From positions 1-64,000 of the forward strand of contig JAUSGI010000005.1 of the NCBI GenBank assembly GCA_030649135.1: a stretch of 64,000 nt of DNA, read 5' to 3'. This document shows positions 1 through 64,000 of this stretch, in pieces. The notes under the pieces were generated by a model, which made no database searches, was not told where the DNA came from, and saw only the letters and a program-made list of their open reading frames with translations. The position numbers and the translations under genes were made by a program. The stretch is from a bacterium. GTDB lineage: Bacteria > Patescibacteriota > Minisyncoccia > Phycocordibacterales > Zambryskibacteraceae. Numbering within the stretch: the stretch's first letter is position 1; the number at the start of each line of letters is the position of its first letter.

Positions 1-1
1 A

Positions 2-104
2 CCGGCCGAATTGGAGAAGCTCGGCAAAAAGGCCCGAGAAAGCAACGCCGGCGAAGAAGAGAAGGAGATAGGAAAGATCCGCGAAGAATACAAAGTACAG
101 TAGT
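2..104 (+). CDS. 3' end of an upstream gene (partial; C-terminal fragment ...EEEKEIGKIREEYKVQ*)
   Basis: Open frame 2 runs from the window edge to a TAG at 102-104; charged, helical-looking tail. Too short to assign. Confidence 0.3.
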
Positions 105-223
105 TTCATAGACAAAACAAAAATCCATTTTATCTAGCCTCTCGGACCGCGTCGGCGGGAGAGAGCGAAATCTCAGCAGAGATTATCGCGAGGCTAAGGA
201 AAATGGATTTTTGTTTGCGAAAA

Positions 224-496
224 CTATTTAACCGCGTCCTTGAGGCCCTTGGCCGGGCGGAACTTCGGCACGCGCATCGATGGAACCGAGATGGAGGCGC
301 CGGTGCGAGGGTTTCTGGCCTGGCGGGCGGCGCGAACCTTGGTCGAGAAGATGCCGAGACCGGCAATCGAGACTTCGCCTCCTTTCTTCAACGTGGAGAC
401 GATGGAGTCGATGACAATGTCTACAACTTCTTCCGCCTGTACCTTGGTACCGCCAAGTTTGGCGTGCACTGCGTTTGCGATATCTACCTTATTCAT
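224..496 (-). CDS. hup: HU family DNA-binding protein
   Basis: 90 aa; MNKVDIANAV...GFGxF...RNPRTG motifs are characteristic of HU/IHF (bacterial histone-like) proteins. Confidence 0.9.
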   Translation of the reverse strand: MNKVDIANAVHAKLGGTKVQAEEVVDIVIDSIVSTLKKGGEVSIAGLGIFSTKVRAARQARNPRTGASISVPSMRVPKFRPAKGLKDAVK

Positions 497-541
497 TATC
501 TAGCTAATTTATTGATAATAGTCAATTATATACCCATTAAT

Positions 542-2071
542 TTACCTTGCAAACTCGATAGAACGAGCCTCCCTGATGACGTTGACCTTAATCTCGCCCG
601 GGTATCTAAGCTCGCTTTCAATGCGGAGGGCGATATCACGGGCCATTTTCTTGGCCTCAAGGTCAGAAACCTTCTCCGGAGTGACGAAAACCCTGATTTC
701 CCTGCCGGCGGCAAGCGCGTAAGCCTTGTCCACGCCTTCATAAGAAAGGGCGATGTCTTCAAGATCCTTTAGGCGCTTGAGATAATTCTCCAAATTATCC
801 CTGCGCGCCCCCGGCCGGCTGCCGGAGATGGCGTCAGCCGTCTGGACTATGACCGATTCGACGGTCTCATAAGGATATTCACCGTGATGCGCTTGCATCG
901 CCTTGATAATATCTTCGGAGACATTGAATTTCTGGAGAATCTTCCTGCCTATTTCCACGTGAGTGCCGGAAACCTCGTGGTCTAAAGCCTTGCCGATATC
1001 ATGGAGCAGCGCTCCGGCCCTGGCTACAGCCACGTTTGCCCCCAGCTCCTCCGCAATCATGCCGGACAAGTGACTCATTTCTACCGAATGCTCTAGAACG
1101 TTCTGGCTATAACTGGTACGGAAGTGGAGTCGTCCAAGAATGGAAAGGAGTTTCGGGTCGAGATTGTATATTTCGCACTCCATGGCCGCTTCTTCGCCTT
1201 TTTGCTTGATGAGGGAATTCACTTCCGATTCGGCCTTGGCCACGAACTCTTCGATTCTGGCCGGCTGGATGCGCCCATCGGAGATGAGATTGTCGAGCGA
1301 GAGCTTGGCTATGGCCCTACGCACCGGGTCAAAGGAGGAGAGAGTGATGGAGTTCGGAGTATCGTCGATGATAACCTCTACTCCGGTGGCCCGCTCGAAA
1401 GCTTTGATATTCCGGCCTTCCTTGCCGATTATCTTGCCCTTAATCTCATCGGACGGAAGGGCTACCGCGGTAGACATGATTTCGCCGGAGATTGAAGCGG
1501 CGAGCCTCTGGATGGCCGCGGAGATTATTTCTTTGGCACGCTCATCGAAACGCTCCTGCCCATGCGCCTCAAGTTTCTGCATGCGTATCAGGAAATCTTC
1601 TTCGAAATCCTTTTCAATAACTTTCAACAGCTCCTCCTTGGCCTCAAGAGGGGAGAGACCGGAGACCTTGGCCAATTCGCCTTGTCTTTTTTCCACCAGC
1701 TTTTCTATTTTCTCCTTGAGGGCCGTGGTTTCCTGCGCTCTTTCCTTTACATACTCGACTTCCTGGGATAAATCCGCCTGGCGCTTGTCCAAAAATTCTT
1801 CTTTTTTTATAAGACGGTCTTCAATATTTTTGAAACGGTTCTCCTTCTCCTTGAGTTCGGCTTGCGCTTTCTCTGCAAGCTCCTGCGCTTTCTCTTCGGC
1901 TTCCAAAATAATCCTTTGGGCCTCTTCTTTGGAATGGAGTTCAAGCTGCTTGATGTCGAGTTCCATGGACCCCTTTCTGCCCAAAGAAATCAGCAGGCGC
2001 AGTAAATAACCGAAGCCGATACCGGCTGATGCGGCAAGTAAAGCTAGAAGTAGCGCTAGTTTTAGAGACAT
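542..2071 (-). CDS. rny: ribonuclease Y
   Basis: 509 aa with an N-terminal TM helix and coiled coil, a KH domain (IIGKEGRNIKAFERATGVEVIIDD), and an HD domain (LLHDIGKA...HHGE). Confidence 0.9.
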   Translation of the reverse strand: MSLKLALLLALLAASAGIGFGYLLRLLISLGRKGSMELDIKQLELHSKEEAQRIILEAEEKAQELAEKAQAELKEKENRFKNIEDRLIKKEEFLDKRQADLSQEVEYVKERAQETTALKEKIEKLVEKRQGELAKVSGLSPLEAKEELLKVIEKDFEEDFLIRMQKLEAHGQERFDERAKEIISAAIQRLAASISGEIMSTAVALPSDEIKGKIIGKEGRNIKAFERATGVEVIIDDTPNSITLSSFDPVRRAIAKLSLDNLISDGRIQPARIEEFVAKAESEVNSLIKQKGEEAAMECEIYNLDPKLLSILGRLHFRTSYSQNVLEHSVEMSHLSGMIAEELGANVAVARAGALLHDIGKALDHEVSGTHVEIGRKILQKFNVSEDIIKAMQAHHGEYPYETVESVIVQTADAISGSRPGARRDNLENYLKRLKDLEDIALSYEGVDKAYALAAGREIRVFVTPEKVSDLEAKKMARDIALRIESELRYPGEIKVNVIREARSIEFAR

Positions 2072-2166
2072 TTGCGGAGGCTCAGTCAGTCGGAGCGGTC
2101 AGGCGGCGGGCACCAAGAAACGTTTCTGTTTATGTTTTAAGAGTGAACAACCGAAGTGTACTACTT

Positions 2167-2778
2167 CTATAGAATCTTGTCTATAATTCCGTATTTTTTG
2201 GCCTCCTCGGCAGTCATGAAGAAATCGCGGTCAATGTCCTTCTGAACTTGAGAGACGGATTGGCCGGTATTTTTAGCCATTATTTTTACCAGGTTTTCCC
2301 GCAGTTTTAAAATTTGCTTGGCCCTAATTTCGATATCGGTAGCCTGGCCCTGGGCACCGCCAAGCGGTTGATGAATCATGACCTCGGCATTCGGGAGCGC
2401 GAAACGCTTGCCCTTGGCACCGGCCGATAAGAGCCACGCGCCACCGCTGGCCGCCATGCCCACGCAGACGGTGGAAACATCCGGCTTAATGTGATTCATG
2501 GTATCAATCATGGCCAATGTCGCCGTAGCGGAACCGCCGGGAGAATTGATGTAAAGGGAAATATCTTTTTTCGGGTCCTCAAATTGGAGGAATAGGAGCT
2601 GGGCGATAACGATATTAGCCACGTCATCGTCAATCTCTCCGCCCAGAAAAATAATGCGCTCGCGGAGAAGGCGGGAGTAAATGTCGTAAGCTCGTTCGCC
2701 GAACTGGCTTTTCTCAATGACTGTTGGCACTAGATAACTCATGCGGCTTAGATTATCCCAAAGCCCGAGCGAAATCAA
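2167..2778 (-). CDS. clpP: ATP-dependent Clp protease proteolytic subunit
   Basis: 203 aa; the [11 protein letters not shown] region carries the catalytic Ser and MIHQPLGG the His-region typical of ClpP. The start may be the internal Met at [10 protein letters not shown] (approx 2739). Confidence 0.92.
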
Positions 2779-2831
2779 GTAAACAAAAACACGCCCTAGG
2801 GCGTGTTTTTGTTTCTCATTCTAACGAGAAA

Positions 2832-3089
2832 CTAGGATGCGTTAAGCTCGGCGTCGAGATTTTCTATTTCAGTGGAATTCAGATCAGCCTCTATGGCGGC
2901 TGCTGTGTCTGAATCGCTCTGAGAGTTGATGGCGTTGATTTCATCATTTATCGCCTGATTGTCTTCACGCTGGCCCATGAAGTAGAGGGCGCCGAAGACA
3001 ATGACCGCGAGAATGATGATGCCGCCGATTATCGGTCCGGCCGAACTGCCTCTCTCTTGAACCGCGCTAATGTTATTTGATTCATCCAT
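2832..3089 (-). CDS. hypothetical small membrane-anchored protein
   Basis: 85 aa with a single hydrophobic helix (GPIIGGIIILAVIVFGALYF) and an acidic tail; no recognisable family. Confidence 0.4.
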   Translation of the reverse strand: MDESNNISAVQERGSSAGPIIGGIIILAVIVFGALYFMGQREDNQAINDEINAINSQSDSDTAAAIEADLNSTEIENLDAELNAS

Positions 3090-3112
3090 GTTAGTTCCTA
3101 ATTAAGAATAAA

Positions 3113-3640
3113 TTAATCTTCCGGGGTTGAAGTCGCGCTTCTTTCTCCTCCGAGGGCTCGTATTGCCTTCGTGAGGCTCCTGTGAGCTTCGCGGATGTGG
3201 CCCTTGGCCTCGCTAGCGATATCGCGGACTCTTTCGAAGTTCTCTTTGGCTTTGTCTCCGGAAAGGTCCACGGAGGCGAAGAGGGCTATGCTTGCTTTGG
3301 TTAAGGAGAGGTGGTTTCTGGCCTCCACCACGTAAGCGGTAGAAGTGGCGGTAACGCCACCATCGGCCTTAACCTTCTCAATCCTGGATTCGAGGCGGAC
3401 AATTATCCTCTCGAGACGCTCAACTGTCGCCGTAAGTACTCTTGACGTATTGGCGGCCTTTCTCTTAGCCAGGCCTCTCTGCATTTCTGCGCGAGCGTCA
3501 GTGCTTGAGGCTTTTCTGGTCTGGGCTTCAACTTTACGAGTTTCAGTCTGGGTTCTAACATTGGGCTCTTTGGCCAGAGCGGGGGAAGCGAGCGAAACAA
3601 TGGAAAACATCAGTATCAGTGGAATGATTTTGCGATTCAT
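3113..3640 (-). CDS. hypothetical secreted coiled-coil protein
   Basis: 175 aa; N-terminal signal peptide (MNRKIIPLILMFSIVSLASPALA) followed by Ala/Arg/Glu-rich helical sequence. Confidence 0.5.
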   Translation of the reverse strand: MNRKIIPLILMFSIVSLASPALAKEPNVRTQTETRKVEAQTRKASSTDARAEMQRGLAKRKAANTSRVLTATVERLERIIVRLESRIEKVKADGGVTATSTAYVVEARNHLSLTKASIALFASVDLSGDKAKENFERVRDIASEAKGHIREAHRSLTKAIRALGGERSATSTPED

Positions 3641-3713
3641 TAGTGTTGGGTTAACTCTTAAACAGCCGTTACCGTAACCTCGGCATCAAGCCGAGAGGGT
3701 TAATTATAGCTAA

Positions 3714-4247
3714 TTAACCCTGCTTCTGCGAATACTCTTCGTTGTATAGTTTTAGCCCTTCTTCAAAGGCGTTTTCCGCCTCAATTCTACCCTTAAAACC
3801 CTTAACCTCGACGACTTTGTCCTGGAGCTTCTTGTAGGTGCTGTAGAAATGCTCGATTTCCTTGAGAGTGTGGGGGTTCACGTCATTTAAGTCTTTGAGG
3901 GTGGCGAAACGCGGATCATCGACTGGCACGGCGATAATCTTGTCGTCTCCCTCGCCGGAATCAATCATGTTCATGATAGCCACCGGCCGGACACGCACCA
4001 GAATGCCGGGCATTAAGGGGTAAGTAGTGAGAATAATCACATCCAAAGGGTCCTTGTCATGCCAGAGAGAGCGCGGCACGAAGCCGTAGTCGAAAGGAAA
4101 GTCCTGCGCGGTATGAGCCACCCGGTCCAGGGCGATGAGGCCGGTCTTCTTGTCTATCTCGTATTTATTTTTCGAACCCTTGTTGATTTCAACGATGACG
4201 TTGATGGATTCCTTGGAACCCGGTTCTATGTCGTGCCAGAGATTCAT
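3714..4247 (-). CDS. ppa: inorganic pyrophosphatase
   Basis: 177 aa; family I PPase signature (EINKGSKNKYEID...DPLDVIIL...DDKII). Confidence 0.9.
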   Translation of the reverse strand: MNLWHDIEPGSKESINVIVEINKGSKNKYEIDKKTGLIALDRVAHTAQDFPFDYGFVPRSLWHDKDPLDVIILTTYPLMPGILVRVRPVAIMNMIDSGEGDDKIIAVPVDDPRFATLKDLNDVNPHTLKEIEHFYSTYKKLQDKVVEVKGFKGRIEAENAFEEGLKLYNEEYSQKQG

Positions 4248-4268
4248 AAGTTTTTATTATACAGCAAA

Positions 4269-5408
<1,140 letters not shown>

Positions 5409-5482
5409 GATGTGAATTGTTACGAATTAAACCGTATTAACGAGAGAGGTTCGCCTCGCGGCGAACCTCTCCGAATAACCTA

Positions 5483-5511
5483 TTACTCTCCTAGTATAAC
5501 AAATCCCTAAA
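5483..5511 (-). promoter_or_regulatory. candidate sigma70-type promoter for nusA (TTGCAA, 17 nt spacer, TATACT), followed by a leader hairpin at 5442-5472
   Basis: Read on the minus strand: TTGCAAaaaatttagggatttgtTATACT. The 5' UTR contains a perfect 12-bp stem (GAGAGGTTCGCC gcga GGCGAACCTCTC) about 30 nt upstream of the nusA ATG. Confidence 0.5.
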
Positions 5512-5564
5512 TTTTTTGCAAGCCTTCCTGTCAGAAATCTCCGGTACTGAAGAACTCTGACAGG

Positions 5565-5589
5565 AAGCCGACGTTGCATCGGCTTTTTG
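5565..5589 (+). terminator. plus-strand intrinsic-terminator-like hairpin (AAGCCGA cgttgca TCGGCTT TTTTGA)
   Basis: 7-bp GC-containing stem followed by a T5 run on the plus strand; no plus-strand gene ends here (see findings). Confidence 0.35.
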
Positions 5590-5692
5590 AGGATGGTGAT
5601 TCTCGGGAGTTGGAAGGTCTCCCACCCCTTCTGTTGCCAGGCCGTCCTCACGGCCCCGGTGACCCACGTGATAATCAGCGTATTGCTGCCGG

Positions 5693-6013
5693 CTAGGATG
5701 CCAGCGCAATCTCACTAATCTCAAGCCCCAGAAGATCCGAGAGGTAGGTGTCAACCTCCTCCGGCATCCTCTCCGGCTTGACCACGAGGATCAGGCTGGG
5801 CACCATACCCCTTTCCGGGATAGGAGCCTGCGCCATCACCCACTCGACCTTGGAATCCGACATGCGGTTTTCCACCGCAGCCAGACGCCCAAAGCAAGTG
5901 GTGCAGGCGCACCCCAACCACATCACCTCGAACGCGACGAGATTGCTCTCGACGCGACCGAAGCGAGGGTTGGACCAGCCGTCCACCCGCAGGCGAACGG
6001 TTCGGTTGGCCAT
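5693..6013 (-). CDS. hypothetical small protein with WLGCACTTC (CxCxxC) motif
   Basis: 106 aa from the ATG preceded by GGAGGTGaaatc. GC-rich codon usage, distinct from flanking genes. Possibly a thioredoxin-like or Fe-S-like small protein; not assignable. Confidence 0.45.
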   Translation of the reverse strand: MANRTVRLRVDGWSNPRFGRVESNLVAFEVMWLGCACTTCFGRLAAVENRMSDSKVEWVMAQAPIPERGMVPSLILVVKPERMPEEVDTYLSDLLGLEISEIALAS

Positions 6014-6262
6014 GATTTCACCTCCTTTCATGGCGAGTTATTCACCCGGATACCAACTGATAGCGCCTTCTCGCTAATCAGTCAGAAATCCAAGGCTACA
6101 TTAACGGCTAGGTCGCCCCAATCTTAAAAGAACAGCTGTTTCGCCCTTTTGGGCACATCAGTCGGGATACGCATCCCGAGACAGCAGGGACTAGTTGATA
6201 GTCCCTATGGCGGTTTCATCCGCCCCTCCTTATCCCCAACCTCCCCTGTGCGGGTGAGGATG

Positions 6263-6574
6263 TTACGGGGTCGAATCACCTTTCCCGGCATACTTACTCC
6301 GGTACTCAGCGATGAGCGCGTCCGCCTCCTCAGTCGAGGAGACGACCTGCCGGAGGCTAACCCTCCGGTTGAGCGTGCCGAACCGGCACGCCACGCGCGG
6401 ATTGGCAGCTTCGCCAATCCGAAGGACGAGCAGGTACCCGTCCTTCGTCTTGCGCAAGGAATGAGACATCTCCTCGTCGCAAAACTGGCGCACGACTACG
6501 CCGTCCGCGCTGGGAGCGGAATTGCACCCAGCGAAGAGCACGACCAGACAAAGAACAGCGGCAAACTTGATCAT
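6263..6574 (-). CDS. hypothetical lipoprotein
   Basis: 103 aa; signal peptide with lipobox (VVLFAGC); AGGAGaataagac ATG start; GC-rich. Confidence 0.5.
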   Translation of the reverse strand: MIKFAAVLCLVVLFAGCNSAPSADGVVVRQFCDEEMSHSLRKTKDGYLLVLRIGEAANPRVACRFGTLNRRVSLRQVVSSTEEADALIAEYRSKYAGKGDSTP

Positions 6575-6610
6575 GTCTTATTCTCCTGCGGCCTCGCCGC
6601 TTTCGAACAT

Positions 6611-6660
6611 TAAAGAACTTGAGCGAACCATTTCGCTCTTCTGAAAATCCAATTCCATTA
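6611..6660 (-). promoter_or_regulatory. copy 1 of a duplicated ~50-nt hairpin element located immediately 5' of the lipoprotein gene
   Basis: AAAGAACTTGAGCGAAccATTTCGCTCTTCTGAAaa... shares about 85 percent identity with 6985-7040. Forms a GAGCGAA/TTCGCTC stem extended by AGAA/TTCT. Confidence 0.5.
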
Positions 6661-6676
6661 GATTTTCGGAACAGCG

Positions 6677-6706
6677 GGCGAAGCATTGCACTTCGCCGGG
6701 TTTTTT
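6677..6706 (+). terminator. plus-strand intrinsic-terminator-like hairpin (GGCGAAG cattgca CTTCGCC GGG TTTTTT)
   Basis: Stem-loop followed by T6 on the plus strand, inside the GC-rich block. Confidence 0.35.
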
Positions 6707-6792
6707 AACGTGGTTCACTCCACGGAGCTGTGGTCTCGCCTCGGGATTATGATTTGCCCGAGATCCCCACTCATGTTTGCTCAGGCACCTTC

Positions 6793-6960
6793 GACTTACT
6801 TTCCAAAGCGATACAGCAGCTTTAGGAAGTAAGGAAAGGCCGCGAAGGACTGCGCACCTTTGAAGGCGAGGTTGCATCGCTTGCATACCATCACAAGCTG
6901 CCCGTCATCCGGGTCCTCGACCCCCTCAAGGAGTTTGTCCTTACACTCCGGACAGTCCGT
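6793..6960 (-). CDS. hypothetical 55-aa zinc-ribbon protein (CPEC...CKRC)
   Basis: MTDCPECKDKLLEGVEDPDDGQLVMVCKRCNLAF...; two CxxC pairs; preceded by GGAGGTGGTAAGAG. Below the 60-aa ORF-track cutoff; translated manually. Confidence 0.4.
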
Positions 6961-6984
6961 CATCTCTTACCACCTCCTTCTTCC

Positions 6985-7040
6985 AAAGAACTTGAGCGAA
7001 TTATTTCGCTCTTCTGAAGAACCAAATTTCAATTTTTAGT
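6985..7040 (-). promoter_or_regulatory. copy 2 of the duplicated ~50-nt hairpin element located immediately 5' of the zinc-ribbon gene
   Basis: CAAAGAACTTGAGCGAAttATTTCGCTCTTCTGAAgaaccAAATTTCAATT; same architecture as 6611-6660. Confidence 0.5.
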
Positions 7041-7498
7041 TCCTCGGAAGAGGGGGCTAGAGAAGTTCTCTCGCCCCGGCGTAGTCTGGAGTCCCGGTTT
7101 CCCTATGCCGGGTTATCTCCAGTTAAGGACCCACGCAAGGTCCCGCGCCACAGTCGAGGCTTCCCTCGAACGTCTGTGACGACTCGCCGCAACAACCATT
7201 GCGGCAGCAGGGGCTGAGATCATCAGCCAACCGCCTGCACGGCCGGTGGACTCTGGCGCGTTTTGGGGTACGCACCGCTCCACCATGGGAAGAACAAAAC
7301 CCTGTTTCATCCTTTCGGAATCATCAGCCCGGATACACATCCGGATACAGGAACCAGGGTTTAGCATTCCTGGTAGCGGCTCTGCTTCCGCGCGGCTCAC
7401 CACTCTAAGTAGGTGACACTTCTCTGTTTGTTATCGCGGGACAGAGAGCCGCGTATGCATTTTCTGTTCCCAGGACTGCGATAACACCCCGGCTAACC

Positions 7499-7669
7499 CT
7501 AAGTTAGCAGTACCCGGAGGGAGAAGATTACTTCCTTCTCCTCCAACGATCGGTCCGTCCTCCAGAAGGGAAAGAAATCGCTCGAAGCGACTCCCTCCTC
7601 TCGGATTTCGGACGACCGTCGGGGCTGTAGCCAGCCCGGGCGAGAATCATAGTGGCTTGCACCACCAGA
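7499..7669 (-). CDS. possible small basic ORF (56 aa, GTG start after GGAGGTGagtgagt)
   Basis: VEKGKKNLVVQATMILARAGYSPDGRPKSERRESLRA...; first ORF downstream of the minus-strand promoter at 7733-7761; weak evidence. Confidence 0.2.
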   Translation of the reverse strand, partial: SGGASHYDSRPGWLQPRRSSEIREEGVASSDFFPFWRTDRSLEEKEVIFSLRVLLT

Positions 7670-7732
7670 TTCTTCTTACCTTTTTCCACTCACTCACCTC
7701 CTTTCAGGGAACCTTGTCAGCGTCCGATTACA

Positions 7733-7761
7733 ATCTTACTCCATGTGATATTTATTGTCAA
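7733..7761 (-). promoter_or_regulatory. candidate sigma70 promoter reading into the GC-rich block (TTGACA, 17 nt spacer, TAAGAT)
   Basis: Minus-strand read TTGACAataaatatcacatggagTAAGAT within the AT-rich 7700-7950 hub. Confidence 0.45.
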
Positions 7762-7906
7762 CTCATTTTGACACTTTACTACAACTGGTCGTAAAAATAT
7801 GGCTAAATAAGACCATAGTTTGAAATATGAGTTTAATTTGGTCTGACTAAACTAGTATTTAAAGGGTTGATATTTTTGACCAATAATGGTGTTTAGTCAT
7901 TTACGT

Positions 7907-7935
7907 TTGACAAATAAAATTAGGGGGTATATACT
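7907..7935 (+). promoter_or_regulatory. candidate sigma70 promoter (TTGACA, 17 nt spacer, TATACT) with no protein gene downstream
   Basis: TTGACAaataaaattagggggtaTATACT. The next ~220 nt has no ORF over 22 codons and ends in the strong hairpin at 8131-8155. Confidence 0.5.
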
Positions 7936-8130
7936 GGTGACAGAAACTCCTCGAAAGGAGAGTGCATGAACGACTAGGGGATGGGGAAGTCCGGGGCGTA
8001 GCGCCCCGGACATGACCCAGAAATGCGGTTAACAGAAAAGGAGATTGGGATGGCCGACTGATGTCGTACCTAGGGTAGCTTCAAAAACCAGGAGGGGGTT
8101 ATGCTGTTAGCAATGACCCCACCCACAAAT

Positions 8131-8167
8131 GCCGTGGCGGCTTCACCGCCACGGCATCTTCATTTAT
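8131..8167. terminator. GC hairpin (GCCGTGGCGG cttca CCGCCACGGC) followed by a T-rich tract; terminator for the TrmB-like gene and/or the plus-strand transcript
   Basis: 10-bp perfect stem; flanked by T-rich sequence on the plus strand and lying just 3' of the minus-strand gene ending at 8160. Confidence 0.5.
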
Positions 8168-8900
8168 GATCAAAGATGTATTTGATAAGGCTTTTAAGAG
8201 TTTCTGCAAACTCCTGACTTTTTACAGATATTCCTGAAAGTCTTTTCCCGAGTATGGCTATTTTCACACGATCGCCATAAATCGTTATGTCACTTGTAAT
8301 CGGATACTTTTCATGATCTATTTTAATTCTTTCTCCAGTGCTATCAGACGGTTTATCGATAATTTTCGAGGTGTAAATTGATTTCGACCTGATTCCTCTG
8401 GAAATCCTTTCCTCTCGCATATTCGTCGTTTCTTTTTCAGTAAATAGATCTTTTACTAAATCTAGTGGATATACCATATAGACTGGTTCGTCATCGAGTT
8501 TTTTTACAAAAGTATCATCGTTGGAACTCAAGACCCCTTCCTTACCATCGAAAAACTGGACTATAGGTTTTCCTACTCGCTCTCCTTGGAGACCTCTCAA
8601 TTGGGGGATGATGATATCTAAGCTTTTTTTGTTTTCCTCTAGAAGGTGAATTTGTCTCTCAACAAAGAAACCGAGTTTCTCCGGTGGTTCGGCTAGGTAA
8701 TAAGTCTTTTTACCTATATTGGTCTCACTTACAAGACCCTTTTTAGCCAAAGAGTCGAGAATGACATAAGTTGTTGGTCTTTTAACTTTCGCTTTTTGTG
8801 AGATCTCTGATATTTGAGCCTTGTCGAAAGAGAGGAGGGCGACATAGACTGCCGCTTCCTTATCGCTCAATCCTATATCCCTGAGATATTTCTCGAACAT
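8160..8900 (-). CDS. TrmB-family HTH transcriptional regulator
   Basis: 246 aa; the N-terminal wHTH (DKEAAVYVALLSFDKAQISEISQKAKVKRPTTYVILDSLAKKGLV) matches the TrmB sugar-regulator family layout. Confidence 0.75.
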   Translation of the reverse strand: MFEKYLRDIGLSDKEAAVYVALLSFDKAQISEISQKAKVKRPTTYVILDSLAKKGLVSETNIGKKTYYLAEPPEKLGFFVERQIHLLEENKKSLDIIIPQLRGLQGERVGKPIVQFFDGKEGVLSSNDDTFVKKLDDEPVYMVYPLDLVKDLFTEKETTNMREERISRGIRSKSIYTSKIIDKPSDSTGERIKIDHEKYPITSDITIYGDRVKIAILGKRLSGISVKSQEFAETLKSLIKYIFDHK

Positions 8901-8933
8901 ATATTAAATGATAGCATGACAGAAACTCTGCTG

Positions 8934-9872
8934 TTACTTCCTCCTTGAATGAAACCTTTTGTGGGTATCGCGAAGCGCCTTGTCGGTGACGTGGGTATAT
9001 ATTTGAGTTGTCGAAATATTGGCGTGGCCGAGAAGCATTTGGACGCTACGAAGGTCGGCGCCATTGCTTAAAAGATCAGTAGCAAAGCTGTGACGAATAA
9101 CGTGAGGTGTCACTTTTTTTGAAATGCCGGCTTTTATCGCATAATGCTTCACAATTCTTTCTATCGAGCGGCGAGTGAGAGGAAGGGAGTCTTTGGTTTT
9201 AGTGTTTTTCCCTACCTGAACAAAGAGGGCATCATTCATATCCTTGCGAGCTTTGAGATATTTGGATACGGCGTTTCTCGCTTCATCAGAAACAAAGACT
9301 ACCCGCACCTTACTGCCTTTACCCCTGATAGAAAACTCCCCGACAGAAAGATCAGTATCATTATTTAACGAGCAGAGTTCGGATACACGAAGCCCTGTGG
9401 AGAAAAGCATTTCAAGGATAGCTTTGTCGCGAAGTTCTTTAATTCCATCGCCTTTGGGCATCTCAAGTAGGCGAGTGAGTTCGGCAGGGGAGATGAGATC
9501 AAGAGAGCGTTCTCCAACTTTAGCCAGTTCAATGCGTTCTGCTGGCAGACTTGTAATTTCTTGCCGAGCCAGATACTTGAGAAAAGAGCGTAAGGCAATC
9601 AGATAATAATTCTGCGTCTTCTTCGACATGGTTTCACCGGTTTGTCGGTTATTGCCGGTCGACTGGCGGTTAAGCCACATCCTAAATTCTCTCACCACTT
9701 CGTCACTAATATCCTTCGGATTTTTTACTTCGGTATGCTTAAGAAAAACGGAAAGGTAGTGGTCATAGTTCTCAATAGTCTTGAGTGCCCGGCCCTTTTC
9801 GATCTCGGTATATTCCAGAAATCCTCTCTTTAATCGCTCTAGTTCACTAACATTCCCCATATTGTGCGACAT
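8934..9872 (-). CDS. xerD: tyrosine site-specific recombinase (XerC/XerD / phage-integrase family)
   Basis: 312 aa; C-terminal catalytic box HVIRHSFATDLLSNGADLRSVQMLLGHANISTTQIYTHV (R..HxxR..Y). Confidence 0.88.
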   Translation of the reverse strand: MSHNMGNVSELERLKRGFLEYTEIEKGRALKTIENYDHYLSVFLKHTEVKNPKDISDEVVREFRMWLNRQSTGNNRQTGETMSKKTQNYYLIALRSFLKYLARQEITSLPAERIELAKVGERSLDLISPAELTRLLEMPKGDGIKELRDKAILEMLFSTGLRVSELCSLNNDTDLSVGEFSIRGKGSKVRVVFVSDEARNAVSKYLKARKDMNDALFVQVGKNTKTKDSLPLTRRSIERIVKHYAIKAGISKKVTPHVIRHSFATDLLSNGADLRSVQMLLGHANISTTQIYTHVTDKALRDTHKRFHSRRK

Positions 9873-9951
9873 TATAACACGGACGCATTTGACTTGATTT
9901 TCTGTTCAAATAGTTATAGGTTTCTTAGCAGAATTGAGCACAGACAGGAGA

Positions 9952-10215
9952 ATGGCCATGCGATCAGTCACGATAACATTCACGGAAGAGCTCCAGGATG
10001 TCGAGAGCGGCGTGACTCCGGGTGGAGCGATCTTTCTCCACAGCATGATTATGGCGATTAACCGCTTCACGAATACGCTTGAGGTTACCGCACCGCATGA
10101 GATCAAGGTAACCGCCGAACTCATTGGGCTCAAATACGAGGACGGCGCAGACGAGGATGCATTCTCGGTCATTGTGCACAGATCCAAGGTCAGCAAGATG
10201 ACCATCGAGTTTTAG
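9952..10215 (+). CDS. hypothetical protein (GC-rich cassette gene)
   Basis: About 86 aa. AGGAG precedes ATGgccATG; the true start is 9952 or 9958. Followed by a strong terminator. Compositionally unlike its neighbours. Confidence 0.5.
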   Translation: MAMRSVTITFTEELQDVESGVTPGGAIFLHSMIMAINRFTNTLEVTAPHEIKVTAELIGLKYEDGADEDAFSVIVHRSKVSKMTIEF

Positions 10216-10244
10216 TAACTACCTTTCGAACAGTATCAGGGGTA

Positions 10245-10278
10245 GGGCCGCGACGTCGTCGCGGCCCTCTTTTCATTT
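10245..10278 (+). terminator. intrinsic terminator (GGGCCGCGACG tcg TCGCGGCCC + TCTTTTCATTT)
   Basis: 11-bp GC stem followed by a T-rich run. Confidence 0.7.
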
Positions 10279-10326
10279 ACCTTTTAGTGTGTTGCAAAAT
10301 ATGAGTGCATATGCTATACTTGGAAA

Positions 10327-10593
10327 GTGATTTCAAAGACCAGAAAACTTAAGCTCATCAAGGAAGTAGCCATCCACGAAAAGGATACGGGCTCTCCTGA
10401 AGTGCAAATTTCCATACTGACAAAGCGTATCGAGGATTTAGCCAAACATCTCAAAACGCATGCCAAGGACAATCACTCGCGTCGCGGGCTTCTCGCCATG
10501 GTGGCGGGGCGCCAGGCGCATATGAAATATTTGGAAAAGAAAAGTCCGAAACGCGCCAGAGCTTTAGAAAAGAAACTTGGTCTGAAGAAATAA
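10327..10593 (+). CDS. rpsO: 30S ribosomal protein S15
   Basis: 88 aa; HEKDTGSPEVQISILTKRIEDLAKHLKTHAKDNHSRRGLL is the S15 signature. Confidence 0.9.
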   Translation: MISKTRKLKLIKEVAIHEKDTGSPEVQISILTKRIEDLAKHLKTHAKDNHSRRGLLAMVAGRQAHMKYLEKKSPKRARALEKKLGLKK

Positions 10594-10617
10594 GTTTTAA
10601 TAGATTAGAAAAATTTA

Positions 10618-11160
10618 ATGACAGTAATAAAACATAAAGCCCAGCGGGTCGGCATTTTCATAGACACGCAAAACATTTATCACAGCGCCAAAAATATTCA
10701 CCACGCCAAAGCAAATTTTGGCGCGATAGTGAAGGACGTACTCGATGGACGGGTGCTCATCCGCGCTTTAGCCTACGTGGTCACTACCGAATCCGGCGAA
10801 GAAAACGCCTTCTTCGGCGCGCTAGAAAAAGCGGGTATCGAAATACGTTCGAAACCATTGCAAATATTTCTCGGTGGAGCCAAGAAAGCGGACTGGGATG
10901 TCGGATTGGCAATTGATGCCGTCACTATGGCACCCAAACTCGACAGCATCATCCTCTTGTCCGGCGATGGAGACTATGTGCCTTTGGTAGAATACATTCA
11001 AAACACCCATGGTTGCCAGGTAGAGGTAGTGGCCTTCGGCAAATCATCTTCGGCGCGTCTGATTGAAGCGGCCGATGACTTTATCGACCTCGACCAGAAT
11101 CCTAAAAAATATCTTCTCAACACCAACAACATAAAACTTCGTGAAGGAGGCGTCAGATAG
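10618..11160 (+). CDS. NYN-domain (LabA-like / DUF88) protein, putative RNase
   Basis: 180 aa; VGIFIDTQNIYH...ILLSGDGDYVPLVEY matches the PIN-like NYN fold. Confidence 0.75.
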   Translation: MTVIKHKAQRVGIFIDTQNIYHSAKNIHHAKANFGAIVKDVLDGRVLIRALAYVVTTESGEENAFFGALEKAGIEIRSKPLQIFLGGAKKADWDVGLAIDAVTMAPKLDSIILLSGDGDYVPLVEYIQNTHGCQVEVVAFGKSSSARLIEAADDFIDLDQNPKKYLLNTNNIKLREGGVR

Positions 11161-11194
11161 TTCGACCAACTCACTACAAGTGAGTTAGAATAGA

Positions 11195-12061
11195 GTGATG
11201 AATCCGGAAGAAACTCCTTTAAAACAAATTCGCACCTTTCAAGGAGATGTAGCGGAAGCACTCCAGAAACAGCAAGGCTCGCTCGTCTCGATTCAACAAG
11301 CGGAACATTTAAGAACAAGGAACCGTCTTTCGGCTACCGATACCGCCACAGAACAACCTAACAAAAGAAAGGAATTCGTCGTGCTCCTTTTAGGAAGCTT
11401 TGTTCTCCTCGCCCTAAGTGTGGGCGGGGGCTGGTATGCTTACAACGAATATGTGAGAAGGTCCGCCACTCCGATTACAACCGCACCGGCAAACAGATTT
11501 ATATCGGCCAATACCGAAGCCAATATAATGCTTGCGGCCACTTCACGCGATACTCTTTTTCAGACTCTTTCCGATGCCATCAAGGGCATGGCCTCCGGGG
11601 AACTTAGACATGTCGTCTTGCGAAAGGGTTTGACGAAAGAAACGGCTTATCTGTTTCCCACAAGCGAATTTTTGGTAGCACTCGAGAGCCGGGCTCCCGG
11701 CGGGCTGGTACGAGCTTTCGACCCGCTTTTCATGTTTGGAGCTTCCGGAAAAAGTGCCTTCTTAATAATTAAACTGGCCTCTTTTGAAAATGCCTTTGCG
11801 GGCATGCTCGCTTGGGAGAAAAATATGAGTCAAGATATCGGACCTCTATTTGCCACCGCCACGCTCTTGAAAGATATGCCGCCCGAAGCCGTCTTCACGG
11901 ACCTGATAGACAAAAACAAGGACGTTCGGGTCCTTGCGCTCGGCAAGGAGCCAGTTCTCCTTTACTCATTTGTCGACAACAATATGCTTATCATCACGGA
12001 TAATATCGAGACTTTAAGAACTCTCGTAGACCGCCTGACGCGAGAAAAACTTTCCCGTTAG
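11195..12061 (+). CDS. hypothetical membrane-anchored protein
   Basis: 288 aa; one TM helix (FVVLLLGSFVLLALSVGGGWYAY) followed by a presumably extracytoplasmic domain. Confidence 0.5.
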   Translation: MMNPEETPLKQIRTFQGDVAEALQKQQGSLVSIQQAEHLRTRNRLSATDTATEQPNKRKEFVVLLLGSFVLLALSVGGGWYAYNEYVRRSATPITTAPANRFISANTEANIMLAATSRDTLFQTLSDAIKGMASGELRHVVLRKGLTKETAYLFPTSEFLVALESRAPGGLVRAFDPLFMFGASGKSAFLIIKLASFENAFAGMLAWEKNMSQDIGPLFATATLLKDMPPEAVFTDLIDKNKDVRVLALGKEPVLLYSFVDNNMLIITDNIETLRTLVDRLTREKLSR

Positions 12062-12085
12062 CCCGTTTTCTGATAAGATAAGTGT

Positions 12086-12445
12086 ATGGCTATAGACTAC
12101 GAACACTTTAAAACAAAGCTAGAGGCGGAAAAAAAACTTTTAGAAGAAGAGTTGGAGAAAGTCGGCAGAAGAAACCCCGATAACCTTTCCGATTGGGAAG
12201 CCACCCCTGCTGACAAAGACACCTCCCAAGCGGACGAAAACACCGTCGCTGATGGCGTGGAAGACTATGAAGACAATGTGGCAATCGTTGACACTTTGGA
12301 AACTCGTTACCGAGACCTCAAAATCGCTTTGGATAAAATCAAGCAGGGCACCTACGGCATCTGCGAAACCGACAAAGAAGAAATAGACACGGAGCGGCTT
12401 GAAGCGAATCCATCAGCCCGCACTTGCCGCAAACATATGGAATGA
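12086..12445 (+). CDS. DksA/TraR-like C4 zinc-finger protein (degenerate)
   Basis: 119 aa; acidic coiled-coil N-terminus and C-terminal GICETDKEEIDTERLEANPSARTCRKH resembling the DksA/TraR finger. Confidence 0.55.
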   Translation: MAIDYEHFKTKLEAEKKLLEEELEKVGRRNPDNLSDWEATPADKDTSQADENTVADGVEDYEDNVAIVDTLETRYRDLKIALDKIKQGTYGICETDKEEIDTERLEANPSARTCRKHME

Positions 12446-13971
12446 GTTTCTCCAAGGTTTATAGTGCACAAACAAATCTTCTTTCTGTTATCCCTATTTC
12501 CGTCGAGACGGATATTTCTCGCGGTCTAAATGCTTTCGCAATAGTCGGCCTGCCGGACAAAGCCGTAGAAGAAGCGCGGGACCGTGTCTCAGCCGCTATC
12601 AAAAACTCTGGGTTTGATTCCCCGAAAGCTAAAAATCATAAAATAGTTATCTCACTTGCGCCTGCGGACCAGAAGAAAGAAGGCCCGTCCTACGATGTTG
12701 CCATCGCTCTGTCATACCTTACGGCCAATAAAGACATCGCCTTCGACCACGAGGGTAAATTATTTTTAGGGGAGCTATCGCTCGACGGAAAAGTGCGGGC
12801 GGTACACGGCATCCTGCCTATTGCCCAATTTGCCAAACAAAATGGTTTCAAAGAACTTTATGTACCCATGGAAAATGTTCGCGAAGCGGCTCTTATTGAC
12901 GGTGTAAGTATCTTTGGCATCTTGTCCCTTGCGGGGCTCATAGAACATCTTTCCGGTACTGCCAAAATTCCAAAAGCGATATTGACCGTAGTCGATAAAA
13001 GAAAATCGGTTTCGAATATAGACTTCTCCGACATCAGGGGTCAAGAAAGGGCCAAGCGTGGACTCTTGATTGCGGCGGCAGGCGGACATAATGCCGCCAT
13101 GTACGGACCGCCCGGTACCGGCAAAACCATGCTTGCTAAAGCTTTTGCCGGCATCTTGCCGGAACTCACTTTCGAAGAGGCACTCGAAGCGACCGGCATC
13201 CACTCCGTAGCAGGCACGCTCTCCGAAACTTTTATTGCTCACCCTCCTTTCCGAGCACCACACCATACCGCTTCGTACGTTTCATTAGTCGGTGGCGGAG
13301 CCACGCCTAGGCCGGGAGAAATCACTTTGGCTCACCGCGGAGTCCTTTTCATGGATGAATTCCCGGAGTTTGACAGGAGAGTGATAGAAAGTTTACGCCA
13401 ACCGCTTGAAGATAAAGTGATATCCGTTTCCCGCGCCAAAGGCACGGCGCACTTCCCGGCGAATGTGTTATTGATAGCCGCCATGAATCCATGCCCTTGC
13501 GGGAACTTCGGCTTCCGAGGCAAGCCCTGCATTTGCACACCTTCCACGCTTTCGAGGTATCGAAGGAAAATGTCGGGACCAATCATGGACCGCATAGACA
13601 TCTGGCTTGAAGTGGATAGAGTCCTGCCAAGCGAACTCTCCGGCGACTCGGAAGGGGAAGTAAGTGAGAGTCTTCGAAGTAAAGTGGAGAAGGCACGAGT
13701 AGCCCAGAAAGAACGTTTCAATAAAAAAGGCAAGAAAATATCGCGCAACTCGGAAATGAACGCCAGAGACATGGTGACACTTGTCACTCTCGATAAAGAA
13801 TCGCGCAGGACGCTTGACCTCGCCGCAGAGCGTTTAGGTTTTTCCCCACGCGTTTATCACCGAATGATAAAAGTGGCGCGCACCGTTGCCGACCTTGAGG
13901 GCAGCGAAGAAATTAACAACTCGCACATCCTAGAGGCAGTCGAATACCGCCCTAAAAAGTTTGATGTTTAG
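12424..13971 (+). CDS. comM: YifB/ComM family Mg-chelatase-like AAA+ ATPase
   Basis: 515 aa; N-terminal Lon-like/ChlI domain, Walker A (GPPGTGKTMLAKAF), Walker B (LFMDEFPEF). Confidence 0.9.
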   Translation: MPQTYGMSFSKVYSAQTNLLSVIPISVETDISRGLNAFAIVGLPDKAVEEARDRVSAAIKNSGFDSPKAKNHKIVISLAPADQKKEGPSYDVAIALSYLTANKDIAFDHEGKLFLGELSLDGKVRAVHGILPIAQFAKQNGFKELYVPMENVREAALIDGVSIFGILSLAGLIEHLSGTAKIPKAILTVVDKRKSVSNIDFSDIRGQERAKRGLLIAAAGGHNAAMYGPPGTGKTMLAKAFAGILPELTFEEALEATGIHSVAGTLSETFIAHPPFRAPHHTASYVSLVGGGATPRPGEITLAHRGVLFMDEFPEFDRRVIESLRQPLEDKVISVSRAKGTAHFPANVLLIAAMNPCPCGNFGFRGKPCICTPSTLSRYRRKMSGPIMDRIDIWLEVDRVLPSELSGDSEGEVSESLRSKVEKARVAQKERFNKKGKKISRNSEMNARDMVTLVTLDKESRRTLDLAAERLGFSPRVYHRMIKVARTVADLEGSEEINNSHILEAVEYRPKKFDV

Positions 13972-14915
13972 AACTGATTCTTGGCGCCGCGGATTTCGAA
14001 ATGGAGATGCGGACCCGTTGACTTGCCGGTACTGCCGACAGCTCCGATAACTTGACCCTGCGCCACATTCTGTCCGGACAAAACAATATTTTTACTCATG
14101 TGGGCATAAAGCGTCTGGGTACCATTCGTATGGCTAATTACTACATAAAGTCCGTAACCGCCATTGTATCCGCCGGCACGTGACACAATAACCTTACCGC
14201 CAGCCGAGGCGAGGATTGGGGTGCCCGTGGGGGCCGCCAAGTCGACACCATTGTTGCCGTGAAGGCCTTGACTCTTTCTGCCACCCACTATCGGGCGAAG
14301 ATAAAATCCTGCATAAGTAGGATAACCTTGAGAGGCCTGTGACCTGGAAGTTCGGGCTAGGGAAGTCTGGGAAACACTAATGACACCGTCAGGGATAATT
14401 ACAACATCGCCCGCTTTGAGCTTGGCACCACTTGGAAGGTCGTTATATGAAAGGATATCGCCGAGATCCGCTTTATATTTGGTGGCTATAGACTTGAGAG
14501 TATCGCCGCTTTTTACAGTGTGGCGCACCCCGGAGATGGGCAGGATGACAAGTTCTTGCCCTTCTTTTATCGAACCCCTCTTGATGTCGTTGGCCCAGAC
14601 AATAGTGTTGGTGGAAACGCCGAACATCTCGGCAATTTCACTTAGGGTATCGCCTCGGCGCACAACGTACACACTAATCTGACCGGTGCCGGACTTACCA
14701 AGGTCTACGAATACTTCACTATCTCCGCCGTTAGATTCCAGAGCGACACTATCCACGATGGCGACCCGCGCGCGCCCTGTGCCGGTAGGGTTAATATTTA
14801 AATATCCTTCCAAAAGATCCATGGTCTGGGAATTACCGGCATCCACCACTTCCGGCATACGCAAAACTTCCCCCGCCTGGCTACGCGCTAGGGCGAAGAT
14901 AGGGAAGGTGACCAA
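13968..14915 (-). CDS. LysM-domain M23 family metallopeptidase
   Basis: 315 aa; signal peptide, two LysM repeats (YVVRRGDTLSEIAEMFGVS; HTVKSGDTLKSIATKY), and M23 HxxxD...HLHFE motifs. Confidence 0.88.
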   Translation of the reverse strand: MVTFPIFALARSQAGEVLRMPEVVDAGNSQTMDLLEGYLNINPTGTGRARVAIVDSVALESNGGDSEVFVDLGKSGTGQISVYVVRRGDTLSEIAEMFGVSTNTIVWANDIKRGSIKEGQELVILPISGVRHTVKSGDTLKSIATKYKADLGDILSYNDLPSGAKLKAGDVVIIPDGVISVSQTSLARTSRSQASQGYPTYAGFYLRPIVGGRKSQGLHGNNGVDLAAPTGTPILASAGGKVIVSRAGGYNGGYGLYVVISHTNGTQTLYAHMSKNIVLSGQNVAQGQVIGAVGSTGKSTGPHLHFEIRGAKNQF

Positions 14916-15027
14916 TGCAAAAAGTATATATTTGGTCGTTATTTTACTAATAGAATATGGCTAAACTGCTATGTTTTGTACCAATCTTTCACTAACCATT
15001 ATAACCTCATATGATATAGTGTCCAGC

Positions 15028-16956
15028 ATGTCGAAACTCTCGGGAAATCTCAACTCTCGACAGCAAAAAGCGGTCGCCTCTATAGCGGGACCGGTCTTAA
15101 TCTTGGCGGGTGCCGGCGCCGGTAAAACCCGCACTATTGCTGAGAGAATCCGCCACCTTGTTCATGCTGGCGTGGCCCCTTCGGCCATCCTGGCCATTAC
15201 CTTTACCAACAAGGCGGCCAGGGAGATGCGCGAACGGATAGAGCGGGGATTGAGAGACAGCCCCGAACAACCTTTTGTCAGCACATTCCACTCTCTGGGG
15301 GTATATATCCTGCGAGAACAGTCGGCAAAAGTGGGCATCAAGAAACACTTCACTATTTTTGACCGAGACGATAGCAAAAAAGCGGTGAGAGAGGTACTGA
15401 TAACTCTCGGACTTGACCCGAAGACACATGACCCCGGCCGCATTATGAGCATCATTTCGAGAGAAAAGGGTAGGGGTATAGGTACGGAGGCTTATGGCGA
15501 CAACGAGACACGTGGCTATTTTCAAAACGTGATAGGGCAAGTCTGGCCGGCATACGAGAAACTGCTCGCAAGAGACAACGCGCTTGACTTCGATGACCTG
15601 CTTGTCAAAACCATGGGCCTCCTCCGCGACGACCGTGCGGTGCGCGAGCTTTACCAAAATATTTGGAAATATATCCATATAGACGAGTACCAGGACACCA
15701 ACCGAGTCCAATACGAGATTTCAAAAATGTTGGTGGGAGAAAATAAAAATATCTGCGTGGTAGGGGACATAGACCAGAACATTTATTCTTGGCGTGGCGC
15801 GGATATCAAAAATATTCTCGACTTCGAGAAAGATTACCCGAACGCGCAAGTAATTACACTAGAAGAAAATTATCGTTCCACCAAAACAATTCTCGAAGCA
15901 GCCAAAGTGGTGATAGAAAAAAATAAAATCAGGTTTAAAAAGAATCTTTTCACAGATAACCCCGCGGGCGAGAAAATTGGCTTGTTCGGAGGCTTCGATG
16001 AATCAAGTGAGGCGGAGTTTATCGCTAGCAGAGCCGAAGTGCTCATCAAACAAGGGGTGTCGCCGGGAGAAATTGCGGTACTTTTCCGAGCAAACTTCCA
16101 GTCGCGAGTACTCGAGGAAGCATTCATGAATCGCGGTATTCCTTACCAACTCCTCGGCACACGATTCTTCGAACGCAAGGAAATCAAGGACGTAATTTCA
16201 TATCTGCGTGCCGCCCTTAATCCGGAGAGTCTTTCGGACTTTAAGCGCATCATCAACGTGCCGGCGCGCGGTGTCGGCAAGACTACGGTGCTGAAAATAT
16301 TTGCGGGCAACGAGTCAACCCTGCCACAAACAATGAAAGTCAAACTGACAAGCTTCAGAAAACTGCTTAACGAAATCGCACAAGTTTCACAAACGAAGAA
16401 ACCGAGCGAGACTATATCTTTCATTATCAAAGTATCCGGACTGGAACAAGAGTGGAAAAATAGTGGAGATGAAGGCGTGGCCCGACTCGAGAATGTCTAC
16501 GAATTGGCAAACTTTGCTTCCCGATACGATAGCTTACCTCCGGAAGAGGGTATTTTGAACTTCCTCGCGGATGCGGCGCTTCAGAGCGACCAAGACGAAA
16601 TGAAGGACGGGGTACCTGCGGTACGTCTAATGACTGTGCACGCTTCCAAAGGTTTAGAGTTCGATATTGTTTTCGTCACCGGACTTGAAGATGGGCTCTT
16701 CCCACACCGGAAGGCAAATGAGGAAGCCATCGGTCAGGAAGAAAGAGAGGAGGAACGCAGGCTTTTTTATGTCGCGCTCACCCGTGCGCGCAAGAAAGTG
16801 TTTCTTTCGTATGCCGAGACACGCACCCTCTTTGGCAGAAGGCAAGTCAATATACCTTCTGAATTTATTTTTGATATTCCCGAAACGTTGGTTGAGGAAG
16901 AGTCTTTCGATGAGCATAGTCTACCCAGAAGGCCTCTCCTCCAAATCGATTTCTAG
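15028..16956 (+). CDS. pcrA: UvrD/PcrA-type ATP-dependent DNA helicase
   Basis: About 640 aa; Walker A AGAGKTRTI, helicase motifs (DEYQDTN, YRSTK, VTGLEDGLFPH). The ORF track starts at 14971, but MSKLSG at 15028 is the more plausible start. Confidence 0.9.
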   Translation: MSKLSGNLNSRQQKAVASIAGPVLILAGAGAGKTRTIAERIRHLVHAGVAPSAILAITFTNKAAREMRERIERGLRDSPEQPFVSTFHSLGVYILREQSAKVGIKKHFTIFDRDDSKKAVREVLITLGLDPKTHDPGRIMSIISREKGRGIGTEAYGDNETRGYFQNVIGQVWPAYEKLLARDNALDFDDLLVKTMGLLRDDRAVRELYQNIWKYIHIDEYQDTNRVQYEISKMLVGENKNICVVGDIDQNIYSWRGADIKNILDFEKDYPNAQVITLEENYRSTKTILEAAKVVIEKNKIRFKKNLFTDNPAGEKIGLFGGFDESSEAEFIASRAEVLIKQGVSPGEIAVLFRANFQSRVLEEAFMNRGIPYQLLGTRFFERKEIKDVISYLRAALNPESLSDFKRIINVPARGVGKTTVLKIFAGNESTLPQTMKVKLTSFRKLLNEIAQVSQTKKPSETISFIIKVSGLEQEWKNSGDEGVARLENVYELANFASRYDSLPPEEGILNFLADAALQSDQDEMKDGVPAVRLMTVHASKGLEFDIVFVTGLEDGLFPHRKANEEAIGQEEREEERRLFYVALTRARKKVFLSYAETRTLFGRRQVNIPSEFIFDIPETLVEEESFDEHSLPRRPLLQIDF

Positions 16957-16969
16957 TCTCTTACCACAT

Positions 16970-16988
16970 GTCGACTCCGGGAGTCGAC
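16970..16988. repeat. REP-like 19-bp perfect palindrome GTCGACTCCGGGAGTCGAC (copy 1, 32 bp upstream of the RAYT gene)
   Basis: One of three near-identical copies at 16970-16988, 17174-17192 and 17643-17661. Confidence 0.7.
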
Positions 16989-17173
16989 AGCAAGCTGATA
17001 AAAGGGCTATAATTCAATTATGAGAAACGTAAAACTAGTTGAAAACGAACTTTATCACGTGATGAACCGAGGTGTAGATAAAAGGTCAATCTTCCGGGAC
17101 AAAAACGACCTGGACAGATTTTTTGAGGGAATGCAGAAACTAAATGTGCTGACTCCAACTGGGCACTTAGCTC

Positions 17174-17192
17174 GTCGACTCCCGGAGTCGAC
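17174..17192. repeat. REP-like palindrome copy 2 (GTCGACTCCCGGAGTCGAC), in frame inside the RAYT ORF
   Basis: Encodes ...RRLPESTDKK... within the transposase. Confidence 0.65.
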
Positions 17193-17642
17193 AGACAAGA
17201 AGCTTGTTAAGTTCATAGCGTATGATTTGAACCCAAACCACTTTCATTTTATCTTGGAACAGGCTGCAGAAAGAGGCATAGAACGGCTAATGAATCGGCT
17301 CTGCATATCGCATTCAAAATATTTTAATCTTAAGTATCATAGGATGGGCACTTTATTCCAAGGTAGATTCAAAGCAATTCATGTTGATACGAACGAATAC
17401 CTGCTTCACTTAAGCGCTTATGTGAATCTAAACGATGTAGCACACACCCGCAACAGTAAACCGGGACTGTCTAAATCAAGTTGGGTAGAATATATTGGCG
17501 AGTCAAGAGAAGAATTTTGCGATAAGTCAATAATACTTGATCAATTTAAAAATGGAGGAGAATATAAGAGGTTCGCTGAAAGCACTTTGCGGGACATTAT
17601 TGATCGAAAGATTTTGCTAGCAGAACTAGAAGACGAATTGAT

Positions 17643-17661
17643 GTCGATTCCCGGAGTCGAC
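17643..17661. repeat. REP-like palindrome copy 3 (GTCGATTCCCGGAGTCGAC) at the 3' end of the RAYT ORF
   Basis: Lies 10 bp before the RAYT stop and the overlapping rsmA start. Confidence 0.65.
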
Positions 17662-17669
17662 AAGGCGAT

Positions 17670-18455
17670 ATGAAAGCAAAAAAGTCATTGGGGCAGCATT
17701 TTTTGAGAAGCGAGAAAGCCTTGCGCGCAATTGTCGAGACCGGAGACATTAACCATGGTGAAACAATCTTGGAAATAGGGCCTGGGCGGGGAGTTCTGAC
17801 AAAAAAACTCTTGGAGGCCGGCGCGAAAGTAATCGCAGTAGAAAAAGATGACGAACTCTACGAACTTTTGCGGCAAGTATACGAAAAAGAAATTGAAAAC
17901 GGGAAACTTGAATTAATTCATGGCGATATTATTGAATTTGATTTGTCTAAGCTAGCAGCTAAAACCTATAAGCTAGTGGCCAATATTCCATACAATATTA
18001 CAGGCGCTATTTTAAAAAAATTCCTTGAGACAAATTGTCAGCCGGAGAGAATAGTGCTTTTGGTACAGAAAGAAGTAGCCAAAAGAATCGTGGCTCAAGA
18101 CGGCAAAGAAAGCATTCTTTCTGTTTCAGTCAAAGTATATGGGGCACCAAGATATATAGAAACGGTAAAAGCAGGTTCATTTACTCCCATGCCCAAAGTA
18201 GATTCGGCTATTATTCTCATAGATAACATTTCCAAAAAATATTTTGCTCATTTTTCCGAAAAAGATTTTTTTACAACGGTTCGCACTGGATTCAAATCCA
18301 AACGCAAAAAACTTTCTTCCAATCTTTCGGCAATATTTGCTAAAGAAAAGGTCCTGGAAACATTTCGAAAACTGAATTTAGACGAGAATCTGCGAGCCGA
18401 GGACGTCGGGATTGAGACTTGGGGAAAACTTGTTACCCACCTGTGCTCTGATTAG
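17670..18455 (+). CDS. rsmA: 16S rRNA (adenine1518/1519-N6)-dimethyltransferase
   Basis: 261 aa; LGQHFL... and EIGPGRGVLT SAM-binding motif of KsgA/RsmA. Confidence 0.9.
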   Translation: MKAKKSLGQHFLRSEKALRAIVETGDINHGETILEIGPGRGVLTKKLLEAGAKVIAVEKDDELYELLRQVYEKEIENGKLELIHGDIIEFDLSKLAAKTYKLVANIPYNITGAILKKFLETNCQPERIVLLVQKEVAKRIVAQDGKESILSVSVKVYGAPRYIETVKAGSFTPMPKVDSAIILIDNISKKYFAHFSEKDFFTTVRTGFKSKRKKLSSNLSAIFAKEKVLETFRKLNLDENLRAEDVGIETWGKLVTHLCSD

Positions 18456-18825
18456 TACCAACTTTGCCCATGAGACCGAAGGACGGCCAGACTATGCATT
18501 CTTCTTCAAGAATCATCCAGCAAGCCTGAACCCCCGGGGTGTAATCCCCCAGATGCCAGGTACCAGAGACGCCGATCTCGTAATAACCATAGAGAATAGT
18601 GGAGTAAGGGGAATAGACCATGGGGCCGGTAATCACTACCGGCCCACCCAAGTAAAGCGGAGAAAACCATATCCACATAAAACCGACGGTACAGGTGCAC
18701 TCCATTTCGAAAGAAACGACGCCACCGAAAGGCAGTAACCCTTGAGCCTTAGCTGGCGAGGTTGGCAAAAACAACCCTACGAGAGTGAGAGAAATGACGA
18801 GTGTAATTAGTTGCTTCCTTTTCAT
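18433..18825 (-). CDS. hypothetical secreted protein
   Basis: 130 aa; signal peptide (LITLVISLTLVGLFLPTSPAKA); Cys/Trp/Tyr-rich. Confidence 0.45.
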   Translation of the reverse strand: MKRKQLITLVISLTLVGLFLPTSPAKAQGLLPFGGVVSFEMECTCTVGFMWIWFSPLYLGGPVVITGPMVYSPYSTILYGYYEIGVSGTWHLGDYTPGVQACWMILEEECIVWPSFGLMGKVGTNQSTGG

Positions 18826-19817
18826 ATTATTATTTCGAGCTTATACGGTTCCCTATTGATACCGTGTTCGTTCTTAACGTAAATCCAGAGCGGTGCTTGA
18901 TAACCGCCACGGGTAAACTGCTTGATTTTATCGTACATGGAAAGCTCTGTGATGCGGAAAGTTAGAGTAGCGCCATTGGAAGATACCGGACCGGATAAAT
19001 TACCGAGAGTGGTAATGATTTTGTTCGCGGCGGTAAAACCACTACCAACGAGAGTGACCGTCCCATCCATAGCAGAAGCACTTTCTATTGTTGGCCCCGG
19101 CTGGGGTTGACTTGTAACCTTGATGGCAATTTTAATCGCGGGGTTATCAGAAGAGCCTAATGTGTTGGACACAGAGAGTCTGTATTCGCCCTCGGAAAGA
19201 CCGGCGGGTACAAACATTTCGATATTAGTGCCATCCGTGGATACGGCGGTAGCGAGCTGGCTACCGTTAAAATAAATTTTATTGAGAGTTTTGCTGAAGC
19301 CGGAACCGTCAAGCACAAGGGTGTCGCCAGACCGCACCTCAAATGGCGAGGCGCGGAAAAGCATCACCTGGTCAACTCTCATACCGGGCGCGGCAAGAGT
19401 GTCGGCTTCAACGCTCGGCAAGAAACTGAACGAGGTGGGCACCACGGGCACGGGCGCTGGATTTACGGGAGTAGCGGCAACCGGCGCCGATGTGGTCAGC
19501 TTAGTATTAAAAGCTTGGCGCGAAATCGGACCGAAGTAACCAACTGCCGGAGCAATACCGTGAGCACTCTGCCATCCTGCTACCGCTCCTCTAGTCAAAT
19601 AACCGAAATAACCATAAGAGACGCCCGCCGGCATCTGTAGGTAACCTTTTACTACGAGAAACTGCTGGAGAAGAACGACATCAGCGCCCCTGCTTCCAAT
19701 GGTTAGGTTGGTAGTAAACGTCTCGGCATCTACTGGAGTCGCCAGAACGCCGAGAGCCAATATTATGGCAAGTAGAACCGAGGGAAAAAAGAATCGCATA
19801 TCCTCAATTATACACAA
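18822..19817 (-). CDS. secreted protein with peptidoglycan-binding-like domain
   Basis: 331 aa; signal peptide; GSRGADVVLLQQFLVVKGYL... resembles a PG_binding_1 domain; Ig-like C-terminal region. Confidence 0.55.
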   Translation of the reverse strand: MCIIEDMRFFFPSVLLAIILALGVLATPVDAETFTTNLTIGSRGADVVLLQQFLVVKGYLQMPAGVSYGYFGYLTRGAVAGWQSAHGIAPAVGYFGPISRQAFNTKLTTSAPVAATPVNPAPVPVVPTSFSFLPSVEADTLAAPGMRVDQVMLFRASPFEVRSGDTLVLDGSGFSKTLNKIYFNGSQLATAVSTDGTNIEMFVPAGLSEGEYRLSVSNTLGSSDNPAIKIAIKVTSQPQPGPTIESASAMDGTVTLVGSGFTAANKIITTLGNLSGPVSSNGATLTFRITELSMYDKIKQFTRGGYQAPLWIYVKNEHGINREPYKLEIII

Positions 19818-19850
19818 AAAGTTGCGGTATCTTCTGATATACTAAAAGCA

Positions 19851-20639
19851 ATGTCGCGAATCCCGTTTATCAGCGCGCTCTCCATTTCTGTCGCTCTTAT
19901 TGGTGGAGCGCTGTGGGTTAGATTCTTCCCGACCAACCTACCGCCCGCTCAAATAGCCTCCGTTCCGGCAAGCGGGCAACTTTCATCTGCAGATACTTTC
20001 GTGGAAGACTTTTATGATGCCGGGGCTTCTCTACCCAGGGCATCAACCAGTACACTATCCCAAGCAGACTTGCTTGGCCGGCGACTGTTTACAGATTTTA
20101 TGTCGCTTAAATCGCAAGGCCAGACCTCTTCAGACAATATTACCGCTTTAGCCGATAAATATGCGGAGAGTATCAAGAATACCGAAATATCGACACCTAA
20201 AGTAAACCTAAGCCAAATTGTCGTCATTCCTAATTCTGTGGAAAATCTGACCAGTTATGGCAACTCCATGATAAATATCCGTAATAGGTATAAAAACCTT
20301 GTAGCTGCCCAAGATAACGGTGGAAATATTGCGGACATTACCGGCCCAGCCTTCTCGACCTTTATGGGCTCGGTTGGAAAGTTATACCAAGCATCAGCCA
20401 ATGAGCTTCTGACCATCGAAGTACCCGAGTCACTTGTTTCAAACCACATGGCCATCATCAATAGCTATCTGGAAAGCGCTAAGGTCATGAAATTACTAAG
20501 CGACACCGCTAAAGACCCGTTGCAAGCATATGCGGCGCTAAACATTTATGCCCAGAACACCGGACAGGAATCCGAGTTTCTGCTGAACATTCAAAAAACC
20601 CTAATGGCCAATGGTATAATTTCTGGTAGCAGCATATGA
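19851..20639 (+). CDS. hypothetical secreted protein (first gene of the T4SS-like cluster)
   Basis: 262 aa; N-terminal signal/TM segment. Confidence 0.5.
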   Translation: MSRIPFISALSISVALIGGALWVRFFPTNLPPAQIASVPASGQLSSADTFVEDFYDAGASLPRASTSTLSQADLLGRRLFTDFMSLKSQGQTSSDNITALADKYAESIKNTEISTPKVNLSQIVVIPNSVENLTSYGNSMINIRNRYKNLVAAQDNGGNIADITGPAFSTFMGSVGKLYQASANELLTIEVPESLVSNHMAIINSYLESAKVMKLLSDTAKDPLQAYAALNIYAQNTGQESEFLLNIQKTLMANGIISGSSI

Positions 20640-22015
20640 ACTACCGCAATCATATCTTAGCTATTGGCTTCATTGTCCTTGCGCTCATCTCTGTCTTACC
20701 CAATAGAGTCATGGCGGTAGATTCTGTCTCCCCGATCCCGGTTGCAGATTCTATCGTGCGGGACAAAGAAGCGGGGTTAACTATTTTCGGCTATACCATC
20801 CCGGGTCTAACTTGGGATAGTATAGCCATAGCTCTAGCGAAAGTAGTATTGGAAAAAATATTCCAAGCTACCACAGATTGGGTTAAAAGCGGCTTTGAAG
20901 GCAATCCGGCTTATGCGACCGACCCGGCACAATTTTTCACCAATATTGCAGACGGTATTGCGGGAGACTTTATCGGGGGTTCGGATCTTGCGTTCTTATG
21001 TTCGCCGTTTCAGGTGAAAATCAGACTTGCTCTGCAGAGATACCATACTCAAAGGCGGCAATTCCAGTGTACTTTGACAGGCATAGTAAAGAATATGGAC
21101 GCTTTCTATAACGACTTCAGCCAAGGGGGGTGGAACGGATGGTTCTCTATGACTCAAAACGATAATAATAACCCTTATGGATCCTTTCTTAAGGCGCAAG
21201 TTGAACTCGACTATCGTATCGCAAAAGCCCTGAGTATTAAGGATAAACAACTTAGTTGGGATAGCGGGTTCTTAGGCTGGTCTGAATGTATCAGAAAAGA
21301 TGACGAAAATGGGGAATGTTATGAACGCGGACCAACAAAAACGCCAGGGAAAGTCATTGAGAGTCAGTTCAACGGTAACCTAGGAAGCGCAGTGAGACAA
21401 CTTGAGCTCGCAGACGAATTTGATGAATTGCTTACTGCTTTGGCCGCACAGCTCTTGAAACAGGCCGTAGATGCTGTATTTACTAAAAAAGGTCTCTTCA
21501 ATGAAGGAGGTGGTCCTCCTCCGGTTCCTGTAGCTTTAGGCATTTCTAAATTAGGTACCGGCGCAGGTACCGTGACCTCAAACCCTGGGGGGATAAACTG
21601 CGGCTCGGCATGCTTTGACACCTACAGACTCGGCGCATCAGTCACTCTTACAGCAATACCATCTGCTGGCTCAATCTTTAGTGGTTGGCCGGGAGCATGC
21701 TTCGGCCTAGGCACTTGTGAGGTAACCATGAATACAGATAGGGACATAACGGCCATGTTTGATTTGAGTATGGCCCTAAGTATTGTCAGATCCGGCACCG
21801 GTTCAGGCACGGTAACTTCAGTCCCCGCAGGTATTAATTGTGGCCTTGCCTGTCGAGCCATTTATCCAGCCGATTCATCAGTCATTATCACTGCCGCGCC
21901 AGCTTCCGGCTCGACCTTTGTCAACTGGTCTGGGGGAGGATGCCGCGACGTAGGGCGCACTTGTGTGGTGCGCATGAGCGTGGACAGAGATATAACGGCC
22001 GAATTCGCTAGATGA
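20636..22015 (+). CDS. secreted protein with two C-terminal InlB-B-repeat-like domains
   Basis: 459 aa; signal peptide; tandem about 75-aa repeats GTGAGTVTSNPGGINCGSAC...SGWPGAC..C.V.M..DRDITA.F. Confidence 0.55.
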   Translation: MNYRNHILAIGFIVLALISVLPNRVMAVDSVSPIPVADSIVRDKEAGLTIFGYTIPGLTWDSIAIALAKVVLEKIFQATTDWVKSGFEGNPAYATDPAQFFTNIADGIAGDFIGGSDLAFLCSPFQVKIRLALQRYHTQRRQFQCTLTGIVKNMDAFYNDFSQGGWNGWFSMTQNDNNNPYGSFLKAQVELDYRIAKALSIKDKQLSWDSGFLGWSECIRKDDENGECYERGPTKTPGKVIESQFNGNLGSAVRQLELADEFDELLTALAAQLLKQAVDAVFTKKGLFNEGGGPPPVPVALGISKLGTGAGTVTSNPGGINCGSACFDTYRLGASVTLTAIPSAGSIFSGWPGACFGLGTCEVTMNTDRDITAMFDLSMALSIVRSGTGSGTVTSVPAGINCGLACRAIYPADSSVIITAAPASGSTFVNWSGGGCRDVGRTCVVRMSVDRDITAEFAR

Positions 22016-24189
22016 AAAAATACTTTCCACATATTTCCGCTTTCATTCTCACCTTAGTACTTGTCTTCGCGATGAGTGGATTTCTTTTTCCTCAAATTGT
22101 GCACGCCGGCGTTTGGGATGTTTTGGAGTGTACAGTATCTCCTTTGGATTGTGCACTAAGAAATTTCGTTAGTTTTGTAGTGGGTATGATTTTAAAATTG
22201 GTTAGTTTGCTCACTGGTTTGGCTGGTATTATTTTGAACGGAGTTATCTTCTATACAGTTGTTGACGTATCTAACAACTATGCCAAGATTCCGGCCATTA
22301 GCAAAGCTTGGGAAGTCATTCGAGACGTTGCCAATATGGGTTTCATTTTTGTCTTGCTTTACGCGGCCATAAAAACAATATTGGGTATCGGTAGTGATGT
22401 CAAAAAACTTATCGTCAACATTATTGTGGTCGCAATCCTCATAAACTTCAGCCTCTTCTTCACCAAAATAGTCATAGATATATCCAACATTTTAGCTCTA
22501 TTCTTCTATGAGGCCATAGCACCGGGAGCCCTGGAGTCTACAAATATCTTAGAGCAGGCCGGCCTTTCAAATGCTTTTATGCAATACCTGAGTCTTCAGA
22601 GTCTTTACAAAGTTGCCGAGATTAAAGGCTTAATGCCTATAATCACTATAGGCATAATGGGCTCCATCATGCTTCTTATTGCCTCTTTCATCTTTTTCGC
22701 CGTAGCAATTATGTTTATCATCCGCTATGTCGTTCTGATTTTAGTGCTCATCCTCTCTCCCATAGCATTTATGTCATTTGTCCTGCCTGAACTCAAAAAA
22801 TATAGAGACCAGTGGTGGAATGCTCTGTCTGGTCAGGCATTCTTCGCACCCATATACTTCATGCTTACTTGGGTAACCCTTGTTGTATTGGGAGGTGTTA
22901 TAAAGGCAAGCTCGTTTGGCGAAGTGGATAAAACAACAGATGCCCTAGGTAATCTAGTCCTGACGGATAATGGGTTAACCTCCCTGTCGGGTGGAGCTTT
23001 CGCCATGTTCATAAACTTCGTCGTTATTATTGTCTTTCTCATTACTTCTCTCATCATCGCCAAAGAATGGTCCAATAAAGCCGGTCCGGGGGTATCGGGT
23101 CTCACCAAGTGGGCCATGGGCGCCGCCGGCGGGGCGACACTTGGTATGGCGGGTAGGTTTGGGAGGGGAACAATTGGTAGGGCGGGAAGTGCCTTGGGAG
23201 AGAGTGAGGAACTGAAGGCGCGGGCAGCACAGGGAGGTATGGGAGGCATGGCAGCTCGATTAGCTTTGGCAACTGGACGAAGAACTGGTAAAGCAAGTTT
23301 TGATGTACGAGGTACTCCTATCGGAGGACAATTAGACGCCGGCAAAGCTCAGAAAGGTGGATTTGCCCAAGTCCTGAAAGACAGAAATAAAAAAGAGAAA
23401 GAATTTGCGGATTCTCTTGGCCCGTCAGATGCACTCATTGCTGAGAAAGAAAGAGCGATGGAACGAATTGCTGCTACTGAAAGAGCGGCAGGAAGAAGAC
23501 CGGAAGGAAGTACTGAGTGGTTAGCGGCTCGTGGAGAGGTTGACAAAATGAAAGGTGTAGATGAAAAAGAGGCAATCAAAAGAATAAGAGACGAGGCAAG
23601 AAGAGTGGGAGAAGAAATGTCTGAAGAAGAAGCTAGGAGAGTAGTAAATGAAGATAGGGACAGATTTGTTATAAAATCTATAAAAGACGAGCGCAAAGAA
23701 GAACGCGTAGAAAGTTTGGAAAGAAGCCCAACTTATATGGCCGCAGAAACCCTTGAGGCGGGTGGCAGAAGGATTGCTGAAACAAGGCCCGCACAAGCCA
23801 TAACCAGAGCAGCGGGTAGAACAGCCCAACTGCTTACTGGAGCTGGGGAGAAGGCAAGTGGAGCAATCGCAAATGTTACCGATATGAGGGGCTTGAGAAC
23901 GGTGGGAAGATGGGCTGGTGGGGCGGTCAGAGGTGTAATCAACGCCCCGGCTGAAGCAACGCGTACGGCAGTAGGAGCTGTACGCGAAATTCCTAATATG
24001 ATTAAAGCCAAGAATCGTGCAGCTATTGCAGAAATCAGAAAAGGCAAAAAACCAGTCAAGGATCAACTACAGGAAATATTAGAAGCGGAAGGCGAACGCC
24101 CAACAGGCGGAGCAGGTGCAACGCCAACAGGAAATGTACCAACCGGAGATGCGACCGCAACACCCGGAGGAACACCTCCTACGGCATAA
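22012..24189 (+). CDS. VirB6/TrbL-like polytopic membrane protein with long charged C-terminal extension
   Basis: 725 aa; about 7 predicted TM helices in the first ~350 aa, then a Gly-rich and Arg/Glu-rich coiled-coil tail. This layout is typical of T4SS VirB6/TrbL proteins. Confidence 0.55.
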   Translation: MKKYFPHISAFILTLVLVFAMSGFLFPQIVHAGVWDVLECTVSPLDCALRNFVSFVVGMILKLVSLLTGLAGIILNGVIFYTVVDVSNNYAKIPAISKAWEVIRDVANMGFIFVLLYAAIKTILGIGSDVKKLIVNIIVVAILINFSLFFTKIVIDISNILALFFYEAIAPGALESTNILEQAGLSNAFMQYLSLQSLYKVAEIKGLMPIITIGIMGSIMLLIASFIFFAVAIMFIIRYVVLILVLILSPIAFMSFVLPELKKYRDQWWNALSGQAFFAPIYFMLTWVTLVVLGGVIKASSFGEVDKTTDALGNLVLTDNGLTSLSGGAFAMFINFVVIIVFLITSLIIAKEWSNKAGPGVSGLTKWAMGAAGGATLGMAGRFGRGTIGRAGSALGESEELKARAAQGGMGGMAARLALATGRRTGKASFDVRGTPIGGQLDAGKAQKGGFAQVLKDRNKKEKEFADSLGPSDALIAEKERAMERIAATERAAGRRPEGSTEWLAARGEVDKMKGVDEKEAIKRIRDEARRVGEEMSEEEARRVVNEDRDRFVIKSIKDERKEERVESLERSPTYMAAETLEAGGRRIAETRPAQAITRAAGRTAQLLTGAGEKASGAIANVTDMRGLRTVGRWAGGAVRGVINAPAEATRTAVGAVREIPNMIKAKNRAAIAEIRKGKKPVKDQLQEILEAEGERPTGGAGATPTGNVPTGDATATPGGTPPTA

Positions 24190-24202
24190 CAAATCAATTA
24201 TT

Positions 24203-25096
24203 ATGGAGGAAGATAAAATCTTACAGGAACAAATAAAAAATGCCCCGACGGAAATAAAAAACCTCCTGACAAAAGGGGACTGGTCTATTGTGGTTAGCCA
24301 GATATCCCGAAAGAATAATTTCTCTCATGAGCAGACAGTAGCCCTCGAAAATGAAGTGTTATTCGTGTTACTTAGCATGGAGCTCTCCAAAGATTTGGTG
24401 AGAAATATGCAGGATGTGTTAGAAGTTCAGGAGAGTGTCTCACAAGAAATCGCACGAGAGGTTAATGAAAAAATATTCAAGGAAGTAGAACCGTTTCTCC
24501 CGACATCGTCGGAAGATTCGAACTTAATCGAAAGTCTGCATGATGAAAATAGCGCGGAGAATATTCGTCAGATTTTGAAAGCCAATACCGGAGAAGACAG
24601 AGACAAACTGATAGCAAACCAACTCAAGAAACTGCCGGAAGCACTCCAGCAAGCTATTCGAGTGGTACCTTGGAAATCTGTGGTCAAGGAGATTGCCCTT
24701 CTCAATAAACTGGACCTCGCTCAAATTGTGGCAGTCGAGAGGGAAACTATGTTCGTCATTTACGGCTTTGAGGACGAGAAAAACTATCTCTCCAACGTCA
24801 TGAGAGAGGCGAAACTTGATGAAGCAATGGCCACCACCATCACTGCCGCCCTGAACGAAAGGGTATTTAAAGTCATAGTCAACAAAGTCAACGAATCTGG
24901 ACCCGCATCGCAAAATGCCGCCACCAACGTGCCGGAAATTCCTCCGGCTAACCTGCCCATGATTGAAAAGGGAGAAGTAGTGCATGATGCGGCGCCAACG
25001 GTCACGAAAGAGATAAAAATTGAAAAGTCGAAAGTCTCTTTGCCAGACTATCGTTATCCTAATGGTAAAGACCCATATCGCGAACCGTTGGTATAA
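24203..25096 (+). CDS. hypothetical protein (T4SS-like cluster)
   Basis: About 297 aa from MEEDKIL; the ORF-track start at 24116 overlaps the previous gene by 74 nt. No TM segment; helical. Confidence 0.45.
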   Translation: MEEDKILQEQIKNAPTEIKNLLTKGDWSIVVSQISRKNNFSHEQTVALENEVLFVLLSMELSKDLVRNMQDVLEVQESVSQEIAREVNEKIFKEVEPFLPTSSEDSNLIESLHDENSAENIRQILKANTGEDRDKLIANQLKKLPEALQQAIRVVPWKSVVKEIALLNKLDLAQIVAVERETMFVIYGFEDEKNYLSNVMREAKLDEAMATTITAALNERVFKVIVNKVNESGPASQNAATNVPEIPPANLPMIEKGEVVHDAAPTVTKEIKIEKSKVSLPDYRYPNGKDPYREPLV

Positions 25097-25108
25097 AATA
25101 AAAACACA

Positions 25109-25549
25109 ATGCGTTTCCAAGTTCCTCAATTCATAGAAATAGAAGACAAGATTTTCGGCCCTTTGACTTTCAAACAGTTCATTTACATTGCGGGTGGAGT
25201 GGGTGTTGCTGTCATGCTTTTTGTCTTCCTGCCGAAATTTTTGGCCGCTCTCGTTGCTCTGCCGGTGGTGCTCTTCGGCGCAGCATTGGCTTTTTACAGA
25301 CTCAACGGTAAACCCTTCGTGAACGTAGTCGAGGCTTTTGTGAAATACACCTTCACCAGCAAACTTTATATTTGGAAAAAGGAGGAAAAGCAAGTGATAA
25401 GCAATCAACCCCAAATGGACAGGAAACCGATTGAACAGGTGTATGTTCCAAAACTTTCCGGCTCAAAGCTGAAAGAACTTACTTGGAGCCTAGATATCAA
25501 AGAGGCTACCAATCCGGTAACCTCAAACGAGGACAAGTCTAGTGTATAA
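25109..25549 (+). CDS. small two-TM membrane protein (VirB3-like candidate)
   Basis: 146 aa; paired hydrophobic helices (FIYIAGGVGVAVMLFVFLP...LVALPVVLFGAALAFY). Confidence 0.4.
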   Translation: MRFQVPQFIEIEDKIFGPLTFKQFIYIAGGVGVAVMLFVFLPKFLAALVALPVVLFGAALAFYRLNGKPFVNVVEAFVKYTFTSKLYIWKKEEKQVISNQPQMDRKPIEQVYVPKLSGSKLKELTWSLDIKEATNPVTSNEDKSSV

Positions 25550-25556
25550 TTAGCAA

Positions 25557-26198
25557 ATGTCTCCGAGTACAAATGCTACTCAAGAATTTGTTCCCATCAA
25601 GGAAGTGCGCGACGGCGTCGTCCTACTGAAAGATGGCGGCATGCGTGCCATTCTCTTGTGTTCGTCTCTAAACTTCGCGCTTAAATCCGAGGATGAGAGG
25701 CAGGCTATTCTTCTGCAGTTCCAGGATTTTCTTAACTCCCTAGACTTCTCGATTGAGATAGTAGTGCAGTCGCGCAAACTCGATATCCGGCCATACATAG
25801 CGCTACTCGAAGGGCAAGAAAAAATACAAACCAACAGTCTGATGAAAATACAGGTTCGAGAGTATATTGAGTTTATCAAGAGTTTCACCGAAAACACGAA
25901 TATCATGACTAAAAACTTTTTCATTGTGGTGCCATACAGTCCGGCCATGTTGAATGCCCATAAATCAGGGGGTATCGTCTCGCGCCTTGGATTCGGTACC
26001 AAGAGAGAGCGCGCGGCCGCCACAGAAGCGGGATTTGACGAAAATCGTAGCCAACTGGAAGAGCGGCTATCGGTGGTTGAACAGGGACTTATCCGTACCG
26101 GTATCCGCGTGGTGCGCCTCGGCACGGAAGAAGTCATTGAACTTTTTTACAAGGCCTTTAATCCGGGGGAAACGGAAAAGCCACTAAAAGTGAGCTAG
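25557..26198 (+). CDS. hypothetical protein (T4SS-like cluster)
   Basis: 213 aa; no recognisable motif. Confidence 0.45.
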   Translation: MSPSTNATQEFVPIKEVRDGVVLLKDGGMRAILLCSSLNFALKSEDERQAILLQFQDFLNSLDFSIEIVVQSRKLDIRPYIALLEGQEKIQTNSLMKIQVREYIEFIKSFTENTNIMTKNFFIVVPYSPAMLNAHKSGGIVSRLGFGTKRERAAATEAGFDENRSQLEERLSVVEQGLIRTGIRVVRLGTEEVIELFYKAFNPGETEKPLKVS

Positions 26199-26245
26199 CT
26201 CACTTTTAGTGGCTTTATTCACAATAGATAATTAACAATTTACAA

Positions 26246-26605
26246 GTGAAACAATTCAATTTCTTGGATTGGCCGGTGTATAAAGATGCGCAAGAATTAG
26301 TCTCTTTTTCATTAGAAATAGTAAGGAAATTACCAAAAGAACACCGGTTTGAGTTAAGTTCACAATTGATTAGATCTAGTTCTTCAGTCGTTTTAAATAT
26401 AGCAGAGGGAAGCGGTAAGTCATCTAGGAGAGACTTTTCTCATTTTATTGATATAGCACTGGGTTCTCTCTATGAAACTGTTGCGAACATGGATATTCTA
26501 AAGACAAACCAGCTAATCAACAATACAGACTTTGAACTAGCCAAGGAAAAGGCTGCGAGTATCGCTAGACAACTAGGCGGCTTTAGGAAAAAGCTCAAAA
26601 CATGA
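26246..26605 (+). CDS. four-helix-bundle protein (23S rRNA intervening-sequence protein / Avd-like family)
   Basis: 119 aa; PKEHRFELSSQLIRSSSSVVLNIAEGSGKSSRRDFSHFIDIALGSLYET is the hallmark of the TIGR02436-type family. Confidence 0.8.
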   Translation: MKQFNFLDWPVYKDAQELVSFSLEIVRKLPKEHRFELSSQLIRSSSSVVLNIAEGSGKSSRRDFSHFIDIALGSLYETVANMDILKTNQLINNTDFELAKEKAASIARQLGGFRKKLKT

Positions 26606-26633
26606 CTCAAATTCACCTATTGTTTATTGTTCA

Positions 26634-28529
26634 TTGTTCATTGATAATTACTATATGAGTATTCTCGATAAATTATTTGGAAAGGGGGGAGCAAAAAAGC
26701 CGGATATTTCTTCTATCTTGCCTCAAGAAATTTTTGAAGCGGGGCTACTTGAACTCAAAGATATTATCGCGCCTTCCGCACTCAAGATTACCCCGAAAGA
26801 AATCAATCTGGGCGAGAAAATTTTACGAAGCTTCTTCGTAATTTCCTATCCGCGCTTTCTTTCTGAAGGATGGTTCTCGCCCATTATCAATATGGATAAG
26901 GTTTTCGATATTTCTATTTTTATTCACCCCATCGAAACTTCGAGGGTGTTACGCCAATTCCAAAGAAAGGTAGCCGAGGTTCAAAGCCAAATCCATAGCC
27001 GGGAAGAAAAGGGTTTGGTGCGTGACCCGATGCTTGACGTCGCTTACCAGGACCTTGAGAATTTGCGTGACCAACTCCAGCAAGCGCAAGAGAAACTCTT
27101 CGATGTCGGCCTCTATATAACCATCTATGGCGACAGCGACTCGGAACTTGATAAAGCGGAATCCGAAATCAAATCAATTCTTGAGGCCAAACTTATATAC
27201 GTCAAGCCCGCACTCTTTCAACAGGAACAGGGATATAAAAGCACTCTTCCTCTCGGCAACGACCTTCTGGAAGTGCACTCAAAATTGAATTCTTCTCCGC
27301 TCTCATCTCTCTTCCCATTTACTTCGTTTGACCTCACTTCCGACAAAGGCATTCTCTACGGCATCAATAGGCACAACTCGTCTCTGGTGCTTTTCGACCG
27401 CTTCTCGCTTGAAAATTATAATTCCATCATGTTCGCCAAATCCGGAGCCGGTAAATCTTATGCCACCAAACTCGAGATTTTGCGTACCCTGATGTTTGAT
27501 ACGGAGGTGATAGTGATAGACCCGGAGCGAGAGTACGAATATATGGCAGAAGCTACCGGAGGGAGATACTTCAAAATTTCTCTTAATTCCGAGCACCACA
27601 TTAACCCGTTTGATTTGCCCGTACCGGGGCCGGACGAAAGCGCCGCCAACGTGCTTCGCTCAAATATCATCAACTTAGTCGGCCTCTTTCGCCTGATGAT
27701 GGGCGGTCTCTCCGCGGAAGAGGATGCCATCATCGACCGAGCTATTACCGAAACTTATGCTCTAAAGGATATTACGGTGGAATCGGATTTTCGCACCATT
27801 GAGCCCCCACTCATGTCAGATTTTGAAATGGTACTCATCGGCATGGAAGGCGGCGAATCTCTAGCTCAACGTCTTTCCAAATATACCAAGGGCACTTGGT
27901 CAGGATTTATCAATAGACCTTCTAATGTCGATATCAACAGAAAATTCGTGGTCTTTTCACTGCGCGACATGGAAGATGAGCTTAAGCCCATCGCTATGTA
28001 CATTGTCACTCATTACATTTGGAATGCCATCCGCAAAGAACTAAAGAAGCGTCTACTTGTTATCGATGAGGCATGGTGGATGATGAAGTCGGAAGATACA
28101 GCTTCATTCCTCATGGGTCTGGTCAAGCGCGGCCGTAAATATTTCCTTGGAGTAGCCACCATTACCCAAGATGTCGGGGACTTCTTGAAAAGCCCCTACG
28201 GCTTGCCAATTATCACCAACTCCTCCATCCAGATTCTTTTGAAACAATCGCCGACAACTATAGGCGAACTCCAGAAAACTTTTAATCTTACAGATGAGGA
28301 GAAGTATCTCTTGCTCGAATCAGACAGGGGAGAGGGCATCTTCTTCGCCGGCCTCAAGCACGTGGCAATTAAAAATATTGCCTCATATACGGAAGACCAA
28401 ATTATCACTTCCGACCCATCTCAAGTTTTGGCCATCAAGAAAGCCAAACAAGACGCCATGGAAGATAAGGAGGTCGCCTTGAAAGCCGCGAGCGCTGAAT
28501 TGAAAGAAGCTGAAACAACAAACACATAA
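26634..28529 (+). CDS. VirB4/TrbE/TraC-like type IV secretion ATPase
   Basis: 631 aa; Walker A FAKSGAGKSYATK; Walker B/DEAW region (LLVIDEAWWMM) of VirB4-family ATPases. Confidence 0.8.
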   Translation: MFIDNYYMSILDKLFGKGGAKKPDISSILPQEIFEAGLLELKDIIAPSALKITPKEINLGEKILRSFFVISYPRFLSEGWFSPIINMDKVFDISIFIHPIETSRVLRQFQRKVAEVQSQIHSREEKGLVRDPMLDVAYQDLENLRDQLQQAQEKLFDVGLYITIYGDSDSELDKAESEIKSILEAKLIYVKPALFQQEQGYKSTLPLGNDLLEVHSKLNSSPLSSLFPFTSFDLTSDKGILYGINRHNSSLVLFDRFSLENYNSIMFAKSGAGKSYATKLEILRTLMFDTEVIVIDPEREYEYMAEATGGRYFKISLNSEHHINPFDLPVPGPDESAANVLRSNIINLVGLFRLMMGGLSAEEDAIIDRAITETYALKDITVESDFRTIEPPLMSDFEMVLIGMEGGESLAQRLSKYTKGTWSGFINRPSNVDINRKFVVFSLRDMEDELKPIAMYIVTHYIWNAIRKELKKRLLVIDEAWWMMKSEDTASFLMGLVKRGRKYFLGVATITQDVGDFLKSPYGLPIITNSSIQILLKQSPTTIGELQKTFNLTDEEKYLLLESDRGEGIFFAGLKHVAIKNIASYTEDQIITSDPSQVLAIKKAKQDAMEDKEVALKAASAELKEAETTNT

Positions 28530-29050
28530 TGCCAGAAGCAAATCAAATACTAGATTTCAATACTTTTCGACAAAGAAGACTGGCTAAAATCCAGAAAGAA
28601 ACTGCTGATATTACCCAAAAAATGGAGAAGAGAAATAGGGTTAAGACCTCAGATATCATTCTTATGGTGGGTACTGCTCTCTTTTTCGACAGTATTCAGG
28701 CTTTATTTCTCTTGATTCCATTTTTGGGATGGGCACTGTCTTCCTTAATCTCAATATATGCTTGGCTAACTTTTTACGTCTGGACGTCTGTTAAGGGATG
28801 GGGGGTAGTATCAGATACAGTCAAGAAAGCAATCGTCCCTAAAGGTAAAATCGTAAAATTTATTATTAAGTGGCTTACACCGTTAATAGAACTTATTCCG
28901 GTAGTAAACGTAATCCCAACTTGGACAGTTTCGATTATTCTGCAACTGTTACTTATTAAAGCCGAGGATGTCCTTTATAACACTACCGAAGGAAAGGTCG
29001 ACCTCGAAAAACTGGGAGAACTTTATAAACAATATAGAAAAGTTGCCTAG
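28529..29050 (+). CDS. hypothetical membrane protein (T4SS-like cluster)
   Basis: 173 aa with several hydrophobic helices. Confidence 0.45.
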   Translation: MPEANQILDFNTFRQRRLAKIQKETADITQKMEKRNRVKTSDIILMVGTALFFDSIQALFLLIPFLGWALSSLISIYAWLTFYVWTSVKGWGVVSDTVKKAIVPKGKIVKFIIKWLTPLIELIPVVNVIPTWTVSIILQLLLIKAEDVLYNTTEGKVDLEKLGELYKQYRKVA

Positions 29051-29067
29051 GGTATATAATAAGGAAA

Positions 29068-29765
29068 TGAAAAAGTACCACCTTCTCTTAGTTACTCTTG
29101 TACTCATCACGCCCGTTTTCTATTCACAGGCGCAAACGGTGGATATCCTCTGGCAGGGACAAACTTACACCTCGCCTTTCTACAAAGGTAAATCACTATG
29201 GTCTAGCCAGTCCAGAATTACCTTCTTGGCCATACCGCACGGTACCGGTACTGGTAACCCAGCAAGCCTTATCTATAAGTGGTCTAAGAATGGCACGGTG
29301 CTCGGTAATATCAATGGTGTGGGCAAAAACACCATGGTTTACACTGACTTAATCCTTTCCAAACCCCAAACTGTCAAGATAGACGTCCTCTCTCCTGACG
29401 AGGGCCTCCTGGCCAGTGCGTCAGTTGCTGTCACCCCGATATCTCCAATTCTCGCTATTTATGAAAACAACCCGCTGTATGGATTTATGTTCCACAAAGA
29501 AACCAGCGGGACACATGAACTTCAAAATAAGGAAGCTACTTTCACGGCATTTCCTCTTTTCTTCAGCGTTTCCAATCGTATGGATAGCGGCCTGAAATAT
29601 GAGTGGCGTACCAATGACGGGGGAGTAGAAACCAGTAACTCAGTGACATACCGAGTGCCGGATGATACCCCGGGCACATCCGCGGTCGCGGTGGAGGTCT
29701 CTAACATAAACAAGATTATGCAGAGCTCCAATAAGAGTTTCTTGATACAATTTGGAAAGCAATAA
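29068..29765 (+). CDS. hypothetical secreted protein
   Basis: About 232 aa from MKKYHLLLVTLVLITPVFYSQAQ (signal peptide); the ORF track begins earlier, at 28968. Confidence 0.5.
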
Positions 29766-29766
29766 G

Positions 29767-30183
29767 ATGAAGAGCTTTGCTACTTACTGTCTGATACTTG
29801 TCGCCCTTGTCTTGATTCCTGTTTCTGTTCCTGTGCTTACCAAAGCGGAAACCGAATACACGCTTCTTCAACCTCTCCCCCTTTACGGTCTGGATACAGT
29901 AGATCAGGAGAAAACGACCGCTGAACAATACATTGAAGGCATTGTTACCTTAACTATTGCCATAGCCGGGGGGCTTGCGGTGATTATGATTATTTACGGT
30001 GGCATCAAATATATGTCGAGTGATGCAATCGGAGGGAAAGGTGAGGCCAAGGATATTATCCAAAACGCCATATGGGGGCTCCTTCTAACCATCAGCGCAT
30101 GGCTCATTCTTTATACTATTAATCCAGATTTGATAGAATTTAATTTAGACCTCCCCACTCCGGATAAAATCAATAACCCTTAA
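29767..30183 (+). CDS. VirB2/TrbC-like pilin candidate
   Basis: About 138 aa; signal peptide followed by two hydrophobic helices separated by a short loop (TLTIAIAGGLAVIMIIYGGIKYM...IWGLLLTISAWLILY), as in T4SS pilins. Confidence 0.5.
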   Translation: MKSFATYCLILVALVLIPVSVPVLTKAETEYTLLQPLPLYGLDTVDQEKTTAEQYIEGIVTLTIAIAGGLAVIMIIYGGIKYMSSDAIGGKGEAKDIIQNAIWGLLLTISAWLILYTINPDLIEFNLDLPTPDKINNP

Positions 30184-31406
30184 TGAAAAAAATTTTAATC
30201 ATCTTAGTAGCAATTATCGCAATCACTCTAGCCGTTTTCTTTGGGTGGTATTTGTTCTTCCAAAATTCCGATATGCCCGTAGGAGAGGTGGTTAGAAATG
30301 TTTTGCCATTCGGTTCCGGTGGAGATACTTCCTTACCAGTGAACCTGCCGGGTGGAAACGAGCAATTGCCTAATGGACAACAACTGCCGGCAGACGAGTT
30401 TGCCAGACCAAATGCCAAACTCTTCCGCATTGCCGATACCCCCATAGCCGGTGCGGTAGTATTTAAAAGAGGAAACCAAACGGTCGTACGCTACGTTGAC
30501 CGCGCCACAGGACATATCTATGATGCCGATTTGGCAACGCTCGAGAAGGTAAAGGTGTCCAACAACACCCTGCCCAAAATTTACGAGGCCTATTTCAGAA
30601 CAGACGGCAACGCAGTACTTCTCCGGTCTCTCAAGGACAACTCCGATGTGGTAGAAAATTTATCTCTCACCCTTACTCCTCCCCAATCATCGAGCACCCT
30701 ATACGCCATCTCATCTACAGCCCTACGCGGTAACATTGGAGCTGTCGCTGTGGGTTCCGGCAACACCCTCGTATACACTCTGCGAGACACCGCTACCGTG
30801 GTTGCTTCGGCCTTCAATGGCACCGGGGCCAGAATCCTACTTACCTCACCCTTCACAGACTGGCGACTGGCATCGGCCGGAAACAGTTTAGTGCTATACA
30901 CGAAAGCAAGTGTTAATGCGCCAGGTTATGCCTACGCCCTAAACACGTCCGGCGGGGCATTAAAAAAAGTTATTGGACCGCTCAACGGATTGGTAGCTCT
31001 GCCCGATAGTTCCGGCAATCGAGTACTGTATTCATATGTCGAGAATAACAAGACAAAATTGGTGACTAAGAATCTTACCAATAATATCGTTTCCGAAATA
31101 TCCCCCGTCACATTGGCTGAAAAATGTCTTTGGAGTATAAGAAACGCAGGCATCCTTTTCTGTGCCGCGCCCACTGACAACTTGGGACCTGACGAACCTG
31201 ATAGTTGGTACAGGGGAGTAACGCACTTCTCCGACCGTATTTGGCTCTTTGACACCAAAAGCGGAGTGTCCCAAGTCTTGGTAGAACCAAAGCAGAGCCT
31301 CGATACGGAGCTTGACGCGGTAGACCTAAAACTTTCCCCCAGCGAAGACTATCTCGTTTTCACAAATAGAACCGACCTCTCACTTTGGGCACTTAGACTT
31401 GAGTAG
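30183..31406 (+). CDS. hypothetical membrane-anchored protein, beta-rich (last gene of the cluster)
   Basis: 407 aa; N-terminal TM helix; Ser/Thr/Gly-rich beta-propeller-like body. Confidence 0.5.
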   Translation: MKKILIILVAIIAITLAVFFGWYLFFQNSDMPVGEVVRNVLPFGSGGDTSLPVNLPGGNEQLPNGQQLPADEFARPNAKLFRIADTPIAGAVVFKRGNQTVVRYVDRATGHIYDADLATLEKVKVSNNTLPKIYEAYFRTDGNAVLLRSLKDNSDVVENLSLTLTPPQSSSTLYAISSTALRGNIGAVAVGSGNTLVYTLRDTATVVASAFNGTGARILLTSPFTDWRLASAGNSLVLYTKASVNAPGYAYALNTSGGALKKVIGPLNGLVALPDSSGNRVLYSYVENNKTKLVTKNLTNNIVSEISPVTLAEKCLWSIRNAGILFCAAPTDNLGPDEPDSWYRGVTHFSDRIWLFDTKSGVSQVLVEPKQSLDTELDAVDLKLSPSEDYLVFTNRTDLSLWALRLE

Positions 31407-32109
31407 CCCTGATGTTTTTCTTGATAAAAAGTTCCTGCCCAATACTGAACAGGTTGGTGGTAAGCCAGTAGAGAGCAATAACTCCGGAAATTTTGTAGGA
31501 AATAAAAAAAACTATCACCGGAAAGAAATATTTCATTTGAGTCTGCATGCTACGGGTAAGATTGTTGCCAAATGAATCTCCTTTTGGCTGAACCTGTCCC
31601 TGCATAGAAAGTTTGAACTGGAAAAAGGTAGAGACGGCGGCCAAAAAAGCGATCACGGCACTTTTGGCCGTGATGTCCAAAAAGCCAAGAAAGGTGGTGC
31701 TAATATGGCTCGGCTCGGTCACGAATGAATATAAAAGGGCGGAGTTAACTTCCGGAAAGTGCAGGAAAATTTGATACAAAGCGAAGATAACGGGAATTTG
31801 GATAATAATGACCAATATGCCCGAGAATGGGTTAACCCCTTTTTCTCTGTATAGAGCGAGGGTGAGTTTCGCTTGCTCCTCGGCCTTATCTTTATATTGC
31901 TCTTTAATCTTGGCTAAAGCGGGAGCTATTTCTGTCATCTTTGCTTGCGCAAGTACTGCCTTTCTGGAAAGAGGGAAGGTTGCCAAGCGAACTAGAATAG
32001 TGAGGATAATAACCATCACCCCGGCATCGGCCCAGGGCAACACCTTAAACAAAAACATTAAAATATTGTAGAGCGGGTCGAAAAAAAACGTGTGATAGAG
32101 AAAAGACAT
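31393..32109 (-). CDS. yidC: membrane protein insertase YidC (short form)
   Basis: 238 aa; conserved TM2 region (ILTILVRLATFPL) and C-terminal TMs of the YidC/Oxa1 family. Confidence 0.88.
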   Translation of the reverse strand: MSFLYHTFFFDPLYNILMFLFKVLPWADAGVMVIILTILVRLATFPLSRKAVLAQAKMTEIAPALAKIKEQYKDKAEEQAKLTLALYREKGVNPFSGILVIIIQIPVIFALYQIFLHFPEVNSALLYSFVTEPSHISTTFLGFLDITAKSAVIAFLAAVSTFFQFKLSMQGQVQPKGDSFGNNLTRSMQTQMKYFFPVIVFFISYKISGVIALYWLTTNLFSIGQELFIKKNIRATQV

Positions 32110-32118
32110 CGGTTAATT

Positions 32119-32364
32119 TTATCCTTTTTTAAAGAGCTCGGCTAGTTCAGCTTCAAGAGCACGGCCTTTTATTTTTTCAGCCCCAGGTTTGGCAACAATA
32201 AAATATGTAGCGGGTTTTAGATTAGAAATAAATGTGCGTGCAATCGGGCGGACGCGCCGGCGAATTCTATTTCTTATAACGGCCTTTTTGGAAACCTTTT
32301 TAGAAACAGAGATTACTACTTTCACCGCATGGAAAGATTTAATCATTAAATAAAAGTGGTTCAT
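32119..32364 (-). CDS. rnpA: ribonuclease P protein component
   Basis: 81 aa; basic RNR-type motif (VIRNRIRRRVR); translationally coupled (TAATG) to rpmH upstream. Confidence 0.75.
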   Translation of the reverse strand: MNHFYLMIKSFHAVKVVISVSKKVSKKAVIRNRIRRRVRPIARTFISNLKPATYFIVAKPGAEKIKGRALEAELAELFKKG

Positions 32365-32498
32365 TAGACGGCTAAACGCTTGCGACCCTTGCGGCGTCTA
32401 TTCCTGATAGTTCTCCTGCCGGTAGACGTTTTTTGCCTCGAGAGAAACCCGTGAGTTCTGGCTCGCTTGCGCCTTTTTGGTTTGTATGTTGTGGACAT
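32364..32498 (-). CDS. rpmH: 50S ribosomal protein L34
   Basis: Manually translated 44 aa: MSTTYKPKRRKRARTHGFLSRQKTSTGRRTIRNRRRKGRKRLAV. Not in the ORF track (under 60 aa). Confidence 0.85.
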   Translation of the reverse strand: MSTTYKPKRRKRARTHGFLSRQKTSTGRRTIRNRRRKGRKRLAV

Positions 32499-32513
32499 CT
32501 TTTTCTTAACAGG

Positions 32514-32533
32514 TTATAAACACATTATAAACA
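32514..32533 (+). promoter_or_regulatory. tandem DnaA-box-like 9-mers (TTATAAACA x2) in the rpmH/dnaA intergenic region
   Basis: Two direct copies of TTATAAACA (2 mismatches from TTATCCACA) between divergent rpmH and dnaA. Confidence 0.4.
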
Positions 32534-32601
32534 TTTTTCGAGTCTTTAACAAGTTTTTATCATACTCCAAAAAGATATACTATGTGAACCTTACAAACTC
32601 T

Positions 32602-33948
32602 ATGGACTATAAACAACTTTGGCAAAGCGTTTTGGTGGAAATCGAGTTAACTGTCTCCAGCGCCAACTTTGCCACTTGGTTTAAGGATACTCGTATTGTT
32701 AAAGAAGATAGCGGGGTAGTGGTGCTCTCCGTGCCAAACGCCTTTGTGAAAGAGTGGCTCCTGACCAAATACCACAGTACCATCCTTAGAAGTCTAAGGA
32801 ATCTTGAAACTTCTGTCCACGCTGTCGAGTATGTGGTAAACAAAGAGGAAACCCGCAAAAGAGAGGAGAGACCGAGCGAGGCAACTCTTTATACCAAAGA
32901 GCTTCCCCTACCGGAAACCCAGGTGAATAGGGACGACAACTTAAACCCGCGCTACACATTCGAGACCTTTGTCGTAGGCCCGTTCAACGAGCTGGCCCAC
33001 GCTGCCGCCCAGGCTGTTATAAAAAAGCCCGGCATTATGTATAACCCACTTTTCATACACGGGGCCACCGGCCACGGCAAAACCCACCTGATTCAAGCAA
33101 TCGGCAACCATATTAAAACAACCAGTCCGGGCAAGAAAGTTTATTACATGACTTCTGAGCAATTCGGACAAGACTGTATGAACGCTCTCCAACACCAAAA
33201 AATGACCATTTTTAAGGAAAAATACCGCAAATATGACGTCCTCATTGTTGACGATATTCAATTTTTCTCGGATAAACAGAAGTTTCAAGAAGAATTGTTC
33301 CATCTGTTTAACACTCTTTACGACAACAACAGACAAATCATCTTTTCTTCCGACAAACACCCCTATTTTATTACCGGACTGGAAGAGCGATTGAAGTCAC
33401 GGCTTTCTGCCGGTATGACCGTTGACATTCCGGCGCCCGATAAAGAATCGAGGATAGCTATTATCTCCGCCAAAGCACTCCAGCAGAACATCCCTCTGAC
33501 ACCGGAAATCATAGACTACCTCGCCCACACTATAAACGGCAATATCAGGGACCTAGAGGGGGCCGTTAATACTCTGCTATGCCATGCCCAACTCAAAAGT
33601 AGAGAAATATCAATGATTGACGTCAGAAATTACATCAAGAACAATGTTAAGCCCAAGAAAACCATCGCCGTCAAGGACGTGGTCAGGATTGTTTCCGACT
33701 TTTACAATATTAAAGAAGACAGTATTTACGAGAAAACCAGACATAAGGAGGTTATTAGGCCTCGGCAAATTGTTATGTATATCTTGCGTGAGGATTTCAA
33801 CATTTCTTATCCGTCAATAGGCCAAAAACTGGGAGGCAGGGACCACACCACGGTTATCTATTCATGTGAAAAAATAAAGACCGACATCAAAGTGGACCAA
33901 TCCTTACTGGAAGAGGTCGGCCAGATTAGAAATTTATTAACCGTGTAA
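32602..33948 (+). CDS. dnaA: chromosomal replication initiator protein DnaA
   Basis: 448 aa from MDYKQLWQSVL; AAA+ Walker A GATGHGKTHL; C-terminal DNA-binding domain. The ORF-track start at 32467 overlaps rpmH and is rejected. Confidence 0.93.
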   Translation: MDYKQLWQSVLVEIELTVSSANFATWFKDTRIVKEDSGVVVLSVPNAFVKEWLLTKYHSTILRSLRNLETSVHAVEYVVNKEETRKREERPSEATLYTKELPLPETQVNRDDNLNPRYTFETFVVGPFNELAHAAAQAVIKKPGIMYNPLFIHGATGHGKTHLIQAIGNHIKTTSPGKKVYYMTSEQFGQDCMNALQHQKMTIFKEKYRKYDVLIVDDIQFFSDKQKFQEELFHLFNTLYDNNRQIIFSSDKHPYFITGLEERLKSRLSAGMTVDIPAPDKESRIAIISAKALQQNIPLTPEIIDYLAHTINGNIRDLEGAVNTLLCHAQLKSREISMIDVRNYIKNNVKPKKTIAVKDVVRIVSDFYNIKEDSIYEKTRHKEVIRPRQIVMYILREDFNISYPSIGQKLGGRDHTTVIYSCEKIKTDIKVDQSLLEEVGQIRNLLTV

Positions 33949-34152
33949 TACTATGTGGAGAAAGAATGTAAATAATGTTAATAAGGTGTGGGGAGAAGAG
34001 CATCCGAAGACCACCACCACTCTTCTTTTCCAACATCTTAGAACTTATCCCCAAATCAATCGGATAATAAAAAACAAAATACAGCCCACCAACAGGCTAA
34101 AAAATATTATGCACATATTCACACCCCTAATAGTATTAATAAATTTTTATAT
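33949..34152 (+). promoter_or_regulatory. candidate oriC/DUE region between dnaA and dnaN
   Basis: TTATCCCCA (34045-34053, 1 mismatch from the DnaA box), TGTGGAGAA-like reverse box, then a long AT-rich tract (aataaaaaacaaaataca...aataaatttttatat). Confidence 0.45.
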
Positions 34153-35256
34153 ATGAAAATAGAATGTATTAAAGACCGACTGGAAGAAGTGTTGAGTAAG
34201 GCGGATAAGATAGCTGGTAAAAATATAACACTCCCTGTATTGGTGGGACTTTATTTGGATGCTCGCCAAAATTCATTGTCGGTAAAGGCTACTAATTTGG
34301 ATCTGGGTATTTCCGTCAGTTTGCCGGTCAAGGTGATTGAGCCTGGGATAGTGGTTATACCGGCACACGTTATTTCCTCTTTCGTCTCGTCATTATCTAA
34401 AGATAGGAATATTACCATCAGTACTAAAAATCAAGTGTTGGAGGTAAAAACCTCCGCCACTAAAACCAGTATCAATACCCTTCCTAGTGAGGATTTCCCG
34501 GTTATACCGGAGATAGATGAGGATAAGGCTTTCTCGATGCCCGCTAGAGATCTTATTTTTGGCATCAGGTCGGTTATTTACGCCGCGGCGGTGGGGAGCA
34601 TCAAACCGGAATTATCATCCATCTCCATAAAACACGAAGGTGAATTTCTGGTTTTTGCCGCTACAGATTCGTTTAGGCTGGCGGAGAAGAAAATAAGAAT
34701 AAAAAAGGCCCCTCACTTTAAACAAATCCTCGTTCCCCAAAAAAATGCTACGGAAATAATAAAGATTTTTGACCGAGGTGATGAGGAAATATCGATTTCC
34801 GTGGAGGAACACCAAATGGCTTTGCGCTCGCAGAATATTTATCTAACGTCACGCATTGTTGAAGGGAGCTTTCCGGACTACCGGCAGATCATTCCCAAAG
34901 AAACTACTTCCAAAGCGGTTTTACTCAAACAGGACCTAACTAACTCGCTCAAAACAAGCCTCATTTTTTCCGATGCCTTCAATCAGCTAACCCTGAAACT
35001 TTCTCCCAAAGCCAAAAGTTTTGAAATCGAGTCAAAAAACAGCACTGTGGGTGAGAACGTCTATACTGTGGAGTCTGTCTTGGAAGGAGACGATATTACC
35101 ATCAATGTGAATCATCGCTACTTCACGGACTGCTTCCAATCCATTACTACCGATAGCGTTTCTCTCAATTTCAGCGGTCAGGCCAAACCAATTATCATTC
35201 AAGGAGTGGGGGACACCAGTTTTCTCTACCTTGTGATGCCTATGAATCAATCTTGA
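34153..35256 (+). CDS. dnaN: DNA polymerase III beta sliding clamp
   Basis: 367 aa; three-domain clamp pattern; positioned immediately after dnaA. Confidence 0.9.
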   Translation: MKIECIKDRLEEVLSKADKIAGKNITLPVLVGLYLDARQNSLSVKATNLDLGISVSLPVKVIEPGIVVIPAHVISSFVSSLSKDRNITISTKNQVLEVKTSATKTSINTLPSEDFPVIPEIDEDKAFSMPARDLIFGIRSVIYAAAVGSIKPELSSISIKHEGEFLVFAATDSFRLAEKKIRIKKAPHFKQILVPQKNATEIIKIFDRGDEEISISVEEHQMALRSQNIYLTSRIVEGSFPDYRQIIPKETTSKAVLLKQDLTNSLKTSLIFSDAFNQLTLKLSPKAKSFEIESKNSTVGENVYTVESVLEGDDITINVNHRYFTDCFQSITTDSVSLNFSGQAKPIIIQGVGDTSFLYLVMPMNQS

Positions 35257-35276
35257 TCGACTCGAATACCAAAATT

Positions 35277-37340
35277 TTATTGAGAACTTGCCCACAATTC
35301 TACACCGTACTCCCAGTTTACAAACTGCGAATCGCCCGATGGGTTAATGGGTATAGGTCCGCGTGGGTTGTCCTTATCCACCCAATAAAGAATGGAGTGG
35401 ATGCCGCCGGTAAACGGGTCACCACGCAAGATAGGCTTCAAATCCATGGGGTTTTCCGGTTCCGGTGGTGTAAAAGTTTCAACTGGAAATTGAGGTAAGA
35501 TTTTTACCATATACTCATGCCAAAGAGGTGCGACCACCAGACCAGAAACCTTTTTTTCCATTGGTCTATTGTCGTTGTTACCCACCCACGCGCCCACGGT
35601 AAGGTTGGGGGTATAGCCGATAATCCAGGCGTCGCGGTAGTCGTTTGATGTACCCGTTTTGACCGCGACAGGACGAGTCGGTATATATAGAGCGGAGTTG
35701 GCGCCGAAGCCGGGTGTCCGTGCCGCGTTGTCGGAGAGAATGTCTGTGATAAGGCGTGAGGTTTTTTCCGACAGTACTCGGTGGGGAGATAAAGAATTTC
35801 TATCCACGATATTACCCTGGGCATCTTCCACCCGCAGTACGGCATTGTAAGGATTACGGATACCATCGTTGGCAAAGACGGAATAGGCCGAGGTCATATC
35901 CAAAAGAGAGACCTCTCCGCCTCCTAGCACGAGCGACAAGCCGTACCGGCTAAGGTCGTTGAGGGTTTCTATGCCCATACTCTTGGCGGTCGCCACAGCG
36001 TCTCTGACCCCGGCCAAATAGAGTCCTTGCACAGCCGGGATGTTTACTGACTGGGCGAGGGCATTTCTTACGGTTATGGGACCGCGGAATTGGCCGTCAT
36101 AGTTGGTCGGGGAATAACAGATGTCATCCGTAACAAAGTTGTCCGGCGCACAGCCGGCAGCGAATTGAATGGGGGTGTCATAGAGAATGGTCTCAGCGGT
36201 GTAGCCCTTGTTAAACATGGTAGCGTAACTAAATGGCTTGAAAGTGGAACCGGGCTGGCGGAATCCCATGGTCACGTTGAAGTTGCCGTCAATTTCTTTG
36301 TCAAAGTAGTCACGGGAACCCACCATCATCAAGATGTCACCGTTTTTTGGGTCGATGGCTACCATACCGTTATTTTCACCGTTGAAATTCTCTTTGTTTA
36401 TAGCGCCGTATTTTCTGGCTATCGCCTCGGCTTCCTGTTGTAGCGAGTAATCAAGCGTGGTAACTACTTTAAAGCCACTACTGGTCACGGTATCCTCGCC
36501 GTATTTTTTGGCTAAGTAGTCAATGACAAAAAAAACGAAGTGCGGCGCCTTAATGCCGCCGGTATTTTGTCTGGGTTTAAATTCCACTTTTTCCTTTACC
36601 GCGCTTTCGTATTCCTTTTCCGAGATAAAATTATTGGCAAGCATTTCGCGCAGGACCAAGTTTTTTCTGGCCTCCAGTTCGGGTCGATTGGGGCCGTAGG
36701 GAGAATAGTAAGTAGGAGCTTTGGGCATTGAAGCAAGATATGCCGACTCGGCTAAAGTGAGGTTGGAGGCGGGTTTGCCGAAGAAGTTTATTGCCGCTTC
36801 TCCTACGCCGTAAATAGTGCCTCCGTAAGGAATTTCGTTTAAGTATAGGGAAAGAATCTCGTCTTTGGTCAAAACTTTTTCAAGCTTGATTGCCAAAATT
36901 AACTCCTTCAACTTTCTGGTGGGAGTCTTGTCTTTGGTAAGAATGGAATTTTTTACCACTTGTTGGGTGATGGTGGAACCGCCCTGGCTGAAAGAGAGGG
37001 TGCTTAAGTTTACGAATACTGCCCTTAGAAAAGAAGTCCACTGGAATCCGTTGTGCGAATAAAAATTTTTGTCCTCTATGGCCAGAGTCGCATCTCTTAC
37101 ATAAGGAGCAATATCTTCGAAAGAGAGAAGCGCGCGCCGCGTGTCTTGGGACATGTCGTAAAGTAAGATTTCTCCGGTGCGGTCGTAAATCTTGGTGGAC
37201 TGGTCGATTCTTCGCTCAGCGATGTCTTCCAGGGCCGGAATACGAAGCGATGCCAACCACAAGATTAATACACCTAAGGTAAACAGCGTCACGGCTGTAA
37301 CAGCCAAAAAGTAATTGGAATGGCGGAGTTTCCTAGACAT
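35277..37340 (-). CDS. class A penicillin-binding protein (transglycosylase/transpeptidase, PBP1A family)
   Basis: 687 aa; N-terminal TM; GT51 motifs (EDKNFYSHNGF, GGSTITQQVVKN); transpeptidase STFKP and KTGT motifs. Confidence 0.9.
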   Translation of the reverse strand: MSRKLRHSNYFLAVTAVTLFTLGVLILWLASLRIPALEDIAERRIDQSTKIYDRTGEILLYDMSQDTRRALLSFEDIAPYVRDATLAIEDKNFYSHNGFQWTSFLRAVFVNLSTLSFSQGGSTITQQVVKNSILTKDKTPTRKLKELILAIKLEKVLTKDEILSLYLNEIPYGGTIYGVGEAAINFFGKPASNLTLAESAYLASMPKAPTYYSPYGPNRPELEARKNLVLREMLANNFISEKEYESAVKEKVEFKPRQNTGGIKAPHFVFFVIDYLAKKYGEDTVTSSGFKVVTTLDYSLQQEAEAIARKYGAINKENFNGENNGMVAIDPKNGDILMMVGSRDYFDKEIDGNFNVTMGFRQPGSTFKPFSYATMFNKGYTAETILYDTPIQFAAGCAPDNFVTDDICYSPTNYDGQFRGPITVRNALAQSVNIPAVQGLYLAGVRDAVATAKSMGIETLNDLSRYGLSLVLGGGEVSLLDMTSAYSVFANDGIRNPYNAVLRVEDAQGNIVDRNSLSPHRVLSEKTSRLITDILSDNAARTPGFGANSALYIPTRPVAVKTGTSNDYRDAWIIGYTPNLTVGAWVGNNDNRPMEKKVSGLVVAPLWHEYMVKILPQFPVETFTPPEPENPMDLKPILRGDPFTGGIHSILYWVDKDNPRGPIPINPSGDSQFVNWEYGVELWASSQ

Positions 37341-37384
37341 TTCTATTCAGAATAGCTTATTTTAACATATGTTAAGATACTTCC

Positions 37385-38509
37385 ATGGATAAAGAAATAG
37401 AAGAATTGCTTACTCGTGGGGTTGAGAAAGTTATACCTCGCGATCTGGCGGAGAAAAAACTTCTCTCGGGGGATAAATTGAGAATCTATTTCGGCGTTGA
37501 TCCTACTGGTGCCAAGTTGCATCTTGGTCACTCCGTGCCATTACGAAAGCTCAACGCTTTTGCAGATGCTGGGCACGGGATTATTTTTCTGGTCGGTAGC
37601 TTTACTGCCATGATAGGTGATCCTTCCGGTCGTGATGTAATGCGCATTCCGCTCAGTCGCCAAGAGGTAGAAAACAATTTTCGAACATACAAGGAGCAGG
37701 CGGGGAAAATACTCGACTTATCCAAAATAGAGGTACGGTACAACCACGAATGGTTGGATTCCCTTCAGTTTACTAAAGTGGTGGAATTGGCAAGTAATTT
37801 TACGGTACAGCAAATGCTTCAGCGTGATATGTTCGATAAGCGCATGAAAGAAGGCAATCCAATTTCGCTTCACGAGTTCCTGTACCCGCTCATGGTAGGA
37901 TACGATTCTGTTGTCCTGGATGTTGACTGCGAACTCGGAGGTTCCGATCAGGAATTTAATATGCTTGCAGGGCGTACCCTTCAGTCGGTGTACAAGAAGC
38001 GCGAAAAGTTCGTGCTCACCACTCGGCTTATAGAAGGCGCTGACGGCCGTAAAATGAGCAAAACTTATGATAACTGTATTTATCTTGAAGATTTGCCAAG
38101 TGATATGTATGGCAAGCTTATGTCGGTCAACGACAGTTTGGTTAAAAGCTATTTCGAGTGTTTAACCGACGTTTCTATGGGTGAAGTTGAATCAATCCTT
38201 TCCGGCCATCCCAAGGAAGCCAAAATGCGTCTAGCGTTTGAAATTACAAAAATCTATCACGGCGAAGCGGAAGCGAAAGATGCTCAAAAAAATTTCGAAC
38301 AAACTTTCTCGAAAGGTGGTGTGCCAAAAGATATTCCCTTAGCAAAAGTCAAAGCCGACACGCCTCTTGTCGAAACTTTTCTCGCGCATGGTATCGTGTC
38401 CTCTAAATCGGAATTCAGCAGATTGGAGAAAGCCGGAGCGATAGAGAAAATGGAAAACGGCGTTTACCGCATTGGCAAACACCGTTTTCTCCGTATCGAG
38501 TTTCTCTAA
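37385..38509 (+). CDS. tyrS: tyrosine--tRNA ligase
   Basis: 374 aa; HIGH-type LHLGH, KMSKT, and C-terminal S4-like domain. Confidence 0.9.
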   Translation: MDKEIEELLTRGVEKVIPRDLAEKKLLSGDKLRIYFGVDPTGAKLHLGHSVPLRKLNAFADAGHGIIFLVGSFTAMIGDPSGRDVMRIPLSRQEVENNFRTYKEQAGKILDLSKIEVRYNHEWLDSLQFTKVVELASNFTVQQMLQRDMFDKRMKEGNPISLHEFLYPLMVGYDSVVLDVDCELGGSDQEFNMLAGRTLQSVYKKREKFVLTTRLIEGADGRKMSKTYDNCIYLEDLPSDMYGKLMSVNDSLVKSYFECLTDVSMGEVESILSGHPKEAKMRLAFEITKIYHGEAEAKDAQKNFEQTFSKGGVPKDIPLAKVKADTPLVETFLAHGIVSSKSEFSRLEKAGAIEKMENGVYRIGKHRFLRIEFL

Positions 38510-38512
38510 AGC

Positions 38513-38680
38513 GGGTTAACGTCGTCGAAGGGTTCTTCTACATCCGGCTCCTCCTCTTCCACTAGGTCATCAATACTTTCCACGTCATCATCAAGCAAGC
38601 CTTTCTTTTTTGTATCCGCCTCTTCTTCAGCGGGTAAATCACCCTCCACAAGTTCGTCGTCTTTTAGCATGTCGTCCATG
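38513..38680 (-). CDS. possible highly acidic 55-aa ORF
   Basis: MDDMLKDDELVEGDLPAEEEADTKKKGLLDDDVESIDDLVEEEEPDVEEPFDDVNPL; manually translated; convergent with tyrS; weak. Confidence 0.2.
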
Positions 38681-38827
38681 GTTCGAATAATCTAATTATT
38701 TTTTAATAAAACGCCTTGATTGGAAACAGACGTTTTTGAATGCACTTATTTGTATCAGATACCCTTTTTTGTTGCAAGGTGAGTAATCCACTCATGACCC
38801 TTAGCGACATAATTAATAACTATTCCC

Positions 38828-47253: not shown

Positions 47254-49601
47254 AAAAAGAACAAAAACGCATTGTACTTTTTGATGCCCACGCCATTATT
47301 CATCGCGCTTATCATGCCTTGCCGGAGTTTGCGACATCAAAGGGTGAACCAACCGGCGCTCTCTACGGTCTCTCCGCAATGCTTTTAAAAATTATCGGCG
47401 AACTCAAACCAAACTTTTTAGTGGCGTGTTTCGATTTGCCTGGGCCCACTTACCGCCACGAGGCCTACGAAGCTTACAAATCCGGCCGCGCCAAGACAGA
47501 CGACAACTTGGTATTACAGCTTGAGCGCGCCAAAGATGTTTTTACCGCTTTCGGTATTCCCATTTATTCTCAGCCCGGTTTCGAGGCAGACGATATCATC
47601 GGCACCATTGTCGGCAGTTTAAAAAAAGATAAAAATATCGAAATCATCATTGCCACCGGTGATATGGATGCGCTTCAGCTCGTAGATGATAAAAAAGTTC
47701 AGGTATATACCCTTAAAAAGGGCATTAACGACACTATTTTATACGACGAGAAAAAAGTGATGGCACGCTTCGGTTTTCCACCGAAACTTCTGGTGGATTA
47801 CAAAGGTTTACGCGGAGACCCTTCGGATAATATCATCGGAGTCAAAGGTATTGGAGAAAAAACTGCGACCTCTCTCATCACCACATTTGGTACTGTAGAA
47901 GATATTTATAAAGTGCTCAAGCAGAAAGATGATACGTATAAAAAGGCCGGCATCAGCGAGCGCGTTAGAGATTTACTTCTTCTAAATGAGGAAGAAGCGC
48001 TCTTTTCAAAAACATTGGCGACTATCCGCACCGATGCGCCCATTCATTTTATTTTACCCCCGGAGTGGAGACAAAATCTGGAACTCGATAAATTACTCGA
48101 CCTCTTTGGCGTACTTGAATTCAGAACCATGGGGGAGAGGGCAAAAAAATTGGTGGGGGGAGCTTCCGTAACGGAGACTGGAGTTGCCCCCACTCTGTTT
48201 TCGCCCGAGACCAAAGAACTTTGTTTGGCGCTCTGGGTCATAGATTCCAATCTCGCCAATCCGACGCTCGAGGAAGTTTTCCGGTTCACTAAGACGGATA
48301 GCATTAAAGAAGCCAAAAAAGTGATCGAAGTCGAGCTCGATAAGCGAAAGGTTAGAAAGGTTTTTGAGGAGATTGAGAAACCCATCATGAGAGTGGTGGA
48401 AGAGATGAACGAGAGGGGCGTTAAGATTGATAAAAAAATTTTGAAAGACCTTTCCTCGAAATATCATCAAGAACTTTCGCGTCTCGAGAAAGTTATCTGG
48501 AAAGAAGCCGGAAAAGAATTTAATATCAACTCACCTAAAGTGCTCTCCGATATTCTTTTTAATAAACTTCAGTTGGCTGATAAGCGCCAGAAGAAGACCC
48601 CGACGGGAGCTCTTTCAACCAAGGAGTCAGAATTGGAAAAACTGCGAGACAAACATCCCATTATCGCTCTGATTCTGGAATACCGTGAACTTGCCAAACT
48701 GCTCTCGACTTACATCGACGCCATACCACCTCTTTTGGATAAAAACTCCCGTCTGCACTCCACTTTTCTCCAAGCCGGCACCACTACCGGTCGCATGGCA
48801 TCCAACAACCCCAATCTGCAAAATATTCCCAACAAAACTCTTCTGGGCCGAGCTATCCGCCACGCCTTCGTGGCGGAAGGTGGGTTCAAACTGGTCTCCC
48901 TCGACTATTCGCAAATCGAATTGCGCATCGCCGCCATTCTTTCGGGGGACAAGAAACTAATTGAGATATTTAAAAATGGAGAGGATGCGCATGCCGGCGT
49001 GGCGATGCGTGTGTTTAAAGTGCCGAAAGAGGCGGTGGACAAAAGCATGCGCACCAGAGCCAAGACCATTAACTTCGGCATCCTTTACGGCATGGGAGTC
49101 AATGCTCTTAAAGCCAACCTGGGTGTGGAACGTAAAGAGGCCGAAGAGTTTTACAATAAATATTTTGAAACATTTTCCGGACTCGCCGCGTATTTGGATA
49201 AAATAAAAGCCGAAGCCAAGCGGAAGGGATACACGGAAACTCTTTTTGGCAGAAGGCGATATTTCGCGGGGCTAAGTTCGCCCTTGCCCTATGTGCGGGC
49301 GGGAGCCGAAAGGATGGCCATCAATGCGCCCATCCAAGGCACCCAGGCGGACCTGATTAAAATTGCCATGAAAAGAATTGATGAACATATCCGGTCCGAG
49401 GAGCATGAGGATGATATACGCTTAATTCTCCAAGTACACGACGAATTGGTTTACGAGGTAAAAAGTTCTTTGGTCAACGAAGTTGTTAAACACTTTAAAC
49501 AACTAATGGAGACAGTTTTACCTAAAGAGAAAACTTCCGGCGTTCCCATTACTGTCGAAGCCGAGATGGGTGAGAATTGGGGGGAAATGCAACGGATATG
49601 A
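47250..49601 (+). CDS. polA: DNA polymerase I
   Basis: 783 aa; 5'-3' exonuclease domain, polymerase motifs A/B/C (DYSQIELR, RRxxKxxxFGxxYG, VHDE). Reduced 3'-5' exonuclease region given its length. Confidence 0.92.
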   Translation: MKKEQKRIVLFDAHAIIHRAYHALPEFATSKGEPTGALYGLSAMLLKIIGELKPNFLVACFDLPGPTYRHEAYEAYKSGRAKTDDNLVLQLERAKDVFTAFGIPIYSQPGFEADDIIGTIVGSLKKDKNIEIIIATGDMDALQLVDDKKVQVYTLKKGINDTILYDEKKVMARFGFPPKLLVDYKGLRGDPSDNIIGVKGIGEKTATSLITTFGTVEDIYKVLKQKDDTYKKAGISERVRDLLLLNEEEALFSKTLATIRTDAPIHFILPPEWRQNLELDKLLDLFGVLEFRTMGERAKKLVGGASVTETGVAPTLFSPETKELCLALWVIDSNLANPTLEEVFRFTKTDSIKEAKKVIEVELDKRKVRKVFEEIEKPIMRVVEEMNERGVKIDKKILKDLSSKYHQELSRLEKVIWKEAGKEFNINSPKVLSDILFNKLQLADKRQKKTPTGALSTKESELEKLRDKHPIIALILEYRELAKLLSTYIDAIPPLLDKNSRLHSTFLQAGTTTGRMASNNPNLQNIPNKTLLGRAIRHAFVAEGGFKLVSLDYSQIELRIAAILSGDKKLIEIFKNGEDAHAGVAMRVFKVPKEAVDKSMRTRAKTINFGILYGMGVNALKANLGVERKEAEEFYNKYFETFSGLAAYLDKIKAEAKRKGYTETLFGRRRYFAGLSSPLPYVRAGAERMAINAPIQGTQADLIKIAMKRIDEHIRSEEHEDDIRLILQVHDELVYEVKSSLVNEVVKHFKQLMETVLPKEKTSGVPITVEAEMGENWGEMQRI

Positions 49602-50047
49602 CAGACGAGTTTTACCATAAAGATATCTTTGGTGCGGTAGTAGACATTAATCTTGGTGCGGTCGAGGAAACGGGCGACAAACAGCTTTTCGACAAGAAGG
49701 GTCGGGAGTTCAATATTTTCGCTCTAACTGATGCTTTGGGCGCGAGAAATAAAAAAGATGCTTGGATTCTGTATCAAAAGGCGTTGTCAGCCGGTTTGTC
49801 GGCCGAGGAGGTTTTCTTCAAAATAGTCTGGCAAGTGAAATCCCTGCTCATCGCATCAAAGACAAAAAATGTCGGAGAAACAGACATGAAAGTGTTTCCA
49901 TATAATAAAGCCAAAAGTTTCCTCGAGAATTTTAAACCCGGCGAACTCGAAAAACTCTCTGAAGATTTGGTTATTGGCTATACGCTTTCTCGTCGGGGCG
50001 AGGGGGAAGTGGAAACACTGGTCGAAAAGATACTTCTGAAACTTTAA
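49598..50047 (+). CDS. hypothetical protein, possibly DNA Pol III delta-like C-terminal domain
   Basis: About 149 aa from MTDEFYHKD (ATGA overlap with the polA stop); helical; weak resemblance to the HolA C-terminus. Confidence 0.35.
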   Translation: MTDEFYHKDIFGAVVDINLGAVEETGDKQLFDKKGREFNIFALTDALGARNKKDAWILYQKALSAGLSAEEVFFKIVWQVKSLLIASKTKNVGETDMKVFPYNKAKSFLENFKPGELEKLSEDLVIGYTLSRRGEGEVETLVEKILLKL

Positions 50048-50129
50048 TTGCGTTGATACTGGACTGCATTAATTTTGTATGTAATATGGTACATGGAATT
50101 GTAGTCAACATCTTCCCAGGGGGTGTCTA

Positions 50130-50510
50130 GTGATTCGTGCGAAGAAGAAGTTTGTTGTCGGTGCAGGGGAGCTTGACCAGTATGGCCACCTCAACTGCGA
50201 GGCCTTGAAACGGGTATTGCGGCCATCTCAGGACGCGCTGCTTGCTTCTCGCGGCATGACATTTAGTGCCGCCTGTGGCCCCGGGAAGTTCATCAAGAGG
50301 CTCAGTATTATTTGGTTGGCCCAGCTCAAGAAAGGGGATAAGTGTCTTGTTGTGACTAGTCTCACGCTGGGCAAAACAGACATAGTGTTCGAACAGAGAC
50401 TCACCAGGAAAGGTAGTCTCGCCGTTTCCTACATCACGGTGTTGACCATGGTAGGGAATGGCAGAAAAGTTCCCATTCCCATGGAAGTCAAGAGGCGGTT
50501 ATCGACCTAG
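50130..50510 (+). CDS. hotdog-fold thioesterase-like protein
   Basis: 126 aa; the DQYGHLNCEAL pattern resembles 4HBT-type acyl-CoA thioesterases; moderately GC-rich; non-ATG start likely. Confidence 0.45.
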   Translation: MIRAKKKFVVGAGELDQYGHLNCEALKRVLRPSQDALLASRGMTFSAACGPGKFIKRLSIIWLAQLKKGDKCLVVTSLTLGKTDIVFEQRLTRKGSLAVSYITVLTMVGNGRKVPIPMEVKRRLST

Positions 50511-50534
50511 AGAAGTGCCACCTCTCGTGACGTC

Positions 50535-50570
50535 ACCGCCGCCCGCATGTTACCGGGCGGCGGCTTTAAT
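50535..50570. terminator. bidirectional terminator hairpin (GCCGCCCG catgtta CCGGGCGGC + TTTAATT) shared by the thioesterase gene and folD
   Basis: The stem overlaps the folD stop codon; a T-run follows on the plus strand. Confidence 0.5.
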
Positions 50571-51380
50571 TAGGTTTTGAAAAAGGGAGGCGACGGTCAT
50601 CGGGCCAACACCACCGGGTACCGGCGTAATGGCTTTCACTACCTTGCTGACTTTCTCATAATCCACGTCCCCCACAATTTTTTTGTTTTTTGTGATATTG
50701 ATACCGATATCAACCACAATCTGATTTCGGGAAACGTGTTTCGTTGTAATTAATTTGGGGTGACCGACGGCCGTTATCAAAATATCGGCACGCTTGGTTT
50801 CTTTTTCTAAGTTTCTCGTATTTTTATGGCACATGGTTACTGTAGCACCCTTATTCAGCAAGGCGAGCATGGCCGGCCTGCCAACCAAAGATGATTGTCC
50901 CACGATTACTATCCTCTTACCGGCCAGTTTGATTTTATATTCCTCGAGCAGGTCCACGATGCCTTTGGCTGTAGCGGGGATGAATGCCTCGTTATTATCA
51001 AACAAATGCTTAGTATTAACTGCCGTTAGCCCGTCCACATCCTTTTGCGGGTCTATAGACTCAAGCACTTTTTCAATGAGAAAATTTTTAGGCGCGGGTA
51101 ACTGTACCATGATGCCATGAACGGAAGAGTCCCGGTTACTTTTCAGAATATAAGAAATTATTTGTGACTCCTTGACGCTGTTCGGATACCTTTTGTGTAT
51201 AGTCTCTACGCCAATTCTCTCGGCAAAATTTTTTTTGTTTCTGATATAGGTATTCGACTCTTTCAAGTCGCCAATCTGAATAATTACCAGTTTTGGTTTG
51301 CGAGGCAACTTCTTGATTTTCTTTAGAAGTTTAAGGGCCAGTGACTGACTTAATTTCTTGCCGTCCAGGATTTTTGTCAT
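50550..51380 (-). CDS. folD: bifunctional methylenetetrahydrofolate dehydrogenase/cyclohydrolase
   Basis: 276 aa; GRSSLVGRP-like and PGGVGPMT motifs. Confidence 0.92.
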   Translation of the reverse strand: MTKILDGKKLSQSLALKLLKKIKKLPRKPKLVIIQIGDLKESNTYIRNKKNFAERIGVETIHKRYPNSVKESQIISYILKSNRDSSVHGIMVQLPAPKNFLIEKVLESIDPQKDVDGLTAVNTKHLFDNNEAFIPATAKGIVDLLEEYKIKLAGKRIVIVGQSSLVGRPAMLALLNKGATVTMCHKNTRNLEKETKRADILITAVGHPKLITTKHVSRNQIVVDIGINITKNKKIVGDVDYEKVSKVVKAITPVPGGVGPMTVASLFQNLIKAAAR

Positions 51381-51390
51381 GATAATACGG

Positions 51391-51463
51391 TGCGCCCAGC
51401 AGGGATCGAACCTGCGACCTTGTCCTTAAAAGGGACCTGCTCTACCAACTGAGCTATGGGCGC
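51391..51463 (-). tRNA. tRNA-Lys (anticodon TTT)
   Basis: Manual fold: acceptor GCGCCCA/TGGGCGC; D-arm GCTC-AGTTGGTA-GAGC; anticodon loop CTTTTAA; T-arm GCAGG-TTCGATC-CCTGC. CCA not fully encoded. Confidence 0.8.
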
Positions 51464-51508
51464 AATTTACCCCGCCATGGCGGGGCGTAGCCTAAAAACA
51501 TATAACAA

Positions 51509-51913
51509 TTAGAGGGGGATGTCTATTGCGTAAGCGCCGGCGCCGGTCAACAGTAACGACAGAGAGATGGCGAAAATGAGAATATAGAAAACCATGTCGC
51601 GTTTGAGGATTTCGCGCGCCTGCCATTCCACATAGAGCTCAATGCCGGAGAAAATCACAAAGGCTAGAGCCGCCACTTGCGTCCAAAGACCAGCCAAGAG
51701 CATCAACCCGCCGATAATCTGGAGCAGGGCGTAGAGAGGCACGAATAAGTCTGCCGGACGCAGACCGAGTGTTTCAAAGGAAGCAAGCCATCCCTCTTTT
51801 TCGCTTCGGAATTTTAAAAATCCAAGGTCGATAAAAATGAGAGCTAGGAGTATCCGCAAGATAAAAGGGCCGAGCATTGAGTACGCCAAGAGTTCGGGAA
51901 AAGGGTTAAGCAT
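51509..51913 (-). CDS. DoxX family membrane protein
   Basis: 134 aa; four hydrophobic helices with the DoxX-like pattern. Confidence 0.7.
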   Translation of the reverse strand: MLNPFPELLAYSMLGPFILRILLALIFIDLGFLKFRSEKEGWLASFETLGLRPADLFVPLYALLQIIGGLMLLAGLWTQVAALAFVIFSGIELYVEWQAREILKRDMVFYILIFAISLSLLLTGAGAYAIDIPL

Positions 51914-51939
51914 GACTTTATGATAGCATAACTAGAACT

Positions 51940-52407
51940 GTGAAAAAATGCGTACTTATTTTGGACAATATTCGTAGCGTGGCCAATGTGGGCTCCATTT
52001 TTCGCACTGCGGACTGTTTGGGTGTTGTCAAAATTATACTGGTAGGCACCACCCCCGCGCCAACCGACCGCTTTGGCCGTAAGAGGAAAGACTTTGCCAA
52101 GGTTTCTTTGGGGGCAGAAGATATTGTGAGATGGGAACATCAAAAAGAGATTGAACCGGTTCTCAGTAAACTACAAGAGCAAGGGTATGAGATTGTTGCT
52201 TTGGAACAAATAGTAAATGCAGAGAACATTATAAATTTCAAACCGAAAAACAAGTTCGCTCTTATTGTCGGCAACGAAGTCACCGGGGTTTCAAAAGGCG
52301 CACTCGACATGGCCGACCGAGTGGTGGAAATTCCCATGATAGGCACGAAAGAATCTTTAAATGTATCCGTCGCAACGGGTGTAGCGTTGTTTAAATTATT
52401 TAAATAA
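51940..52407 (+). CDS. SpoU/TrmH-family RNA 2'-O-methyltransferase (TrmL-like size)
   Basis: 155 aa; SPOUT motifs (NVGSIFRTADCLG; LIVGNEVTGVS; SLNVSVATGVAL). Confidence 0.8.
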   Translation: MKKCVLILDNIRSVANVGSIFRTADCLGVVKIILVGTTPAPTDRFGRKRKDFAKVSLGAEDIVRWEHQKEIEPVLSKLQEQGYEIVALEQIVNAENIINFKPKNKFALIVGNEVTGVSKGALDMADRVVEIPMIGTKESLNVSVATGVALFKLFK

Positions 52408-53253
52408 TTTTTGGTGAACGGGACAGAAATGCGCGCTGCGGGCGCCAACAATGATGCGCTTAATAACACCTCGGCAACCTCTTTTCCCACAGGATAGCCC
52501 TGTGCGCCGGTAAGCATGGTGATGGTTTTGGAAATGACCTTTCTCGCCCTTAATGTTTCGATAGTCGGACATAGAGTCTCCACCCAAATCAATGCCTTTT
52601 CTCAAAGTTTCTTTCGTTGCCCTAAACATGGCTCGAAGATTTTTCTCCGGAATCTGGTTTGGATGCGAGAGGGGATGAACTCCGGCGTGCCAGAGAATTT
52701 CATCGGAGTAAATATTGCCAATACCGGATATCAAACTTTGGTCCATTAAAACTTGCTTAATCCTGCCCTTTGGCCTTTTCTGTATTTGTAAATTGAAAAT
52801 TTTAAATTGAAAATTTTTATCAAGGGGTTCTGGTCCAAGATGTTCGAGATGTAGAGATTTCTCAAGTTCTGCCGTCCTCACCAGCGTTACTTTCGCAAAC
52901 TTGCGCATATCGGAAAGGACCAAATGTTTGCCGTTATCGAGTTTGAAATCAAGTCGGATAAAAGTAGTGGCAGGGCGGTCATAGACAAAATGTCCCGTCA
53001 TTTTCATATGGACAATGATAGTGTGTCCGCCGGATAGGTGAATAAGCACATTTTTTGCCCGTCTTTCTGCTCGTAGTATTTTCTTACCCCCGACCTTCTT
53101 TCTGAAAATTGCAAAAAACTTTGGATTCTTGATGTTATCTTTGCCTGCATGGTAGGAGCTGTTATAACTGGTTTCTACACCAATGATTTTCTTGTGTTTG
53201 ACGGTTCTATTCAAACCATTGACCGTAGTTTGGACTTCTGGCAGTTCAGGCAT
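52396..53253 (-). CDS. mutM: formamidopyrimidine-DNA glycosylase (Fpg/Nei family)
   Basis: 285 aa; N-terminal MPELPEV catalytic Pro; C-terminal zinc finger (CGKRGCRGVIKRIIVGARSAHFCPVHQ). Confidence 0.9.
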   Translation of the reverse strand: MPELPEVQTTVNGLNRTVKHKKIIGVETSYNSSYHAGKDNIKNPKFFAIFRKKVGGKKILRAERRAKNVLIHLSGGHTIIVHMKMTGHFVYDRPATTFIRLDFKLDNGKHLVLSDMRKFAKVTLVRTAELEKSLHLEHLGPEPLDKNFQFKIFNLQIQKRPKGRIKQVLMDQSLISGIGNIYSDEILWHAGVHPLSHPNQIPEKNLRAMFRATKETLRKGIDLGGDSMSDYRNIKGEKGHFQNHHHAYRRTGLSCGKRGCRGVIKRIIVGARSAHFCPVHQKLFK

Positions 53254-53261
53254 ACAAAATT

Positions 53262-54407
53262 TTAGCGCTCAGGTTGCTTAATAAGATTTTCTAAATTGTT
53301 AAACCAGAAATACAAGGAAATAAATGCCACAACCAAGAATGAGAGTTCAAACTTACCTATAGACAAAAGGAATAATGTGGTGGTAAAAACTATGACCCTT
53401 CCTAAAATGGTAGGAACTTCTCGTAGTACGAGGAATTGAGCATCGGCACTGCGGGCGCGATTTAGCATAATCGCACCGTATGCACTGGCGAAGATTCCTA
53501 GTGCAAATCCCCGAAGAATGGTCACCATATAGAGCAGAGCCGGTGTCGGTGAATAAATAGCAACCACATAAGAAAGAGTCCACGTGACTGTTGTTGCAAT
53601 TGCACCAAAGCGCACAATTGCTTTTTTATCCCATTTATCGATGAGCGTGCCGGTGATATGGGTTACGACAATTCCTACAAGTCCAGCAAGAACTCCTAGT
53701 GCCCCAATATCAAGCACCGTGAGTCCCGTTATGATTAAGAAAAGGACCCAGATGATTTGTGCATCCTGCCCAAGGTTATCTAGGATTTCTGGCAAAATGA
53801 AATGTTTGTTTTTGCGAGTAATTGCACTAATTTCTGATAGGTCAAATTTAAAACTCGTTTTCTCGTGTCTCATCGGTAGCACGGGAATAATAGAAATAAG
53901 AATAAATACTAATGCGGCTGCAAATAAAAGGTTGTACCCATAAAAAACAATTAATAGGGCGGCAATTCCTGGCACAATAAGCCCAACCGCAGACCCAACG
54001 TTAGACATAAAAGCAAGTGATGAGCCTATTGTGGAATCTTCGGTCTTACGAACAGTAAGGATGTTGTATGGAATCCAGAAAAATGCCGATTCCATTCCAC
54101 TTATAATAGCCAGAATAAATAAGATAGATGGGTGGCTTGGTAACAAAAATAACCCAGAGAAGAGAATTGTTACTAACACTATGCGTACATACCAACAACG
54201 CACAAGCCCGATGATGTTGGAAACATAAATTGCCAAAAAAGCACCCAAAAGAAGTGATAAATGGTGTGCCAGTAACCAAGTAATTACGATGGAAACAGAG
54301 TTTCCCAGCCCCAATAAATATATAGGAACAAATAATCCTACAAGGCCCGTACCAATACCAGCGATGGTATTCATGGCAACAATACGCTGAAAATCAGTTA
54401 AGCGCAT
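53262..54407 (-). CDS. MFS transporter
   Basis: 381 aa; about 11 to 12 hydrophobic helices. Confidence 0.7.
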   Translation of the reverse strand: MRLTDFQRIVAMNTIAGIGTGLVGLFVPIYLLGLGNSVSIVITWLLAHHLSLLLGAFLAIYVSNIIGLVRCWYVRIVLVTILFSGLFLLPSHPSILFILAIISGMESAFFWIPYNILTVRKTEDSTIGSSLAFMSNVGSAVGLIVPGIAALLIVFYGYNLLFAAALVFILISIIPVLPMRHEKTSFKFDLSEISAITRKNKHFILPEILDNLGQDAQIIWVLFLIITGLTVLDIGALGVLAGLVGIVVTHITGTLIDKWDKKAIVRFGAIATTVTWTLSYVVAIYSPTPALLYMVTILRGFALGIFASAYGAIMLNRARSADAQFLVLREVPTILGRVIVFTTTLFLLSIGKFELSFLVVAFISLYFWFNNLENLIKQPER

Positions 54408-54411
54408 ACGA

Positions 54412-54987
54412 CTAACTTCTAGTAGATAGTAATTTCAATGCGGCTTTGACACGCTCGCTTGCTCCCGCTGTCTCTTTGGGAACTTTTTTGAGGGCTTCGC
54501 GAGCGTCCCGTTCGCTATAGCCGAGAGAGACGAGGGCCTCCAGGGCGTCTCCTTCGGAGCGCATATCTGTGCCCCCGTCTTCTTTCGTAGTTTTGAGTTT
54601 GTCTTTAAGTTCCAGCACGATTTTTTCCGCCTTTTTCTTGCCGATACCGGATACTCGTGTCAGATAAGTTGTGTCTTCGCTTGCCACGGCTTGTCGAAGC
54701 ATTGCGGGACTCGCGACATTCAGAATACCCAAAGCACTTTTGGGGCCAATGCCGGAGATGGTGATGAGCAGTTCAAATATATCCAAAGTTCCTTTATCCA
54801 GGAAACCAAAAAGTTCCAAAGAAGTTTCTCTGACCGCCAAATGAGTCCAGAGGAAAATGGGGGAACTCGGAGTTATTTCTAGCGCTGTTTCGGTAGTGAC
54901 GAAAACTTTGTAGCCTACGCCGGAAACATCTACCACAAGAGCGTTTAGGTTTTTATGTCGGACCGTGCCGTTTAAAGTACCAATCAT
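54412..54987 (-). CDS. ruvA: Holliday junction DNA helicase RuvA
   Basis: About 191 aa from MIGTLNGTV; HhH motifs (GIGPKSAL; VSGIGKKKAEKI). The ORF track starts 6 codons earlier. Confidence 0.88.
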   Translation of the reverse strand: MIGTLNGTVRHKNLNALVVDVSGVGYKVFVTTETALEITPSSPIFLWTHLAVRETSLELFGFLDKGTLDIFELLITISGIGPKSALGILNVASPAMLRQAVASEDTTYLTRVSGIGKKKAEKIVLELKDKLKTTKEDGGTDMRSEGDALEALVSLGYSERDAREALKKVPKETAGASERVKAALKLLSTRS

Positions 54988-55024
54988 GTTGCCATTATAA
55001 TGCAAAGTCTGCTAAGATGCTCCC

Positions 55025-55288
55025 ATGCCGATTACCCGAGGAGCCAAAAAGTCACATAGGAGCTCGCTACGCAAGCGAGAGTTCAATTTGCGCCGCAAGG
55101 ACAAGGTTTCCCGGGCTATCAAATCTCTCAAGAAACTCGTTACTTCCGGCAAGAAAAAAGAAGCCGAGGCCATGATGCGCGAAGTCCAGAGCGCTCTCGA
55201 TAAAGCGGTCAAAGGTAAGACGCTTAAGAAAAATACTGCCAGCCGTAAGAAGTCTCGCCTTTCGAAGTTAATAAAGAAGTTATCGTAA
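55025..55288 (+). CDS. rpsT: 30S ribosomal protein S20
   Basis: 87 aa; basic, helical (SALDKAVKGKTLKKNTASRKKSRLSK), typical of S20. Confidence 0.85.
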   Translation: MPITRGAKKSHRSSLRKREFNLRRKDKVSRAIKSLKKLVTSGKKKEAEAMMREVQSALDKAVKGKTLKKNTASRKKSRLSKLIKKLS

Positions 55289-55306
55289 GTCGTTTTGTTT
55301 CCTACT

Positions 55307-55381
55307 GCTCCCATCGTTCAATGGATAGGACATAACTTTGCGGAAGTTAAAATGTAGGTTCGATTCCTACTGGGAGCACCA
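55307..55381 (+). tRNA. tRNA-Arg (anticodon read as GCG)
   Basis: Manual fold: acceptor GCTCCCA/TGGGAGC; D-arm GTTC-AATGGATA-GGAC; anticodon stem TAACT/AGTTA with loop TTGCGGA; T-arm GTAGG-TTCGATT-CCTAC; CCA encoded. Confidence 0.7.
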
Positions 55382-55409
55382 AAACTAAAAACAGGAAAAA
55401 AGAATCTCC

Positions 55410-56399
55410 ATGAAAAAAATTTTGATTGTTGCGATTATCCTTTTGACCGGATTAATATTGGTGTGGGTCACTCGTTCTCTGACTCCAAAAGAAAGTCATC
55501 AAATAACCGATTTTACCGTGGCTTGCCGTCCTACAACCGGAAAGATCGATCAGAAAGTTTTTGGAATTGGATCGGTCGGCGCCGACGTAGAAATATTTAA
55601 TATTGTTCAGGATTTGGGAGTTAAGTGGCTTCGTCTGGATATCCCTTGGACTGACATTGAACCGGCAGAAGGAACGTTCAAATGGGCGGGGGTCGATCTC
55701 GGTATGCGCGAATTGGAAAAGCGAAATATTGGACTTCTTGCAATCATTAACCATCCACCCGACTGGGTATGGGGACGTGATACGACACTTGCACAAAATG
55801 CCGCAAAAAGTTTTGGCAAAGCAATTGCCGCTCGCTATAAGGGAAGAATCAAATACTATGAAGCTTTCAACGAGCCCAATTTGCCGGGTTTCGGTTTTTT
55901 CCGCGAAGGGGAGAGGGTGAATGTAAAAACATATGTCGCATATTTATCAGGGCTCAATGCCGGTATTCGCGAAGCTGATCCCGCCGCGCTTATTGTGCTT
56001 GGTGGACTTTCTTCTGACGAGAACAACATTTCAAGAAAGCAATTCATTGCTGAATTAAGTCAAAATGGAGCTGGTGACTGTTTTGATATTTTTGCTTTCC
56101 ATCCCTACGGCTACGAAGATGGGTATTTAGACAGCCTTCATTCAGAGTTGAAAGAAACTATTAAGTCACTTGGCCTTGAGAAACCAATATGGTTTAACGA
56201 ATTGGGAACGAGTGACGATTCAAAAAGAGCAGAGATTTTAAAAGGTCTTTCAAATCAAATTTCTAACATCCCTGGGTTTTTTTGGTTCAGTGTTCGCGAT
56301 CTTTCTCCGCGTGAGCGCTATGGTCTCGTAACGCTCGATAATCAAAAAAAGGAGCCCGATTACTCCCTTTTTAAAGCAATCGTTCAGTTCGTCGATTAA
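55410..56399 (+). CDS. secreted glycoside hydrolase, clan GH-A TIM-barrel (GH5/GH39-like)
   Basis: 329 aa; N-terminal TM/signal; FNEPN catalytic acid/base motif. Confidence 0.65.
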   Translation: MKKILIVAIILLTGLILVWVTRSLTPKESHQITDFTVACRPTTGKIDQKVFGIGSVGADVEIFNIVQDLGVKWLRLDIPWTDIEPAEGTFKWAGVDLGMRELEKRNIGLLAIINHPPDWVWGRDTTLAQNAAKSFGKAIAARYKGRIKYYEAFNEPNLPGFGFFREGERVNVKTYVAYLSGLNAGIREADPAALIVLGGLSSDENNISRKQFIAELSQNGAGDCFDIFAFHPYGYEDGYLDSLHSELKETIKSLGLEKPIWFNELGTSDDSKRAEILKGLSNQISNIPGFFWFSVRDLSPRERYGLVTLDNQKKEPDYSLFKAIVQFVD

Positions 56400-56416
56400 T
56401 CTGCAACAATTTTTTA

Positions 56417-56887
56417 TTAAAATCCCAAGTATTCCAGAATTTTCTCGACAAAGGGAAGGCTGTGGAATTCTTCGGGCAGGAAGATAGAAAGATTTTCATG
56501 CAGTTGTTCCACGTCGGTCTCGTTGCCGAGCGGCACAATGACAAGAGGCATGAGCAGTTTTTCGGACCGCATAATAATTTTTTTGTGCGGATGTTCCGTG
56601 TCTATCCAGAATGACTGGAGAGTAGAAAAAGGATAACGAATTTTACCCCGGGTGACACCTTTCTCGTCCACAACTACGTGCAACATGCTTGGTGGACGAT
56701 TGATAAAGAGTGAGAGCGCGAAAGCACTGATGAGCACCAAGATACCAAAAATAATGTTGCCGAAGATGACAGAGGCAATAGCCACGGAGATCGAGATGAT
56801 ACCTACTGCCCAGAACCAGTCCGGGCTCCTTTGTTTGTGCTCATACTCATGTGCATCCCACTCTATTTTGAAGGATGGTCGTGGCAT
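56417..56887 (-). CDS. hypothetical membrane protein
   Basis: 156 aa; two adjacent TM helices followed by a PH-like soluble domain. Confidence 0.45.
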   Translation of the reverse strand: MPRPSFKIEWDAHEYEHKQRSPDWFWAVGIISISVAIASVIFGNIIFGILVLISAFALSLFINRPPSMLHVVVDEKGVTRGKIRYPFSTLQSFWIDTEHPHKKIIMRSEKLLMPLVIVPLGNETDVEQLHENLSIFLPEEFHSLPFVEKILEYLGF

Positions 56888-56930
56888 AGATGCAAAAATT
56901 ATATCATAATCTATATGTCACTATCCCCTA

Positions 56931-57686
56931 ATGACTGAATTGCTTTTATATTCGGCGCTTATCATGCTCGCCTCACTAGTTGGGGTCTTCTTTGTATGGC
57001 ATAGGGCAGGGCAAGTCATTGAGCGCCATTCGAGTCTCTTGGTCAGTTTTTCCGCGGGAGTGTTTATCGTTATTGCTTGCCAATTGGGTGTGGAGGCGCT
57101 AGAGCATTCGGACACTCTTGGCTCCGGGTTCGTCTGGATAATCATCGGCGCGCTCGCAGTCTGGCTTCTGTTTAAATTTCTACCATCATCGCACCATCAT
57201 CATGATGTGGCGCTCGAGACACACCCCCACTCGAGACTTGATGCTCGGCGGATTATGACGAGCGACGCTCTGCATAATGTGGGAGACGGTATTCTCTTGG
57301 CCGCATCCTTCGCGGTGAGCTCGTCGTTTGGGGCACTGACCGCTTTAAGTATTTTTATACATGAATTGGTGCAGGAGGTGTCGGAGTTTTTTGTTATGAG
57401 GCAAGCGGGTTATTCGACCAAGCAGACTCTCGCCTTAAACTTCGCGATTTCCGGCACAATTTTTCTGGGTGCGCTTGGGGGTTTCTTTCTCTTGGAAAGT
57501 TTTGAAGCGCTTGAAGTGCCTCTCCTCGGTCTCGCTGCAGGTGCCTTCTTGGTAGTCGTGGTGCATGACCTTATCCCGCATTCAGTCAGAGCTTCAAGAC
57601 ATGAAAATCTTTATTTTAGACACCTCTCATGGTTTTTCGCGGGAGCTATTCTAATGTTTGTCATAAATACATTCACCGCGCATTGA
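56931..57686 (+). CDS. zupT: ZIP-family divalent metal transporter
   Basis: 251 aa; His-rich loop (SSHHHHDVALETHPH); HNVGDG and HELVQE motifs. Confidence 0.85.
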   Translation: MTELLLYSALIMLASLVGVFFVWHRAGQVIERHSSLLVSFSAGVFIVIACQLGVEALEHSDTLGSGFVWIIIGALAVWLLFKFLPSSHHHHDVALETHPHSRLDARRIMTSDALHNVGDGILLAASFAVSSSFGALTALSIFIHELVQEVSEFFVMRQAGYSTKQTLALNFAISGTIFLGALGGFFLLESFEALEVPLLGLAAGAFLVVVVHDLIPHSVRASRHENLYFRHLSWFFAGAILMFVINTFTAH

Positions 57687-57825
57687 TTTTTCTTTCCAAA
57701 AATGTTTTAATCTTTTGATTATTGGAGGGGTGGCTGACCATCGCCTACGGCGAGGCCCCGCCTCACCGCATTATGCGGGATCCCGCCAATGGCGGTGAAG
57801 CGGCGGTGGGAGGTTTAAGGCATAT

Positions 57826-58071
57826 TTGTTTATGTTTGCAACCTACATTCTTAAAAGCAAAACCACCAACAGATATTACATTGGGTATACAAGTAACGTA
57901 GGAAAAAGAATCATTTATCACAATACCGGCAGGAATATTTCTACGAGAAGCGGTATACCTTGGAGCCTTGTGTATTCAGAATCATTTGAAACTCGAGCTG
58001 AAGCATGGAAAAGAGAACACCAGATAAAGTCATATAAAAGTGGAGAAGCTTTTAAAAAATTGATACAGTAA
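57826..58071 (+). CDS. GIY-YIG nuclease family small protein
   Basis: 81 aa; YILKSKTTNRYYIGYTSNVGKRIIYHN... carries the GIY-x10-YIG and R..H/N motifs. Confidence 0.75.
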   Translation: MFMFATYILKSKTTNRYYIGYTSNVGKRIIYHNTGRNISTRSGIPWSLVYSESFETRAEAWKREHQIKSYKSGEAFKKLIQ

Positions 58072-58078
58072 GGTATCT

Positions 58079-58167
58079 GGAGGGGTGGCAGAGAGGTCTA
58101 TCGCACCGCACTTGAAATGCGGCGTGGGGTAAATCCCACCGTGAGTTCGAATCTCACCCCCTCCGCC
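58079..58167 (+). tRNA. tRNA-Ser (anticodon TGA)
   Basis: Manual fold: acceptor GGAGGGG/CCCCTCC; anticodon stem CCGCA/TGCGG with loop CTTGAAA; long variable arm (CGTGGGGTAAATCCCACC); T-arm GTGAG-TTCGAAT-CTCAC. Confidence 0.8.
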
Positions 58168-58302
58168 TTCGCCTCGCCGAAGCCCGCAAGGGCGTAGGCG
58201 GGCTTCGCTCGGCTTCGGCGTGACAAAGTCCGCCAGGTTGCATCGGAGCGACCCGAGTGCCTTAACGTGTCCTTTGGTCGAATCTGATATACTTTTTTTA
58301 TT

Positions 58303-58854
58303 ATGAATATCAAATTAGGGACATTAGATTTCGCGATAGCAATGGAACGTCCAGAGTTACTTGCAAAAGCGGTGGTTGAGGTCCTTTCTGTCTTACCTAA
58401 TGCTGACAAAGTCGGGGTTGCCGAAATTGACCCTAATCTCTCCGACACAGCTGGTTTTTGTGAACACTATAAGGTTGGAATGAACCATGCAGCCAACTGC
58501 GTAGTATTAGAAGCGAAGCGGGCAGATAAAAGCTGGTTTGCCGCTTGTGTAATTTTTGGCAATACCAGAGCCGATGTAAATGGTCTGGTTCGGAGAACCT
58601 TGGATGCCCGCAAGGTGTCATTTGCGCCAATGGAGCAGGCGGTAACTCAGACCGGTATGGAATATGGAGCTATTACACCAGTTGGCTTGCCTAATGATTG
58701 GTCTATTTTGATTGATAAAGCGGTAGCTGATTCTGATTATGTAATTATTGGAAGTGGAATTAGAAAATCGAAACTCGCTGTTCCTGGAAGCTTTTTAGCA
58801 TCTCTGCCTAATGTCCAAGTTTTAGAAGGACTTGGCCAAATGAAAACAATATGA
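58303..58854 (+). CDS. YbaK/ProX-type aminoacyl-tRNA deacylase domain protein
   Basis: 183 aa; size and pattern (AANCVVLE...GAITPVGLP...IGSG) fit the YbaK/EbsC editing domain. Confidence 0.7.
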   Translation: MNIKLGTLDFAIAMERPELLAKAVVEVLSVLPNADKVGVAEIDPNLSDTAGFCEHYKVGMNHAANCVVLEAKRADKSWFAACVIFGNTRADVNGLVRRTLDARKVSFAPMEQAVTQTGMEYGAITPVGLPNDWSILIDKAVADSDYVIIGSGIRKSKLAVPGSFLASLPNVQVLEGLGQMKTI

Positions 58855-59195
58855 GCCAGATTACTTACGAAGAATTTGAAAAAGTGGATATTCGGGTTGG
58901 GAAAATTGTCGAAATTTCTGACTTTCCGGAAGCTCGGAAGCCTGCATACAAACTCAAGATTGATTTCGGCTCCGAGATCGGGATAAAGCAATCAAGTGTT
59001 CAAGCAGTAGGAGCTCATGCAAAAGAAGAGCTTCTCAACTCGCTTGTTTGCTGTGTGGTTAATTTTCCACCAAAGCAAGTGGGGCCATTTAAGTCGGAAG
59101 TCCTAACTCTTGGCTTTAAGAATAGTGCAGGTGACGGGTGGGTTCTTATTGAACCGAAGAGTGATCCGGTAACACTTGGAAGCAAACTAACTTAA
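58851..59195 (+). CDS. csaA: tRNA-binding protein CsaA (Trbp111/EMAP-type OB fold)
   Basis: 114 aa; FEKVDIRVGKIVEI...HPDADKLYV-like pattern. Confidence 0.8.
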   Translation: MSQITYEEFEKVDIRVGKIVEISDFPEARKPAYKLKIDFGSEIGIKQSSVQAVGAHAKEELLNSLVCCVVNFPPKQVGPFKSEVLTLGFKNSAGDGWVLIEPKSDPVTLGSKLT

Positions 59196-59255
59196 TCTTA
59201 TGGCAATCCAAATTACCTAAGCGTGCCCATGACCCCGCAAGGGAATTTGAACCAC

Positions 59256-59283
59256 TTGACATTGGATAGTTTATATGTATAAT
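59256..59283 (+). promoter_or_regulatory. near-consensus sigma70 promoter with extended -10 (TTGACA, 16 nt spacer, TGtATAAT)
   Basis: Followed by about 75 nt of UTR and an AAGGAG SD before the GC-rich gene at 59365. Confidence 0.55.
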
Positions 59284-59364
59284 GGTGCCCAGACGTTCGA
59301 TTGCAGTTAACCGATCTACAGGCGGGGTACGCAAAGTAAGCGTATTCTAGCCAAGGAGTTTGCC

Positions 59365-60045
59365 ATGAAGCTGAAGTTTCCCGACCTGACCAACGTGCTT
59401 GCGTGTGTGAACGGGAACTGCCCCGCCTCGAAGGAGGGTATCCTCCCAGAGGAAGCTCACGCTCGCCTCCGCCAGGACGGCGAGGATGTCGTGGCCGAGC
59501 CGATCTGCCTGGCCTGCGCCGGGGATGCGGCAAAGCGCGGTATCTCCGCGCCTCTCATCTCCTCGCTCATCAAGCGCGAGGAGGAGGCTCGGGCGATCAT
59601 CGTCGCCAACGCGAAGGAGGTCGAGAGCCACGATGCCCGGCAGAGGGAGCTCGATGCTCTCTTTGCCGGTGCCGTGTTCTTCTGCCGGGTTCCCGGCTGT
59701 TCGGCGGCTCCCGAGCCGGTGAACAAGATGTTTTCGGCGGTCTACATCGAGGGCGGGAAGGAGCAGGTCGTTCCGATCTGTCCGATCTGTGTCGATGGCG
59801 CCCACCAGACGGGCGTGAAGGTCACCGACCTTCACGCCACCATCGCGCGGCTCACGCGCGAGGGTAGGGAGCACCTGCTCTACGAGCAGGCGGAGAGAAA
59901 CAAGGTCCCGGCGAATAACTTTCTCGCCGCCTGCCAGAGGGGCGACGCCCGCAATCAGCGGGCGATGCCAGCCGTGGTCGCTCACCACGGCAATGGCAAC
60001 GGTAACGGCCTTGGCAATCGACCGAGGCTGGCGACCAACAGGTAG
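59365..60045 (+). CDS. hypothetical protein with duplicated Cys-ribbon module (very GC-rich)
   Basis: 226 aa; two similar units (CVNGNCPAS...PICLACAGDA and CRVPGCSAA...PICPICVDGA); (HGNG)n Gly/Asn C-terminal tail; about 65 percent GC against about 40 percent in its neighbours. Confidence 0.5.
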   Translation: MKLKFPDLTNVLACVNGNCPASKEGILPEEAHARLRQDGEDVVAEPICLACAGDAAKRGISAPLISSLIKREEEARAIIVANAKEVESHDARQRELDALFAGAVFFCRVPGCSAAPEPVNKMFSAVYIEGGKEQVVPICPICVDGAHQTGVKVTDLHATIARLTREGREHLLYEQAERNKVPANNFLAACQRGDARNQRAMPAVVAHHGNGNGNGLGNRPRLATNR

Positions 60046-60059
60046 TCCGAGCGCAGCAA

Positions 60060-60091
60060 GGCGTGGGGAGGAATCTCCCCACGCCTTTTAA
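60060..60091 (+). terminator. intrinsic terminator (GGCGTGGGGAG gaat CTCCCCACGCC + TTTTAA)
   Basis: 11-bp GC stem followed by a T-run. Confidence 0.7.
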
Positions 60092-60117
60092 CTTTTCTAA
60101 AATAAATTTCTGGGAAA

Positions 60118-60351
60118 TTATTCCTCCTCCACTATTTCCACCTTATACTTCTTGGCGACAAAGAATAGGTAAATTATTTCAAGAACACCGAGCGTATTTA
60201 TTAAGAGAATTACGATAAACCAGTACTTCTGTCTAAGTTCGGCTGATTTCCAAAGGGCGAACCCTTTCCATGTCAGCGTCCATATTATTGCGAGGGCGAT
60301 GAGGAGAGGGTTTGTCTCTACCCATCCAGCCAGTATATTTATTGATTCCAT
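60118..60351 (-). CDS. hypothetical small two-TM membrane protein
   Basis: 77 aa; two hydrophobic helices. Confidence 0.4.
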   Translation of the reverse strand: MESINILAGWVETNPLLIALAIIWTLTWKGFALWKSAELRQKYWFIVILLINTLGVLEIIYLFFVAKKYKVEIVEEE

Positions 60352-60380
60352 GACAGGCTAATTATACTATAATTCTTCCT

Positions 60381-60770
60381 ATGAGACTGATGGCTATCGA
60401 TTACGGAGAAAAGCGTGTGGGCATTGCTTCCACGGACGAGACCGGCGGTTTCGCTTTGCCGCGTGCCGTCTGGCCGAACGATAAGACTTTGTTGGACAAG
60501 ATTTTTAAACTCAAGGAAGATGAGGGGATAGAGAAAATTATTGTCGGTGAATCAAGAAACTTGGATGGTAGCGCCAATCCGATTCAGAAAGAGATAGAAA
60601 AATTTAAAAGCGAACTGGAAAAACGTGGCGCCGAAGTCGTTTCCCATCCGGAAGTGTTTACTACTGTCGAGGCCAGGCGGCTTCAGGGGCAAACGGAAAT
60701 GACCGACGCTTCCGCCGCCGCCCTAATTCTCAAGAGTTTTCTTGATACCGTGTATAATAAAGGCACATGA
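60381..60770 (+). CDS. ruvX: putative pre-16S rRNA nuclease / Holliday-junction resolvase-like YqgF (RuvX)
   Basis: 129 aa; MAIDYGEKRVGIA...IVGES motifs of the YqgF family. Confidence 0.85.
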   Translation: MRLMAIDYGEKRVGIASTDETGGFALPRAVWPNDKTLLDKIFKLKEDEGIEKIIVGESRNLDGSANPIQKEIEKFKSELEKRGAEVVSHPEVFTTVEARRLQGQTEMTDASAAALILKSFLDTVYNKGT

Positions 60771-62326
60771 CCGCGCTTCTAGGGCAAAAAACTTTTCTGG
60801 ACTTTTTCCCTGCACCCGAATTTCTCCTGCTCTCGACTGTCGGCATTGTCATTACCGATACCGACACGAGACTCGTACAGTTAAGGAGAGAAATTTTGGG
60901 AGACGGGTTCAAACTAGCCAATTCAAGCCAAGCGGCAAATCCTGCCGGTGCGGTTGAGGCAGGTCTAATCAATAATCCCGACGCGCTCGGCGCTGTTTTA
61001 AAGAAACTTGCTTTGCCCTACGGTATTCGTTATGCCCACGCCTCCTTGCCGGAAGAGAAGACATATCTCTTTACCACTCGCATTAACTGGGTACCTCCGG
61101 AAGGTCTAAAGGATGCGGTGGCATTCATTGTGGAAGAGAACGCGCCGGTGTCTCTGTCCGAATCGGTATTCAACTTTGAGATTATCAAAGAAGATGAGCA
61201 TGCGGACGAGATTAACCTGGCTGTTTCTGTGGTGCCTAAAAATGTCATCAATGCTTATGTAGAACTTTTTGAATCTGTCGGCATCACTCCGATTTCCTTC
61301 GACCTTGAGTCGCAAGCTATCGCGCGGGCAGTCATTCACCGCGGGGACAAACGTACGCAACTTATCGTCAATCTGTCTTTGCGTAAAACCGGTTTCTATA
61401 TAGTCGCGGACGAAGTGGTGCAGTTTAGCACTACGCCGGCTTATGGGATTGGTGAAGACGAATCTTATCCCAGTCTTAATGATTTAAAGGCGGAGATGCG
61501 CAAAGTGCTGGCTTTTTGGAATGCTCGTACTGATAAATCCGGTAAACCAGAAAAGAAAATTGAAAAGGTAATCCTAGTCGGACTCGGAGGCAGTAAGACG
61601 GAATTTGTTGAAAAATTGATGAGCGAAAGCGATATTCCATATGCGCCGGCGGATGTGGGGCTCAACATGTCTCCTTCGCGGAGCCATGTTTCGGGGATAC
61701 CTTTCGATGAATCTCTAAGTTACGCTTCCGCCATAGGCCTGGTTCTTCCCAGGGGCAGAAAAGACATGTTTAAACTACTGACAGAAGAAGGAGGTCATAA
61801 GGTGGCGCACAAATATGCTATGCATCGAGCTGTGGTCATGCTTTCTGCATTCATCTTCGTGCTTGTTGCGGGAATAATAGGACTCTTGCCGTCATACGTA
61901 CTCTCGAATGCCCGCCAGAACGAGGCGTTGGAGCGTACGAGAATCATGAATAGTGCCGGACAAATCGATAATGAGTCAGTTCTACAGGCATGGCTTAAAG
62001 AGATGAATCGCAAACTTCGGATACTTTCCCCCGCACTTGATATGGACCGGCCATCGGCTTTTATCGAGAGAGTTCTCGACCAGAAAGCTACCGGTGTGCG
62101 TGTTACCGGTTTTTCGTGGATAAGGGCGAAAGATAAGGTCACTCTCTCGGTCAATGGCATCACTTTAGATCGCCAGGCACTTATCACATTTGAAGACCGC
62201 ATTAACTCTTCGGGATATTTCTCTGAAGTTACTTTGCCAATATCCAACTTAGCCAAAGATAAAGACATTGATTTCCAAATTAAATTCTCGCCGGCTCTAC
62301 CTACGCCGTCCGCTCAAACGCCATGA
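60767..62326 (+). CDS. pilM: type IV pilus assembly PilM-PilN fusion protein
   Basis: 519 aa; N-terminal actin-like ATPase-fold region, then a TM helix (VMLSAFIFVLVAGIIGLLP) and a PilN-like periplasmic coiled-coil/beta region. Confidence 0.65.
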   Translation: MTALLGQKTFLDFFPAPEFLLLSTVGIVITDTDTRLVQLRREILGDGFKLANSSQAANPAGAVEAGLINNPDALGAVLKKLALPYGIRYAHASLPEEKTYLFTTRINWVPPEGLKDAVAFIVEENAPVSLSESVFNFEIIKEDEHADEINLAVSVVPKNVINAYVELFESVGITPISFDLESQAIARAVIHRGDKRTQLIVNLSLRKTGFYIVADEVVQFSTTPAYGIGEDESYPSLNDLKAEMRKVLAFWNARTDKSGKPEKKIEKVILVGLGGSKTEFVEKLMSESDIPYAPADVGLNMSPSRSHVSGIPFDESLSYASAIGLVLPRGRKDMFKLLTEEGGHKVAHKYAMHRAVVMLSAFIFVLVAGIIGLLPSYVLSNARQNEALERTRIMNSAGQIDNESVLQAWLKEMNRKLRILSPALDMDRPSAFIERVLDQKATGVRVTGFSWIRAKDKVTLSVNGITLDRQALITFEDRINSSGYFSEVTLPISNLAKDKDIDFQIKFSPALPTPSAQTP

Positions 62327-62841
62327 TTTTAAAAAACTCCAAGCCACTTCTTATCATACTTTCACTCATCTCTATTTCACTTCTTGCCGTGCTGGTATTG
62401 GGAGCATACAGAATACAACTCAAGAATAAGGAGGCTTCCGAACTTCTTAATTTGGCGGATCGCGCTGCCGAGGCAAGAACTTTGGCCCAGTCCATCCGCA
62501 CGGTACAAAGTAGTGCCGCCGAAGAATTGGCGGCTTTTGATAGTTTTACGCTTTCCGACAGTAAGCTTGTACCTCTCATTGAAAGTGTGGAGGGGGTTGG
62601 CAAGGCCCTTGGTCTTAATACCGATATCGTATCTGTGGGGAAAATAGAGGACAAAAAAGCTGTCGAGCCGGCCATGATTCGTATAGTGATGGAGACTCAA
62701 GGTTCATGGGCGCAAAACCTTTCCTTTCTGCGGGCTATCGAGAGTTTGCCTAACCGAGTGGTAATAGATGAGCTCGGTCTCTCGAAAGCGGAGGTCGGTT
62801 GGCGTTTAAGAATGGTCCTATCACTTTATTCATTTAACTAA
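62323..62841 (+). CDS. PilO-like pilus assembly protein
   Basis: 172 aa; N-terminal TM, coiled coil, then a ferredoxin-like domain; lies directly after pilM-pilN. Confidence 0.5.
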   Translation: MILKNSKPLLIILSLISISLLAVLVLGAYRIQLKNKEASELLNLADRAAEARTLAQSIRTVQSSAAEELAAFDSFTLSDSKLVPLIESVEGVGKALGLNTDIVSVGKIEDKKAVEPAMIRIVMETQGSWAQNLSFLRAIESLPNRVVIDELGLSKAEVGWRLRMVLSLYSFN

Positions 62842-62845
62842 TACT

Positions 62846-63172
62846 ATGGAGAACTCCCCAGCATCTCTAAAGAAGTCGAGTAGGAAGGCTAAAGGCGGCT
62901 TGTTTACTTTCGGTACCAGTCCGGAGGCCGATTGGAAGATTATTTTAATCTCGGCGATGATTCTTGCCGCCTCGGTTATCGCCCTTAGTGTTTTTATTTT
63001 TATAAAAGTTGGCAAGGGAGAAATCTTTGTGGCAGATATGCCTGAAGTGCAGAAAGAAAAAGCTCTAGATACCGCGCTTCTCAAAGAAACCGTTTTGTAT
63101 TATCAAAATAAGGCGCTCGAGCTTGAGAAAATTAAGAGCACGAGAATCCCAACTGCCGATCCTTCGTTATAG
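62846..63172 (+). CDS. hypothetical single-TM protein (pilus cluster)
   Basis: 108 aa; one TM helix (IILISAMILAASVIALSVFIFI). Confidence 0.35.
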   Translation: MENSPASLKKSSRKAKGGLFTFGTSPEADWKIILISAMILAASVIALSVFIFIKVGKGEIFVADMPEVQKEKALDTALLKETVLYYQNKALELEKIKSTRIPTADPSL

Positions 63173-63363
63173 GTGCGGTTTCAAGTTTTCTTCTCGACCT
63201 GAGTTTTATCGAAGGTTGGCGGCATTAAATCCAGGAATTCACGGAGTGAATATCTAAATAATACAAGATTATGACAAAAATTTCAATTTTAGAAAAAAGC
63301 AGAGCCCCAAGCAGAATTGAATTCCGCAAGGGGCTCGAGTACGAGCTGTTTTCGAAGAAGCCA

Positions 63364-63660
63364 TTACGACCTCTGCGAAGGCGCGACCTCTCTTCCACTG
63401 AACAGAATCACGACGCCGAGTACGAAACCGAAGTTGTACCAACCGCCGCTGTTATGAACCTCATAGAAGCCCACATTGTTCGAGAAGAGCGAGATGACCA
63501 AAGTGATCGGCGCGATCATCCCATGCCATAGACCGAGCCAGAAGCCAGCGAGGCTCCCGTCCGAGGCAACGATATGCGCGGCGGTGTTGGGACCGGCGGC
63601 ACAGCCCGTCAGGAACAGCGCGCTATAGAACAACATCCCGAGCAGGTGCGTTTTCTTCAT
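63364..63660 (-). CDS. hypothetical lipoprotein (GC-rich cassette gene)
   Basis: 98 aa; signal peptide with lipobox (LFLTGC); additional hydrophobic segments; GC-rich. Confidence 0.5.
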   Translation of the reverse strand: MKKTHLLGMLFYSALFLTGCAAGPNTAAHIVASDGSLAGFWLGLWHGMIAPITLVISLFSNNVGFYEVHNSGGWYNFGFVLGVVILFSGREVAPSQRS

Positions 63661-63735
63661 CGCCTTTTCCTCCTTAAGGTGCTATTCCGCGAAGCCCTCG
63701 CGGTGGGGATTTCGGATAACTCCGATTCTTAAACC

Positions 63736-63764
63736 AATATAGCATATATGGTCTTGGAAGTCAA
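63736..63764 (-). promoter_or_regulatory. near-consensus sigma70 promoter with extended -10 (TTGACT, 17 nt spacer, TGcTATATT) driving the GC-rich lipoprotein gene
   Basis: Minus-strand read cTTGACTtccaagaccatatatgcTATATT; UTR with an AAGGAGG SD. Confidence 0.55.
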
Positions 63765-63866
63765 GCCCAACAGAAAAAGCCTATATTTTAGGGCTTTTTC
63801 AAGGTTTCTGAATTATTTGATTTGGATTAAAAAATTTTCTTCCCCATTATAACCCGATTTCCTACA

Positions 63867-63941
63867 TGGTGCCCCCGGCAGGAATCGAACCTGCATCAAA
63901 GCCTTAGAAGAGCTCTACTTTATCCATTAAGCTACGGGGAC
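63867..63941 (-). tRNA. tRNA-Arg (anticodon TCT)
   Basis: Manual fold: acceptor GTCCCCG/CGGGGGC; D-arm GCTT-AATGGATA-AAGT; anticodon stem GAGCT/GGCTT with loop CTTCTAA; T-arm GCAGG-TTCGATT-CCTGC; CCA encoded. Confidence 0.75.
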
Positions 63942-64000
63942 AGGGGACAAGATACCATCTAAAATTATCAGTATGGGGGCTATCTAGCAAGTTTTTTGAC

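Follow-up and report, generated by a model that had tools for sequence, protein, structure and literature searches.

The window analysed here, a stretch of DNA of 64,000 nucleotides (64 kb), carries on its plus strand, at 59365–60045, a gene with an ATG start that encodes 226 amino acids followed by a stop codon; its reading frame, translation and Cys motifs (ACVNGNCPAS, EPICLAC, FCRVPGC and VPICPICV) are as the first-pass annotation described them. That annotation also called the gene very GC-rich, and with 65.1% GC, where the remainder of the window has 46.6%, it is, the step in GC coinciding with the boundaries of the coding sequence (CDS). Neighbouring genes in the window encode a tRNA-editing domain, tRNA_bind, DUF5652, RuvX and a PilM-like protein, and an independent Logan assembly of SRR13727527 contains the identical gene with the same junctions and the same neighbours. 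The closest tRNA_bind loci are those of Paceibacterota and Kaiserbacteria; combined with the identity of the neighbours, they assign the host to Paceibacterota. When synteny was followed through this neighbour across 79 genomes, the context proved not to be conserved, and the insertion site is not definable from it.

Upstream of the gene lies a sigma-70-type promoter (59256–59283, plus strand) composed of TTGACA at 59256–59261, an AT-rich spacer of 16 nt and TATAAT at 59278–59283. It matches the consensus at 12 of 12 positions, which no other site in the 64 kb does, and just six sites reach 11 of 12; here and below, promoter calls are consensus matches only. The textbook promoter reported at first pass is present, but the extended −10 element that was said to go with it is absent: in place of a TG at −15/−14 (TGnTATAAT), the TG directly abuts the hexamer (TGTATAAT). 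From the inferred start site and alignments of upstream regions, the 5′ leader would be ~75 nt long (59290–59364); it contains a hairpin with a bulged 12-bp stem (59321–59352) that ends 1 nt before a Shine-Dalgarno sequence, AAGGAG (59353–59358), read in the sequence 6 nt upstream of the ATG. Downstream, the strong terminator that had been noted is indeed there, an intrinsic terminator at 60058–60097 with a perfect, GC-rich 13-bp stem, a 4-nt loop and a T-rich tail, of which the hairpin itself occupies 60058–60087 with the T run after the stem.

Long open reading frames (ORFs) overlap on both strands at 59365–60045, as expected at such a GC content, and the real gene might in principle be the 213-aa minus-strand ORF at 59347–59988, or lie in another frame. 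The minus-strand frame runs uninterrupted in this window and at three of the homologue loci, but it is broken in three of the seven homologues (P0002, P0005 and P0009), yields no family matches in profile searches and lacks the arrangement of promoter, Shine-Dalgarno sequence and terminator that the plus-strand ORF has. Its GC content by codon position (0.83/0.44/0.68) is also wrong for coding, GC1 at 0.83 exceeding GC3 at 0.68, whereas the plus frame shows the normal order GC3 > GC1 > GC2 (0.67/0.46/0.82) and is the sole frame open from end to end in all seven homologous loci. With the antisense frame broken in three homologues and the plus frame open in all, the plus-strand gene stands; the frame breaks together with the GC pattern effectively refute a minus-strand gene, to which we give practically no chance, and the ORF at 59347–59988 is a shadow, as the first-pass annotation had supposed of the overlapping frames in general. 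It had named better conservation of the opposite strand or of another frame as what would overturn its reading; checked in the seven loci, neither is better conserved, and homologues, GC pattern and expression signals all agree on a real coding gene on the plus strand. An amino-terminal MK(F/L)(K)FP common to the gene product and its homologues fixes the start codon.

The gene had been described as an orphan, a label that gives way to that of a tiny family: an exhaustive HMMER search of 1.84 billion representatives finds seven relatives (194–226 aa, 27–44% identity, E from 3e-42 to 6e-06). All seven are singleton clusters, two of them from metagenome-assembled genomes (MAGs) of Candidatus Kaiserbacteria and Candidatus Parcubacteria. 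One further entry in the HMMER results, P0008, a eukaryote-like repeat protein of 2131 aa, was discarded as a compositional match. A word-indexed search of 5.8 billion clusters recovered, from the single sequence, nothing beyond the query, which is annotated as a hypothetical MAG protein; from the family alignment, the query together with P0005 and P0009, both already known from HMMER; and from the module profile, no matches. Nothing significant emerged from searches of Pfam, PHROGs, NCBIfam, PADLOC and PDB sequences (PADLOC matches none of the eight family members, and the best PHROG match to the gene product has E 0.41), scans of IMG/VR and JGI metagenomes with the family alignment gave no confirmed loci, and BLAST against phages and plasmids returned nothing except one match at E 0.5. 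The protein is a member of a very small, unannotated family that has no detectable sequence or fold relative. That the gene is real, and that its family is built on a duplicated module, we regard as almost certain.

The protein comprises two homologous modules of about 93 residues followed by a basic, disordered tail. Module 1 spans aa 8–100 (59386–59664) and module 2 aa 101–193 (59665–59943), as delimited by alignment, hhalign and an AlphaFold2 model, and the carboxy-terminal tail takes up aa 194–226 (59944–60042), all on the plus strand. The internal duplication is visible in the single sequence, where the two halves score 45 against 27 ± 5 for shuffles and 3 of 500 shuffles reach 45, and is plainer between family profiles of the two halves, which hhalign aligns over 86 columns with a probability of 96.6 and an E value of 6e-10. 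Ligand spacings in the two modules are C14-x4-C19-x28-C48-x2-C51 and C107-x4-C112-x26-C139-x2-C142, and C107, C112, C139 and C190 are invariant in the family.

Fifteen modules from the eight proteins can be aligned, and in these three Cys are invariant while the fourth ligand position is C in nine modules and H or D in all six others. The replacements fall in both modules: in module 2, H in P0002 and P0009 and D in P0003 and P0004; in module 1, D in P0006 and H in P0007. A metal site predicts a position restricted to C, H and D, and the pattern is hard to explain otherwise; together with the hhalign result it upholds the earlier proposal of two homologous Cys modules that plausibly bind metal. 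In P0009 the module-1 cysteines are lost, so, to judge from sequence, at least one lineage does without a metal site in module 1. We consider it probable that the protein binds zinc, each predicted module holding one Zn(II) through a Cys3-(Cys/His/Asp) set of ligands.

AlphaFold2 modelling from the single sequence reached a pLDDT of 37; with the eight-sequence alignment the pLDDT rose to 82.6 overall, with ~90 for residues 1–196 and values below 50 in the tail, and residues 197–226 are disordered in the model. Each module is modelled as a CX4C knuckle, a β hairpin, a CX2[C/H/D] pair at the amino terminus of a short helix and a helix of ~35 residues. In module 1 these elements are C14-x4-C19, the hairpin 32–47, C48-x2-C51 at the start of helix 49–57, and helix 65–100; in module 2 they are C107-x4-C112, the hairpin 123–138, C139-x2-C142 at the start of helix 140–148, and a long helix 156–189, towards the end of which stand the invariant F186 and C190. 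Fold searches with the model returned generic helices only and no fold match. The protein is soluble, without a hydrophobic or transmembrane segment, and has a pI of 7.6; across the family the body is near neutral (pI 5.7–8.8), which would be unusual for an abundant DNA-binding protein, and the tail is basic (pI 9.5–12).

The tail (HHGNGNGNGLGN in the gene product) follows a family motif, H-x-[DN]-G...G-[FYL]-x-N-x-x-R-[LV]. The Gly/Asn repeat that the first-pass annotation singled out is present, encoded by (GGCAAY)n at 59987–60009; it is a lineage-specific expansion of a 6-nt repeat inside a basic, disordered carboxy-terminal motif that the family conserves.

The modules had been likened to 4-Cys zinc ribbons, but the modelled layout looks nearer to a treble clef than to a two-knuckle ribbon. 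A classical zinc ribbon carries two CXXC knuckles on β hairpins, whereas in the model a CX4C knuckle comes first, in a loop, and the second pair sits at a helix start after a β hairpin, in treble-clef-like fashion. Small treble-clef and zinc-ribbon proteins such as the ClpX zinc-binding domain and the archaeal C(P)XCG micro-proteins are likewise small, cytoplasmic and non-enzymatic, traits that we infer for the present protein; they too use four Cys/His ligands, in a knuckle plus a helix start or a second knuckle, and are often employed as interaction modules. They differ from the present protein, whose first knuckle is CX4C and not CXXC and which adds a tandem duplication, long helical spacers and a conserved basic tail, and no sequence or fold match to them was found. 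The eight proteins form a small family that is new but belongs, with the small zinc-finger proteins, to a general kind already known; at the level of the gene its signature is unusual and reproducible.

The sole recurrent lead from the searches is PyrI_C (PF02748), the zinc domain in the regulatory chain of aspartate carbamoyltransferase (ATCase), which stays below every threshold. Both share the ligand spacing C-x4-C-x23-28-C-x2-C, and the resemblance extends to the surrounding residues (C..PGCs.aPEPv.k.fsAV...C..C in module 2, C.NsNCishaEPVsssFAV...C..C in Escherichia coli PyrI); the domain serves protein–protein interaction in PyrI, the kind of role that we propose here. The Pfam match scores 12.4 bits (E 0.15) against a gathering threshold of 23.4 bits, two of the eight family members match with a best E of 4.6e-4, the hhalign probability is 3.4%, and the module profile meets PDB chains of ATCase at an E of about 0.5. 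Unlike PyrI_C, the present modules have the CX2C pair predicted at a helix amino terminus and an extra helix of ~35 residues each, and the locus has neither an allosteric domain nor a neighbouring pyrB.

Cys4 modules combined with long helices also recall zinc regulators that bind RNA polymerase, such as ZAS anti-sigma factors, DksA/TraR or Fin, and the first-pass annotation had suggested ZAS or DksA affinities. The placing of zinc domains on the ends of long helices bears a loose resemblance to DksA, and weak matches to Fin occur in two of the eight family members (E 0.08). Pfam, the family profile and fold searches lend the suggested affinities no support, however. For DksA/TraR (PF01258, with a C-x2-C-x17-C-x2-C finger) there is no Pfam match and no structural match of DksA or GreA type; for the anti-sigma-F factor Fin (PF10955) there is no match at the Pfam threshold, the best E being the 0.08 just given. 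The Cys spacing differs from both, and the present protein has no coiled-coil hairpin with an acidic tip. The ZAS motif H-x3-C-x2-C is impossible with the positions of His (32, 89, 147, 157, 170, 207 and 208) and Cys (14, 19, 48, 51, 107, 112, 139, 142 and 190) in the gene product, and there is no adjacent ECF sigma gene, the immediate neighbours being tRNA_bind and DUF5652. A regulator of this class is, in our estimate, quite improbable.

In each of the seven homologous loci the gene is monocistronic, with its own promoter, leader and terminator. Promoters of all homologues are of the TTGACA...TATAAT type with an AT-rich spacer, matching the consensus at 9–12 of 12 positions and, in six of seven, at 11 or more. 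Leaders measure 57–94 nt at all loci, and a GGAG-type Shine-Dalgarno sequence is found in six of the seven, L083 having only a degenerate GGGA. Six of the seven leaders are predicted to form a GC-rich hairpin ending a few nucleotides ahead of the Shine-Dalgarno sequence, with a sequence that varies from locus to locus; in L082 it is weak. Every one of the seven genes is followed by a predicted terminator hairpin with T after it. In six loci the stretch from −20 to +20 around the translation start is weakly folded (−3 to −7 kcal/mol), against −10 to −15 kcal/mol for a typical 40-nt window of the coding body. Some of this apparatus is shared as sequence: leader blocks including AAGCGTATTCTAGCC are common to the window, L081 and L083, and L081, L082 and L083 have 3′ untranslated region and terminator sequence in common.

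Between L083 and L081, identity is 66% in the upstream 130 nt and 69% in the downstream 62 nt against 59% in the CDS, and between L083 and L082 it is 71% in the downstream region against 56% in the CDS. Flanks as conserved as the CDS, or more so, imply that the regulatory elements are under constraint, that the protein evolves fast, or both. A fast-evolving conflict factor in place of a housekeeping binder, engaged for example in phage defence, counter-defence or host–symbiont interaction and using its expression signals for a sentinel or decoy role, would fit a CDS that is no better conserved than its non-coding flanks in these two pairs, with all three codon positions differing equally (about 0.5). 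It would fit, too, a family that is rare, lineage-restricted and made of singletons, and a disordered tail that bears a short linear motif. Yet searches gave no PADLOC or PHROG match, and none of the neighbours belongs to a defence island or prophage; saturation and the constraint on GC3 make the comparison of rates unreliable, and conservation of the untranslated regions may simply be that of functional promoter, leader and terminator elements. We think a conflict factor unlikely.

High GC content, like the expression unit, recurs at every locus: family members lie 11.5–20.5 GC points above their flanks in all seven, with GC3 of 0.80–0.96. Host GC ranges from 41% to 60% across the family, and gene GC tracks it (r 0.95, slope 0.61), which argues for a resident gene whose GC content is intrinsic, maintained and not that of a donor. 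The codons favoured by NusA and the pyrophosphatase PPase in the same window (ATC, AAG, CAG, GTC, ACC and GGC) are favoured still more strongly in this gene, Asp, Phe and Cys codons show no GC shift, and extra G-ending codons (GCG, CGG, AGG, CTG and TCG) fall outside the NusA/PPase bias. No sequence is shared with other GC-rich islands of the window.

A 65% GC island sharply bounded in a 47% genome, bringing its own promoter and terminator, invites the explanation that the gene is a foreign cassette recently acquired from a high-GC donor (a bacterium, phage or plasmid) whose composition it retains. Family members do occur in differing genomic contexts, the distant relative L059 has tRNA_bind followed directly by RuvX, as if the spot were variable, and the window contains other GC-rich genes without Pfam matches. 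Such a donor, however, finds no counterpart among 15 billion proteins, which include no close homologue, nor in phage, plasmid, IMG/VR or metagenome-locus matches, of which there are none, and every relative whose context is named or readable is Parcubacteria-like, with flanks lower in GC. Independent recent transfers would not be expected to leave an excess that all seven members show, despite their deep divergence, and that tracks host GC. Promoter and leader resemble the host in being AT-rich and are conserved with those of homologues, flanking direct or inverted repeats and an integrase are lacking, and the codons of Asp, Phe and Cys have not followed the GC shift. We accordingly rate recent acquisition as improbable, and infer that selection, and not a foreign origin, accounts for the GC excess of the gene. 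The likelier case, in our view, is that 59365–60045 belongs natively to a Parcubacteria (Paceibacterota) genome, as a monocistronic gene present in single copy.

The coding sequence is also predicted to be unusually structured as RNA, and the transcript to fold much more stably than every shuffle. Its minimum free energy (MFE) of −365.6 kcal/mol compares with −311.6 ± 7.5 kcal/mol for synonymous shuffles (z −7.2), a codon-position-preserving shuffle gives z −7.4, and the inferred whole transcript reaches z −10.5 against dinucleotide shuffles. Hairpins of at least 7 Watson–Crick base pairs account for 103 nt, against 22 ± 17 in synonymous shuffles. Many are local; the strongest is a perfect 12-bp palindrome with a 3-nt loop (59812–59838, plus strand), and others lie at 59637–59669 (14 bp) and 59971–59991 (8 bp). 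Measured against synonymous shuffles, six homologues score z −1.1 to −2.2, all negative, and five housekeeping genes +0.3 to −1.7 with a median of about −0.2, the control gene tRNA_bind reaching −1.7. The excess of mRNA structure is thus extreme only in the source genome and modest in homologues.

Such figures raise the question whether the transcript has its main function, or a second one, as a structured RNA, the ORF being only part of its role. Besides the folding scores of the transcript and of the CDS, a dual-function RNA would account for a sense strand 31 kcal/mol more stable than the antisense with twice the G–U pairs (24 versus 12), for the perfect 12-bp hairpin within the CDS and for a hairpin excess that ranks third among the 65 ORFs of the window. 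But the CDS has a strong period-3 composition and is conserved at the protein level, down to ligand-specific substitutions; the excess structure in homologues is only modest, and the positions of hairpins, compared among homologues, are not conserved, which points to generic stability rather than to a specific RNA fold. An Rfam covariance-model search of 59150–60150 found nothing at the gathering score, its best sub-threshold match being the terminator hairpin. Pairing of the 5′ and 3′ ends in the MFE structure (59294–59304 with 60014–60024) was considered and dropped, being no better than with shuffled leaders and not conserved. A functional RNA of this kind is very improbable. An Obelisk- or viroid-like reading, prompted only by the high folding z-score, was likewise set aside, since this is chromosomal DNA with a promoter and a terminator, folding into branched local hairpins and no rod. 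Hairpins at unconserved positions would also fit a mutational process specific to the genome.

Long-lived bacterial mRNAs can carry stabilizing hairpins at their 5′ ends, as in the ompA leader and in the aprE and ermC-type leaders of Bacillus subtilis. The present gene resembles these in having a stable leader stem-loop by a strong Shine-Dalgarno sequence, and in being monocistronic and strongly promoted with a strong terminator at its end. It differs in that the predicted hairpin is proximal to the Shine-Dalgarno sequence and not at the extreme 5′ end, and in that the whole coding body is GC-enriched and, by prediction, hyper-structured. A design for high expression from a stabilized mRNA is one that we hold at slightly better than even.

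Our best explanation, held with moderate confidence, is a native, highly expressed, non-enzymatic binding protein built on zinc modules and translated from a stabilized mRNA. The zinc modules would be the interaction surfaces of a non-enzymatic binder or adaptor, with the long helices as a spacer between them, and the basic tail may be a peptide that contacts nucleic acid or a partner protein; the gene would be designed to yield much protein constitutively, from an mRNA that lasts long and resists nucleases. Given a basic disordered tail and two zinc modules of interaction type, nucleic acid or core machinery would be the likeliest partner, and we put forward a role in binding either one as a tentative suggestion, with low confidence.

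Bacteria of the candidate phyla radiation (CPR) contain thousands of unannotated small genes, and one more CPR hypothetical protein is ordinary in itself. The present one represents a previously undescribed family of two-module zinc proteins, as predicted, with a confident model structure and no fold relative, and its expression signals look the strongest of the region, making it a good candidate for a component of the cell that is abundant and specific to the lineage. Across hosts of differing composition, selection seems to have shaped both GC content and mRNA structure within this one gene family. If selection acts on mRNA stability, the family would be a natural example of coding-sequence structure tuning expression in organisms with few regulators, and would warn against taking GC islands in CPR genomes for signs of horizontal transfer.

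A more speculative extension, which we think rather unlikely, is that CPR bacteria have in this family an expression cassette dedicated to an ‘armoured mRNA’. Selection on the RNA would then hold the coding body 12–20 GC points above the genome and, in the source lineage, fill it with hairpins (z −7 to −10); the leader hairpin and terminator would add to this, giving a message that is long-lived, resistant to nucleases or toxins, or endowed with a second function at the RNA level. Such a class would also take in the genes at 46353–46760 and 5693–6031. These two are further GC-rich genes of the window that lack a Pfam match, and both are strongly promoted and hyper-structured.

Two further GC-rich ORFs (57-58% GC) without Pfam matches lie in the window on the forward strand, within 41691-42441 and 46285-46760, and both stand directly 3' of near-consensus promoters, of which the window holds six in total. 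The first, of 234 aa, follows TTGACA-17-CATAAT, while the second, a lipoprotein-like ORF of 135 aa whose mRNA has a folding z-score of -3.4, follows TTGACT-18-TATAAT. Across the window, GC-rich genes lacking Pfam matches are found behind three of the six top promoters.

A second GC-rich island, of 55-60% GC, occupies 5500-7000, mostly on the reverse strand, and carries small ORFs without Pfam matches. Among these are a 112-aa ORF (6031..5693, reverse strand) that is preceded by a Shine-Dalgarno sequence and whose mRNA folds far more strongly than its synonymous shuffles (z -7.6), a lipoprotein-like ORF of 103 aa (6574..6263, reverse strand) and, from about 6963, a small ORF with a CxxC...CxxC pattern. 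The highest excess of perfect hairpins in the window falls here, in the ORF-like stretches 6149-6613 (forward strand; z 8.5) and 6578-6886 (reverse strand; z 5.7). Within these hairpin-rich, GC-rich surroundings, the sequence at 6133-6187 on the reverse strand matches the type III hammerhead ribozyme (RF00008) with 42.7 bits and a local-search E of 2e-8, which falls short of the gathering score (48.5); all three stems are found, and the core reads CUGAUGU rather than CUGAUGA.

Turning to the neighbourhoods of the family gene, a distant Patescibacteria genome (L059, 4001-4712) has RuvX directly after the tRNA_bind gene, with a gap of 8 nt; because the two adjoin there, the interval that separates them in the window, containing the target gene and DUF5652, may be a variable spot. 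In L081, the locus encoding homologue P0005, a 115-aa ORF without a recorded Pfam hit (1113-1460, forward strand) lies ~250 nt 3' of the family gene, in a downstream region of 51% GC as against 44% in the upstream flank. This ORF falls within ~550 nt that are absent from another homologue-bearing locus, L083, between the terminator and a downstream segment common to both. In three independent assemblies (L084-L086), the gene for the Kaiserbacteria homologue, P0004, is preceded at a distance of 184 nt by an ORF of 63 aa that matches DUF397 weakly.

L082 and L083 alike carry GTTCTAC early in the leader of the family gene and the complementary GTAGAAC across the stop codon, a complementarity too short for a statistical test. 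The stop-codon region, AAG TAG AAC AGATGTACC, is identical between the two loci at 15 of 15 nt, although their proteins are highly diverged.
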